DNA from: a virus
Lineage: Duplodnaviria > Caudoviricetes
Length of the DNA: 39,772 nt
Virus record (IMG/VR): IMGVR_UViG_3300036520_000017
Location: 1 to 39,772 of that record
Strand: one strand, 5' to 3'
Part shown: piece by piece, positions 1 to 39,772 of the stretch
Layout of the letters: every line of letters starts with the position of its first letter
Numbering within the stretch: the stretch's first letter is position 1
Program-made: the position numbers and the translations under genes
The notes under the pieces: generated by a model
Databases searched by the model: none
What the model was told of the DNA's origin: nothing
What the model saw: the letters and a program-made list of their open reading frames with translations, nothing else

Positions 1-1122
1 TTAGTCACTTTCGTTCTCGACTCGTGCCAACTGGATGACGTTCGGACGAGCAGTGCGATAGGCCTCTTGCACTGCTTCCGTCATATCATGGAGCATTCCA
101 CGGCGCTTCGCACGGCGCTGATAGTGCTCGGTCATCGTCTCGGCGCCATGGCCCAGAAGGTGCTTCACCTTCTCCTCGAAACCCGCATCTGCCAGGATCG
201 TCGCAACGCCATGACGTGCGCCATGGAAGGTAATGCCCGGCCCGATCTTCTCAGCCTCAAGCAGCGCATCACGCGCTTTGCCAAATGAGGTCTTGAACCC
301 GTCCTCTGTCCACGGCTTGCCGCGCGTGTTGACGAACAAGGGGACCGCGTTGTCGACGCGATTGGCCTTGGCGAACAGATCCGCCCGCCATACTCGATAC
401 TCACCCAAAATAGCACTCAGATCATCGCAGACTGGCAACTCCAGTGCTCGCCGCGTCTTGGACGTGGTGAAGCTGAGCAAGCCATCCTTGTGCGCTGTAG
501 ACGCAACCTTGATGCAGTCTCCAAGTCGCGCGCCAAGGTAGGCCGCAACAGCTACAGGGCCGCGCAGGTGGATCGGCATGCCCTCAAGTATGGCAACGGC
601 TTCCTCTGGCCTCCATGGCCGGTTCGCCTCCGGCAAAGTCTCGGGGCGCTTTGCTGCGTCTATGCCCTCAGTCGGGTTGGCTTTGACGTGCCCATACTGC
701 CGGCCGAAGCTGTAGACCATCTTCAGCGTCGTGATGACTTGATTAGCGAACTTGAAGCCGTGCTGGTCACGCGCCTTGTCGCGCAGAGCCACTAGAGCAG
801 GGGTCGTGATAGCCACCAAGGCAAAGTCTTGTGACTTGCCCAGCCATTCAAAGACCCGCTCGTAGTCCTTCTGAGTTCGAGTCCGCAAACCCTTCCAGTG
901 CTCTGACTTGGCTTGGTATTCCGAGATCAGGACGCGCAGTGTGCCAGCCACGGGCGCCAGCGGCTTATAGAGCGCGTCTAGTCGAGCGATCTCCGCAGCG
1001 AGCGCCTGGCCTTTCAGATCCATGGAGATCGGCACGGATGGGGCTCCCTTGCGCCGGTAGTACCTGCGCCAAGTGCCGTGTCTGTCCCGATACTGCTTAA
1101 TGCCGGTTACGCGCACCCGCAT
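1..1122 (-). CDS. int: Tyrosine recombinase / phage integrase
   Basis: Catalytic set present: GARLGD (R), TSKT (K), HGARH (HxxR), LLGH (H), TEHY (Y); N-terminal arm-binding-like YRDRHG..RRYYRR. Confidence 0.95.
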   Translation of the reverse strand: MRVRVTGIKQYRDRHGTWRRYYRRKGAPSVPISMDLKGQALAAEIARLDALYKPLAPVAGTLRVLISEYQAKSEHWKGLRTRTQKDYERVFEWLGKSQDFALVAITTPALVALRDKARDQHGFKFANQVITTLKMVYSFGRQYGHVKANPTEGIDAAKRPETLPEANRPWRPEEAVAILEGMPIHLRGPVAVAAYLGARLGDCIKVASTAHKDGLLSFTTSKTRRALELPVCDDLSAILGEYRVWRADLFAKANRVDNAVPLFVNTRGKPWTEDGFKTSFGKARDALLEAEKIGPGITFHGARHGVATILADAGFEEKVKHLLGHGAETMTEHYQRRAKRRGMLHDMTEAVQEAYRTARPNVIQLARVENESD

Positions 1123-1339
1123 CGCCTGCTGCCTCCACGAAAGCCATCTCGTTCAAGGGCTGAGATTGACCCAAGGTGTCTAACCATTCGTCAAGGCGTT
1201 GCCGATCGTACCGGACGCAGTTTCCGTAGTTCACGGGCTTTACGCGCACATGCGCCAAGAACCGGCGAGCCGAAGGGAAGCCGCAATAGTCCGCTGCCTC
1301 CTCAGTTGAAAGCATCCGCTTTTGTGGAGCTGCCACCAT
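1097..1339 (-). CDS. Excisionase-like HTH protein
   Basis: MLSTEEAADYCG...RYDRQRLDEWLD, typical of Xis/HTH_17; overlaps int start. Confidence 0.8.
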   Translation of the reverse strand: MVAAPQKRMLSTEEAADYCGFPSARRFLAHVRVKPVNYGNCVRYDRQRLDEWLDTLGQSQPLNEMAFVEAAGDAGARNRH

Positions 1340-1684
1340 TCACCTCTCCCCCATATTGCTGGGGTGGGTGGGGTTGCGGATGCCGGAGGCGAAACCTTTC
1401 AGGGCCTTTTCTGCGGCGCGATTGGCTGGCACATCCTCAATCGCATCTGCGATGGATTTGGCGTCGTAGTGATCGGCTGTCGCTTCAGCCAATTGCGCTA
1501 TGGCTTCCCGTTCCTCAGCTTTAGCTGCCATGATGGCGCGGGCAGCTACCTTCACGATGGGCCACGTGTCGGCCTCACCGTTCAAAACTGCGGCGTAGCT
1601 CTTCATATCCGAACTGTACTGAGTGAGCGCAGCCTTCCGAGCCGCCACCAGCACGTCCTGCGGGAATTGCTCTGGCTTACTCAT
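1340..1684 (-). CDS. Phage hypothetical protein
   Basis: Coupled within leftward operon; contains the EEREAIA module common in phage early proteins. Confidence 0.7.
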   Translation of the reverse strand: MSKPEQFPQDVLVAARKAALTQYSSDMKSYAAVLNGEADTWPIVKVAARAIMAAKAEEREAIAQLAEATADHYDAKSIADAIEDVPANRAAEKALKGFASGIRNPTHPSNMGER

Positions 1685-1914
1685 GGAGTGGACTCCTCAG
1701 TGCTGCTAAGGGCGGCGAGGGCTGCGTGGAAGTTACCGACCGACAACCCATCCACGGCCAGGACTAGAGTGCCGTCTGAGCGCCCTAGAGGCTCACGTGC
1801 TGTTACCTTGACGTTGGTGTGGTCATGCATCCCACCGGGGATGGATGGAACGATATTGGCGAACGGACGCAGGGCTGCTTCCAAAGCCGCGATGCGGGCT
1901 GATTGCTTGGTCAT
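1681..1914 (-). CDS. Phage hypothetical protein
   Basis: ATGA overlaps on both sides; LEAALRPFA module. Confidence 0.7.
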   Translation of the reverse strand: MTKQSARIAALEAALRPFANIVPSIPGGMHDHTNVKVTAREPLGRSDGTLVLAVDGLSVGNFHAALAALSSTEESTP

Positions 1915-2906
1915 TTCTCGGTTCCTTCATCGCCATCGAAGGCGGTGTCATCCCATTCCGGGTGCTGTGGAGCGTCGCGATAGAAGCTCAGGGCTTCCGC
2001 TCCGCTGCTAAGTCCAGCTTGCAGAGCATCACGCATTTCCCTGCGCCATCTTGCCTGCATCTCTTCACTGCATTCCGAACGGTCCTCGCCGAGGAACCAC
2101 GCATCTAGCGCTCGCTCCACCATGGCATCGGTGATCTCTATGGCTGTAGGGGCACTATGGTGTTCGAGAACGGCTCGCATGTTCTTGCGATAATGCTCTT
2201 GAACGAACGGCTCTTGATCGTGCCATCCGCTGTCGAAAATCTCGCAAGCCTGCTCCACCTGCGCATCCGTTACCTCTACCCCTGTAGGGGCGGGATAAGC
2301 CTTGTCCCATAGCTCGCGGATCAGTTGCGTTGCCGGGACCATCTTGCGTTCGGGGCAGCAGGACAGAGCGCCCGGATGCTTGGCGCGGATTTGCTCAATG
2401 GTTTCGGTTGAGCCGCAGCCGGTGCATGCCTCCACCCCTATCGGAGGGGCTTCTGTGACCCTTGGGGATGGGGAGGCAGTGGGGGCTTCGAGGTCTCCTC
2501 CGCGTTTGATGAAATCGAAGATAGCGCTGACGTAAGTCTCTATCGCTTCCAATGAAGGGTATTCATCCTCCTCCCAGCAATTGCGCAATCCTTTGCGCCA
2601 GTCCCATAGCCAGTCATCCAAACGGTCTAACTTCGATGGGCTCAGCGGTGCATAAAGAGGCGCCCAATCATCTTTCACATCAAGATTCGATTGAGCGGAG
2701 ACAATGACGGGCACTAGGTTCCCGCGCTTGTCGTTCTCGAAATACGGGGTTAGCCAAGCGGTAGGCAAAGCTGGCGCACAGCGAATGAATGTCGCTTCTT
2801 CTGCCTCCAAGTTGGACGACCTACTGAAATCTGGAGCAGGGCCTGATGTCCATGCGCCCCAAGTGGCACCAAGTAAGCGCTGACGATGCATAACGATCTC
2901 GGTCAT
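1911..2906 (-). CDS. Mosaic phage hypothetical protein with CxxC...CC motif and duplicated TDAxVE module
   Basis: Start reassigned to ATG 2906 (ATGA overlap with upstream stop); open frame of 331 aa. Confidence 0.7.
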   Translation of the reverse strand: MTEIVMHRQRLLGATWGAWTSGPAPDFSRSSNLEAEEATFIRCAPALPTAWLTPYFENDKRGNLVPVIVSAQSNLDVKDDWAPLYAPLSPSKLDRLDDWLWDWRKGLRNCWEEDEYPSLEAIETYVSAIFDFIKRGGDLEAPTASPSPRVTEAPPIGVEACTGCGSTETIEQIRAKHPGALSCCPERKMVPATQLIRELWDKAYPAPTGVEVTDAQVEQACEIFDSGWHDQEPFVQEHYRKNMRAVLEHHSAPTAIEITDAMVERALDAWFLGEDRSECSEEMQARWRREMRDALQAGLSSGAEALSFYRDAPQHPEWDDTAFDGDEGTEK

Positions 2907-3412
2907 GACTTTGCCTTCCATTCTGCCAATGCAGCTTCGATCATGGCTGCGTATCGACCTAAGAACTCCTCCTCTTCGTTGGATGAAACGCTATCTCGGA
3001 AGCACGGATAGTGCTGGTAGCTTCGCCACGCCCGACGCATTGCCTCGGTTGAACGCATCGGCACCAGAACCCACTCTCCCGCCTCTTCTCTCGCCCCCAC
3101 TGGATTGCAGCGGAGGGCTTGGGATACATCGGTGACGCGCTGGACGCGCAAGTAGCCGTCCTCAAAGTCCCACGCGCAGGACCAGAAATCACCCGACCAA
3201 AAATCCGGATCATCCAGCTCCTCTCGCATTTGCAAAACGTCTGCAGGCTCACTGTCACCGGAGCCATCCCATACGCAGCGAGCGACCGCGTTTTTCATCG
3301 CGTCAAAGCCGACGACGACTTGCGAAACTTCGCCGTCAGGCCCGGCCGTTACAAGCCACATACGCTCATCGCTTAGCCGCTCGCCCGCTGTGTTGTTCAT
3401 CGTGGGTGTCAT
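2903..3412 (-). CDS. Phage hypothetical protein
   Basis: ATGA-coupled; WVLVP..TEAM...YAAMIEAA module typical of phage early genes. Confidence 0.7.
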   Translation of the reverse strand: MTPTMNNTAGERLSDERMWLVTAGPDGEVSQVVVGFDAMKNAVARCVWDGSGDSEPADVLQMREELDDPDFWSGDFWSCAWDFEDGYLRVQRVTDVSQALRCNPVGAREEAGEWVLVPMRSTEAMRRAWRSYQHYPCFRDSVSSNEEEEFLGRYAAMIEAALAEWKAKS

Positions 3413-3828
3413 GGCTGATCGATCTCCAGAACTTCGCCGGTGAAGCGGTCGTAATAGACGCCGCGGGCGCGTGAATACTTGATGCGAGCGCCAGGCATGG
3501 TGCCGCCTTGTTTCAGCCCATGCACGGCTGCGAACTGGCTGCGGGCCTTCGTCCGCGCCTTTGCTTCCGCGACTGTCTTGATTGCGTGGCAGGGGTTCTC
3601 ATGAATGGCCCGAAGATTAGCTTCGCAATGCTGCCCGCCGTCTGCCAATGGCACTTCGTGATCGAATGCCTTCTTCTGCCCTGGCCGGATGGAATTGCCA
3701 CAGTCGGGGCAGATGATCAGTCCGTCAGCATTCATCTGACGCTCTAGGATATGGCGCTGCACCGACTCCGGGATAGCCTGATCATCGTGCTTCGCCATCC
3801 ACCCCTGCGACTTGCGGGATCTAGCCAT
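3409..3828 (-). CDS. HNH endonuclease
   Basis: CPDC...DHEVPLADGGQHCEANLRAIH..CH..KT. Confidence 0.88.
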   Translation of the reverse strand: MARSRKSQGWMAKHDDQAIPESVQRHILERQMNADGLIICPDCGNSIRPGQKKAFDHEVPLADGGQHCEANLRAIHENPCHAIKTVAEAKARTKARSQFAAVHGLKQGGTMPGARIKYSRARGVYYDRFTGEVLEIDQP

Positions 3829-4036
3829 GGCTAGCCTCTTCCCATCCTTGCGTGGTGAGCGTCACCAGAGGCCCATCGTCGGTTGGCTCGACAGTTAAGA
3901 ACCCACGGTGAGACAGGGAACGGAGGGCCTTGTGCCCGGCTGCAGGGATGTTGTCCTCAGCGCTGAAGCAGTGCGAGCCGCCAGCTTGAGAAACACGCTC
4001 GAGCAGCTGGCGCTCTTGATCGGTGAGCTTTCTCAT
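3821..4036 (-). CDS. Small winged-helix-like hypothetical protein
   Basis: Coupled ORF; LRSLSHRGFL...LTTQG pattern. Confidence 0.65.
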   Translation of the reverse strand: MRKLTDQERQLLERVSQAGGSHCFSAEDNIPAAGHKALRSLSHRGFLTVEPTDDGPLVTLTTQGWEEASHG

Positions 4037-5634
4037 GCTGCTGCCCCCTGAGCTTTGTGGCTGACATCAAACATGGCAATGCGTTCGCCAATCACGCGCA
4101 TGACATTGACTGCCATGCTGTTGCCGAGCGCTTTGTATCGGGGACCATCCGCGGCAGTCTTGCCGCGATACGGGATAGCGGTAAAATCGTCAGGGAAGCC
4201 CTGCAGGCGTTCGCACTCGCGGGGGGTCAGGCGGCGGACTGCCCATGCGGTCTGAACCGCTACACTGGTGCAATCCGTGTCGAGCGTGTAAGTCGAGCCG
4301 TCGTTCAGGTAACTTTTGCCAATTGTCTTGTTGCCGCCGGCCTTAGGGTTGAAGGCAACCGCCTGCACTTCGGCCCGAGCCTCAACTGTGTACGCCAAGT
4401 CTGATTGCACGCCAACACCATCTGGGCCGCTAGCAGGGTTCTCGCGTAGAGCACCTGCTTGGATGGCATGAGCGACCAAGAAATCACTTTCAGATTTCAT
4501 TCCATTGGAATGGTCTGTCGTCCGCTGACCTAGGGTGCCCGCCACGGGCGTAGCAACTAAATTGGTATCGTCCTCTTGTCGGCGCCCGGCGTATCCGCCC
4601 TTACCACCGCTCTCCGCTCCTCGAGTGAGTGAGGCAGCGACCACCGGCACAATAGGCGTGCCCCGTCCGCTGCCATCTTCGCTGGCGTCAAAACCTTCTC
4701 CGCGCAATGAATGGGCAACCAGCAGACCTTCCCGGCTCTCGTGGTCGCCATATGGATTGCTGGTGATGGCGGGCGCAGCAGTAGCGACTAGCGTCTCCGT
4801 CTCCGCGTCGAGGCTTTGTTGTGCGCTGGCTGTCAAGCAGTACCCGACGTCGCCAGAGTTCGCGATCAAGCCGCCGTCGAGATCGAAGTCAGTTCCGAGG
4901 CCGCCACCGCCCGAAGGGCGAGCGCTAATTGTTGGGGCAACTCTTTGCCCCGCTTGTCGGCGCGGCGCAGGATCCCCGCGCAAGCTCGCGGCGTCAAATA
5001 GTACCGCAGCGGCACGTCGCCAGTCTCCAAGATATCCGACAACGAACACACGGCGCCGCCTCTGAGGGAGGGCGAAATCGTAGCCAGATGCTCGACAGAA
5101 TTGAGCGTCGAGAGTTCGGTAGGCGATCCCATACCCGAGTTCTGAAAGGCCGGCCAAAAAGGTGCCGAAGGCGTGGGTTTCGACTGCGTCGTACTCGTCG
5201 ACTGTTCCCACTTCTTGTCCGTCGAGTTCCATATCCACTGGATCTGGCGGCGGGCACGGATCGGGCGCGTCGTGGGATAGACTGGAGAAAACTCCGGGGA
5301 CGTTCTCCCAAAGAACCCATCTGGGCTGATATTTTGCAGCAATGGCAAGATACGTGAGCGCGAGATTGCCCCTTGGATCAGCCAGTCCGGCTCGGAGGCC
5401 TGCGACCGAGAAGGATTGGCAGGGGGTGCCTCCAACAAGAAGGTCAATTGGCTCATCCGGCCACTCCTGAAACTTAGTCATGTCGCCACGGTTCGGCACG
5501 TGCGGGTAGTGGTGCGCCAAGACTGCGCTCGGAAAGTTCTCGATCTCGGAAAAGAATGCAGGCTCCCAGCCCAGCGGGTGCCAAGCCATGGTCGCTGCTT
5601 CTATGCCGCTGCACACTGAGCCGTACCGCATCAC
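4033..5634 (-). CDS. DNA (cytosine-5) methyltransferase with long multi-module variable region
   Basis: Motif I SVCSGI, IV GGTPCQSFS, VI WENVPG, VIII PQRRRRVF, IX RRLTPRECERLQGFP, X YKALGNS. Confidence 0.95.
   Translation of the reverse strand: MMRYGSVCSGIEAATMAWHPLGWEPAFFSEIENFPSAVLAHHYPHVPNRGDMTKFQEWPDEPIDLLVGGTPCQSFSVAGLRAGLADPRGNLALTYLAIAAKYQPRWVLWENVPGVFSSLSHDAPDPCPPPDPVDMELDGQEVGTVDEYDAVETHAFGTFLAGLSELGYGIAYRTLDAQFCRASGYDFALPQRRRRVFVVGYLGDWRRAAAVLFDAASLRGDPAPRRQAGQRVAPTISARPSGGGGLGTDFDLDGGLIANSGDVGYCLTASAQQSLDAETETLVATAAPAITSNPYGDHESREGLLVAHSLRGEGFDASEDGSGRGTPIVPVVAASLTRGAESGGKGGYAGRRQEDDTNLVATPVAGTLGQRTTDHSNGMKSESDFLVAHAIQAGALRENPASGPDGVGVQSDLAYTVEARAEVQAVAFNPKAGGNKTIGKSYLNDGSTYTLDTDCTSVAVQTAWAVRRLTPRECERLQGFPDDFTAIPYRGKTAADGPRYKALGNSMAVNVMRVIGERIAMFDVSHKAQGAAA
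4866..5456 (-). CDS. Nested out-of-frame gene: C5-MTase beta-subunit-like protein (EcoHK31I/EaeI type)
   Basis: 196-aa ORF in +1 frame of the MTase; AGGAG SD 7 nt before ATG; C-terminal SLSDILETGDVPLRYYLTPRACAGILRRADKRGKELP motif. Confidence 0.75.
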   Translation of the reverse strand: MSQLTFLLEAPPANPSRSQASEPDWLIQGAISRSRILPLLQNISPDGFFGRTSPEFSPVYPTTRPIRARRQIQWIWNSTDKKWEQSTSTTQSKPTPSAPFWPAFQNSGMGSPTELSTLNSVEHLATISPSLRGGAVCSLSDILETGDVPLRYYLTPRACAGILRRADKRGKELPQQLALALRAVAASELTSISTAA

Positions 5635-5777
5635 GCAGCCTTCTTAGGTTCCGCAACCCGATCAGGAGCAGGCGGGACTTCAACCCAGCCATTGCCCTTA
5701 CGAGTGAGGATCACAGGCACCAGGCGCCAATTACCGCAGGTGTCGCAGGTGTACTTGGTGGTGAGGATGCTGGTCAT
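5631..5777 (-). CDS. 48-aa CxxC protein (not in ORF track)
   Basis: Hand-translated MTSILTTKYTCDTCGNWRLVP...KKAA; stop overlaps MTase start; AGAGGA upstream. Confidence 0.55.
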   Translation of the reverse strand: MTSILTTKYTCDTCGNWRLVPVILTRKGNGWVEVPPAPDRVAEPKKAA

Positions 5778-5952
5778 GCTGACGTCCTCTTCTGCTGAGG
5801 CATCGCGGCTGAATGTGCGGCCACCGGATCACCGACAATGTGGCGAGGACGCGCTCGATGTTCTCCCGTCGAATGGTTATGCCTTCGTCCAGGTAGCGGA
5901 GCAAAAGCTTGAGCTCTGCAGTGGCAATTGCTGTTGCAGCTGCTCTGTTCAT
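5731..5952 (-). CDS. Hypothetical protein (MNRAAATAIA...)
   Basis: TGATG coupling with upstream peptide gene. Confidence 0.5.
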   Translation of the reverse strand: MNRAAATAIATAELKLLLRYLDEGITIRRENIERVLATLSVIRWPHIQPRCLSRRGRQHDQHPHHQVHLRHLR

Positions 5953-6056
5953 CACAGGAGCTCCCATGGCCAAGCGTCGAGGCGCATCCATGTGGCAGAG
6001 GCAAGCACTAAGGCGGACCAGGTGATGCACAGGGTGGTGTTGCGGATGACACTCAT
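5952..6056 (-). CDS. 34-aa hydrophobic peptide
   Basis: MSVIRNTTLCITWSALVLASATWMRLDAWPWELL; ATGA overlap with upstream stop. Confidence 0.45.
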   Translation of the reverse strand: MSVIRNTTLCITWSALVLASATWMRLDAWPWELL

Positions 6057-6307
6057 TCTGCAGCCTCGATGTTGTCGTGGTTGAGATCGGTGTCGCCCTC
6101 GACAGCCACCCGGGCTTCGCGATCGATGATCTTGTTGAGGGCAGGGCGGTTGCATCCCGAGCGCTCTAGGAACTCAGCGATGCGACGATCCTCAGCAGCG
6201 AGCTGCTCGGGTGTCTTGGGCTGCGGCAATGGCGCCTTTGGCTTTGGGCGGTAGTCCGTATCCTGCCAGGCATGCCGCAATGTCTTCAGTCCTGCTATAC
6301 GTGACAT
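6053..6307 (-). CDS. Phage hypothetical protein
   Basis: GAAGG upstream; in operon. Confidence 0.65.
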   Translation of the reverse strand: MSRIAGLKTLRHAWQDTDYRPKPKAPLPQPKTPEQLAAEDRRIAEFLERSGCNRPALNKIIDREARVAVEGDTDLNHDNIEAAE

Positions 6308-6310
6308 AGA

Positions 6311-6517
6311 TCAGCCTTCCTTCTGCTCGCTGGCGAGCTTCTTGATGTCGTTGAGGGTGCGTTGAACGAGGCCAGCCTTGTGGATCGTTTCGCGGGACAG
6401 CAGACCACCGTTGCCGCCTTGCATGTGGCCGCCGATGATCGCGCCGCTGTCGTCAAACTGGACGGCTTTCACCAGATCGGCGGACCGCTGGATCAGCTGC
6501 TGGATGATGTCGTTCAA
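6311..6517 (-). CDS. Phage hypothetical protein
   Basis: FDDSG...GGNGGLLSRETI motif, as seen in alphaproteobacterial phage proteins; TTG start uncertain. Confidence 0.6.
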   Translation of the reverse strand: MNDIIQQLIQRSADLVKAVQFDDSGAIIGGHMQGGNGGLLSRETIHKAGLVQRTLNDIKKLASEQKEG

Positions 6518-6559
6518 GGAAGAAATCGGCGGGCTGGTTGTTGGCCAAACCCGCCGCCC
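6518..6559 (-). terminator. Putative tL1-like hairpin/terminator
   Basis: CGGCGGG...CCCGCCG stem followed by ATTTCTTCC on the minus strand. Confidence 0.4.
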
Positions 6560-6573
6560 AGGGGAGGGATTGG

Positions 6574-6831
6574 TTACCGCTTGGGCGCGACCTTATCGAA
6601 GCCGGGCGTGTTGCCGTTCTCGAGCTTAATTACTTCGCGGCTGGGGTTTTCCTCGAGACGCTGTTCGTCAAACCATTGCGCCTCAACAAGTGCGCCGTCT
6701 TTAGCGCGGGGTACGAGTAGCGCCTGATTGCATCCCGTCAGGTAGGTCACATAACCAGTGCACACACCTTCGAAACCCGTGATCCGGTCGGTGTAGGTTG
6801 CGCCTAAACCAATTCTCTGCGTCATTCCCAT
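6574..6831 (-). CDS. Conserved phage hypothetical protein; first gene of the PL operon
   Basis: DRITGFEGVCTG...LTGCNQ...WFDEQRL; GGAG SD. Confidence 0.8.
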   Translation of the reverse strand: MGMTQRIGLGATYTDRITGFEGVCTGYVTYLTGCNQALLVPRAKDGALVEAQWFDEQRLEENPSREVIKLENGNTPGFDKVAPKR

Positions 6832-6873
6832 TCACTCCATAGAGGCGCTTGCCTCAGCGATCTGATGAGGAGG

Positions 6874-6923
6874 AGAATGCATTAATGCACATTGCTGGTC
6901 AAGCGTGAAAATGCATAAATGCA
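6874..6923 (-). promoter_or_regulatory. PL promoter with OL operators
   Basis: TTGACC-N17-CATTCT on minus strand; palindrome TGCATTAATGCA 6878-6889 and TGCATAAATGCA 6912-6923 match the repeats between cI and cro. Confidence 0.8.
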
Positions 6924-6989
6924 TAAGTTCAAGTGCGATGAATTTTACGACTCGACTCTCTGGCGCTTCTGAGTCGTTAATGTCCGCCG

Positions 6990-7004
6990 GAACGAAAGGA
7001 GAAC
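6990..7004 (+). promoter_or_regulatory. Alphaproteobacterial LexA (SOS) box
   Basis: GAAC-GAAAGGA-GAAC = GAAC-N7-GAAC, overlapping the SD of ORF 7008. Confidence 0.75.
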
Positions 7005-7007
7005 AAA

Positions 7008-7319
7008 TTGCGTGAAGTTTCACACTTCGTCATTGTCTTCCCAGACCGGCTTATCAGGGCAGGGGAGCAGGAGCGCGAGATGCTAATAGACGCGCTTAGG
7101 CGTGAATACCCGCACTACAAGTTTGACGTGTACCCAGGGCGTAGCTTCGCATCTGAAGATGAGTTCGCCATCATTCCGGTAATGGGTGGGTTAGGAGACG
7201 GCACCCCAAACGACGACCCCGACCGCGTTTACATGTGCAAGCCGCTTGATCCGAAGGTCATCCCAGATTTGGTGCGGACGCTTCAGGTCTATGAGGCTCT
7301 TGGCTCGTCTGTGAATTAG
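7008..7319 (+). CDS. Hypothetical protein, probably SOS-regulated
   Basis: AAGGAG SD + TTG start; 103 aa; stop overlaps the stop of the convergent gene. Confidence 0.7.
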   Translation: MREVSHFVIVFPDRLIRAGEQEREMLIDALRREYPHYKFDVYPGRSFASEDEFAIIPVMGGLGDGTPNDDPDRVYMCKPLDPKVIPDLVRTLQVYEALGSSVN

Positions 7320-8107
7320 GCGGCGCGGGCAATTCGACTGAGTGAGTTCATGGCCGCTGTTTCATCACCTCTAAAGATGGGCGTTTTCAACCCGCGGTTG
7401 ACCCCGCGTTGAAAGCGCCGCATCCCGATTGCTGTGAGTTTATCCGTGTCTTCAATGAGAGCAGCGGCGGCGTAGTGCTGTTGCAGTCCAGAAGTCTCGA
7501 TATACGAATGCAGTAGCTCCGCCTCTACGAATGAGGTGGTATTGTTGACTAGGAACACACCAACACGTCGGCCATCCCCCCTCGGCGAAATCACCACATC
7601 TGCAGGATTTTCAGACAATTCACCGCCTACAGCTGCATTGCGTTCTACTGTGAACGCCTCACCAAGCACGTTCTCGATAGCTTCGACGGCATCCTCTTTG
7701 AAGGTTGAGCGAACGACATCTTTCGTGAGCATTTCTAGGTCGCGGATGCGAAGCAATGCTGACATAAACATAATAGATGCTGACGCCACATCCGACGTTG
7801 CAGTGGCCTTGATGCCATAGGTCTCCGGATCCCAGAACGCGCCCGACGCGCCCAAGACGCCTTCGAGCATTTGGCGCCGCTGACCCTTCTCAATGTCTAC
7901 ACCGGAAGCTACCAGGTGGGACAGGTAGGAGCCATCATCTTCGAGTTGGAAGCCGTCGCCTGTCTCTCTAATCAGAAACGAAAGTTCATCACCGGAATTA
8001 TCGATGAAGGGCGATCGGACTAGTAGGCCGGCCGGTGCTAAATGCACATCAACTGACTCTGAAAACGTCCGAGCCAGAAGTCCCTTCAAGCTGTCTGCAG
8101 TGATCAA
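7316..8107 (-). CDS. DUF1828/DUF1829-like protein (chaperone-like N-domain + restriction-endonuclease-like C-domain)
   Basis: SPFIDNSGDELSF...LEDDG.YL..L...G, then TFKEDA and ADVVI; TTG start at 8107 overlaps upstream stop (TTGA). Confidence 0.75.
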   Translation of the reverse strand: MITADSLKGLLARTFSESVDVHLAPAGLLVRSPFIDNSGDELSFLIRETGDGFQLEDDGSYLSHLVASGVDIEKGQRRQMLEGVLGASGAFWDPETYGIKATATSDVASASIMFMSALLRIRDLEMLTKDVVRSTFKEDAVEAIENVLGEAFTVERNAAVGGELSENPADVVISPRGDGRRVGVFLVNNTTSFVEAELLHSYIETSGLQQHYAAAALIEDTDKLTAIGMRRFQRGVNRGLKTPIFRGDETAAMNSLSRIARAA

Positions 8108-8571
8108 AACAGTTGTCCTGCGGGGAAGTTGATCCGAAACCTTCGTCTTGCTTGCTCCCAAAATCGATCCGGGGACAATGCAACTATAGCGGCGCCCTTT
8201 TGTGCCTTAGGAACTCGCACCAGATCGTTAATGCTGGTCGGCCCCACTTCGAGTCCTCCACGTTCGCAATGGGCATGCGCATGAAAGCCTGGGTGAGAAC
8301 CATGATACTCAAATCGACAGACAATTGAGCCGAGCGGCTCGCCCGGCGCTACCAACCAAGCTTTCCAGTTGTCAAAGTCAGGATTGACTTGGGTGAGGAA
8401 AATGTACTCTCTTTGTTCACTTCCGGCAACAACCGATCTCCACTGCCATGGCCGCCTAAGCGGCTTGGACTTGGGATAGACGCCAGAGTGTCGAGGAGGG
8501 ATATCGTCGTACTTCCAACCTGTGTCAGAACGGATGGTCTTCACCTCTCCGACAAGGTGTCGAACTCTCAT
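8104..8571 (-). CDS. His-rich hypothetical protein (DUF6978-like)
   Basis: ATG 8571 overlaps cI stop (ATGA); CRFEYHGSHPGFHAH motif; family call is tentative. Confidence 0.7.
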   Translation of the reverse strand: MRVRHLVGEVKTIRSDTGWKYDDIPPRHSGVYPKSKPLRRPWQWRSVVAGSEQREYIFLTQVNPDFDNWKAWLVAPGEPLGSIVCRFEYHGSHPGFHAHAHCERGGLEVGPTSINDLVRVPKAQKGAAIVALSPDRFWEQARRRFRINFPAGQLF

Positions 8572-9341
8572 CGGCGCCCAACATATGCTGCGACTTTGCC
8601 GAGGATCTTCACGCCGTCGACATCCACCTCTTGAACTTCGTAGCTGGGATTGTCGCTGATGATCCGGCACTTAGGAGGAACGGTGAACATCACCCTCTGA
8701 AGTCTCTTAATCTGCGGTTCACTGTAGCCATCGCTAATCAGATAAACGCCATCAGCTCTGAGCTCGTGCTCTGTAAGATCTATGATCACTCTGTCGCCAG
8801 GGGCATAATTCGGCATCATGCTGTCGCCCTGCACACCCAAGACGATCGCACGTTCTGGATTGGCAACGGCTTCTCTCAAGTAAGATGGCGGGATGCGCCA
8901 CTCGTCTAAGATCTTGTGAGCTGAGATCGTGCCATTGCCCATGGGCAAGACCATCACCTCGCCAACAGCGCCTTCGCCGCCACCTGCTTTTGCATCTAGC
9001 TCAGGGATCGCGCCTGGAATGTTCGGGCTGTAGCTCTCGCGATCGAAGCCCTCGCCGTCTGTGTCTGGCGTTGGCTGCCAAGCCTCATCGACCGGGATGC
9101 GTTCAAGCTCGCGTACGGTTCCCCGACTGGAAAGAAATGACCCTAGCGAAATGCCAGTTGCGGCAGCGATCTTCTCAATGGTCGTGCTCGAAAGCGAGAA
9201 CTTGTGTTCTGGGTCGTTCAGCGGACGTGTCAGCGTGGTGGATGGCATGCCAGCTTTCTTGGCGAGCCCCGTTGCGGACAGCTTCGTCACTTCCATGACG
9301 TGCCGCACGTAAGCCTTGGTGTCTTCGCTCATTCCGCTCAT
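8568..9341 (-). CDS. cI: CI-like repressor (HTH + S24 autoprotease)
   Basis: N-terminal HTH (LAKKAGMPSTTLTR); AG cleavage-site-like AKAGGG; GDSM and IKRL catalytic motifs; divergent from cro. Confidence 0.93.
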   Translation of the reverse strand: MSGMSEDTKAYVRHVMEVTKLSATGLAKKAGMPSTTLTRPLNDPEHKFSLSSTTIEKIAAATGISLGSFLSSRGTVRELERIPVDEAWQPTPDTDGEGFDRESYSPNIPGAIPELDAKAGGGEGAVGEVMVLPMGNGTISAHKILDEWRIPPSYLREAVANPERAIVLGVQGDSMMPNYAPGDRVIIDLTEHELRADGVYLISDGYSEPQIKRLQRVMFTVPPKCRIISDNPSYEVQEVDVDGVKILGKVAAYVGRR

Positions 9342-9425
9342 GCGGGAACCGTAGCGAATAAATGCACAAATGCACCGTGCATTAATGCTTGCATACTGTG
9401 CATTAATGCTGCATAGTGCATAACT
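9342..9425. promoter_or_regulatory. OR operators with PR and PRM
   Basis: TGCACAAATGCA 9363-9374; TGCATTAATGCT 9378-9389 and 9399-9410; PR = TTGCAT-N17-CATAGT (9389-9417). Confidence 0.8.
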
Positions 9426-9632
9426 ATGAGCACCGCAGATGAAATATCCGCATTTGAGAAGAGTGTCCAGGATCGTGGGCTGCGCATCGCCGATGTGCTG
9501 CGCGAAGCTTCCATTGATCGGTCAATGTGGACGCGTTGGAAGAATGGTTCGACCACGCCCCGCCTAGACAATTGGCGGGCTGTAGAACGGGCTGCGGATA
9601 CACTTGCTGCAACAGCAGGTGCTGCCGCATGA
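9426..9632 (+). CDS. cro: Cro-like HTH repressor
   Basis: Small HTH (VLREASIDRSMWTRWKNG..TP) divergent from cI. Confidence 0.82.
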   Translation: MSTADEISAFEKSVQDRGLRIADVLREASIDRSMWTRWKNGSTTPRLDNWRAVERAADTLAATAGAAA

Positions 9633-9979
9633 CCCGGCCAGCGGACATTCCCCACGAGACTTACGAGCGTGCAGTTACGCTCTGCCGACGGTTCCGCAAT
9701 GCAGCAGATCAGCATGAGCTTGTTGCTCGTGTGCTCTTGGCGTTGGAAGGGCAGCCGTCCCGCGTAGGACTTACCACTCAGCAGCTGGCTACCCTGAACT
9801 TCATTGAGCAGTACCAGGCAGAACATCACGTCTCGCCTTCCTACGACGAGATCAAGGACGCATTGGGCCTCGCCAGTAAGAGCGGCGTGCATAGGCTCGT
9901 CCACGGCCTGAAAGAACGCGGCGCCATTGTCATGCTCGAGGGCCGCACGCGCTCGATGGCTCTTCGGAGGGCTGCATAA
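9629..9979 (+). CDS. LexA DNA-binding-domain protein (no peptidase domain)
   Basis: LTTQQ..LNFI...SPSYDEIKDALGLASKSGVHRLVHGLKERG; ATGA overlap with cro. Confidence 0.85.
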   Translation: MTRPADIPHETYERAVTLCRRFRNAADQHELVARVLLALEGQPSRVGLTTQQLATLNFIEQYQAEHHVSPSYDEIKDALGLASKSGVHRLVHGLKERGAIVMLEGRTRSMALRRAA

Positions 9980-11104
9980 ATGGCCGACACCAACGCCGCT
10001 CAAGACCAGATCAAAACCTACGTCGACCGCATCCTTCGCATGAAGGAAGAGGCGAAGGCTATCAATGCCGACATTCGCGAGATCTACGCGGAGGCGAAGG
10101 GCAATGGCTTTGACAAGACAACCCTGGGCAAGCTCGTCACCTACGTTGAAAAGCGCCAGACTGATGCCGACGCGGTGCTGGAGAGTGAAAGCCTCTTCGA
10201 TCTGTACTTGACGGCATACGATAGGGCGGCCGGCGTGGTTGGCACGAAACGTGCTACGCACACGCATGCACCCGAGGATCGGCAACAGCGTTCGAGGGCC
10301 CGCCTGTCTGAGGCGATGGATGACAACAAAGCTTTCTCGGCTGAGCGTCTGTCCAATGGTCTTATCAGCGAGCAGGCCCACGCCGAGAATGTAGCGCTGT
10401 CTGATGCTGCGGCTGAGAAGCTTGGCGCCGGTGCTGTATCGAAGGGCGATCCAGTTGCCGCCCTTCGCGCCGATCCTGCCATGCACATTGTTAGTGCGTC
10501 CAGTCTCAAGACTAATCCCGAAGCGAAAGCATCCGAAGACGGCGGCACGACTGCGCAGGACATTGAGACGCCTGCCGACAGTGTGACGGGAGATGCGAGT
10601 AGGGCGAGCGTCAGCGCCGGTTCTGACGCCCAACTTCCTGTGTCGGATAAGTCGGTGGAGGCTCCGGCCTCTGCCGCCCCGCGCCAGATCTATGCAGCGC
10701 CAGGTGTGATCACCTGGGAGCACACTCCACCAGAAGGCGTTAAGCGCCACGACTACAGCTATGCCTTCGGTGATCTTGGCCAAGACAGTGCCGTCATCGA
10801 GGACGACCTGGCGAACGCGGCTGCCGAGCCGATCGTCAAGATAGGTCCGGTCATCCTTGACGGCTGGGCACGCTACATCAAGACCCGCAGCATGGTGAGC
10901 TTGGACGGCAAGCCAGTTGAATATTCCGTTGCGCAGTATGACGGCACTGATCCGCTCATGGACTGCATTCGCTGGAACGTGGCCGGCCGGATTTTGAACG
11001 ATGCTCAGAAGCGCACCATAGCGCAGCGCCTCGCTCGTCTGGAGCCGAACCGCAAGGAAGAAATCTACACTGCTTTCGAGCTTGGAATGGAGCTCGTCGC
11101 GTGA
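9980..11104 (+). CDS. GapR-like (DUF2312) protein fused to a ParB-like C-terminal domain
   Basis: QIKTYVDRILRMKEEAKAINADIREIYAEAKGNGFD; C-terminal EPIVK...ILDGWARY...NVAGRILNDAQK; GGAGG SD. Confidence 0.82.
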   Translation: MADTNAAQDQIKTYVDRILRMKEEAKAINADIREIYAEAKGNGFDKTTLGKLVTYVEKRQTDADAVLESESLFDLYLTAYDRAAGVVGTKRATHTHAPEDRQQRSRARLSEAMDDNKAFSAERLSNGLISEQAHAENVALSDAAAEKLGAGAVSKGDPVAALRADPAMHIVSASSLKTNPEAKASEDGGTTAQDIETPADSVTGDASRASVSAGSDAQLPVSDKSVEAPASAAPRQIYAAPGVITWEHTPPEGVKRHDYSYAFGDLGQDSAVIEDDLANAAAEPIVKIGPVILDGWARYIKTRSMVSLDGKPVEYSVAQYDGTDPLMDCIRWNVAGRILNDAQKRTIAQRLARLEPNRKEEIYTAFELGMELVA

Positions 11105-11196
11105 TGTCGCGGAAACTTGCAGCAGCTGCATTGGCTGGTCTCTGGATGGTTGCGGGCGCTGCCTTGACCCTCTGGATTCTTTCGGGGCCGATCTGA
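11101..11196 (+). CDS. 31-aa single-TM peptide (not in ORF track)
   Basis: MMSRKLAAAALAGLWMVAGAALTLWILSGPI; GTGA overlap with upstream stop. Confidence 0.5.
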   Translation: MMSRKLAAAALAGLWMVAGAALTLWILSGPI

Positions 11197-11198
11197 TG

Positions 11199-11444
11199 TC
11201 AGCCCGCTTTGCCACCATCAAGCACAGCCAGGAACGGCATCGCTCTGACGATGCGCACCCCAGGCTTCATATTCGGGCGGACCTCCTCCCCGCCCGAGGG
11301 CGAGTGATCGTCTTCGATTCCCTCATCGAGAAGGTCATTCGCCCATTTCATCATGTGCGGTTCGACGGCCCCAACCGTCTTTCCGCGCAGCTTCTGCCGG
11401 CGCAGCAATGCTTTCAACGTCTCGCTGACCGGCTCCATCGTCAT
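11199..11444 (-). CDS. Antisense hypothetical protein (MTMEPVSETLKALL...LAVLDGGKAG)
   Basis: AAGGA SD 8 nt before ATG; protein-like composition; competing + strand ORF 11196-11543. Confidence 0.5.
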   Translation of the reverse strand: MTMEPVSETLKALLRRQKLRGKTVGAVEPHMMKWANDLLDEGIEDDHSPSGGEEVRPNMKPGVRIVRAMPFLAVLDGGKAG

Positions 11445-11503
11445 TCGTGCGTCCTTTCCAAAGTCTCGCTCCGTCCTGATCACCATGGACGGAGTGAAAA
11501 GGG

Positions 11504-11956
11504 ATGGCGTTACCAAAATTCGGTAATGAGGTGCCCAAAGTGAGCGCCGCTACAGCGACAAAGTACGTGCAGGAAATGGTTGGGCTGGAGACGATCACCA
11601 GCCGGACGAAAGACGCAGCGCTGAGGAAGTTAGCGCGTGACTATGGTCTGACCGTTTCCCAGCTGACCCACCTCTACAAAGCAAAAGCAAAGACTTGCGA
11701 CGTGAGCCTCTTCGCTCGCGTGAAGGCCGCTTACCTCGATCGCTGCGCAAAGATGGCGACGAGGTTGCTGCACAACATCGAACTCGAGGAGGCATCAGGC
11801 GGCGATGCTCATGATCAAGATCTGGTGGATCGCCTTGCAGCGGTCCTGGAGGAAGTGGCGACGCAAAGAGCGACGATCCACCCGCGAAAGAAAGTGAGCC
11901 GGACAGGCTTCACCGATGCTGATGAAAGCGCGGACCAGACCCACTGGGGCCGCTGA
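11504..11956 (+). CDS. Putative phage regulatory HTH protein (cII-like position)
   Basis: ALRKLARDYGLTVSQLTHL HTH-like segment; GGAG upstream. Confidence 0.7.
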   Translation: MALPKFGNEVPKVSAATATKYVQEMVGLETITSRTKDAALRKLARDYGLTVSQLTHLYKAKAKTCDVSLFARVKAAYLDRCAKMATRLLHNIELEEASGGDAHDQDLVDRLAAVLEEVATQRATIHPRKKVSRTGFTDADESADQTHWGR

Positions 11957-11973
11957 CAAGGGAACTTCTAACG

Positions 11974-12138
11974 ATGGGCAACCCTCGTAATTGGACCACC
12001 ATATTCAACGCCCGCAATCGTGAGCTGGCAGCATTCGTCAACCAACGGGCAGGGAAGTCGCAGGTGAAGCGCAAGGCAGCTCGGGACCGTGCTGCGGTTC
12101 GTCCGAGCCATCACCCTGCACAAGAGGACAGGGTATGA
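11974..12138 (+). CDS. 54-aa basic hypothetical protein (not in ORF track)
   Basis: MGNPRNWTTIFNARNRE...EDRV; ATGA overlap with next gene. Confidence 0.45.
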   Translation: MGNPRNWTTIFNARNRELAAFVNQRAGKSQVKRKAARDRAAVRPSHHPAQEDRV

Positions 12139-12317
12139 ACGCTCGCGACTGGGCCTTTCAAGAGCTCGACATTCGCCGCCAGGAAGAGGCCGGGCCTGAC
12201 ACTGCTGACATGCACGTAGCTCGCCGCAAGCGTCGGCAAGCTCGTGGCTACAGCAAGAAGACAGCAGATGAACTTGTTGCCTGGGCAGAAGAACAAGACC
12301 GGAGGGCAGTAGCGTGA
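12135..12317 (+). CDS. Hypothetical protein
   Basis: GAGGA SD; coupled. Confidence 0.6.
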   Translation: MNARDWAFQELDIRRQEEAGPDTADMHVARRKRRQARGYSKKTADELVAWAEEQDRRAVA

Positions 12318-12616
12318 ACGCGGCCCTTTTCTCTCAAGCGAAAGAGCGCCAGTCACACTGGAGGGGGCAGGTCCTTCGGGATTGGTACTGTGCCTGGGTC
12401 ATGAGGATCTTGTTCTGCCGGATCCGGCGGCGTTGGAAATGGATCTCGATGAGGCATTGGATCGTCGATTGGTTCGATATCCGGTGGTGGCGGAATTTCA
12501 CCAGGTTCAAGTGGCGGGAAGCTCATACGAGATCTCCATTTGGGGAATGGGTGTCCAACGAGCACCGAGACCGCACAGTTCCGGTTTCGCTCGCACAAGG
12601 CCGGAGGTCAGCATGA
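12314..12616 (+). CDS. Trp/Arg-rich ORF coupled on both ends (possibly a read-through of the antisense gene)
   Basis: GTGA and ATGA overlaps; composition mirrors the antisense Pro-rich ORF. Confidence 0.35.
   Translation: MNAALFSQAKERQSHWRGQVLRDWYCAWVMRILFCRIRRRWKWISMRHWIVDWFDIRWWRNFTRFKWREAHTRSPFGEWVSNEHRDRTVPVSLAQGRRSA
12353..12526 (-). CDS. Antisense Pro/Asp-rich 57-aa protein
   Basis: GGAG SD 8 nt before ATG; MSFPPLEPGEIPPPPDIEPIDDP... Confidence 0.5.
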   Translation of the reverse strand: MSFPPLEPGEIPPPPDIEPIDDPMPHRDPFPTPPDPAEQDPHDPGTVPIPKDLPPPV

Positions 12617-13323
12617 CCACGTCCTATATTCCGCTATTAGCCGCTCAGCAGCGCCCGCATAGCCGCGTTTACTCGCAGCCTGCAGCTGACCATGGCAGCG
12701 CATCAGAATTGCTTGCTGCAAGCCAGGCAGTTCGGCAGCGTCTTCGTGGTGTGGTGGTCAAGCCAAAACCAGCACCTAAGCCAGAGATGCATATCGTCCC
12801 CTGGCCAGACACGCCCATTGAGCCGCCGGCAGACGTCGAGCTGATTGAGACGGTGCCGCTGGACATGCTGGCACCCTGTTCCTGGAAGTTCTTGGTCAAG
12901 GTAGCTGCGTTGTTCAACGGCTGCAGCGCTGATGAAGTGCTAGGACAGGGCAGGGCGAAAGAGATCGTCTGCGCTCGCCACCTGGCGATGTACCTTTTGG
13001 CGTCACACACGACCAGCAATGCTACTCGCATCGGCAATAAGTTCGGCCGTGACCATACCTCTGTGCTTCACGCCCTCAGCAAGTTTCCCGCTATCGAGCG
13101 TGAGCGTGTTTCACCACTGGTGCATGTCGACCCCATAAAGACGATCAGAACGCCGCCAGAGAAGGCCGCAATGATCGTGCGGGGGTATGCTCGCGGCGTC
13201 CCTCGCAAGCAAATTGCCGAGCAGATCGGGATGTCGTTGGCTTCAGTGAAGGCCTTTGCCTACCGGCACAACCTTAAACACGCAAAACGCCCGTACTTCA
13301 GCCGCAAGGGCGAAAATGGCTGA
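12613..13323 (+). CDS. DnaA C-terminal (domain IV) HTH protein with a second, GcrA-like HTH
   Basis: R.KEIVCARHLAMYL...IGNKFGRDHTSVLHA; C-terminal YARGVPRKQIAEQIGMS..SV..; GGAGGT SD at ATG 12613. Confidence 0.85.
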   Translation: MTTSYIPLLAAQQRPHSRVYSQPAADHGSASELLAASQAVRQRLRGVVVKPKPAPKPEMHIVPWPDTPIEPPADVELIETVPLDMLAPCSWKFLVKVAALFNGCSADEVLGQGRAKEIVCARHLAMYLLASHTTSNATRIGNKFGRDHTSVLHALSKFPAIERERVSPLVHVDPIKTIRTPPEKAAMIVRGYARGVPRKQIAEQIGMSLASVKAFAYRHNLKHAKRPYFSRKGENG

Positions 13324-14179
13324 TCCTCGCTTTTCCATAATCCCGGCAGATGCAGTGCTCGATAAGCGGATCGAACCGCGTGACCTGCAGGTCCTCTGCG
13401 TATTTGGGAAGCATACGGATAAGCGGGGCTGGTGCCGCCGTTCTCAAGTCGTCATGGCTCGGGAGATCGGCTGCGCTCGTTCAACCGTCCAGGCCTCTAT
13501 CGAGCGCTTGGTTGAAGCTGGCTGGCTGGAACGGCGGCCCGTGACTGAGATCCACACTAAGGGCGTAAGGGGAAGCGCGCACGAATACCGCGTTGTGCTT
13601 GATGTACCCGACCCAACACAAGATGTGGTGTTTGCCCCTGCCGACAGGTCGGCACCCCCTGCCGCTTCTGGATCGGCACCCCCTGCCGACCCAAGGATCG
13701 GCACCTATGTTAACGATCCCCTTTCAACGAACCCCTCTCTAACGAGGGGCGAGCGCGTGTCGTTTGACGAAGTATGGGATGCATTCCCGAGGCGCTCGAT
13801 GACGAACCGCAAGGAAGCTCACAAGGCCTATTCCAAGCTGACCGATGACGAAACGCAACGGCTGCTCATCGCTGCTAAGCGGTTCGCACAGTGGCACATT
13901 GAGGATGCGGAAGGTCGCGGCGTCTCGCCAGATGATCAGCTGGAGTTCAGGCCGGGGCTGGGGAAATGGATCCGCACAAGCGCTTGGATCGGTGCACTGC
14001 ACATCAGCCTGAAGGCCGATCCAGTGCCGCCTCTGGCAAACGGCCTGGTGGTGCTTAAACCGGATCATCCAGACTTCCAAGCCGTTGAGAAGATGCGGGG
14101 GCGTCCGGTTATTGTCGGCAAGTCCGGAACATCGACTTTCCGCATCGAAGAGATAGAGCAGGCGAGGGCGTCAGCATGA
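13316..14179 (+). CDS. Phage replication initiator (HTH, lambda O analogue)
   Basis: GWC.RSQ..MAREIGCARSTVQASIERLVEAGWL; internal iterons; FDEVWDAFPRR C-domain. Confidence 0.82.
   Translation: MADPRFSIIPADAVLDKRIEPRDLQVLCVFGKHTDKRGWCRRSQVVMAREIGCARSTVQASIERLVEAGWLERRPVTEIHTKGVRGSAHEYRVVLDVPDPTQDVVFAPADRSAPPAASGSAPPADPRIGTYVNDPLSTNPSLTRGERVSFDEVWDAFPRRSMTNRKEAHKAYSKLTDDETQRLLIAAKRFAQWHIEDAEGRGVSPDDQLEFRPGLGKWIRTSAWIGALHISLKADPVPPLANGLVVLKPDHPDFQAVEKMRGRPVIVGKSGTSTFRIEEIEQARASA
13635..13704 (+). repeat. Three iteron-like repeats (putative replication origin)
   Basis: CCCCTGCCG-Nx-TCGGCAC three times in tandem, each with an internal TGCCG/CGGCA dyad. Confidence 0.75.
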
Positions 14180-14346
14180 ACCAAGATACTCTGCTGCACG
14201 CGCTTGAGACGCGAGCGAAGGAGCTGCAGTTCGCCGCGCGTAAAGCATCAGGGAAGCAGCGCATGAAGCATCTGGCCAATCTCTCAAAGGTTCAGCGGCA
14301 CATCGCGGCAATTAACTCAGAACAACAAGGGGCAAAGAATGGCTAA
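14176..14346 (+). CDS. 56-aa hypothetical protein (not in ORF track)
   Basis: MNQDTLLHALETRAKEL...GAKNG; overlaps both neighbours. Confidence 0.6.
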   Translation: MNQDTLLHALETRAKELQFAARKASGKQRMKHLANLSKVQRHIAAINSEQQGAKNG

Positions 14347-14926
14347 GGGCAGACCACGTAAGGCAGGGGTAAAGCGCACTAAGAGTGGGCAGATCAGCCG
14401 TGCCGCTGGTGCATACAATGAGAACGCAGATGCGATCGCGTTGCGCATGAAGGTGTTCGGGCTGACTGAGAAAGAAGCTCGGGACCAGAAGGCTGCGACC
14501 TACGTTGGGCGGCTGTGCCTAGCCGGCATTCGCAACACAACCGACGGGATCACCGATGCGCAGTACGACGCTGCCATCGCGTGGAAAGAAGCCTACGAGC
14601 AGTTCCAGCGTGCGGTTAAGTCTCCTGATGCTCTGCGTTCTGGCGTCGGTGGCGGGGATCAGGGTGAGAGTGCGGACTATGCTCGCCGGTGCCGTGCCGC
14701 CATCAAGAAGTGGGAAGGCATCGAGGCAGCCGTCCGGCTTGAGCAGGGCTTCCATGAGAACCGCGGCGCAAATATGTGGGCTGCACTGGATTACCTCGTC
14801 GGCCGTGATCAGCAGCATCCGCACATGGTTGGGGATCTGCGCTTGGCCCTCAACGCAATCGGTCACCACCTCGGGATGATCCAGCGGCCGAAGCGATTAG
14901 CCGAACAGACGCCACAAGCAGCATGA
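14339..14926 (+). CDS. Putative late-gene regulator (Q position)
   Basis: GRPRK N-terminus, GITDAQYDAA, LRLALNAIGHHLG C-terminus; last early gene. Confidence 0.65.
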   Translation: MAKGRPRKAGVKRTKSGQISRAAGAYNENADAIALRMKVFGLTEKEARDQKAATYVGRLCLAGIRNTTDGITDAQYDAAIAWKEAYEQFQRAVKSPDALRSGVGGGDQGESADYARRCRAAIKKWEGIEAAVRLEQGFHENRGANMWAALDYLVGRDQQHPHMVGDLRLALNAIGHHLGMIQRPKRLAEQTPQAA

Positions 14927-14929
14927 ACG

Positions 14930-14945
14930 TTAGAAGATCGTTAAC
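14930..14945 (+). promoter_or_regulatory. CtrA-like box
   Basis: TTAG-N7-TTAAC (one mismatch to TTAA-N7-TTAAC). Confidence 0.4.
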
Positions 14946-14952
14946 CGTAACC

Positions 14953-15019
14953 ATGTAGTTCTGAAGACCTCCTCCCTTACTACGATCAAGGCGCTCCAGT
15001 ACGGGGCGCCTTTTCTTTT
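14953..15019 (+). ncRNA. Candidate small RNA with CCUCCUCCC loop (cuckoo/alpha-r14-like)
   Basis: GTAGT/ACTAC stem enclosing CCTCCTCCC (14968-14976), followed by an intrinsic terminator. Confidence 0.5.
14988..15019 (+). terminator. Rho-independent terminator
   Basis: AAGGCGCTCC-AGTAC-GGGGCGCCTT + TTCTTTT. Confidence 0.8.
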
Positions 15020-15142
15020 GAGGGGCAGGCGAGATCACGCAAACCAAGGCTCTTAGAGTGGATAAGTCCGAGCCCAGTTGACGATCATCAACAAATCACA
15101 GTTTGTGCAGTTAATGCGATTTTCAGACTAGTGTCTGAACCA

Positions 15143-15172
15143 GCCCGCCAGCGAAAGCCCGGCGGGTTTTGT
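15143..15172 (+). terminator. tR'-like terminator ahead of the late operon
   Basis: GCCCGCC...GGCGGGT + TTTGT; TTGACG -35-like element at 15078. Confidence 0.55.
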
Positions 15173-15189
15173 CATTTCTGGAGGATGCA

Positions 15190-15588
15190 ATGCTCGATCT
15201 TCGTGAAGAGCAAATGGCGCATCACTTCACCAAGTGGCACATTGGTGGCTTGCCTTGTGCCGCTGTCATTCACCAGTTCAATGCTGTCGACCACGGCGAT
15301 CCGCATGATCATCCGTGGGGTTTCACCAGCTTCGTCATACATGGCGGCTATGTCGAGCAGGTGTTCCAACTGGATGGCTCGGCTGAGTTGATTGCTCGCG
15401 AGCCGGGACAAAGCTTCTACATCTCAGCCAAGCACATCCACCGCATTGTCGAGCTACCTGCTGGCGAATGCACCACGATCATCCTGCCTGGTCCACATGA
15501 GCAGACCAGCGGGTTCTACCAGTTCAGAGACGGGCGCACTTGGCACCGCTTCTGGAATGAGGCTGAGTTCCATGGCGTGGCGCGCTGA
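15190..15588 (+). CDS. Cupin-fold phage protein
   Basis: HDHPWGFTSFVIHGGYVE...HIHRI; GGAGG SD. Confidence 0.8.
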   Translation: MLDLREEQMAHHFTKWHIGGLPCAAVIHQFNAVDHGDPHDHPWGFTSFVIHGGYVEQVFQLDGSAELIAREPGQSFYISAKHIHRIVELPAGECTTIILPGPHEQTSGFYQFRDGRTWHRFWNEAEFHGVAR

Positions 15589-15939
15589 GTGGCTAAGCTC
15601 AAGGTACTCAAGCCCAGGATCACCAAGCTGCCGCCCCGCATTGCTACACCTCGTGAGGTGAGGGACACGAAGTACAGCCCAGATGCCACAGTCCGTGCCT
15701 GGTACAAGTCAGCACGCTGGAAGGCACTACGTCAGGCGGTACTGGTCCGCGATCTCTACACCTGCCAGCACACGGGCATTCTCCTAAGCGGTAAGGCGCC
15801 TGCACCCAACAGCCCAGTGGTTCACCATAAGGTGCCCCACAAAGGTGACGAGCAACTGTTCTGGGACATCGACAAACTCGAAGCCGTGTCAAAGGAATGG
15901 CACGACTCGGAAGCACAGGCACAGGAGAAGCGGGCATGA
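15589..15939 (+). CDS. Packaging-associated HNH endonuclease
   Basis: WKALR..VLVRDLYTCQ...VHHKVPHKGD..LFWD; upstream of terminase. Confidence 0.88.
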   Translation: MAKLKVLKPRITKLPPRIATPREVRDTKYSPDATVRAWYKSARWKALRQAVLVRDLYTCQHTGILLSGKAPAPNSPVVHHKVPHKGDEQLFWDIDKLEAVSKEWHDSEAQAQEKRA

Positions 15940-16178
15940 ACGACATTGAAGCGCACTTCGACGAGGTGAAGGTGGAAGATGGCGACGTGCTTGTCATCAC
16001 ATCGCCTCGTGCTCTGACCAGAGAGAGCGCGGATCGTGTTCGTGAAGCCGCAATGTCAGTGATCGATCGGCTAGGCGTTGAGGCAGATGTGCTCGTCCTC
16101 GACAATGGCTTGCAAGCCGCATTGCTCAAGACCTCGCAACTCCAGCAGATCGACCCTGAGCCTCCAATGACAGCCTAA
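15936..16178 (+). CDS. Hypothetical protein
   Basis: ATGA overlap; DGDVLVI...VLVLDNG. Confidence 0.65.
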   Translation: MNDIEAHFDEVKVEDGDVLVITSPRALTRESADRVREAAMSVIDRLGVEADVLVLDNGLQAALLKTSQLQQIDPEPPMTA

Positions 16179-16250
16179 GGGGGGCGGTCAAAAGTCCCCA
16201 AGGCCCTCTCCTTCCGGACCCGCGGCTCCCTCATGCAGAGATTTTTTCCT
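16179..16250 (+). other. Putative cos region
   Basis: GGGGGGCGGTCAAAAGTC...GACCCGC...GCAGAGATTTTTT between HNH and terS, as is typical of HK97-like cos phages; exact cut site unknown. Confidence 0.55.
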
Positions 16251-16288
16251 CTTGTTGAGTTTGCAACTGCAAACCAAGGTGCAAACCA

Positions 16289-16849
16289 TTGGCTAAAGGC
16301 AAGCAGAACAAGGCCATAGACTGGGCTGGCATCGAGCGCGATTACCGTGCTGGTGTGATGGGCGTCCGTGAGATTGCCCGCTGGTACGGCATCAGCGACA
16401 CAGCCATTCACAAGAAGGCCAAGGCGGAAGGGTGGGAGCGCAAGCCAAAACCCGAAGGTCCCTTCCAACAGTCCAAAGCGCAGCGCGCCGTTACGGCGGA
16501 GATCATCCCGCCGCCTTCCGTTAAGCCGGAGGACCTGGGCGATCGGGCCCGCGGCATTGCCGGCCGCATGCTGGATGAGCTGGACACAGTGACATCTCAT
16601 GCCGGCGAGCTCGAGGACATGATCTGCACCGAAGAGAGCGACCCGCGGCGGCGCCAGGCGCTGTTAAAGGCGCTGTCTCTCAGTGAGCGTGCTTCGACAC
16701 TGAAGAATCTGGCTACGGCCATGAAGACGTTGAACGAAGCCGCGGCGCCCGATGGCAAGAAGGCCGAACGGCAGCGCGCAGCTGAAGGCGTGGCGAACAA
16801 GTTTGGCATGCGGCAGGCGCCGCGGCTGGTTGCTGACAATACCAAATGA
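16289..16849 (+). CDS. terS: Terminase small subunit
   Basis: DWAGIERDYRAG...REIA..YGIS..AIHKKAKAEGW HTH; GKKAERQ C-terminus; precedes terL. Confidence 0.82.
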   Translation: MAKGKQNKAIDWAGIERDYRAGVMGVREIARWYGISDTAIHKKAKAEGWERKPKPEGPFQQSKAQRAVTAEIIPPPSVKPEDLGDRARGIAGRMLDELDTVTSHAGELEDMICTEESDPRRRQALLKALSLSERASTLKNLATAMKTLNEAAAPDGKKAERQRAAEGVANKFGMRQAPRLVADNTK

Positions 16850-18540
16850 AGGAATGGACAACTGCGCTGCCGGATTGGGAGCGCCGCATAGTCACCGGCC
16901 GGAGCTTGGTGCCGTTCAAGCCGCTGTTTCCCGAAGAGGCAGAAGAGGCCGTCCGTATCTTCAAAGAGCTTCGGATCGTAGATGCGGCGAACAGCCCAAC
17001 CTTTGGCGAAGCGTGCGAGCAGTGGGTGTTCGACTTCGTGGCTGCCATCTTCGGCGCTTACGACACCGACACCGGCCGGCAGATGATCCGCGAGTTTTTC
17101 CTGCTCATCAGCAAGAAGAACTCCAAGTCAACAATCGCCGCCGGCATTATGGTCACGGCGCTGCTGCTCAACTGGCGTAATTCGGAAGAGCTGCTGATCT
17201 TGGCACCGACCATCGAGGTGGCGCAGAACAGTTTCAAGCCCGCGGCTGCCATGGTCCGCGCTGATCCAGATTTGGAGGCTTTGCTCCACGTTCAGGATCA
17301 CCTGCGGACGATCACTCACCGGGTAAACAAGGCTGCCTTGAAGGTTGTTGCGGCTGATACCGACACGGTTTCAGGCAAGAAGGCGGGCAGGGTGCTCGTT
17401 GACGAGCTTTGGGTGTTCGGCAAGCGCCCGCATGCTGATGCGATGCTCCGCGAGGCCACCGGTGGCCTTGTGTCACGGCCAGAAGGATTCGTGATCTACC
17501 TGTCTACACAGAGCGACGAACCGCCAGCCGGCGTGTTCAAGGCAAAGCTGGACTACTACCGCGACGTTCGCGACGGCAAAATTGAGGATAGGAAGAGCTT
17601 CGGGCTGCTCTACGAATTTCCACCCAAGATGCTGGCGAGCGAAGCCTATCTGGAGCCGGAAAACTTCTACGTCACCAACCCCAATATGGGGCGGTCGGTT
17701 GATCAGGAGTGGCTTGAGGACGAACTGAAGAAGGCAGCCGATCCGGACGCTCGCCGCGTGTTCCTCGCTAAGCATCTGAACGTCGAGATCGGCATGAACC
17801 TGCGGGCAAACCGCTGGCCCGGTGCCGACTACTGGAAAAAGGGTGAGACTGCCGAGATTGGCTGCACCATGGAAGATCTCGGGACCTTCCTCGACATGTG
17901 CGAGGTGGTGGTGCCAGGGATCGACGGCGGCGGCCTCGATGACTTGTACGGGCTGACACTGGTCGGCCGCCACAAGGTCACAAAGGAATGGATTTCATGG
18001 ACCCATGCTTGGGCGCATGAAGGTGTTTTGGAGCGGCGCAAGAGTATTGCGGCTAGGCTGCAGGACTTCAAGAAAGCGGGCGAGCTGACCATCGTCAGCG
18101 ATGAACTCGAAGACATTTCTTCGATCGTAGAAATCATCCGCGACGTCAAAGAGCGCGGGCTGCTTGCCTGCGTAGCAGCTGACGCCGCCGGCCTCGGTGA
18201 AATGGTCGAGCAATTGGCGGAGATCGGCGTTACCGCAGAAGACAATACCATTATTGGCGCCCCTCAGGGCATCATGATGATGAACGCCATCAAGACGACT
18301 GAACGCCGGCTCGCAAACGGGACGTTCAAGCATGGCCCTTCAGCGATGATGGCCTGGTGTGTTGGCAATCTGAAGATTGAAGCGACGGCAACGGCGATCC
18401 GGGCGACCAAGCAGAACGCTGGTGACGCCAAGATCGACCCGATGATGGCCTTGTTCAACGCTGTGACGGTGATGGTCCGCAACCCTGAAGCTCGAGGCGG
18501 TCCTTCCGTCTACGAAGAACGCGGAATGAGGATGATCTAG
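16846..18540 (+). CDS. terL: Terminase large subunit
   Basis: Walker A SKKNSKS, Walker B VLVDEL, nuclease GIDGGGLDD and KIDP. Confidence 0.96.
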   Translation: MKEWTTALPDWERRIVTGRSLVPFKPLFPEEAEEAVRIFKELRIVDAANSPTFGEACEQWVFDFVAAIFGAYDTDTGRQMIREFFLLISKKNSKSTIAAGIMVTALLLNWRNSEELLILAPTIEVAQNSFKPAAAMVRADPDLEALLHVQDHLRTITHRVNKAALKVVAADTDTVSGKKAGRVLVDELWVFGKRPHADAMLREATGGLVSRPEGFVIYLSTQSDEPPAGVFKAKLDYYRDVRDGKIEDRKSFGLLYEFPPKMLASEAYLEPENFYVTNPNMGRSVDQEWLEDELKKAADPDARRVFLAKHLNVEIGMNLRANRWPGADYWKKGETAEIGCTMEDLGTFLDMCEVVVPGIDGGGLDDLYGLTLVGRHKVTKEWISWTHAWAHEGVLERRKSIAARLQDFKKAGELTIVSDELEDISSIVEIIRDVKERGLLACVAADAAGLGEMVEQLAEIGVTAEDNTIIGAPQGIMMMNAIKTTERRLANGTFKHGPSAMMAWCVGNLKIEATATAIRATKQNAGDAKIDPMMALFNAVTVMVRNPEARGGPSVYEERGMRMI

Positions 18541-18543
18541 CGC

Positions 18544-19824
18544 ATGGGCATCTTCGACTTCTTCCGCCGTGACACAACAGCCGCGGCACGCCAAGAGCCT
18601 CGCGCCGACGTCGGTCAGGGTGGTGTGTTCATCTCTATGGATGATCCGCGGCTAATCGAGCTGATGCGCGACGGCAATGCTTCCGCGTCTGGCGCGACTG
18701 TGAATGTAGAGAGCGCCATGAGGAACACATCGTTGTTCCGAGCTGTGTCGCTGATCTCCTATGCGATCGGCATGCTGCCGTTGCAGGTGATCAATGAGGA
18801 AACCAAAGAGAAGGCGACAGGTCATCCGGTCTACCGCCTGCTCCATCGCGAGCCGAACAACTATCAAACTGCCTTCGACTTCCGGACGTTGATGCAACTG
18901 CGGGCTCTGGTGAAGGGCAATGCTTACGCGCTGATCATTCGGTCAGTCGACGTCCGCTCTGGCCTGACCAAGATCTCGCGGCTGGTGCCGCTGGATCCCG
19001 ACAAGATCACCCTCATCCAGAACGCAGACTGGTCTATCAGCTACAAGTATGAGCCCGGCAAGGGTGGGCACCGCATCTACCGCTCGGACGACATCTTCCA
19101 CCTTCGCGGTCTGTCGCTCGATGGGATCAGCGGGTTATCGCTGGTGAAGCAAGCGCGGGATGCGATTGGGCTCTCAATCAGCGCTGAACTCGCAGCTGGG
19201 CGCCTGTTTAAGAACGGCGCATTTGTTGGCGGGATGCTCAAGCATCCGGGCAAGTTGTCGGATCCGGCTTTTGAACGGCTTAAGCAGAGCATGGCCGAGA
19301 AGGAAGGTGCGGAAAACGCTGGCAAGACGCTCATCGGCGAAGAAGGTCTTGAGTGGGTGAACATCGGGCAGAACGCCCGTGACGCTCAACTCACCGAATT
19401 TCGCAAGATGCAGGTCGAGGAAATTGCCCGTGTCACTGGTGTTCCTCGCCCACTCCTGATGGTCGACGAAACCAGCTGGGGTTCGGGCATCGAGGCTCTT
19501 GGCCGGTTCTTCGTGCAGTATGCTCTCGGCCCCTGGTTCGAAGCATGGCAGCAAGCCGCTGAGCGCTCGCTCCTGGTCGGTGCCGAGAAGGACGCTTATT
19601 CGGTCAAGTTCAATCCAGGAGCCTTGTTGCGAGGTTCTACCAAGGACCAGGCCGACTTCTTTGCCAAGGCTCTTGGCGCCGGTGGCGCGCCAGGTTGGAT
19701 GTCTCAGAACGAGGTTCGCGACATCCAAGACATGCCAGAAACTGCTGATGGAGACACCGTCAGCAAGGGTGCCATGGGTGCCAAGCCTGTCAACGATAAC
19801 GGAGGCCAAGATGGCCAAGCGTAA
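18544..19824 (+). CDS. Portal protein (HK97 family)
   Basis: EPNNYQTAFDF, IFHLRG.SLDG..GLS, EIARVTGVP, MSQNEVR. Confidence 0.96.
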   Translation: MGIFDFFRRDTTAAARQEPRADVGQGGVFISMDDPRLIELMRDGNASASGATVNVESAMRNTSLFRAVSLISYAIGMLPLQVINEETKEKATGHPVYRLLHREPNNYQTAFDFRTLMQLRALVKGNAYALIIRSVDVRSGLTKISRLVPLDPDKITLIQNADWSISYKYEPGKGGHRIYRSDDIFHLRGLSLDGISGLSLVKQARDAIGLSISAELAAGRLFKNGAFVGGMLKHPGKLSDPAFERLKQSMAEKEGAENAGKTLIGEEGLEWVNIGQNARDAQLTEFRKMQVEEIARVTGVPRPLLMVDETSWGSGIEALGRFFVQYALGPWFEAWQQAAERSLLVGAEKDAYSVKFNPGALLRGSTKDQADFFAKALGAGGAPGWMSQNEVRDIQDMPETADGDTVSKGAMGAKPVNDNGGQDGQA

Positions 19825-20692
19825 CCTGCGCGTCTATGCCAAGGCTCGCCCTGGCGCTATGCCATTGCCAGCCAGCCGAGACGTGTCGGCACTGACGAAA
19901 CCTCAAGTGTTTGAGAAGTGGTCGGCGGACGCAGCCGGCGTGCGGCCCGCAGCGCTAGAGCAGGGCGATGCCGTGATCACCATGTTCGATGTGGTGGGGG
20001 AAGACTTCTGGTCTGGTGGCGGTATCACAGCTAAGAAGGTCGCTGCTCAGCTTCGCGCCATTGGCGATCGGCCGGTGGAGGTCCAGATCAATTCGCCAGG
20101 TGGCGATATGTTCGAAGGCATCGCGGTCTACAATGTGCTGCGCGAGCATCCCCAGCCGATCACTGTGAAGGTCATGGGCATGGCCGCTTCTGCGGCTTCG
20201 ATAATTGCCATGGCTGGCGACACCATCGAGGTCGGCGCCGCATCCTTCATCATGATCCACAACTGCTGGGTGCTCGCTATGGGCAACCGGCACGACATGC
20301 GCGAAACAGCCGAGTTCCTTGAGCCCTTCGACCAAGCCATGGTCGATGTCTACGCGCAGCGATCTGGGCAGGACGCCAAGAAGATCGCGAAGTGGATGGA
20401 CGATGAAACTTTCATGTCCGGCTCTACAGCCATCGAGCGCGGCTTTGCCGATGCTCTGCTGAGCGCGGACGCCATGAAGGTCGATGACAAAGCCCAGGCG
20501 CGCGATCGTGAGGTCAACGACCTCCGCGCGCTGGAGCTTCAACTGGTTTCTGCGGGACACACGCGCTCTGAAGCGCGAGCCCGCATCAACAGGATCAAGG
20601 GCACGCCAGGCGCTGCCCAAGATAATGCCACGCCTGGCGCTGGCGCCGATTGGTCGGGTCTATCCGGCCTCCTAGCAACGCTTCAATCCTAA
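19811..20692 (+). CDS. ClpP-type prohead maturation protease
   Basis: INSPGGDMFEG, AASAASIIAMAG, IMIHN; GGAGG SD before ATG 19811. Confidence 0.95.
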   Translation: MAKRNLRVYAKARPGAMPLPASRDVSALTKPQVFEKWSADAAGVRPAALEQGDAVITMFDVVGEDFWSGGGITAKKVAAQLRAIGDRPVEVQINSPGGDMFEGIAVYNVLREHPQPITVKVMGMAASAASIIAMAGDTIEVGAASFIMIHNCWVLAMGNRHDMRETAEFLEPFDQAMVDVYAQRSGQDAKKIAKWMDDETFMSGSTAIERGFADALLSADAMKVDDKAQARDREVNDLRALELQLVSAGHTRSEARARINRIKGTPGAAQDNATPGAGADWSGLSGLLATLQS

Positions 20693-20702
20693 GAGGACCA
20701 TT

Positions 20703-21983
20703 ATGAAGCATTTCCCCGCGCTTGCCCTTCTGGCGAGCTCGACGGCGCTCGCCCCTTTGCCGCGCGCTGTCACTGCTGTTGGCGTTCGCGCTGACAACAA
20801 CGACCCTACTGTGATGATCAATGCGCTGAACCGCGCATTCGAAGAGTTCAAGGCGGCTCACGACGAAAAGCTGAAGGGCAAGGCTGACGCCGTGCTCGAC
20901 GAGAAGGTTTCTCGCATTGATGCTGCCGTGGGCAACTTCCAGGCCGTCGTCGATGACCTCAACGCGAAGATCGCCGCTGCTGGTGTCGGTCATGGCGTCA
21001 TTGGTGACCTGCCTGCCGATCCCGCTTATGTGGAAGCCTTCAAGGCTCACATGCGCAAGGGCGACAACGCCGGCCATGAGGTCCAGGCCGCCATGACCAA
21101 GGGCACTGACGCGGATGGCGGCTTCCTTGCTCCTGTGGAGTGGGATCGCACCATCACTGGCAAGCTCAAGCAGGTTTCGCCCATTCGTGCGAATGCTCGA
21201 GTGATCAGCACCACGGTAGCAGGCTTCAAGCGCCTCTACACCGATCGTGCGGTCGGGTCTGGCTGGGTTGGTGAAACTGCATCGCGCCCAGCCACCTCCA
21301 CGCCTCAGATCGGATCGCTAGACTTCCCACTGGGTGAGATCTACGCCAATCCGGCTATCTCCCAGCAGCTGCTCGACGATGCGGCCATCGACCTCGAAGG
21401 CTGGTTGGCTGATGAGGTAGACACCGAGTTCGCCCGTCAGGAAGGCATTGCTTTCCTCTCAGGCAACGGCACGAACAAGCCACATGGCATCCTGACCTAT
21501 GTGGAAGGCGCTGCAAACGCGGCTCGCCATCCATGGGGCGCCATCCCAGTGGTGAACAGCGGCGCTGCTGCTGCCCTCACGGCAGACGGCTTCATTGACC
21601 TGTTCTACAGCCTGCCCAGCGAGTTCCGCGCCAATGCGAAGCTCTACACTGCCCGCGGTTCGCAGGCGGCGATGCGCAAGCTTAAGGACGGCCAGAACAA
21701 CTACCTCTGGCAGCCGAGCTTCCAGGCGGGTCAGCCGGCCACCCTGGCAGGCGAGCAGATCGTCGACATCCCTGATATGCCTGCCGTAGGCGCCGGTAAC
21801 ATCGCCGCTCTCTATGGTGACATGTACCAGACCTACCTGGTCGTTGATCGTGTTGGCATTCGCGTCCTGCGCGACCCCTTCACCAACAAGCCTTTCGTGC
21901 ACTTCTACACCACGAAGCGTGTTGGCGGTGGCGTCGACAACCCAGAAACGATGCGAGCTCTGAAGGTCGCAGCGAACGCATAA
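20703..21983 (+). CDS. Major capsid protein (HK97 fold)
   Basis: DGGFLAP, WVGET..RP.T, SQQLLDDA, G.GTNKPHGIL, KLKDGQNNYLWQP. Confidence 0.96.
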   Translation: MKHFPALALLASSTALAPLPRAVTAVGVRADNNDPTVMINALNRAFEEFKAAHDEKLKGKADAVLDEKVSRIDAAVGNFQAVVDDLNAKIAAAGVGHGVIGDLPADPAYVEAFKAHMRKGDNAGHEVQAAMTKGTDADGGFLAPVEWDRTITGKLKQVSPIRANARVISTTVAGFKRLYTDRAVGSGWVGETASRPATSTPQIGSLDFPLGEIYANPAISQQLLDDAAIDLEGWLADEVDTEFARQEGIAFLSGNGTNKPHGILTYVEGAANAARHPWGAIPVVNSGAAAALTADGFIDLFYSLPSEFRANAKLYTARGSQAAMRKLKDGQNNYLWQPSFQAGQPATLAGEQIVDIPDMPAVGAGNIAALYGDMYQTYLVVDRVGIRVLRDPFTNKPFVHFYTTKRVGGGVDNPETMRALKVAANA

Positions 21984-21988
21984 CAAAC

Positions 21989-22015
21989 GAAGGCGGGCGA
22001 CCGCCTTCTGCTTTC
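21989..22015 (+). terminator. GNRA hairpin after the capsid gene
   Basis: GAAGGCGG-GCGA-CCGCCTTC followed by TGCTTT. Confidence 0.55.
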
Positions 22016-22041
22016 CCGCAACAAAGCTTTAGGAGGCCAGC

Positions 22042-22341
22042 ATGGCCACAAAGAAGCAGACCCCAGCCACTTCAGCACCCGACAAGGGTTCAGAGCAGGC
22101 AAACATCGCCGGCGCTACCGAGTTCGATCCCTCTGGCGCTCCGATCCAGACCGTCTCTGACATCGATCCGAGCCACCCGGCTGTCGACGACAATCCCCGC
22201 AAGGGCACTACCGTCGATCAGAACCGCATAGACTTCAACGATCCAACCAAGACCGGCGCCGAGGCGGTGGTGGAGAACCTGCGCGAGCAGGGGCAGGACG
22301 TGAAGGCCGAAGCATCTGAAGACCAGAAGCAGGACGAATAG
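22042..22341 (+). CDS. Conserved head-region hypothetical protein
   Basis: AGGAGG SD; HPAVDDNPR..T...QNRIDFNDP. Confidence 0.8.
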   Translation: MATKKQTPATSAPDKGSEQANIAGATEFDPSGAPIQTVSDIDPSHPAVDDNPRKGTTVDQNRIDFNDPTKTGAEAVVENLREQGQDVKAEASEDQKQDE

Positions 22342-22344
22342 ACC

Positions 22345-22647
22345 ATGGGCAACGTCGTCATCGCCACTCTTGGCCCGCTCTACTCCATCGATGAGGTGAA
22401 GCTGCACCTGCGCGTCGAGAGCGACGATGACGACGAGCTCATCGAGGCCATGATGGATGCTGCCGAGCAGCAGGTGCTTCAGTACTGCAACATCTCCCTG
22501 GTCCCGTATGGCAAGGAAGCGACGTTCAAGGTCGCTGCCCTCATGGCTATTTCAGCCATGTATGACAATCGGTCCGGCTCTGCCGAAGCCATTTTACCAG
22601 CATCTGCAAAGACGCTGATCAACCCATATCGCTGGCTGCGCGTCTGA
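22345..22647 (+). CDS. Head-tail connector (HK97 gp6-like)
   Basis: DEVKLHLRVE...DDELI, YDNR, LINPYR. Confidence 0.9.
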   Translation: MGNVVIATLGPLYSIDEVKLHLRVESDDDDELIEAMMDAAEQQVLQYCNISLVPYGKEATFKVAALMAISAMYDNRSGSAEAILPASAKTLINPYRWLRV

Positions 22648-22997
22648 TGGACTCGGGCCCCCTTGACCGCAAGATCACTCTCGAGCGGTTCAGCACCACC
22701 TACAACGAGTTCAACGAGCCGTTTGAGGGTTGGGCAACACTGGCTGTCCGTTCCGCCTCGAAGGATGACGTCAGTGACGGCGAGAAGCTCCGGGCTGCTC
22801 AGGTCGGCGCTACCATCACCAGCCGTTTTCGTGTGCGCTATGACAGCGTAACTTCGACGCTCACCGCTGCCGATCGCCTGACCTATGAAGGCAAGCAGTT
22901 CTCTATCGTCGGCACCAAAGAGATCGGCCGGCGCGAAGGTATCGAGATCACTGCATCCGTGCCGAACGACAACCTGCAGCCCGAGCCGACACCGTGA
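22647..22997 (+). CDS. Head closure / head-tail adaptor (SPP1 gp16-like)
   Basis: G.LDRKITLER, FRVRY, DRL.YEG..F.I. Confidence 0.9.
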   Translation: MDSGPLDRKITLERFSTTYNEFNEPFEGWATLAVRSASKDDVSDGEKLRAAQVGATITSRFRVRYDSVTSTLTAADRLTYEGKQFSIVGTKEIGRREGIEITASVPNDNLQPEPTP

Positions 22998-23434
22998 AGA
23001 TGCGCGTGGACTTTGTGGGTGGCAAAGAGCTTGACGCTGCCCTTAATCAGTTCACGCCGTCCAAGCGCCGCGCCATTGGCCGTGTGGCGCTGGACAACGC
23101 TGGCGAGATCATGGCCCGCGCTGCGCGTGGCTTGGTGCCGGTTGATACCGGCGGACTCCGCGAGAGCATCGACGTGTCTGGCACACTCAGCAAGCGTCAG
23201 AAGTCGCAGCACACCAAGGCAGCCGAGCAAGAACGGTTCATTGGCCCGGATAGCCGGCCACAAGGTCACTTGAGGGAGTTCGGTGGGGACGGCAACGCGC
23301 CATCCCCATTTATGCGCCCAGCCTTCGATCAGACCAAAGATCAGGTGAAGGACCGCATAGGCGATGAGCTTTGGATCGGCATCGACAAAGCGGTTAAGGC
23401 CGCTGCCAGGAAGGCGCTGAGGGCCAAGAAGTGA
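22994..23434 (+). CDS. HK97 gp10-like neck protein
   Basis: VPVDTGGLRESI, EFG...PFMRPAFD. Confidence 0.9.
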   Translation: MKMRVDFVGGKELDAALNQFTPSKRRAIGRVALDNAGEIMARAARGLVPVDTGGLRESIDVSGTLSKRQKSQHTKAAEQERFIGPDSRPQGHLREFGGDGNAPSPFMRPAFDQTKDQVKDRIGDELWIGIDKAVKAAARKALRAKK

Positions 23435-23826
23435 TGCAGCAAGTCCTCGCCAATCTTCTTCTTGCCCATGCTCCGCTTCAGGCGCTCATCGGTAACCGAA
23501 TCCATTGGGACACCATGCCTCAAGGATCGGCACTGCCGAGCGTCGTCATGTTCGCCGTCTCCGGCGTTACAGACTACACCTATTCCGGAGCAAGCGGGTA
23601 CGTTCTGACGCGCGTTCAGTTCGACAGCCGTGGTCAGACAGCGGCGCAGGCTCGATCTGTGGCCAACGCCCTGCGGGACCGCCTCTCGGGCTTCAGCGGC
23701 CTTTATTCTGGCTACAAGTTCCAAGGCTGCTTCGAAGAAAGCCAACGGACGAGGTTCGACAAGGACAGCACCTTGAGCTGGTTCACAGACAGCCGAGACT
23801 ACACCATCCATTGGGCTCCGGCCTGA
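23431..23826 (+). CDS. Tail terminator (DUF3168-like)
   Basis: NRIHW...PQG..LP, RVQFD; position. Confidence 0.85.
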   Translation: MMQQVLANLLLAHAPLQALIGNRIHWDTMPQGSALPSVVMFAVSGVTDYTYSGASGYVLTRVQFDSRGQTAAQARSVANALRDRLSGFSGLYSGYKFQGCFEESQRTRFDKDSTLSWFTDSRDYTIHWAPA

Positions 23827-23882
23827 TCTAGCCCAACTGCGCCGATGGGCTGGCGCTTTCCTGACATTGTTGGAGAAGTTCA

Positions 23883-24311
23883 ATGACTGAAGCGGCCATC
23901 GGCTACGGCAGCAAGTATGCTATCTGGGATGCGAATGCCGGCCCTGCAGCCTTTGTCGAGATTGCCGAAGTGATCAACATCACGCCTGGCGAAGCGACTG
24001 CTGATCGCGTGGATGCTACGCACATGCAGAGCCCAGGGCGCCGCCGTGAGTATATCAGCGGCTTGATCGACAATGGCGAAGCGTCGTTTGAGATCAACTG
24101 GGTGCCAGGCTCGGAAACCGATGAGTTGATCCGTGGACTGTTCGCCTCTGGCGATGTCGTCCAGCATCGGATCACCTTCCCAGGCGGCGTTACACTGACT
24201 TACGATGCCTCCATCATCGGCTACAGCAAGGTGATCCCCATCGATGACCGCATGACGGCAACGATCACTGTTGCTGTGTCCGGTGCGGAGACATGGGGCA
24301 CGACTCCATAA
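23883..24311 (+). CDS. Tail tube (major tail) protein
   Basis: DATHMQSPG..REYISGLIDNGE; ATITVAVSG. Confidence 0.9.
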   Translation: MTEAAIGYGSKYAIWDANAGPAAFVEIAEVINITPGEATADRVDATHMQSPGRRREYISGLIDNGEASFEINWVPGSETDELIRGLFASGDVVQHRITFPGGVTLTYDASIIGYSKVIPIDDRMTATITVAVSGAETWGTTP

Positions 24312-24680
24312 ATGGCTAACCCGCTGAAGGGGGAAGTTGACTTCCCCGTTGGAGCGCAGACCTATCGCCTGCGCCTGTCTATCAACCAGCTGATCGAAGT
24401 CGAGGAGCTTACCGGCCTCGGCATTGTTCAGCTGGCGAGTGCTTTCAACGATGTCGAGACGTTGAAAGCTGGAAATGTCCGAGCCGTGCTCTGGGGAGCG
24501 CTGCGCGAGCACCATCCTGACGTCGATCTGATGAAGGCTGGCGAGATCATGGCCGAGGCTCGGCTTCAGACCACGATCAAATTCGTTGGCGAAGCTCTAC
24601 AGGCCGCTTTCCCTCCGCCGGAGGGTAAGGAGAGCCCTTCTCCGAAACGGCAGCGGGCTGGGACTGGGAAAGCCTCCTAG
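24312..24680 (+). CDS. Tail assembly chaperone (G-like)
   Basis: ANPLKGEV...LRLSIN...EE; follows tail tube. Confidence 0.85.
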   Translation: MANPLKGEVDFPVGAQTYRLRLSINQLIEVEELTGLGIVQLASAFNDVETLKAGNVRAVLWGALREHHPDVDLMKAGEIMAEARLQTTIKFVGEALQAAFPPPEGKESPSPKRQRAGTGKAS

Positions 24681-24688
24681 TTACCTAC

Positions 24689-24952
24689 ATGTCCGTTGCC
24701 GGGTATGATGCTGGCAGCTTCTGGCGGCTGACCCCGCGGGAGCTGTCACGGACGTTCAAAGCGTTTTCAGAACGCCGGATCTACGAGCGGAACGAGCGGA
24801 CTACCCAGGCCTATTTCGCCGCGGTGATCCCGCTAATGAAGAAGATCCCCAAGCTCGAAAAGCTGCTGGTGACCAAGCCACATGCGCGCCAACAATCCGG
24901 CGAGCAGCAGTTGGCGATTGCTAAGGCATGGATGGCGAGCAGGAAGCGTTAG
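24689..24952 (+). CDS. Tail assembly chaperone C-terminal (T-like) ORF, probably reached by -1 frameshift
   Basis: FWRLTPREL motif; -1 frame open from 24629 encodes WDWESLL. Confidence 0.75.
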   Translation: MSVAGYDAGSFWRLTPRELSRTFKAFSERRIYERNERTTQAYFAAVIPLMKKIPKLEKLLVTKPHARQQSGEQQLAIAKAWMASRKR

Positions 24953-25350
24953 AAGCTCACTTTTGAGCCGTCATCGAACAAAACAGCGCGGACGCATATA
25001 CGAGGTGTGAAATCCTCTTGCTTGGCTCCGACTAGACGATCAAAGCCGGTAACGGTCATGCCTGCAATATTTCCTGCTGAAGCTGGTATCTTTAGGTCAG
25101 GATCAATCTCCAGGCCCTCGCCTGATACGATGCGATCCAGCGGGTCTATAAACCAGACACCTGCGTCCACCATCCGTATGGGCTTATCAAACGTGTTCTG
25201 CACACCTACGCGAACGTAAGTGCCGATAGGCGAAGCTTCTGCGGACCACCGGATCGGCTTCAACGGACCTTCTTCGCCGAACGGGCACTCAAACGCTGCA
25301 GCATTCAACGTCAGCGCGAGCGTTGCGATCGTACAAACAGCTAACTTCAT
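24949..25350 (-). CDS. Moron: exported protein with signal peptide
   Basis: GGAGG SD; MKLAVCTIATLALTLNAAA-FE signal; antisense between chaperone and tape measure. Confidence 0.8.
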   Translation of the reverse strand: MKLAVCTIATLALTLNAAAFECPFGEEGPLKPIRWSAEASPIGTYVRVGVQNTFDKPIRMVDAGVWFIDPLDRIVSGEGLEIDPDLKIPASAGNIAGMTVTGFDRLVGAKQEDFTPRICVRAVLFDDGSKVSF

Positions 25351-25400
25351 CTGGCCTCCATCGGGGCTGAGAAGATAGGCAATTTTGAGGGGCATGCAAC

Positions 25401-27206
25401 ATGGCAGCTGTGATCGGTGCTCTTCGGGTAGACCTTGGCCTCAACTCTGCCGAGTTTCAGGCTGGGCTGAAGAAAGCATCTGCTGGCCTTGGGAACTTCG
25501 CCAAGCTCGCCGGCGTCGGGCTAGCCGCTGTTGCTACGGCTGCCGCAGCTGCTGGAACGGCGCTCGGCTACGCAGTTAAGGGCGCGATCGACAACGCGGA
25601 TCAGATGGGCGAACTTGCCCAGCAGGTCGGCGTGTCGGTCGAAGCGCTGACCAGCCTTGGCTACGCAGCAAAGATGTCTGGATCAGACACCCAAACGCTT
25701 GCAGATGGTCTCCGTAAGCTCTCGCAGAACATGCTCAATGTAGCACAGGGCAGCACCGGGCCGGTCGCGACCGCGTTCAATGCACTGGGCATCAGCGTAA
25801 AGAACGCAAATGGCACGCTGCGTTCCTCCGATGAGGTGCTTGTTGAGGTAGCATCGAAGTTCGCTCAGTTTGAGGATGGCGCGACCAAAACTGCACTAGC
25901 CGTGCAGCTGTTCGGCCGCTCAGGCGCCCAGCTAATCCCATTTCTCAATCAGGGGCGGGACGGTATAGCGGCGCTGACTGCGGAGGCCGATAGGCTAGGC
26001 ATCACGATTTCAAGCAGCACTGCCAATGCTGCTGGTGACTTCAATGACACGCTTGATCGGCTTACCTCAACTTTTCGGGGTGTAGTCAACCAGGTGGCCG
26101 GAGCAGTGCTTCCTGCGCTGAACCAGCTTGGCGCCAAGCTTTCAGACCCCCAATTTGCTGCATCGGCGCGCGCCATTGGACTTGCGATTGTTGAAGGGCT
26201 GAAACTAGCAGTCGACGCAATCAATACGGTGATGGGCGCACTTGCGCTCCTGAAACAGGGCATGGATGCCCTTGGCATCAAGAACAACGGCGCTGGCTTT
26301 CAGAAATTCAATTCCCCGGAAGAAGCAACGCAGATACTTCGTGACCAGCTAAACGCTGGCGACACCCAAGCATCGCAAGGGGATTTCTATAGCGGCATCT
26401 TCCCTCCAGCCGGCGGAGGCGCACAACAGCTGATCCAAGACGTGCAGGCATCAGAAGACGTGCTTACTGAACTATCCACCACACTGAACGATGTGGGTGG
26501 TGGAGCGTCAGCGGCTAGTGCCGCTACCTCCGAGTTCAATGCAACAATGCAGGAGGGCTTGGCAGTCTACCAGGCTACTCGCACGCCTGCCGAAGCCTAT
26601 GCCATCGAAGTCGAGCGCTTGAACAAGTTGCTTCAGCAAGGCGCAATAGACCAGGACACTTACAATCGCGCCGTGGCGCAGGCGAAAACTGCTTTTGAGG
26701 AAGCGGAAAGCTCTGGCAGCAATCTCGCGTCGACACTGTCGTCCAGCCTCGCCAACGTATTCAGCAGTGTGGTGGACGGCTCCAAGAGTGCCGTGGACGC
26801 CATTGGTGATCTGATCAAGTCACTGGCTGACATGGCTATCCAGCAGGGCTTTCAGATGCTGTTCGGTAACTTGCTCGGTGGCGGCTCTGGGTTCAAGATC
26901 CCAGGCTTCGCAAACGGCACGAACTTCGCGCCAGGCGGGCTTGCGCTTGTCGGCGAACGTGGGCCGGAGCTTGTGAACCTACCACGAGGCTCACAGGTGA
27001 TACCCAACAGCCAACTGCGCGAAGGTGGCGGTGGGCAAGTAGTCGTTGTCATCGAGTCTGGCGAGATGTTCGAGGCCCGTGTTCAGGAGATATCAGGGGG
27101 CGTGAGCGCGCAGGCAGTTAAGGCATACGACAGCCAAATGAAGCCACGTTTCCAGGGCCTCCTGGCGCAGACGCGCCAGTCCGGCCCAATGGGATTGAGG
27201 CGGTAA
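25401..27206 (+). CDS. Tail tape measure protein
   Basis: IGALRVDLG N-terminus; Ala-rich; TRTPAE; FANG...VGERGPELV. Confidence 0.92.
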   Translation: MAAVIGALRVDLGLNSAEFQAGLKKASAGLGNFAKLAGVGLAAVATAAAAAGTALGYAVKGAIDNADQMGELAQQVGVSVEALTSLGYAAKMSGSDTQTLADGLRKLSQNMLNVAQGSTGPVATAFNALGISVKNANGTLRSSDEVLVEVASKFAQFEDGATKTALAVQLFGRSGAQLIPFLNQGRDGIAALTAEADRLGITISSSTANAAGDFNDTLDRLTSTFRGVVNQVAGAVLPALNQLGAKLSDPQFAASARAIGLAIVEGLKLAVDAINTVMGALALLKQGMDALGIKNNGAGFQKFNSPEEATQILRDQLNAGDTQASQGDFYSGIFPPAGGGAQQLIQDVQASEDVLTELSTTLNDVGGGASAASAATSEFNATMQEGLAVYQATRTPAEAYAIEVERLNKLLQQGAIDQDTYNRAVAQAKTAFEEAESSGSNLASTLSSSLANVFSSVVDGSKSAVDAIGDLIKSLADMAIQQGFQMLFGNLLGGGSGFKIPGFANGTNFAPGGLALVGERGPELVNLPRGSQVIPNSQLREGGGGQVVVVIESGEMFEARVQEISGGVSAQAVKAYDSQMKPRFQGLLAQTRQSGPMGLRR

Positions 27207-27809
27207 ATGGCACTCAGCTTTCCCCTCGCTCTGCCGTTCGAGCGGTTTGTCTCGACGCGCTTCCGCATTGTGCCCTTGGTCGCCAAGACCAGAACTGGTG
27301 CGGCAAGCTTTGCTCGTGAAATAGGACCCGCCTACTGGTCTGCGGAGGTCAGCACGCCTCCACATACCCCAGAGGAACTATACCGCTGGCTGGCCTTCTT
27401 TGACGCACTGCGGGGCGGTGCAAAGAGCTTCCTGCTGTTTGATGCAGGACGTCTGGCGCCGTTCGCACATCCAACGCACACCGGAACGGCGAACCTGTCT
27501 GCAATCACCAATCCACGGCAGGTGTCGATCAACGGTCTGCCTGCAGCGTTCAAGATGACGGCGGGCGACTACATCGGTTTTGAGCGCACCGGCCGCTATA
27601 GCCTGCACCGCGTGGTACAGGACGCTACGGCAAGCGCCGGCGGCGTCGCTGCTGTCTCGTTCGAGCCGCCATTGGCAGCGCACTTCCAAACAGGCAGCCT
27701 TGTCAGGCTGAACAAGCCCAAGGGGGAGTTCGTGTTGGACAGCCACGAAGCCACTCGTGGTCTCTTGCCGAGCCCAGTCTCGTTCTCTGCCACGTCGCGA
27801 GCCTTCTGA
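27207..27809 (+). CDS. Distal tail protein (Dit-like)
   Basis: Follows TMP; W.AFFDALRGG..SF, GDYIGF, FEPPL. Confidence 0.75.
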   Translation: MALSFPLALPFERFVSTRFRIVPLVAKTRTGAASFAREIGPAYWSAEVSTPPHTPEELYRWLAFFDALRGGAKSFLLFDAGRLAPFAHPTHTGTANLSAITNPRQVSINGLPAAFKMTAGDYIGFERTGRYSLHRVVQDATASAGGVAAVSFEPPLAAHFQTGSLVRLNKPKGEFVLDSHEATRGLLPSPVSFSATSRAF

Positions 27810-28390
27810 TGGCCCTGTCCCTTTCACCGGCAGTGCAGGCAGCTCTTTCCGCCGGCCAGGGCGCTCTGGCTGCGCTCTACACGTTCGAGTTCGGCTCGGG
27901 CACGTACGGCTTCTGGACCGGCCTCGGAGCCAAGATCCACAACGGCGTGACCTATCATGCCAGTGGATCGGTCATTGAGGTATCTGCAATCGAGCAGCGC
28001 AACGATGGTTCTGTCTCCGAACTGACGATCTCGCTGGCAGCCGCTCCGGACAAGGGCATCACGCCTGATGTGCTCGAAGCCCTCTACGACGAAGACTGGC
28101 ACCTGAAGCCGGTAACGGTGCAGATCGCGATCCTTGATCCAGACAGCTACGCCATTATCGGCACACAGACGCTGTTTCGCGGGATCGTTGACTCGGCACC
28201 GTATCAGCGCCAGCCGGAGGCGCGGATCGAAGCGCGATGCCAGTCGCGTGCCATCGATCTAACGCGGCCAGGCAATCTTTATCGCAATGCATCAACGCAG
28301 AAGCGCTTTGACGCCACTGATCGTGGTCTTGAGGGTATCGGCGCGCTTAACGCCACACTGCAGCGCGGCATCAAATGGGGGCAGGCATGA
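27809..28390 (+). CDS. Baseplate hub / tail tip protein (DUF2163-like)
   Basis: FWTGLG, LFRG.VD, Q...DRGLE, WG terminus. Confidence 0.75.
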   Translation: MALSLSPAVQAALSAGQGALAALYTFEFGSGTYGFWTGLGAKIHNGVTYHASGSVIEVSAIEQRNDGSVSELTISLAAAPDKGITPDVLEALYDEDWHLKPVTVQIAILDPDSYAIIGTQTLFRGIVDSAPYQRQPEARIEARCQSRAIDLTRPGNLYRNASTQKRFDATDRGLEGIGALNATLQRGIKWGQA

Positions 28391-28599
28391 CTGAGAGCGA
28401 ACGCATTGCTGATCTTGAGCGCCGCTTTAGTCAGTTGCAGAACCAGGTTCTGGCAATGAGCGAACTGCTCGGCAGCCAGTCCAGCCTGATCACTCAGCTG
28501 TCGACACAGCAGGTCGAGAACTCGCAGGGTCTGAGCCGCGCTAACGATCTGCTGCGGAACATCGCTAAAGCCCTTGAGACGCCTGATGCGGCTGCGTGA
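28387..28599 (+). CDS. Small coiled-coil hypothetical protein
   Basis: ATGA overlap; heptad pattern. Confidence 0.55.
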   Translation: MTESERIADLERRFSQLQNQVLAMSELLGSQSSLITQLSTQQVENSQGLSRANDLLRNIAKALETPDAAA

Positions 28600-28987
28600 C
28601 TGGGAGCAGCGCTTCGTCGCTGTTATGCCGGACGAGATGGCCAAGCCTTTTGCATGGGGCACAGCCGACTGCGCTTGCCTCATGGCAGCTGCCGTTCGTG
28701 CCTGCCATGGCGATGATCATCCGGCGCTGAAGATGCTTGGCGGTTACAAGACCGAGCGCGGCGCCGTCACGAAGATGGCCCGACTGGGTGGCTTGTCCGC
28801 TGCTCTGGCGCTGCACTTCGAAGAGGTGCCGGTGCTGATGGCGCAAGCCGGTGACATCGGCGTTCTGGCCGGCAACGGCATCGAGGCCGGCGCTGTGGTG
28901 ATCGATGGCCAGGCTGTCGGCAAGGGTGAAGGCGCCACGGCATATCGGCTGCCCGTGCGCAGCCTGACAAAGGTTTTCAGGGTCTAG
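28586..28987 (+). CDS. NlpC/P60-like tail tip protein (DUF6950-like)
   Basis: MRLRDWEQR...PFAWGTADC...AQAGDI. Confidence 0.82.
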   Translation: MRLRDWEQRFVAVMPDEMAKPFAWGTADCACLMAAAVRACHGDDHPALKMLGGYKTERGAVTKMARLGGLSAALALHFEEVPVLMAQAGDIGVLAGNGIEAGAVVIDGQAVGKGEGATAYRLPVRSLTKVFRV

Positions 28988-28990
28988 CCA

Positions 28991-31900
28991 ATGTTCAAAC
29001 GCTTAGTTCTGGCGTTGGCGCTCACCACCGCGCTGACGGCGCCGACCCATGCCGCGCCGCTCGTCGGGGCTCTGATCCCGGCCCTTGCCGGAACGTTTAC
29101 CGCTACGCTGCTCGGGGCTGGCCTGCAGATCGCTGCTGGCTTTGCGCTCAACTGGATTGCAGAAGCCCTGCGACCCAAGCCAGTGGAGCAGACAGCGGAG
29201 ATCAACCCGCTGGAGATCCGCTACGGTGAGCGTGTAGCGCGCTCAGGTGCGTTCGGCATTACGCTCCTCGGCGGTCACCGTGTGCATGTCAACGAGTTCG
29301 AGAATGCCTTTAAGCTGCAGCTGGTGGACGTGCTGGCCGATGGCTGGTGCGAGAACATCATCGGCGTTTACGTCAACGGCAAGCAGCACAACCTGACCGA
29401 GAAGGCGCCAACCAGTGGTGAGGCGCGCCGGTTCGAAGTGGATGGCTTTGGCATCTACATGGAGCTAGCGTTCTTTGACGGCAATCCGAACCAGCCCGCC
29501 TCGTCAGAACTCTGGACCACCAGCGATGTTTGGACGGCTGATCACCGGCTGGCTGGGCAGTGTTATGTTGTTGCCACGCTGATCAGCAACAAGGAACTCT
29601 ACAACGGCGTTCCCGAGATCCAGTACATCCTCAAGGGGCAGAAGCTTTACGACCCGCGCAAGGACCCAAGCATGGGCGGCGTCGGATCGCACAACTTCAA
29701 CAACCCGGCCACCTGGGAATGGACCGACAATCCGGCGATTGCCGCTTATCATTTTACGCGCGGCTTTTACCAGAATGGGCAGCGCATGCTCGGTGCTGGC
29801 CTTGGTCCGGCTGATCTCGACTTTGACAGCTTCCTCACGGCCATCAACACTTGCGACCAGCTGATCACGCGCCCTGATGGATCGCAGCGCAAGCGCTATG
29901 AAGCGAACTTTGCTTTTGATGATGTGACCGCGCCGGCCGAAGTGCTGCAGACACTGTGCCAGGCCATGGGCGGGTTCTTCGCCGAAAAGCAGGGGCAGAT
30001 CGCCATCTTTGCCGGACGGGCACAGACGCCAGTCCTGACCATCACGAGCGACGATATCGTGGCCGATGAGGCGGTGGTCTATTCGCCCAAGCGGTCGGGC
30101 TCGCAGCTCTATACCGGTGTGCAGGGCACTTATACCCACGGCGTCGACTACCGGCCGGTGCCCTATACCGCCTTGGAGCCAATTGAGTTCACGGCAGCCG
30201 ATGGCAAGTCGGCCATGATGGCTCTGGACTTGCCGCAGGTCCGCGATGGGCATCAGGCGTACCTCTTGGCCAAGCAGGCGCTGTTTGCCAACCGGACCCA
30301 GGCCAGCGGGCAGTTCACGCTCGACATCAAGGATCTGCTGGTAGAGGTTGGCGATTGGGTCAACTGGAGCGATGATGGTCCGCTGATCACCAGCAAGACC
30401 TATCGTGTGGTCGGCTCGACACACAATCTGCAGACCATGCGGATGACGCTGCAGCTCGAGGAAACGAGCGCAGATGTTTATTCCGACACATCGACGCCTG
30501 GCGACATCGAGGAACCGGTTCGCAATCCGGTGGAGCCCGGTTATCAGTCCGAGGTCTACGGCCTTGTTGTTGCGCCATATCCCTTCTACGGGGCGAATGG
30601 CGAGGAACTGCCGGGTCTGATCTTCCAATATGCGCCGATCTATGACCCCGCAGTGCGCGCGGTCCGGATTGAGTTCCGCGAGGTCGGCACCGAAGCCCCG
30701 CTCGGCAAGGAATATGACGCCAGCGTTGGCGACGGCTCGTTCCTCTCCAGCAGCACGGTCAAGGCCGGTGTGCTCTATGAGGCAAGGGCACAACTCGACA
30801 GTCTTCCGGGCCGCGAGTACCCATGGAGTGACTGGGTGCAAGCCTCAGGCGTCACCGGCACGGTGCGCCCAGGTCTGGGCACGATCGATGTTGGCGCCAT
30901 CAATGATGTGCTGGCAGGCTTTCTTGGCTTTTTGCCGGGCAACATCGATGACAGCCTGCCTGGTCGTATTCAGCAGCTCCATGATGAGATCGCGCGGCTC
31001 GCCACGATCACCACCGATGGCGCTGTCACAGCCAAGAAAGAACGCCGGGAGATCAAGACTGTTGTGGCCGATGTGTCGGCCAACTTCACCGAACAGATCG
31101 AAGTTCTTGTGTCGGCCGATGCTGCCGTCGCCTCGCAAATCACAACGATCAACGCAGCCGTTGGCCAGAACACCTCGGGGATCATCAACGCCAACATCGC
31201 GCGGGTGAACGGTGACCAGGCCAATGCCACGGCCATCCAGAACCTCAACACGGCCTTTAACAACAACGCGGCGAGCGTCGGCACACAGCTGACGGCACTT
31301 ACGAACAAGACAAACGCACAAGCTGATCTCATCACCCAGGCTGTTGCTCAGTCTGAGTTCGGCACGGCCGAAGGCCTTTTTGGCATTCAGGCTGTCTCGG
31401 GCGTGTCTGGCGTCACTGCCCGCATGCGCGCCGTGGTACGCACATCCGTCAACGCAACGTTGCGCGAAGCAGGCTTCTTCGTTGACGTGATGAATACGGG
31501 CGCGACCCGCTTCGCGGTCAAGGCTGATCAGTTCTACTTCCTGAGCGCTGCGGGTTCGTACCTCCTGGCGCCGTTCGTCATCAAGAACGGCGTGGTCTAC
31601 ATTCAGACGGCGGTGATTGAGAACCTGAGTATCGGGTCTGAAAAGATCGTCAACAATGCGGTGAGCGATGCTGCCGTTTCGGGCCAAGGTAGTGGCCAAA
31701 ACCAGCTGGCGGCTGTGAGCATCAACGTCACGAACGGCTTTGCCTTCGTGTTCACGTCGATGATCCTCAATCGCCCTACGGCCAATTCGGGCAACTTCGG
31801 CAACATCCTGCTGGAGCTCAAGCGTGGCGGCACGACGATAAGCCAGCGGACGATCTTTTATGACGACAACTTCGGCCAGACCCCATCATTCTTCCATGCT

Positions 31901-32014
31901 GACGGGCCTCCCCCAGGCGTCCACCAGTATTCGATCCACGCCACGAACCTGAGCGGCAACGGGCAATGGAACATGTCTGGCGCCGTTGTCGGCGTGATCA
32001 ACATGAGGAAGTAG
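28991..32014 (+). CDS. Central tail fibre / host-specificity protein (J-like)
   Basis: KLYDPRKD, WEWTDNPA, coiled-coil segment, DUF1983-like FAVKADQF..PFVIKNGVVYI. Confidence 0.88.
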   Translation: MFKRLVLALALTTALTAPTHAAPLVGALIPALAGTFTATLLGAGLQIAAGFALNWIAEALRPKPVEQTAEINPLEIRYGERVARSGAFGITLLGGHRVHVNEFENAFKLQLVDVLADGWCENIIGVYVNGKQHNLTEKAPTSGEARRFEVDGFGIYMELAFFDGNPNQPASSELWTTSDVWTADHRLAGQCYVVATLISNKELYNGVPEIQYILKGQKLYDPRKDPSMGGVGSHNFNNPATWEWTDNPAIAAYHFTRGFYQNGQRMLGAGLGPADLDFDSFLTAINTCDQLITRPDGSQRKRYEANFAFDDVTAPAEVLQTLCQAMGGFFAEKQGQIAIFAGRAQTPVLTITSDDIVADEAVVYSPKRSGSQLYTGVQGTYTHGVDYRPVPYTALEPIEFTAADGKSAMMALDLPQVRDGHQAYLLAKQALFANRTQASGQFTLDIKDLLVEVGDWVNWSDDGPLITSKTYRVVGSTHNLQTMRMTLQLEETSADVYSDTSTPGDIEEPVRNPVEPGYQSEVYGLVVAPYPFYGANGEELPGLIFQYAPIYDPAVRAVRIEFREVGTEAPLGKEYDASVGDGSFLSSSTVKAGVLYEARAQLDSLPGREYPWSDWVQASGVTGTVRPGLGTIDVGAINDVLAGFLGFLPGNIDDSLPGRIQQLHDEIARLATITTDGAVTAKKERREIKTVVADVSANFTEQIEVLVSADAAVASQITTINAAVGQNTSGIINANIARVNGDQANATAIQNLNTAFNNNAASVGTQLTALTNKTNAQADLITQAVAQSEFGTAEGLFGIQAVSGVSGVTARMRAVVRTSVNATLREAGFFVDVMNTGATRFAVKADQFYFLSAAGSYLLAPFVIKNGVVYIQTAVIENLSIGSEKIVNNAVSDAAVSGQGSGQNQLAAVSINVTNGFAFVFTSMILNRPTANSGNFGNILLELKRGGTTISQRTIFYDDNFGQTPSFFHADGPPPGVHQYSIHATNLSGNGQWNMSGAVVGVINMRK

Positions 32015-32015
32015 C

Positions 32016-32435
32016 ATGCTCGACACTTCAGGCATGACTCCGTTCTCGGTCTACCGGGAAACGGACGGCATTGTCGTTCGCAACGGCTTTGCTGGGTCGC
32101 CAGAACAGCTGGCCGCGCAAGCCGGCGAAGGTGAAGAGGTGCTAGCGGGCGTCGATCTCCCGGTGGGCAGTGTTGTCGGCGCCGATCAGGTGATCCTGCC
32201 GGAAAGCGCCCCTGCGCCAGACGTGACGGCCGATGATGTCAAACGGCATGCGGCGCGGCTGTTGTCCTACACCGACTGGATGGTGATGCGGGCTGCTGAA
32301 CCTGACGGCAAGCCGATGCCTGAAGAGGTGATCGCCTGGCGCGCTCTGATCCGCAAGCGATCTGCCGAAATTGAAGCCATGCAGCCTATTCCGCGCGACT
32401 TTGAACAAGACCACTACTGGCAGGAGCAAGCCTGA
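32016..32435 (+). CDS. Tail fibre assembly/chaperone-like protein
   Basis: LLSYTDWMVMRAAE...WRALIR; DFEQDHYW. Confidence 0.7.
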   Translation: MLDTSGMTPFSVYRETDGIVVRNGFAGSPEQLAAQAGEGEEVLAGVDLPVGSVVGADQVILPESAPAPDVTADDVKRHAARLLSYTDWMVMRAAEPDGKPMPEEVIAWRALIRKRSAEIEAMQPIPRDFEQDHYWQEQA

Positions 32436-33880
32436 TGCCCGCAAACACCTATTCTGTCGGCACGGTCGGTGCGACGAACGGCTCTCGCACAGTAACGTTC
32501 GCCGGTGGCGCGCTTGCCTCTGCCTTCAACATGAAGCCCGGTGACGTCTTTCACATCCAAGGCGCGTCCACGAACTATCTGGCCTCGATCACTGACGCTG
32601 GCACGGTTGAACTCACCATGCCATTCGACGGCACCACCGGCACAGGCAAGGCCTACACGGTGGTTCGCATGCCGATCGGCTGGGGTGATCGCACTGAGCT
32701 TGCCGAAGAGGTCGCGGAAGAGATCCGCATCCTTGGCCAGTTCGATGATGGCACCGTGGTGGTCAGCCAGCCCATTCTCTCGGGCAATGGCCTACCCGCA
32801 ACCTCGCTCGGACAGGTCAATAACCTCTACATCAACGTCCTCACCTGGGATGTCTACCGCAAGACCGGCGCAACCACCTGGTCGGCAATCGGCAACATCA
32901 AGGGCGCAACCGGTGCCAACGGGTCGACGGTCCGCGTCGGGGCTGGCGTTCCCAATGACGCCTTGGGCCTTAATGGCGACAGCTACGTCAATGTCTCGAC
33001 GGGCGGGCTCTATTCCAAGGCTTCAGGGGCTTACACGCTGCAGGGCTCTCTGCGTGGCGAAAAGGGCGACAAGGGCGACAGCTTTCAGGTGAACGCCATT
33101 GGCCTATTTGCTGACCGCGCCACATACAACGGCCAGCCTGTGAACTTCGCCTTTGTGGCGACAGACCAGAATGAGCAGGGTGAGCCAGGTGTGTTCCTGT
33201 TCTTTCGCTCGGGCGCTGCCGGAAACTGGTCGGTCGGTGTGCCGTTCGGTAAAGGCGACAAAGGCGATCAGGGCGGACAGGGCATTCAGGGACCGCAAGG
33301 AGAGATTGGCCCTCAGGGGCTTAAGGGTGACACTGGCGCCCAGGGTGAGGTCGGACCGCAGGGGGAGCAAGGTCCACAGGGCATTCAGGGCATCAAGGGC
33401 GACCAAGGCGTGCAGGGGCCGATAGGTCTGCAGGGCGAGCAAGGCCCGCAGGGCATTCAGGGTGTCGCTGGCCCAACTGGTCCTGGCTTTGCATGGCGCT
33501 CTGTTCACACCCTCAGCACCGTCTACGCCGTGCGCGATGTGGTCTACGCCGCAAACCAAGCTTGGGTTGCTAAGGTTGCGCACACCTCCAACTCGGACAC
33601 GGCTCCCGGCACTGGTGCTCAGCACCCAACCTATTGGGATCTGTTTGCGGCGCGTGGCCCGCAGGGCGAAGTCGGGCCGCAAGGTGTTCAAGGGGAGCAA
33701 GGCCCGCCTGGTCCTGCCGGTCCCGCAGGGCCTGCTGGCGCGGGCTCTGGCGACATGCTGGTCTCGATCTATGACACGAACGGCAATGGCATCGTGGACG
33801 CCGCAGAAACGGTGCCCTGGACCGGCGTTGTCGGTCGCCCCATGAACTCTATTGCTGCCGCTCTCGTGTTCGGCGCCTAA
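32435..33880 (+). CDS. Collagen-like tail fibre protein 1
   Basis: YSVGTV..TNGS anchor, GxY repeats, CBM5/12-like module, C-terminal AAALVFG. Confidence 0.88.
   Translation: MPANTYSVGTVGATNGSRTVTFAGGALASAFNMKPGDVFHIQGASTNYLASITDAGTVELTMPFDGTTGTGKAYTVVRMPIGWGDRTELAEEVAEEIRILGQFDDGTVVVSQPILSGNGLPATSLGQVNNLYINVLTWDVYRKTGATTWSAIGNIKGATGANGSTVRVGAGVPNDALGLNGDSYVNVSTGGLYSKASGAYTLQGSLRGEKGDKGDSFQVNAIGLFADRATYNGQPVNFAFVATDQNEQGEPGVFLFFRSGAAGNWSVGVPFGKGDKGDQGGQGIQGPQGEIGPQGLKGDTGAQGEVGPQGEQGPQGIQGIKGDQGVQGPIGLQGEQGPQGIQGVAGPTGPGFAWRSVHTLSTVYAVRDVVYAANQAWVAKVAHTSNSDTAPGTGAQHPTYWDLFAARGPQGEVGPQGVQGEQGPPGPAGPAGPAGAGSGDMLVSIYDTNGNGIVDAAETVPWTGVVGRPMNSIAAALVFGA
33254..33740 (+). repeat. Collagen G-X-Y repeats (about 33254-33487 and 33655-33740)
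   Basis: GPQGEIGPQGLKGDTG... 9-nt periodicity. Confidence 0.9.
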
Positions 33881-33898
33881 CCTTCAAGGAACATCGCT

Positions 33899-35725
33899 AT
33901 GACCTTTGTCAGCGCGCCGATTGCGATCGGCACGGCGGATACGATCATCTATCAGTGCCCGGCCACCCTTGAGGGCTCGGTGCATGGCCTGCAGTTCGAG
34001 AACTACTCGAACGGTGCCGTGGTGCTCACCATCAAGTTGTTCAAGCAGGCCACAGGCCAGACCAGCACGGTGCGGACCAAGAGCCTGGCTGCTGGCGAAG
34101 AATACCTCTTCACCAAGGTCAATGTGTCGGCCGGTGACCGAGTGCTTGCAAGCGCTGCCAGCAACGGCACTGTCCGCGCCTTGGCAAACGCCTACGTGGA
34201 TGCAGCCACGCCTGTTGCGGTCGGCTTCACGCCGCGCGGCACTTGGCTGGTTGGTTCCTCCTATGCGGTCAATGACGTGGTGGAGTTCGACGGCTCGTCC
34301 TACATCGCCCGCGTGGCCAACACAGGCAGCCAGCCACCCTCTGCAAACTGGATGCTGATGTCGCAGAAGGGCGCCCAAGGCGCCGCAGGGAGTGGTGCCG
34401 GCGACATGGTCACCGCCATCTATGACCCCACCGGCAAAGGCACCGATGCCTTCGACATGGAGAACATGGTTGAAGGGGCGACCAAGAAGATACTGTCCGC
34501 TGCCGAGCGCCTTAAGCTTGCTGGCATAGCAACAGCAGCAACGGCGAACGCTACCGACGCTCAGTTGCGTGATCGTTCCACCCATACCGGTACGCAGAGT
34601 GTCGCGACGATCACCGGCTTGGGTACGGCTGCTACGCTGAACACTGGCACCGGCGCAGGCAACATCCCTGTGCTTGATGGCAGTGGATTGCTGAACACGG
34701 CGATCCTTCCTGCAATTGCCGTCACGGATGTCTTCGAAGTGGGCAGCCAAGCAGCCATGCTGGCGCTCACCGCCCAAAAGGGCGACATGGCGATCCGCAC
34801 GGATCTCAACAAGACCTTTGCCTTGGCGACCAACAGCCCAGGCACACTGGCCGACTGGAAAGAGCTGCGCACACCAACCGACACGGTTCTCGCCGTTGCG
34901 GGCCTGACTGGCACTGTCACAGCGACCGCCCTGAAGTCCGCTCTTGCCATTGCCGTTGCTGATATCACTGACGCATCGGCGAACGGCCGATCGCTTCTAT
35001 CCGCAGCCAACTACGCAGCCATGAAAACGCTGCTTGGCATCACCCTTGCGGACCTAACGGATGCTTCGGCAAACGGTCGTTCTCTTATATCAGCAGCGAA
35101 CTATGCGGCCATGCGGACATTGCTGGGTCTGCAGATCGGAACGGATATTCAGGCATACAATGCCAAACTAGCCAACATTGCGGGTCTGACGCTTACCGGC
35201 AACGCTGGCAAAGCCGTTGTGGTCAATGCCGGTGGAACGGCTCTGGAGCTAGGTACGTCTTCTGGCGGCGGAGGGGGGAACTGGGACCTGATCCTTGCCG
35301 ATCAGAAGGCAAGTAATACCGGTGGAGGCACGTCTGTTGCTGGTGTGCAGGACCGCGACCTAAACACTGAACTATACAATAGCGGCACTGTTTCCTACAG
35401 CATCTCGACCAATGTGGTGACAATCAGCACACCGGGCACCTACCTCGTTGAGGCGGAGGCGCCTGCCGTCGTCAATGCTATCTACACGAACCGCACACTT
35501 ATTACCGACGGTGCGAACGTGGTCCTGGGCGTTGCTCAGGGCGGTAGAGGTCCTTCCAACTCACAAACCTACTCATCTGCTGTTGCTACCGTGGTGGTCG
35601 CTACAACGAAGCAGATCAAGGTGCGCAGTTACGTCAGCGCAGCAGTCGCTGGTGGCCTTGGAACAGCAATCGGTGATGGGCAGCCCGAGGTTTACACAGT
35701 AGTTCGCATCAAGAAGGTGGCATGA
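33899..35725 (+). CDS. Tail fibre protein 2 (probable receptor-binding protein)
   Basis: IYQCPA N-domain, CBM-like module, LRDRSTHTGTQ motif, 30-aa repeats, C-terminal DQK..GG...RDLNT...GTYLV beta domain. Confidence 0.82.
   Translation: MTFVSAPIAIGTADTIIYQCPATLEGSVHGLQFENYSNGAVVLTIKLFKQATGQTSTVRTKSLAAGEEYLFTKVNVSAGDRVLASAASNGTVRALANAYVDAATPVAVGFTPRGTWLVGSSYAVNDVVEFDGSSYIARVANTGSQPPSANWMLMSQKGAQGAAGSGAGDMVTAIYDPTGKGTDAFDMENMVEGATKKILSAAERLKLAGIATAATANATDAQLRDRSTHTGTQSVATITGLGTAATLNTGTGAGNIPVLDGSGLLNTAILPAIAVTDVFEVGSQAAMLALTAQKGDMAIRTDLNKTFALATNSPGTLADWKELRTPTDTVLAVAGLTGTVTATALKSALAIAVADITDASANGRSLLSAANYAAMKTLLGITLADLTDASANGRSLISAANYAAMRTLLGLQIGTDIQAYNAKLANIAGLTLTGNAGKAVVVNAGGTALELGTSSGGGGGNWDLILADQKASNTGGGTSVAGVQDRDLNTELYNSGTVSYSISTNVVTISTPGTYLVEAEAPAVVNAIYTNRTLITDGANVVLGVAQGGRGPSNSQTYSSAVATVVVATTKQIKVRSYVSAAVAGGLGTAIGDGQPEVYTVVRIKKVA
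34958..35128 (+). repeat. Tandem repeat with 90-nt (30-aa) period in fibre 2
   Basis: ADITDASANGRSLLSAANYAAMKTLLG / ADLTDASANGRSLISAANYAAMRTLLG. Confidence 0.85.
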
Positions 35726-36309
35726 TGGACGCAATTCACGTGAGCGGCGGCATTGTCGATTTCGTCCGGCGCAATGTATCGAGTGCTCCTAACGGGGCAG
35801 GATGGCACACAGCGCCAGACAACTCCGTTTTCGCTGGTTACGTCTTCAGCAACGGACAGTTCTCAGCGCCTGCGGTTAAGGCGCCGACGCTTGCGCAGCG
35901 CAAGGAAGACCTGAAAGCCCGCGTGCGCGCCCATGGCATGGCCATCCGTCGTGGCGGCTTCGAGGTGAACTTCGGCACCGACGAAGCACCGAACATTCAG
36001 GTGCTTCAGCTGCGCGATGCCACGCCAGAGAACGACGACGAGAAGAACTGGATGGCGTCGCTCTCGGCTTACACTGCCGCCGTCATCGCGGGCGCAGGGG
36101 AAGTCCAGGGCGCCAAGTTCCGGCCTGAGAGCAACGACACCATCATGGTCACCTATGCCCAGGCTATGGGCATCCTAACCGGGCTGTTCGACTGGGTCGC
36201 GTCATTGGTGCAAACGGTCTGGTGGAAGTGCGATCAGATCGATGGCGCTCACACCCATGCAGCACTTGATGCGCTCGAAGCCACCATCGACCAGGACTGG
36301 CCCGACTGA
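35722..36309 (+). CDS. Tail fibre-associated protein (DUF4376-like)
   Basis: Follows fibre; FRPESN, W.KCDQI..A, W-P-D end. Confidence 0.72.
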   Translation: MMDAIHVSGGIVDFVRRNVSSAPNGAGWHTAPDNSVFAGYVFSNGQFSAPAVKAPTLAQRKEDLKARVRAHGMAIRRGGFEVNFGTDEAPNIQVLQLRDATPENDDEKNWMASLSAYTAAVIAGAGEVQGAKFRPESNDTIMVTYAQAMGILTGLFDWVASLVQTVWWKCDQIDGAHTHAALDALEATIDQDWPD

Positions 36310-36575
36310 TGTTCGAGAACGACGGCTGCACCCTGTTCCTAAACGGCTGGGGCGGGCTGAACTGGCAGAAGTGCTGCGATGTGCATGACGAAGCCTTCGC
36401 CACCGGCACCAGCGTGCAAGAGTTCCTTGTAGCTAATTACGAGCTATGGCGCTGTATCGCCGTGCAGGACATCTTCACAGCGACCCTCGCAGTTATTGGC
36501 GTGATGACCGGAGGGGCGCTGTTCTTCTTCTTCGGACGTAAGCGGAAGCCTCAACAGAAAGGCCCCGGTCCCTGA
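36309..36575 (+). CDS. Small PLA2-motif-like membrane protein
   Basis: DGCTLF...W..CCDVHD.AF; C-terminal hydrophobic helix + basic tail. Confidence 0.65.
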   Translation: MFENDGCTLFLNGWGGLNWQKCCDVHDEAFATGTSVQEFLVANYELWRCIAVQDIFTATLAVIGVMTGGALFFFFGRKRKPQQKGPGP

Positions 36576-36685
36576 CGGTCCGGAGCCTTTCCTGCCGCGC
36601 ACATCGGGGCGACGTGCTGCAGCGAAACATCAATGATCTGTTCGATGGGTTGTTGCCTGCCTGAATTGCCACATAGCTGTGACTA

Positions 36686-36766
36686 CTAACCGGCAGCTAG
36701 CCAGATCAAGACTAGGCACATAGCAGCCGCAAGAGCCCAAACCGCAATAATCCACCAATCGCGCAT
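36686..36766 (-). CDS. 26-aa single-TM peptide (not in ORF track)
   Basis: MRDWWIIAVWALAAAMCLVLIWLAAG; GGAGG 5 nt upstream of ATG. Confidence 0.5.
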   Translation of the reverse strand: MRDWWIIAVWALAAAMCLVLIWLAAG

Positions 36767-36833
36767 CCCATCCTCCGCTCGCATTGAGCACCGGGGATCT
36801 CGGCAGGGCAATCCTTTTACATCGGAGACAATC

Positions 36834-37544
36834 ATGAACCGCAATTTCGAGCGCGCGGTTTCGCTCGTCCTTCAACACGAGGGCGGGTACGTCGACCATG
36901 CCCGAGATCCTGGTGGCGCCACGAACCTCGGCATCACCATCGGCACAGCTCGCCGGCTGGGTATCGATGTTGATGGCGATGGCGACACTGACAAGGTGGA
37001 CATTCGCCTGCTGAAACCAGCGGACGCTGCAAAGGTCTATCGCGTCGAATACTGGAACAAGGTCCGAGGCGACGATCTGCCTGACGGTCTCGACTATGCT
37101 GTCTTCGATTATGCAGTGAACTCTGGACCGGGCAGGGCAGCGCGAGAGCTACAGCGCATTGTTGGCGTGCCGGCGGATGGTGAGATCGGGCCTGTGACGC
37201 TCGCTGCCGTTCAAGAGCGGAATGCCGCAGATCTGGTCGAGCGTCTCTGTGATGAGCGGTTGGACTTCCTGCGGCGGCTTAACACTTGGGACACCTTTGG
37301 CAAAGGCTGGACCAGCCGTGTGCATGGTGTCTTGGAGCATGCCTTGCTGATGGCCGTATCTCCAGCACCGCCTGCTCCCGACTATCCGCACCATCCGGAG
37401 CCGCCAGTCGCACCGCTTCCTATCGATGTGCCGGACGATCCCGACGCTCAAGGTCAAAGCCGTCGCTCACTCCCGGGCTGGCTTATCCCCACCATCATCC
37501 TCATCGGGCTCGCTGCGGCGGGCTTTTTCTTTGTTCGCTTTTAG
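36834..37544 (+). CDS. Endolysin, glycoside hydrolase family 108, with PG-binding domains and C-terminal TM
   Basis: HEGGYVDH..DPGGATNLGIT, FDYAVNSG, DGEIGPVT, FGKGW..RV. Confidence 0.93.
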   Translation: MNRNFERAVSLVLQHEGGYVDHARDPGGATNLGITIGTARRLGIDVDGDGDTDKVDIRLLKPADAAKVYRVEYWNKVRGDDLPDGLDYAVFDYAVNSGPGRAARELQRIVGVPADGEIGPVTLAAVQERNAADLVERLCDERLDFLRRLNTWDTFGKGWTSRVHGVLEHALLMAVSPAPPAPDYPHHPEPPVAPLPIDVPDDPDAQGQSRRSLPGWLIPTIILIGLAAAGFFFVRF

Positions 37545-37556
37545 GAGGCTGCCACC

Positions 37557-37943
37557 GTGCTCACGACCATCACCACTGCTATTGCGCAGAACGTCATCCT
37601 CGGCTGGCTCTGGCGCCGAGCGCAGGAACTGGCGAGCCTCGGGGGCGTGCTCGTGCCGATTTACCTAGCCATGCCTGCCAGCATGCAGAAGGACGTGCAA
37701 GCCATCTTCACCGGGCAAGGTGGCGGCTTGTCCATCTCTGCAGCTATCGGCCTTGGCTGGTATCTGTGGACACAGTTCCAGTCCTACCGCGCTACGGTGA
37801 AGCCGCAGGTCGTCACCAGCTCGGGCGAGAAGATCGCGCTGCGGCCGAATGGGGCGACCGCTCGCGAGGTTGAAGCGGTGGCAAAGATCGCGCCTCGGCA
37901 GAAAACCTTGGCAGAGCGCATCGCCGAACGGTTTGCTCGATGA
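37557..37943 (+). CDS. Holin-like membrane protein
   Basis: AGGAGG SD + GTG; hydrophobic segments; follows endolysin. Confidence 0.6.
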   Translation: MLTTITTAIAQNVILGWLWRRAQELASLGGVLVPIYLAMPASMQKDVQAIFTGQGGGLSISAAIGLGWYLWTQFQSYRATVKPQVVTSSGEKIALRPNGATAREVEAVAKIAPRQKTLAERIAERFAR

Positions 37944-38371
37944 AGGCAATCATTCAAGAAAGCGCTCGCCACCTCAGGCAGCGCTTTCGCCTTCGTGCCC
38001 TGGAATGGCAGAATGCCTGCATCACAGGTGGATGGGGCTTGATGATGCTGAGCAACCCCAAGCAGTTCCTGGCTCCGTCCTATGCGGGCTTCGCCGGTTC
38101 TGTGCAGATCTGGGCAACATCGTTCCTGCTGGTAAGTGCCCTGAGCTTCGCAGCTCTCGTCATCAACGGAACGGTGCCGCGGCCTACTGCTATGGCAAGA
38201 ACCATCGCCGCAGCTGCCCAGGTCTTTCTCTATCTGTTGCTTGCCATCGGCTTCGTTGTCTCTGGCACCGGTACGCCAGGGATTACCACATATGGCTTTC
38301 TAGCACTCTTTGGCTTCTTCGGGGGCATCTGGGCGCTGTTTGACGCGGTGAACCCAGAATATGACACCTGA
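37940..38371 (+). CDS. Four-TM membrane protein (lysis region)
   Basis: RF..RALEW motif and four hydrophobic helices. Confidence 0.72.
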   Translation: MKAIIQESARHLRQRFRLRALEWQNACITGGWGLMMLSNPKQFLAPSYAGFAGSVQIWATSFLLVSALSFAALVINGTVPRPTAMARTIAAAAQVFLYLLLAIGFVVSGTGTPGITTYGFLALFGFFGGIWALFDAVNPEYDT

Positions 38372-38738
38372 TGAACTCAACAGCCTCTATCAGATGGGTG
38401 GTGCTGCCGGCATCCTCGTGGGAGCCGGTTTTTTCGGCCTGCGCTGGGTGCTCAAGACCGTCGCCGCCATGGAGAAGGTGCCGGTCAAGACCGAGAAGAC
38501 CACGATTATCACGGGCGACACTGTCGCGATGGATCGGCTCGCCGGCACGATCGAAGCCAGCAACGTGATCCTGACCGAGAACAATGTTCTGCGTCGTGAA
38601 GAGCACGCCGATCGAGAGGAAATGCGCGAAGCCCTGCACGCCAACACAAAGGCCGTGGAGCAGGTGAAGGATCAGATCATTGAAGCCAGGCGCGACATCA
38701 AGGATCTTACGATCCAGATGGCCAGGGCTGGCAAGTGA
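38361..38738 (+). CDS. N-terminal TM + coiled-coil protein (lysis region)
   Basis: GAAGILVGAGFFGLRWVL, then coiled coil. Confidence 0.72.
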   Translation: MTPDELNSLYQMGGAAGILVGAGFFGLRWVLKTVAAMEKVPVKTEKTTIITGDTVAMDRLAGTIEASNVILTENNVLRREEHADREEMREALHANTKAVEQVKDQIIEARRDIKDLTIQMARAGK

Positions 38739-38860
38739 TTACTGTAAGGCTTGAATTGCGAAGGTGAAGGACATCTGCATCACTGCGGGGCTGACAGTAC
38801 GTTTGCCTTGCCGACCCATGAGACGTTGGGATAATTTAGTGGATTTGCAAAAACTCACAC

Positions 38861-38890
38861 GAAAGAACAAGGGGGCCGAAGCCCCCTTGT
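38861..38890 (-). terminator. Terminator of the S-layer-like gene
   Basis: ACAAGGGGGC-TTCG-GCCCCCTTGT + TCTTTC on minus strand. Confidence 0.8.
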
Positions 38891-38920
38891 CATTAACTCC
38901 CAAGTCTACCGAAAGGTAGA

Positions 38921-39772
38921 TTATGCGAAGTTGGCGTCCGTCAGGTCAGCAACGGCAACGCCGGTGATCTGAACCAGAAGGTCCGCAGCAGGATCGAAGT
39001 CGCCGCCAGCTGTTGCCGAGTACAGAGCATAGGTCTGGCCCTGGAACGAGAAGGCAGTCCATTCATCAGCAAGGTTCAGGCCAGCCGAAGCCAGGTCAGC
39101 GGCTTCCTCGAGGGTCGCAGCTGCGCCAGCCAGCAGGCTGATCGAGTCCTGAACAGCACCGGCGATTGCCGTATAGTCAGCATCAGCAGCACCGCTGAAC
39201 GTTGCATCTAGAACGTCGCCATCGGCACCGGCAGCAAAGCCGTTGATCACGTCCACGAACAGAGCATCAGCAGGTGCACCAGCCGTGTTGTTCACGACAC
39301 CGCTGTCGAGAGCGGATGAGAACTCCACGATGTTGTCGCCAGCGCTCAGGGTGATGACGTCTGCACCGGAAAGGGCCGCATCGGTGACCGTAGCGAGGGT
39401 AGCTTCAGAACCTTCAACCAGAAGATCGCCGGTCAGAGCCGAAGCGTCGATCGTGCCACGAGCAGCCAGGCCGTCGATCTGGGTTGCGGCATTGCCGTCC
39501 AGATTGATGGTCGAACCAGCACGTGCAGTGATCACGCCGAGGTCGTTGTTAGTAACAAAGCCGACCAGATCACCGCTTGAAGTGATGTTGATGGTTGCAA
39601 CGGCGCTAGCAGGCTGAACGCCCGACAGGTTGACGGTGAGGTTGTCAACGTTGGCATCATCACCATCGTTCAGAGCAGCGGTACCTTCGGTGCCCAGCAG
39701 GTCGATGTTCACAACAGTGGAGGTGCCGTTCATGTTGAACGTCAGATCGCCAGAGTTGTTTGGGCCAACTTC
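38921..39772 (-). CDS. Host S-layer/RsaA-like type-I-secreted protein, C-terminal part (5' end beyond window)
   Basis: Frame open to window edge; Ala/Asp/Thr/Gly-rich; IDASALTG, GADVITL, FQGQTY, DLLVQITG...ANFA end. Confidence 0.8.
   Translation of the reverse strand, partial: EVGPNNSGDLTFNMNGTSTVVNIDLLGTEGTAALNDGDDANVDNLTVNLSGVQPASAVATINITSSGDLVGFVTNNDLGVITARAGSTINLDGNAATQIDGLAARGTIDASALTGDLLVEGSEATLATVTDAALSGADVITLSAGDNIVEFSSALDSGVVNNTAGAPADALFVDVINGFAAGADGDVLDATFSGAADADYTAIAGAVQDSISLLAGAAATLEEAADLASAGLNLADEWTAFSFQGQTYALYSATAGGDFDPAADLLVQITGVAVADLTDANFA

Follow-up and report, generated by a model that had tools for sequence, protein, structure and literature searches.

The prophage analyzed here encodes a C5 cytosine methyltransferase (alpha) whose +1 frame holds a second, shorter open reading frame (ORF), and we consider it probable that this frame is a conserved gene for a small subunit, beta, which docks on alpha and supplies a module that alpha is missing, the two chains forming an alpha/beta heterodimer. 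A preliminary description of this DNA had claimed a 196-codon +1-frame ORF inside the methyltransferase gene and a strong Shine-Dalgarno (SD) sequence written in methyltransferase codons, and both were found at the positions listed in Table 1. It had also held that the main chain keeps its own motifs IX and X and therefore looks complete; both motifs are indeed kept on alpha, but the conserved (core) module of beta is absent from it. The sequence comparisons described below are best read as pointing to an obligate alpha/beta enzyme that carries motif IX on its alpha chain.

TABLE 1 Features of the alpha and beta genes in the window
Feature	Coordinates	Strand	Description
Alpha, C5 cytosine methyltransferase	4033..5631	-	532 aa; PF00145, phrog_116, TIGR00675
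Alpha motif IV (GGTPCQSFS, catalytic Cys)	5407..5433	-	Overlapped by the N terminus of beta
Alpha motif VIII (QRRRRVFVVG)	5035..5064	-	LSDILE of beta starts at 5042, within the last motif VIII codons
Alpha motif IX (RRLTPRECERLQGFPD)	4189..4236	-	True homologue of the motif IX of EcoHK31I beta
Alpha motif X (RYKALGNSMAV)	4108..4140	-	
Alpha variable region	4243..4959	-	About eight TRD-like modules of 25 to 40 aa, patchily common to relatives
Beta, nested ATG ORF	4866..5456	-	196 aa; +1 frame of alpha; alpha codons 59 to 256
Beta SD (CAGGAG)	5464..5469	-	Written in the Gln-Glu codons of alpha; 7 nt 5' of the ATG
Conserved beta module	4902..5156	-	Residues 101 to 185; W...NSGMG hairpin region, LSDILE..YYL, two helices (ILRRA..RGK.LP..L..AL)
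Insertion of about 30 codons open in both frames	5196..5282	-	Approximate boundaries

Alpha is an apparently orphan methyltransferase of a temperate phage

The window, that is, the whole stretch of DNA under study, is the entire 39,772-base provirus record of a temperate tailed phage, with genes for integrase, repressor, replication initiator, terminase, portal, capsid, and endolysin. The alpha gene is an apparently orphan methyltransferase gene in the leftward early region of the prophage; a phage-type HNH gene (3409-3828) follows it downstream, and no restriction family was found beside alpha among the neighbors scanned, which were a subset of the ORFs. Elsewhere in the window, at 7316-8670 (minus strand), a gene of the DUF1828 family and a 188-aa ORF that is unclassified lie directly 3' of the repressor, a slot typical for cargo expressed in the lysogen. 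A 374-aa protein encoded at 9980-11104 (plus strand) carries a GapR-like DNA-binding domain (PF10073) at its N terminus and a long C-terminal part that is unclassified, and a 627-codon open frame antisense to the cro/LexA-like and GapR-like genes (9338-11221, minus strand) is probably a GC-rich shadow frame.

Alpha matches PF00145 (E value, 1.8e-42) and phrog_116, and its match to TIGR00675 exceeds the cut-off; a GTG lies at 5634, one codon 5' of alpha. Motifs I to VIII are followed along the chain by a long variable region and then by motifs IX and X, and all ten motifs of a PF00145 C5-methyltransferase are present together with the catalytic PC in motif IV, which we take, from established knowledge of these enzymes, to be the GGTPCQSFS stretch in Table 1. 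The structure model of alpha matches the HaeIII and HhaI folds. Modeled alone (pTM, 0.58), alpha has a confident catalytic domain, and residues 232 to 428 are disordered, with pLDDT values below 50 over most of this stretch. In two relatives, P0178 and P0227, an intein-like insert (PF13403) is found in or near motif IV.

Each module of the variable region is present in 1 to 16 of 29 representative loci, and the distance between motifs VIII and IX in relatives ranges from 100 to 386 aa. We infer that these modules are target-recognition domains (TRDs); their shuffling among relatives hints at multispecificity. The last TRD-like segment (YLNDGSTYTLD/YRNDGETYTLD) is similar in the alpha of the window and in the EcoHK31I-type alpha. 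No clear depletion of 6-mer palindromes was seen in the window (the lowest z value of 64 was -2.1), nor was YGGCCR, the sequence recognized by M.EcoHK31I, avoided there (87 sites observed versus 89 expected). In multispecific phage C5-methyltransferases, arrays of modules set the targets. Like the SPbeta/SPR-type enzymes (MtbP, NC_001884), alpha is an apparently orphan phage methyltransferase with a modular variable region; unlike the window pair, MtbP is a single chain. TRD arrays of multispecific phage methyltransferases are mentioned in passages of a review (PMC12707154).

Conservation of the nested frame

Beta has no match in Pfam or NCBIfam, and its profile has none among PDB sequences at E values up to 10. 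A total of 1,665 beta homologues were found, 118 of which were used to build the beta profile. A search with alpha yielded 385 viral relatives, and the best 80 of the 385 were taken for locus comparison. The preliminary description had named interruption of the +1 frame in close homologues as an observation that would count against it; the +1 segment matching the beta profile is uninterrupted in all 80 of these loci, and the beta ATG lies 23 to 29 nt 5' of motif IV in 77 of them. CAG-GAG serves as the SD codons in 22 of the 24 representatives having DMxK[FY]QEW, a share to be compared with the approximately 33% expected from downstream codon use.

Avoidance of stop codons in homologous methyltransferases, which had been proposed as a check, is pronounced. 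Representatives with less than 90% core identity were chosen (30 from 79 usable of 81 sequences, one of which was dropped for having too few control codons, leaving 29); under synonymous resampling of alpha, 125 stops were expected in the 4,779 codons of the +1 overlap and none was present, each tested stretch being bounded by its own ORF stop. The +2 control frame of the same 29 representatives has 150 stops versus 133 expected, and the +1 frame downstream of beta has 178 in 6,411 codons. For the window, the probability that the +1 frame is open under such resampling is 0.006. Because the loci are related, neither the stop counts nor the locus counts are independent trials. On this sequence evidence, the nested ORF is a real conserved frame, beyond chance.

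The pattern of codon changes points in the same direction for the C-terminal part of beta. Heterozygosity at 4-fold sites is 0.26 over the core versus 0.61 and 0.60 outside the overlap, and of the codons changed in the +1 frame, fractions of 0.42 and 0.35 are silent over alpha codons 203 to 245, more than for alpha itself there, compared with 0.09 to 0.14 elsewhere. These changes indicate that protein-level selection acts on beta residues ~144 to 186. The delimitation of the conserved module in Table 1 also draws on the columns that are invariant in the alignment A1. No excess of silent changes was seen over the first two-thirds of the +1 frame of beta (0.12 to 0.14), and that part of the protein may therefore be largely a passenger of alpha. 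The conservation of the N-terminal part of beta, much of which follows alpha, and the lack of a family match would suit a vestigial ORF that is not translated, one that merely results from the constraints on alpha, or a protein unrelated to the methyltransferase; we regard this as quite improbable in view of the stop avoidance relative to the matched +2 control, the +1-frame selection over the core, and the in-frame fusion of the module to methyltransferases in 81 loci.

Upstream of the module, the insertion listed in Table 1 forms an acidic loop in alpha and a Trp-containing segment in beta; roughly one-fifth to one-quarter of the 118 beta homologues have it, and the spacing between motifs VI and VIII is 81 in the window versus 42 to 49 in most loci. 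Tryptophans recur at this insertion in beta homologues, and the insertion may be selected in the beta frame.

The position of LSDILE within the last codons of motif VIII raises the question of programmed frameshifting into the +1 frame, which would yield a chimeric chain (motifs I to VIII plus the module) whose partner is either full-length alpha or a TRD-IX-X piece. Such a shift would recreate the order found in the single chains P0229, P0211, and P0200, but the +1 frame is kept open over the ~80 codons upstream, a conserved SD and ATG start is present in 77 of 80 loci, and, in excerpts of the published work on M.EcoHK31I, activity depends on the start codons of beta (PMC2836561); we therefore hold frameshifting to be highly improbable and retain translation of a separate beta as the favored reading.

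Relationship to M.EcoHK31I

The nested two-chain principle is already known from M.EcoHK31I, and M.EaeI is presumably of a like kind. In order to compare beta with its counterpart in M.EcoHK31I, we used a locus encoding chains of 309 and 176 aa (L084, NZ_CP024886.1) that was located with a published EcoHK31I primer, taken from the supplementary part of PMC2836561. In 73 of 5,426 E. coli genomes, the 309-aa methyltransferase so located has a NotI-family endonuclease next to it, and the 176-aa +1 ORF of L084 matches the primer-derived beta residues. The homology between the two betas that the preliminary description had proposed to examine is borne out by BLASTP (35% over 95 aa; pairwise E value, 1e-9) and by a profile match of the window beta to residues 10 to 111 of the EcoHK31I-type beta (E value, 2e-18); the module common to both reads W.NSG ... 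LS.ILE ... YL ... I.RRA..RG..LP..L..AL.

In both systems, beta is nested in alpha's +1 frame with the same register relative to motif VIII, and the alpha chains are 31% identical over motifs I to VIII. They differ in that the window has motif IX on alpha, a long module array in alpha, a beta that starts before motif IV behind a strong SD and ends ~10 residues after the module, and an apparently orphan gene in a prophage, unlike L084 with its neighboring NotI-family endonuclease. Motif IX lies on beta in 73 of 80 EcoHK31I-like genome loci, whereas motifs IX and X lie on alpha in 76 of the best 80 of the 385 window-like viral loci. As in M.EcoHK31I, a second chain is encoded entirely within the alpha gene in a different frame, but since alpha, and not beta, carries motif IX, the pair is not a strict member of the EcoHK31I type. 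It likely works as an EcoHK31I-type enzyme does.

As reported in passages of PMC2836561, EcoHK31I alpha alone is inactive, silencing of the beta start codons abolishes methylation, and beta provided in trans restores it; with zinc-finger-tethered beta, activity drops sharply between deletions 69 and 70 (PMC2836561). Residue 70 of EcoHK31I beta is the start of the shared module. The need for beta in M.EcoHK31I could be due to motif IX alone.

The beta of the window, on the other hand, has no motif IX. The preliminary description had taken YLTPRAC, near the end of the ORF, as a mirror of motif IX (RLTPREC) and had regarded beta as a second small domain that gives dual or switchable specificity. 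YLTPRAC is present, but the ORF extends 22 residues past the ...GKELP with which it was said to end, and a motif IX profile scores the window beta at only -4.1 bits, compared with 50 bits for the window alpha and 52 bits for residues 150 to 170 of the EcoHK31I-type beta (both in the training set) and 21.7 bits for E. coli Dcm (outside the training set). In alignment, YLTPRAC pairs with FLNPEQL, ~70 residues before motif IX of the EcoHK31I-type beta, and the real motif IX of that beta (residues 150 to 170) pairs with the window alpha. We therefore rejected YLTPRAC as motif IX and attribute its likeness to RLTPREC to coincidence.

An alternative small domain carrying its own motif IX consequently receives next to no credence from us. 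The surface likeness just described and the retention of IX and X on alpha had spoken for it, but none of the 308 two-ORF loci has motif IX on both chains, beta showed no TRD-like module, no locus has two cores, and the shuffled module array of alpha better explains variation in specificity. Nor does beta have a counterpart anywhere in the alpha family (hhalign probability, 0.1%), which suggests that it is a complement of alpha rather than a duplicate small domain.

The module in nested, split, and fused forms

The distribution of the module was surveyed in 401 loci gathered with five queries, whose counts mirror the queries and not natural frequencies. The module is nested in the +1 frame in 297 loci, fused behind motif X in 81, and in frame after motif VIII in 1; the others comprise 2 without a core, both of which matched only part of the query, 2 with the core elsewhere, and 18 whose catalytic ORF is broken. 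Of the 397 loci with a core, none has two copies of it. These comparisons indicate one core module per locus, which is either nested, placed in frame past motif VIII, or attached behind motif X. In the 81 fusions, the +1 frame is open in none (median, 8 stops), and in L156, L159, and L164 it is closed by 8 to 10 stops. EcoHK31I-like genomes have the module fused behind motif X in 3 of 80 cases; L156 and L159 are end-to-end fusions of EcoHK31I-type alpha and beta in which motif IX lies at the extreme C terminus, after motif X.

These fusions bear on whether beta is accessory or regulatory, i.e., made and bound to alpha but stabilizing, timing, or tuning a chain that is active alone. None of the ten motifs is missing from alpha, whose catalytic fold is modeled with confidence by itself, and the separate conserved SD and ATG of beta would permit separate control, so that a regulatory role through the supply of beta is possible; however, every loss of the nested frame goes together with an in-frame copy of the module (all 81 fusions are closed), which suits a constitutive structural part, and EcoHK31I alpha is inactive alone in the excerpted account cited above (PMC2836561). 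We judge an accessory beta to be unlikely and continue to favor beta as a required subunit.

Further arrangements were found among longer chains. At least 29 of 106 longer matches to the beta profile are beta fused to the variable region plus motifs IX and X, and in the single chains P0229, P0211, P0200, and P0231 the module lies ~55 to 65 residues after motif VIII; some other single chains may be frameshifted copies. The loci found with P0203 and P0229 are window-type in 48 of 81 cases and have motifs IX and X on beta in 12 of 81, only one viral locus being contributed by P0229 as the query. In the phages found with P0203 (L165 to L245), the TRD-IX-X part is encoded on alpha (48/81), on beta (12/81), or on a third ORF, suggesting that frame switching is frequent within the variable region of these loci, with assembly errors being possible. 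A metagenome scan with the fusion L164 as the query gave 376 relatives, 80 of which were used; L164 (1971-3254) and these loci (L252 to L331) encode single-chain C5-methyltransferases, with the module behind motif X in 78 of the 80 and the +1 frame closed. P0183, P0214, P0219, and P0158 are circularly permuted C5-methyltransferases (motifs IX and X before IV to VIII) with a C-terminal beta module. In profile comparisons, the beta family matches the C terminus of the fusion family at 97.8% and the post-VIII segment of the single chains at 99.1%, the latter set having been picked partly with the beta profile, which makes that value partly circular.

The beta profile matches 115 of the 50,697 phage records and 522 of the 72,556 plasmid records (the frames were checked for P1 and Omega only) and 5,140 clusters at 50% identity among 1.84 billion representatives, fused forms included. 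The phage P1 Dmt gene (NC_005856, P1_gp069) resembles that of the window in having an open +1 frame of 163 codons that holds the module (L081:2784-3275) and in carrying motifs IX and X on the main chain; unlike the window alpha, Dmt has a C-terminal Dam domain. The RefSeq annotation of this stretch of P1 shows dmt alone, with C5 methylation given as "perhaps" present. A table within PMC10695390 lists "dmt-B" and "dmt-A," the tag number of dmt-A being that of trnA in RefSeq. In mycobacteriophage Omega, the nested frame lies in gene 127 (L082:2258-2737), and it is unannotated in the fetched records of both phages; the main chain of Omega is itself divided between genes 127 and 128, so that there are three pieces.

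M.AquI is also a two-chain enzyme, divided, as described in the consulted part of PMC3404938, into one chain with motifs I to VIII plus a portion of the variable region and another with the distal variable region and motifs IX and X. Compared by description, the relatives in which beta is fused to TRD-IX-X divide alike; unlike M.AquI, which is known here by description, the window has IX and X on alpha and a second chain that is nested. In Arthrobacter phage Andrew, gp43 and gp44 (L083:2001-3150) form a two-frame methyltransferase with LLPTP repeats in the second chain; no core was detected, and a beta-like nature of gp44 was not supported.

Structure of the module in a natural fusion

Structural support for the module comes from the fused relative L164 and not from the pair in the window. 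L164 has its own motifs IX and X plus the module, and its AlphaFold model (pTM, 0.89) folds as one unit and gives the module as a hairpin plus helices with pLDDT values of 90 to 95; in our reading, the module packs on a chain that otherwise looks complete. An order-bound structure alignment (VIA) of the L164 model with solved methyltransferases (HhaI, Z score of 24.7; 254 to 265 of 321 to 327 residues) covers only residues 3 to 308 and leaves the C-terminal permuted module unaligned. When the single-chain profile A3 and P0211 were compared with the PDB, the best stretches stopped before the module.

The core profile matches residues 249 to 272 of SPbeta MtbP, after motif VIII, weakly, at 9.9 bits versus a maximum of 3.7 in 500 shuffles; on E. 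coli Dcm it falls at the expected place (309 to 326) but at -2.0 bits, which is not significant. TIGR00675 aligns residues 60 to 171 of the EcoHK31I-type beta, motif IX included, to model positions 217 to 302 (E value, 1.4e-4). These matches lend modest support to the view that the module corresponds to the post-motif-VIII segment of ordinary C5-methyltransferases.

Proposed mechanism and implications

We propose that one mRNA would give both alpha and beta, the latter being translated from its own internal SD, and that beta would bind alpha as EcoHK31I beta does, its module completing the part between motif VIII of the catalytic domain and the target-recognition region. The array of about eight modules in alpha would set the sequence specificity, and the enzyme would probably protect the phage from host restriction. 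Since the module begins in the DNA where motif VIII ends, a frameshift at that point together with later ones could explain the nested and split layouts; such frameshifts would have moved the TRD, motif IX, and motif X between the two frames, giving rise to the layouts of the window, of M.EcoHK31I, and of relatives with TRD-IX-X on beta.

More broadly, we lean slightly toward the view that thousands of complete-looking phage C5-methyltransferases, P1 Dmt among them, are two-chain enzymes with an essential chain in the +1 frame, their parts (core module, TRD array, IX, and X) being dealt between two frames and the overlap-free fusions forming the other end state; M.EcoHK31I would then represent a minority layout that shares the module and not motif IX. 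No description of an IX-less beta within a ten-motif alpha, or of the fused series, was found in the literature searched, which did not extend to REBASE or to the original EcoHK31I and P1 genome papers.

Should beta prove necessary, a subunit would be absent from the annotation of a very large phage and mobile-element family (the 5,140 clusters above), and many of the phage methyltransferases now listed as single proteins would be two-chain enzymes. Recoded or codon-optimized copies of such genes would be predicted to lose beta and to test falsely inactive, and cytosine methylation by P1 Dmt could be tested directly by comparing the gene with its nested frame intact and removed. The common view that beta is the motif IX subunit of M.EcoHK31I would be revised, and the nested, split, and fused forms would constitute a natural series for the origin and loss of long overlapping genes.
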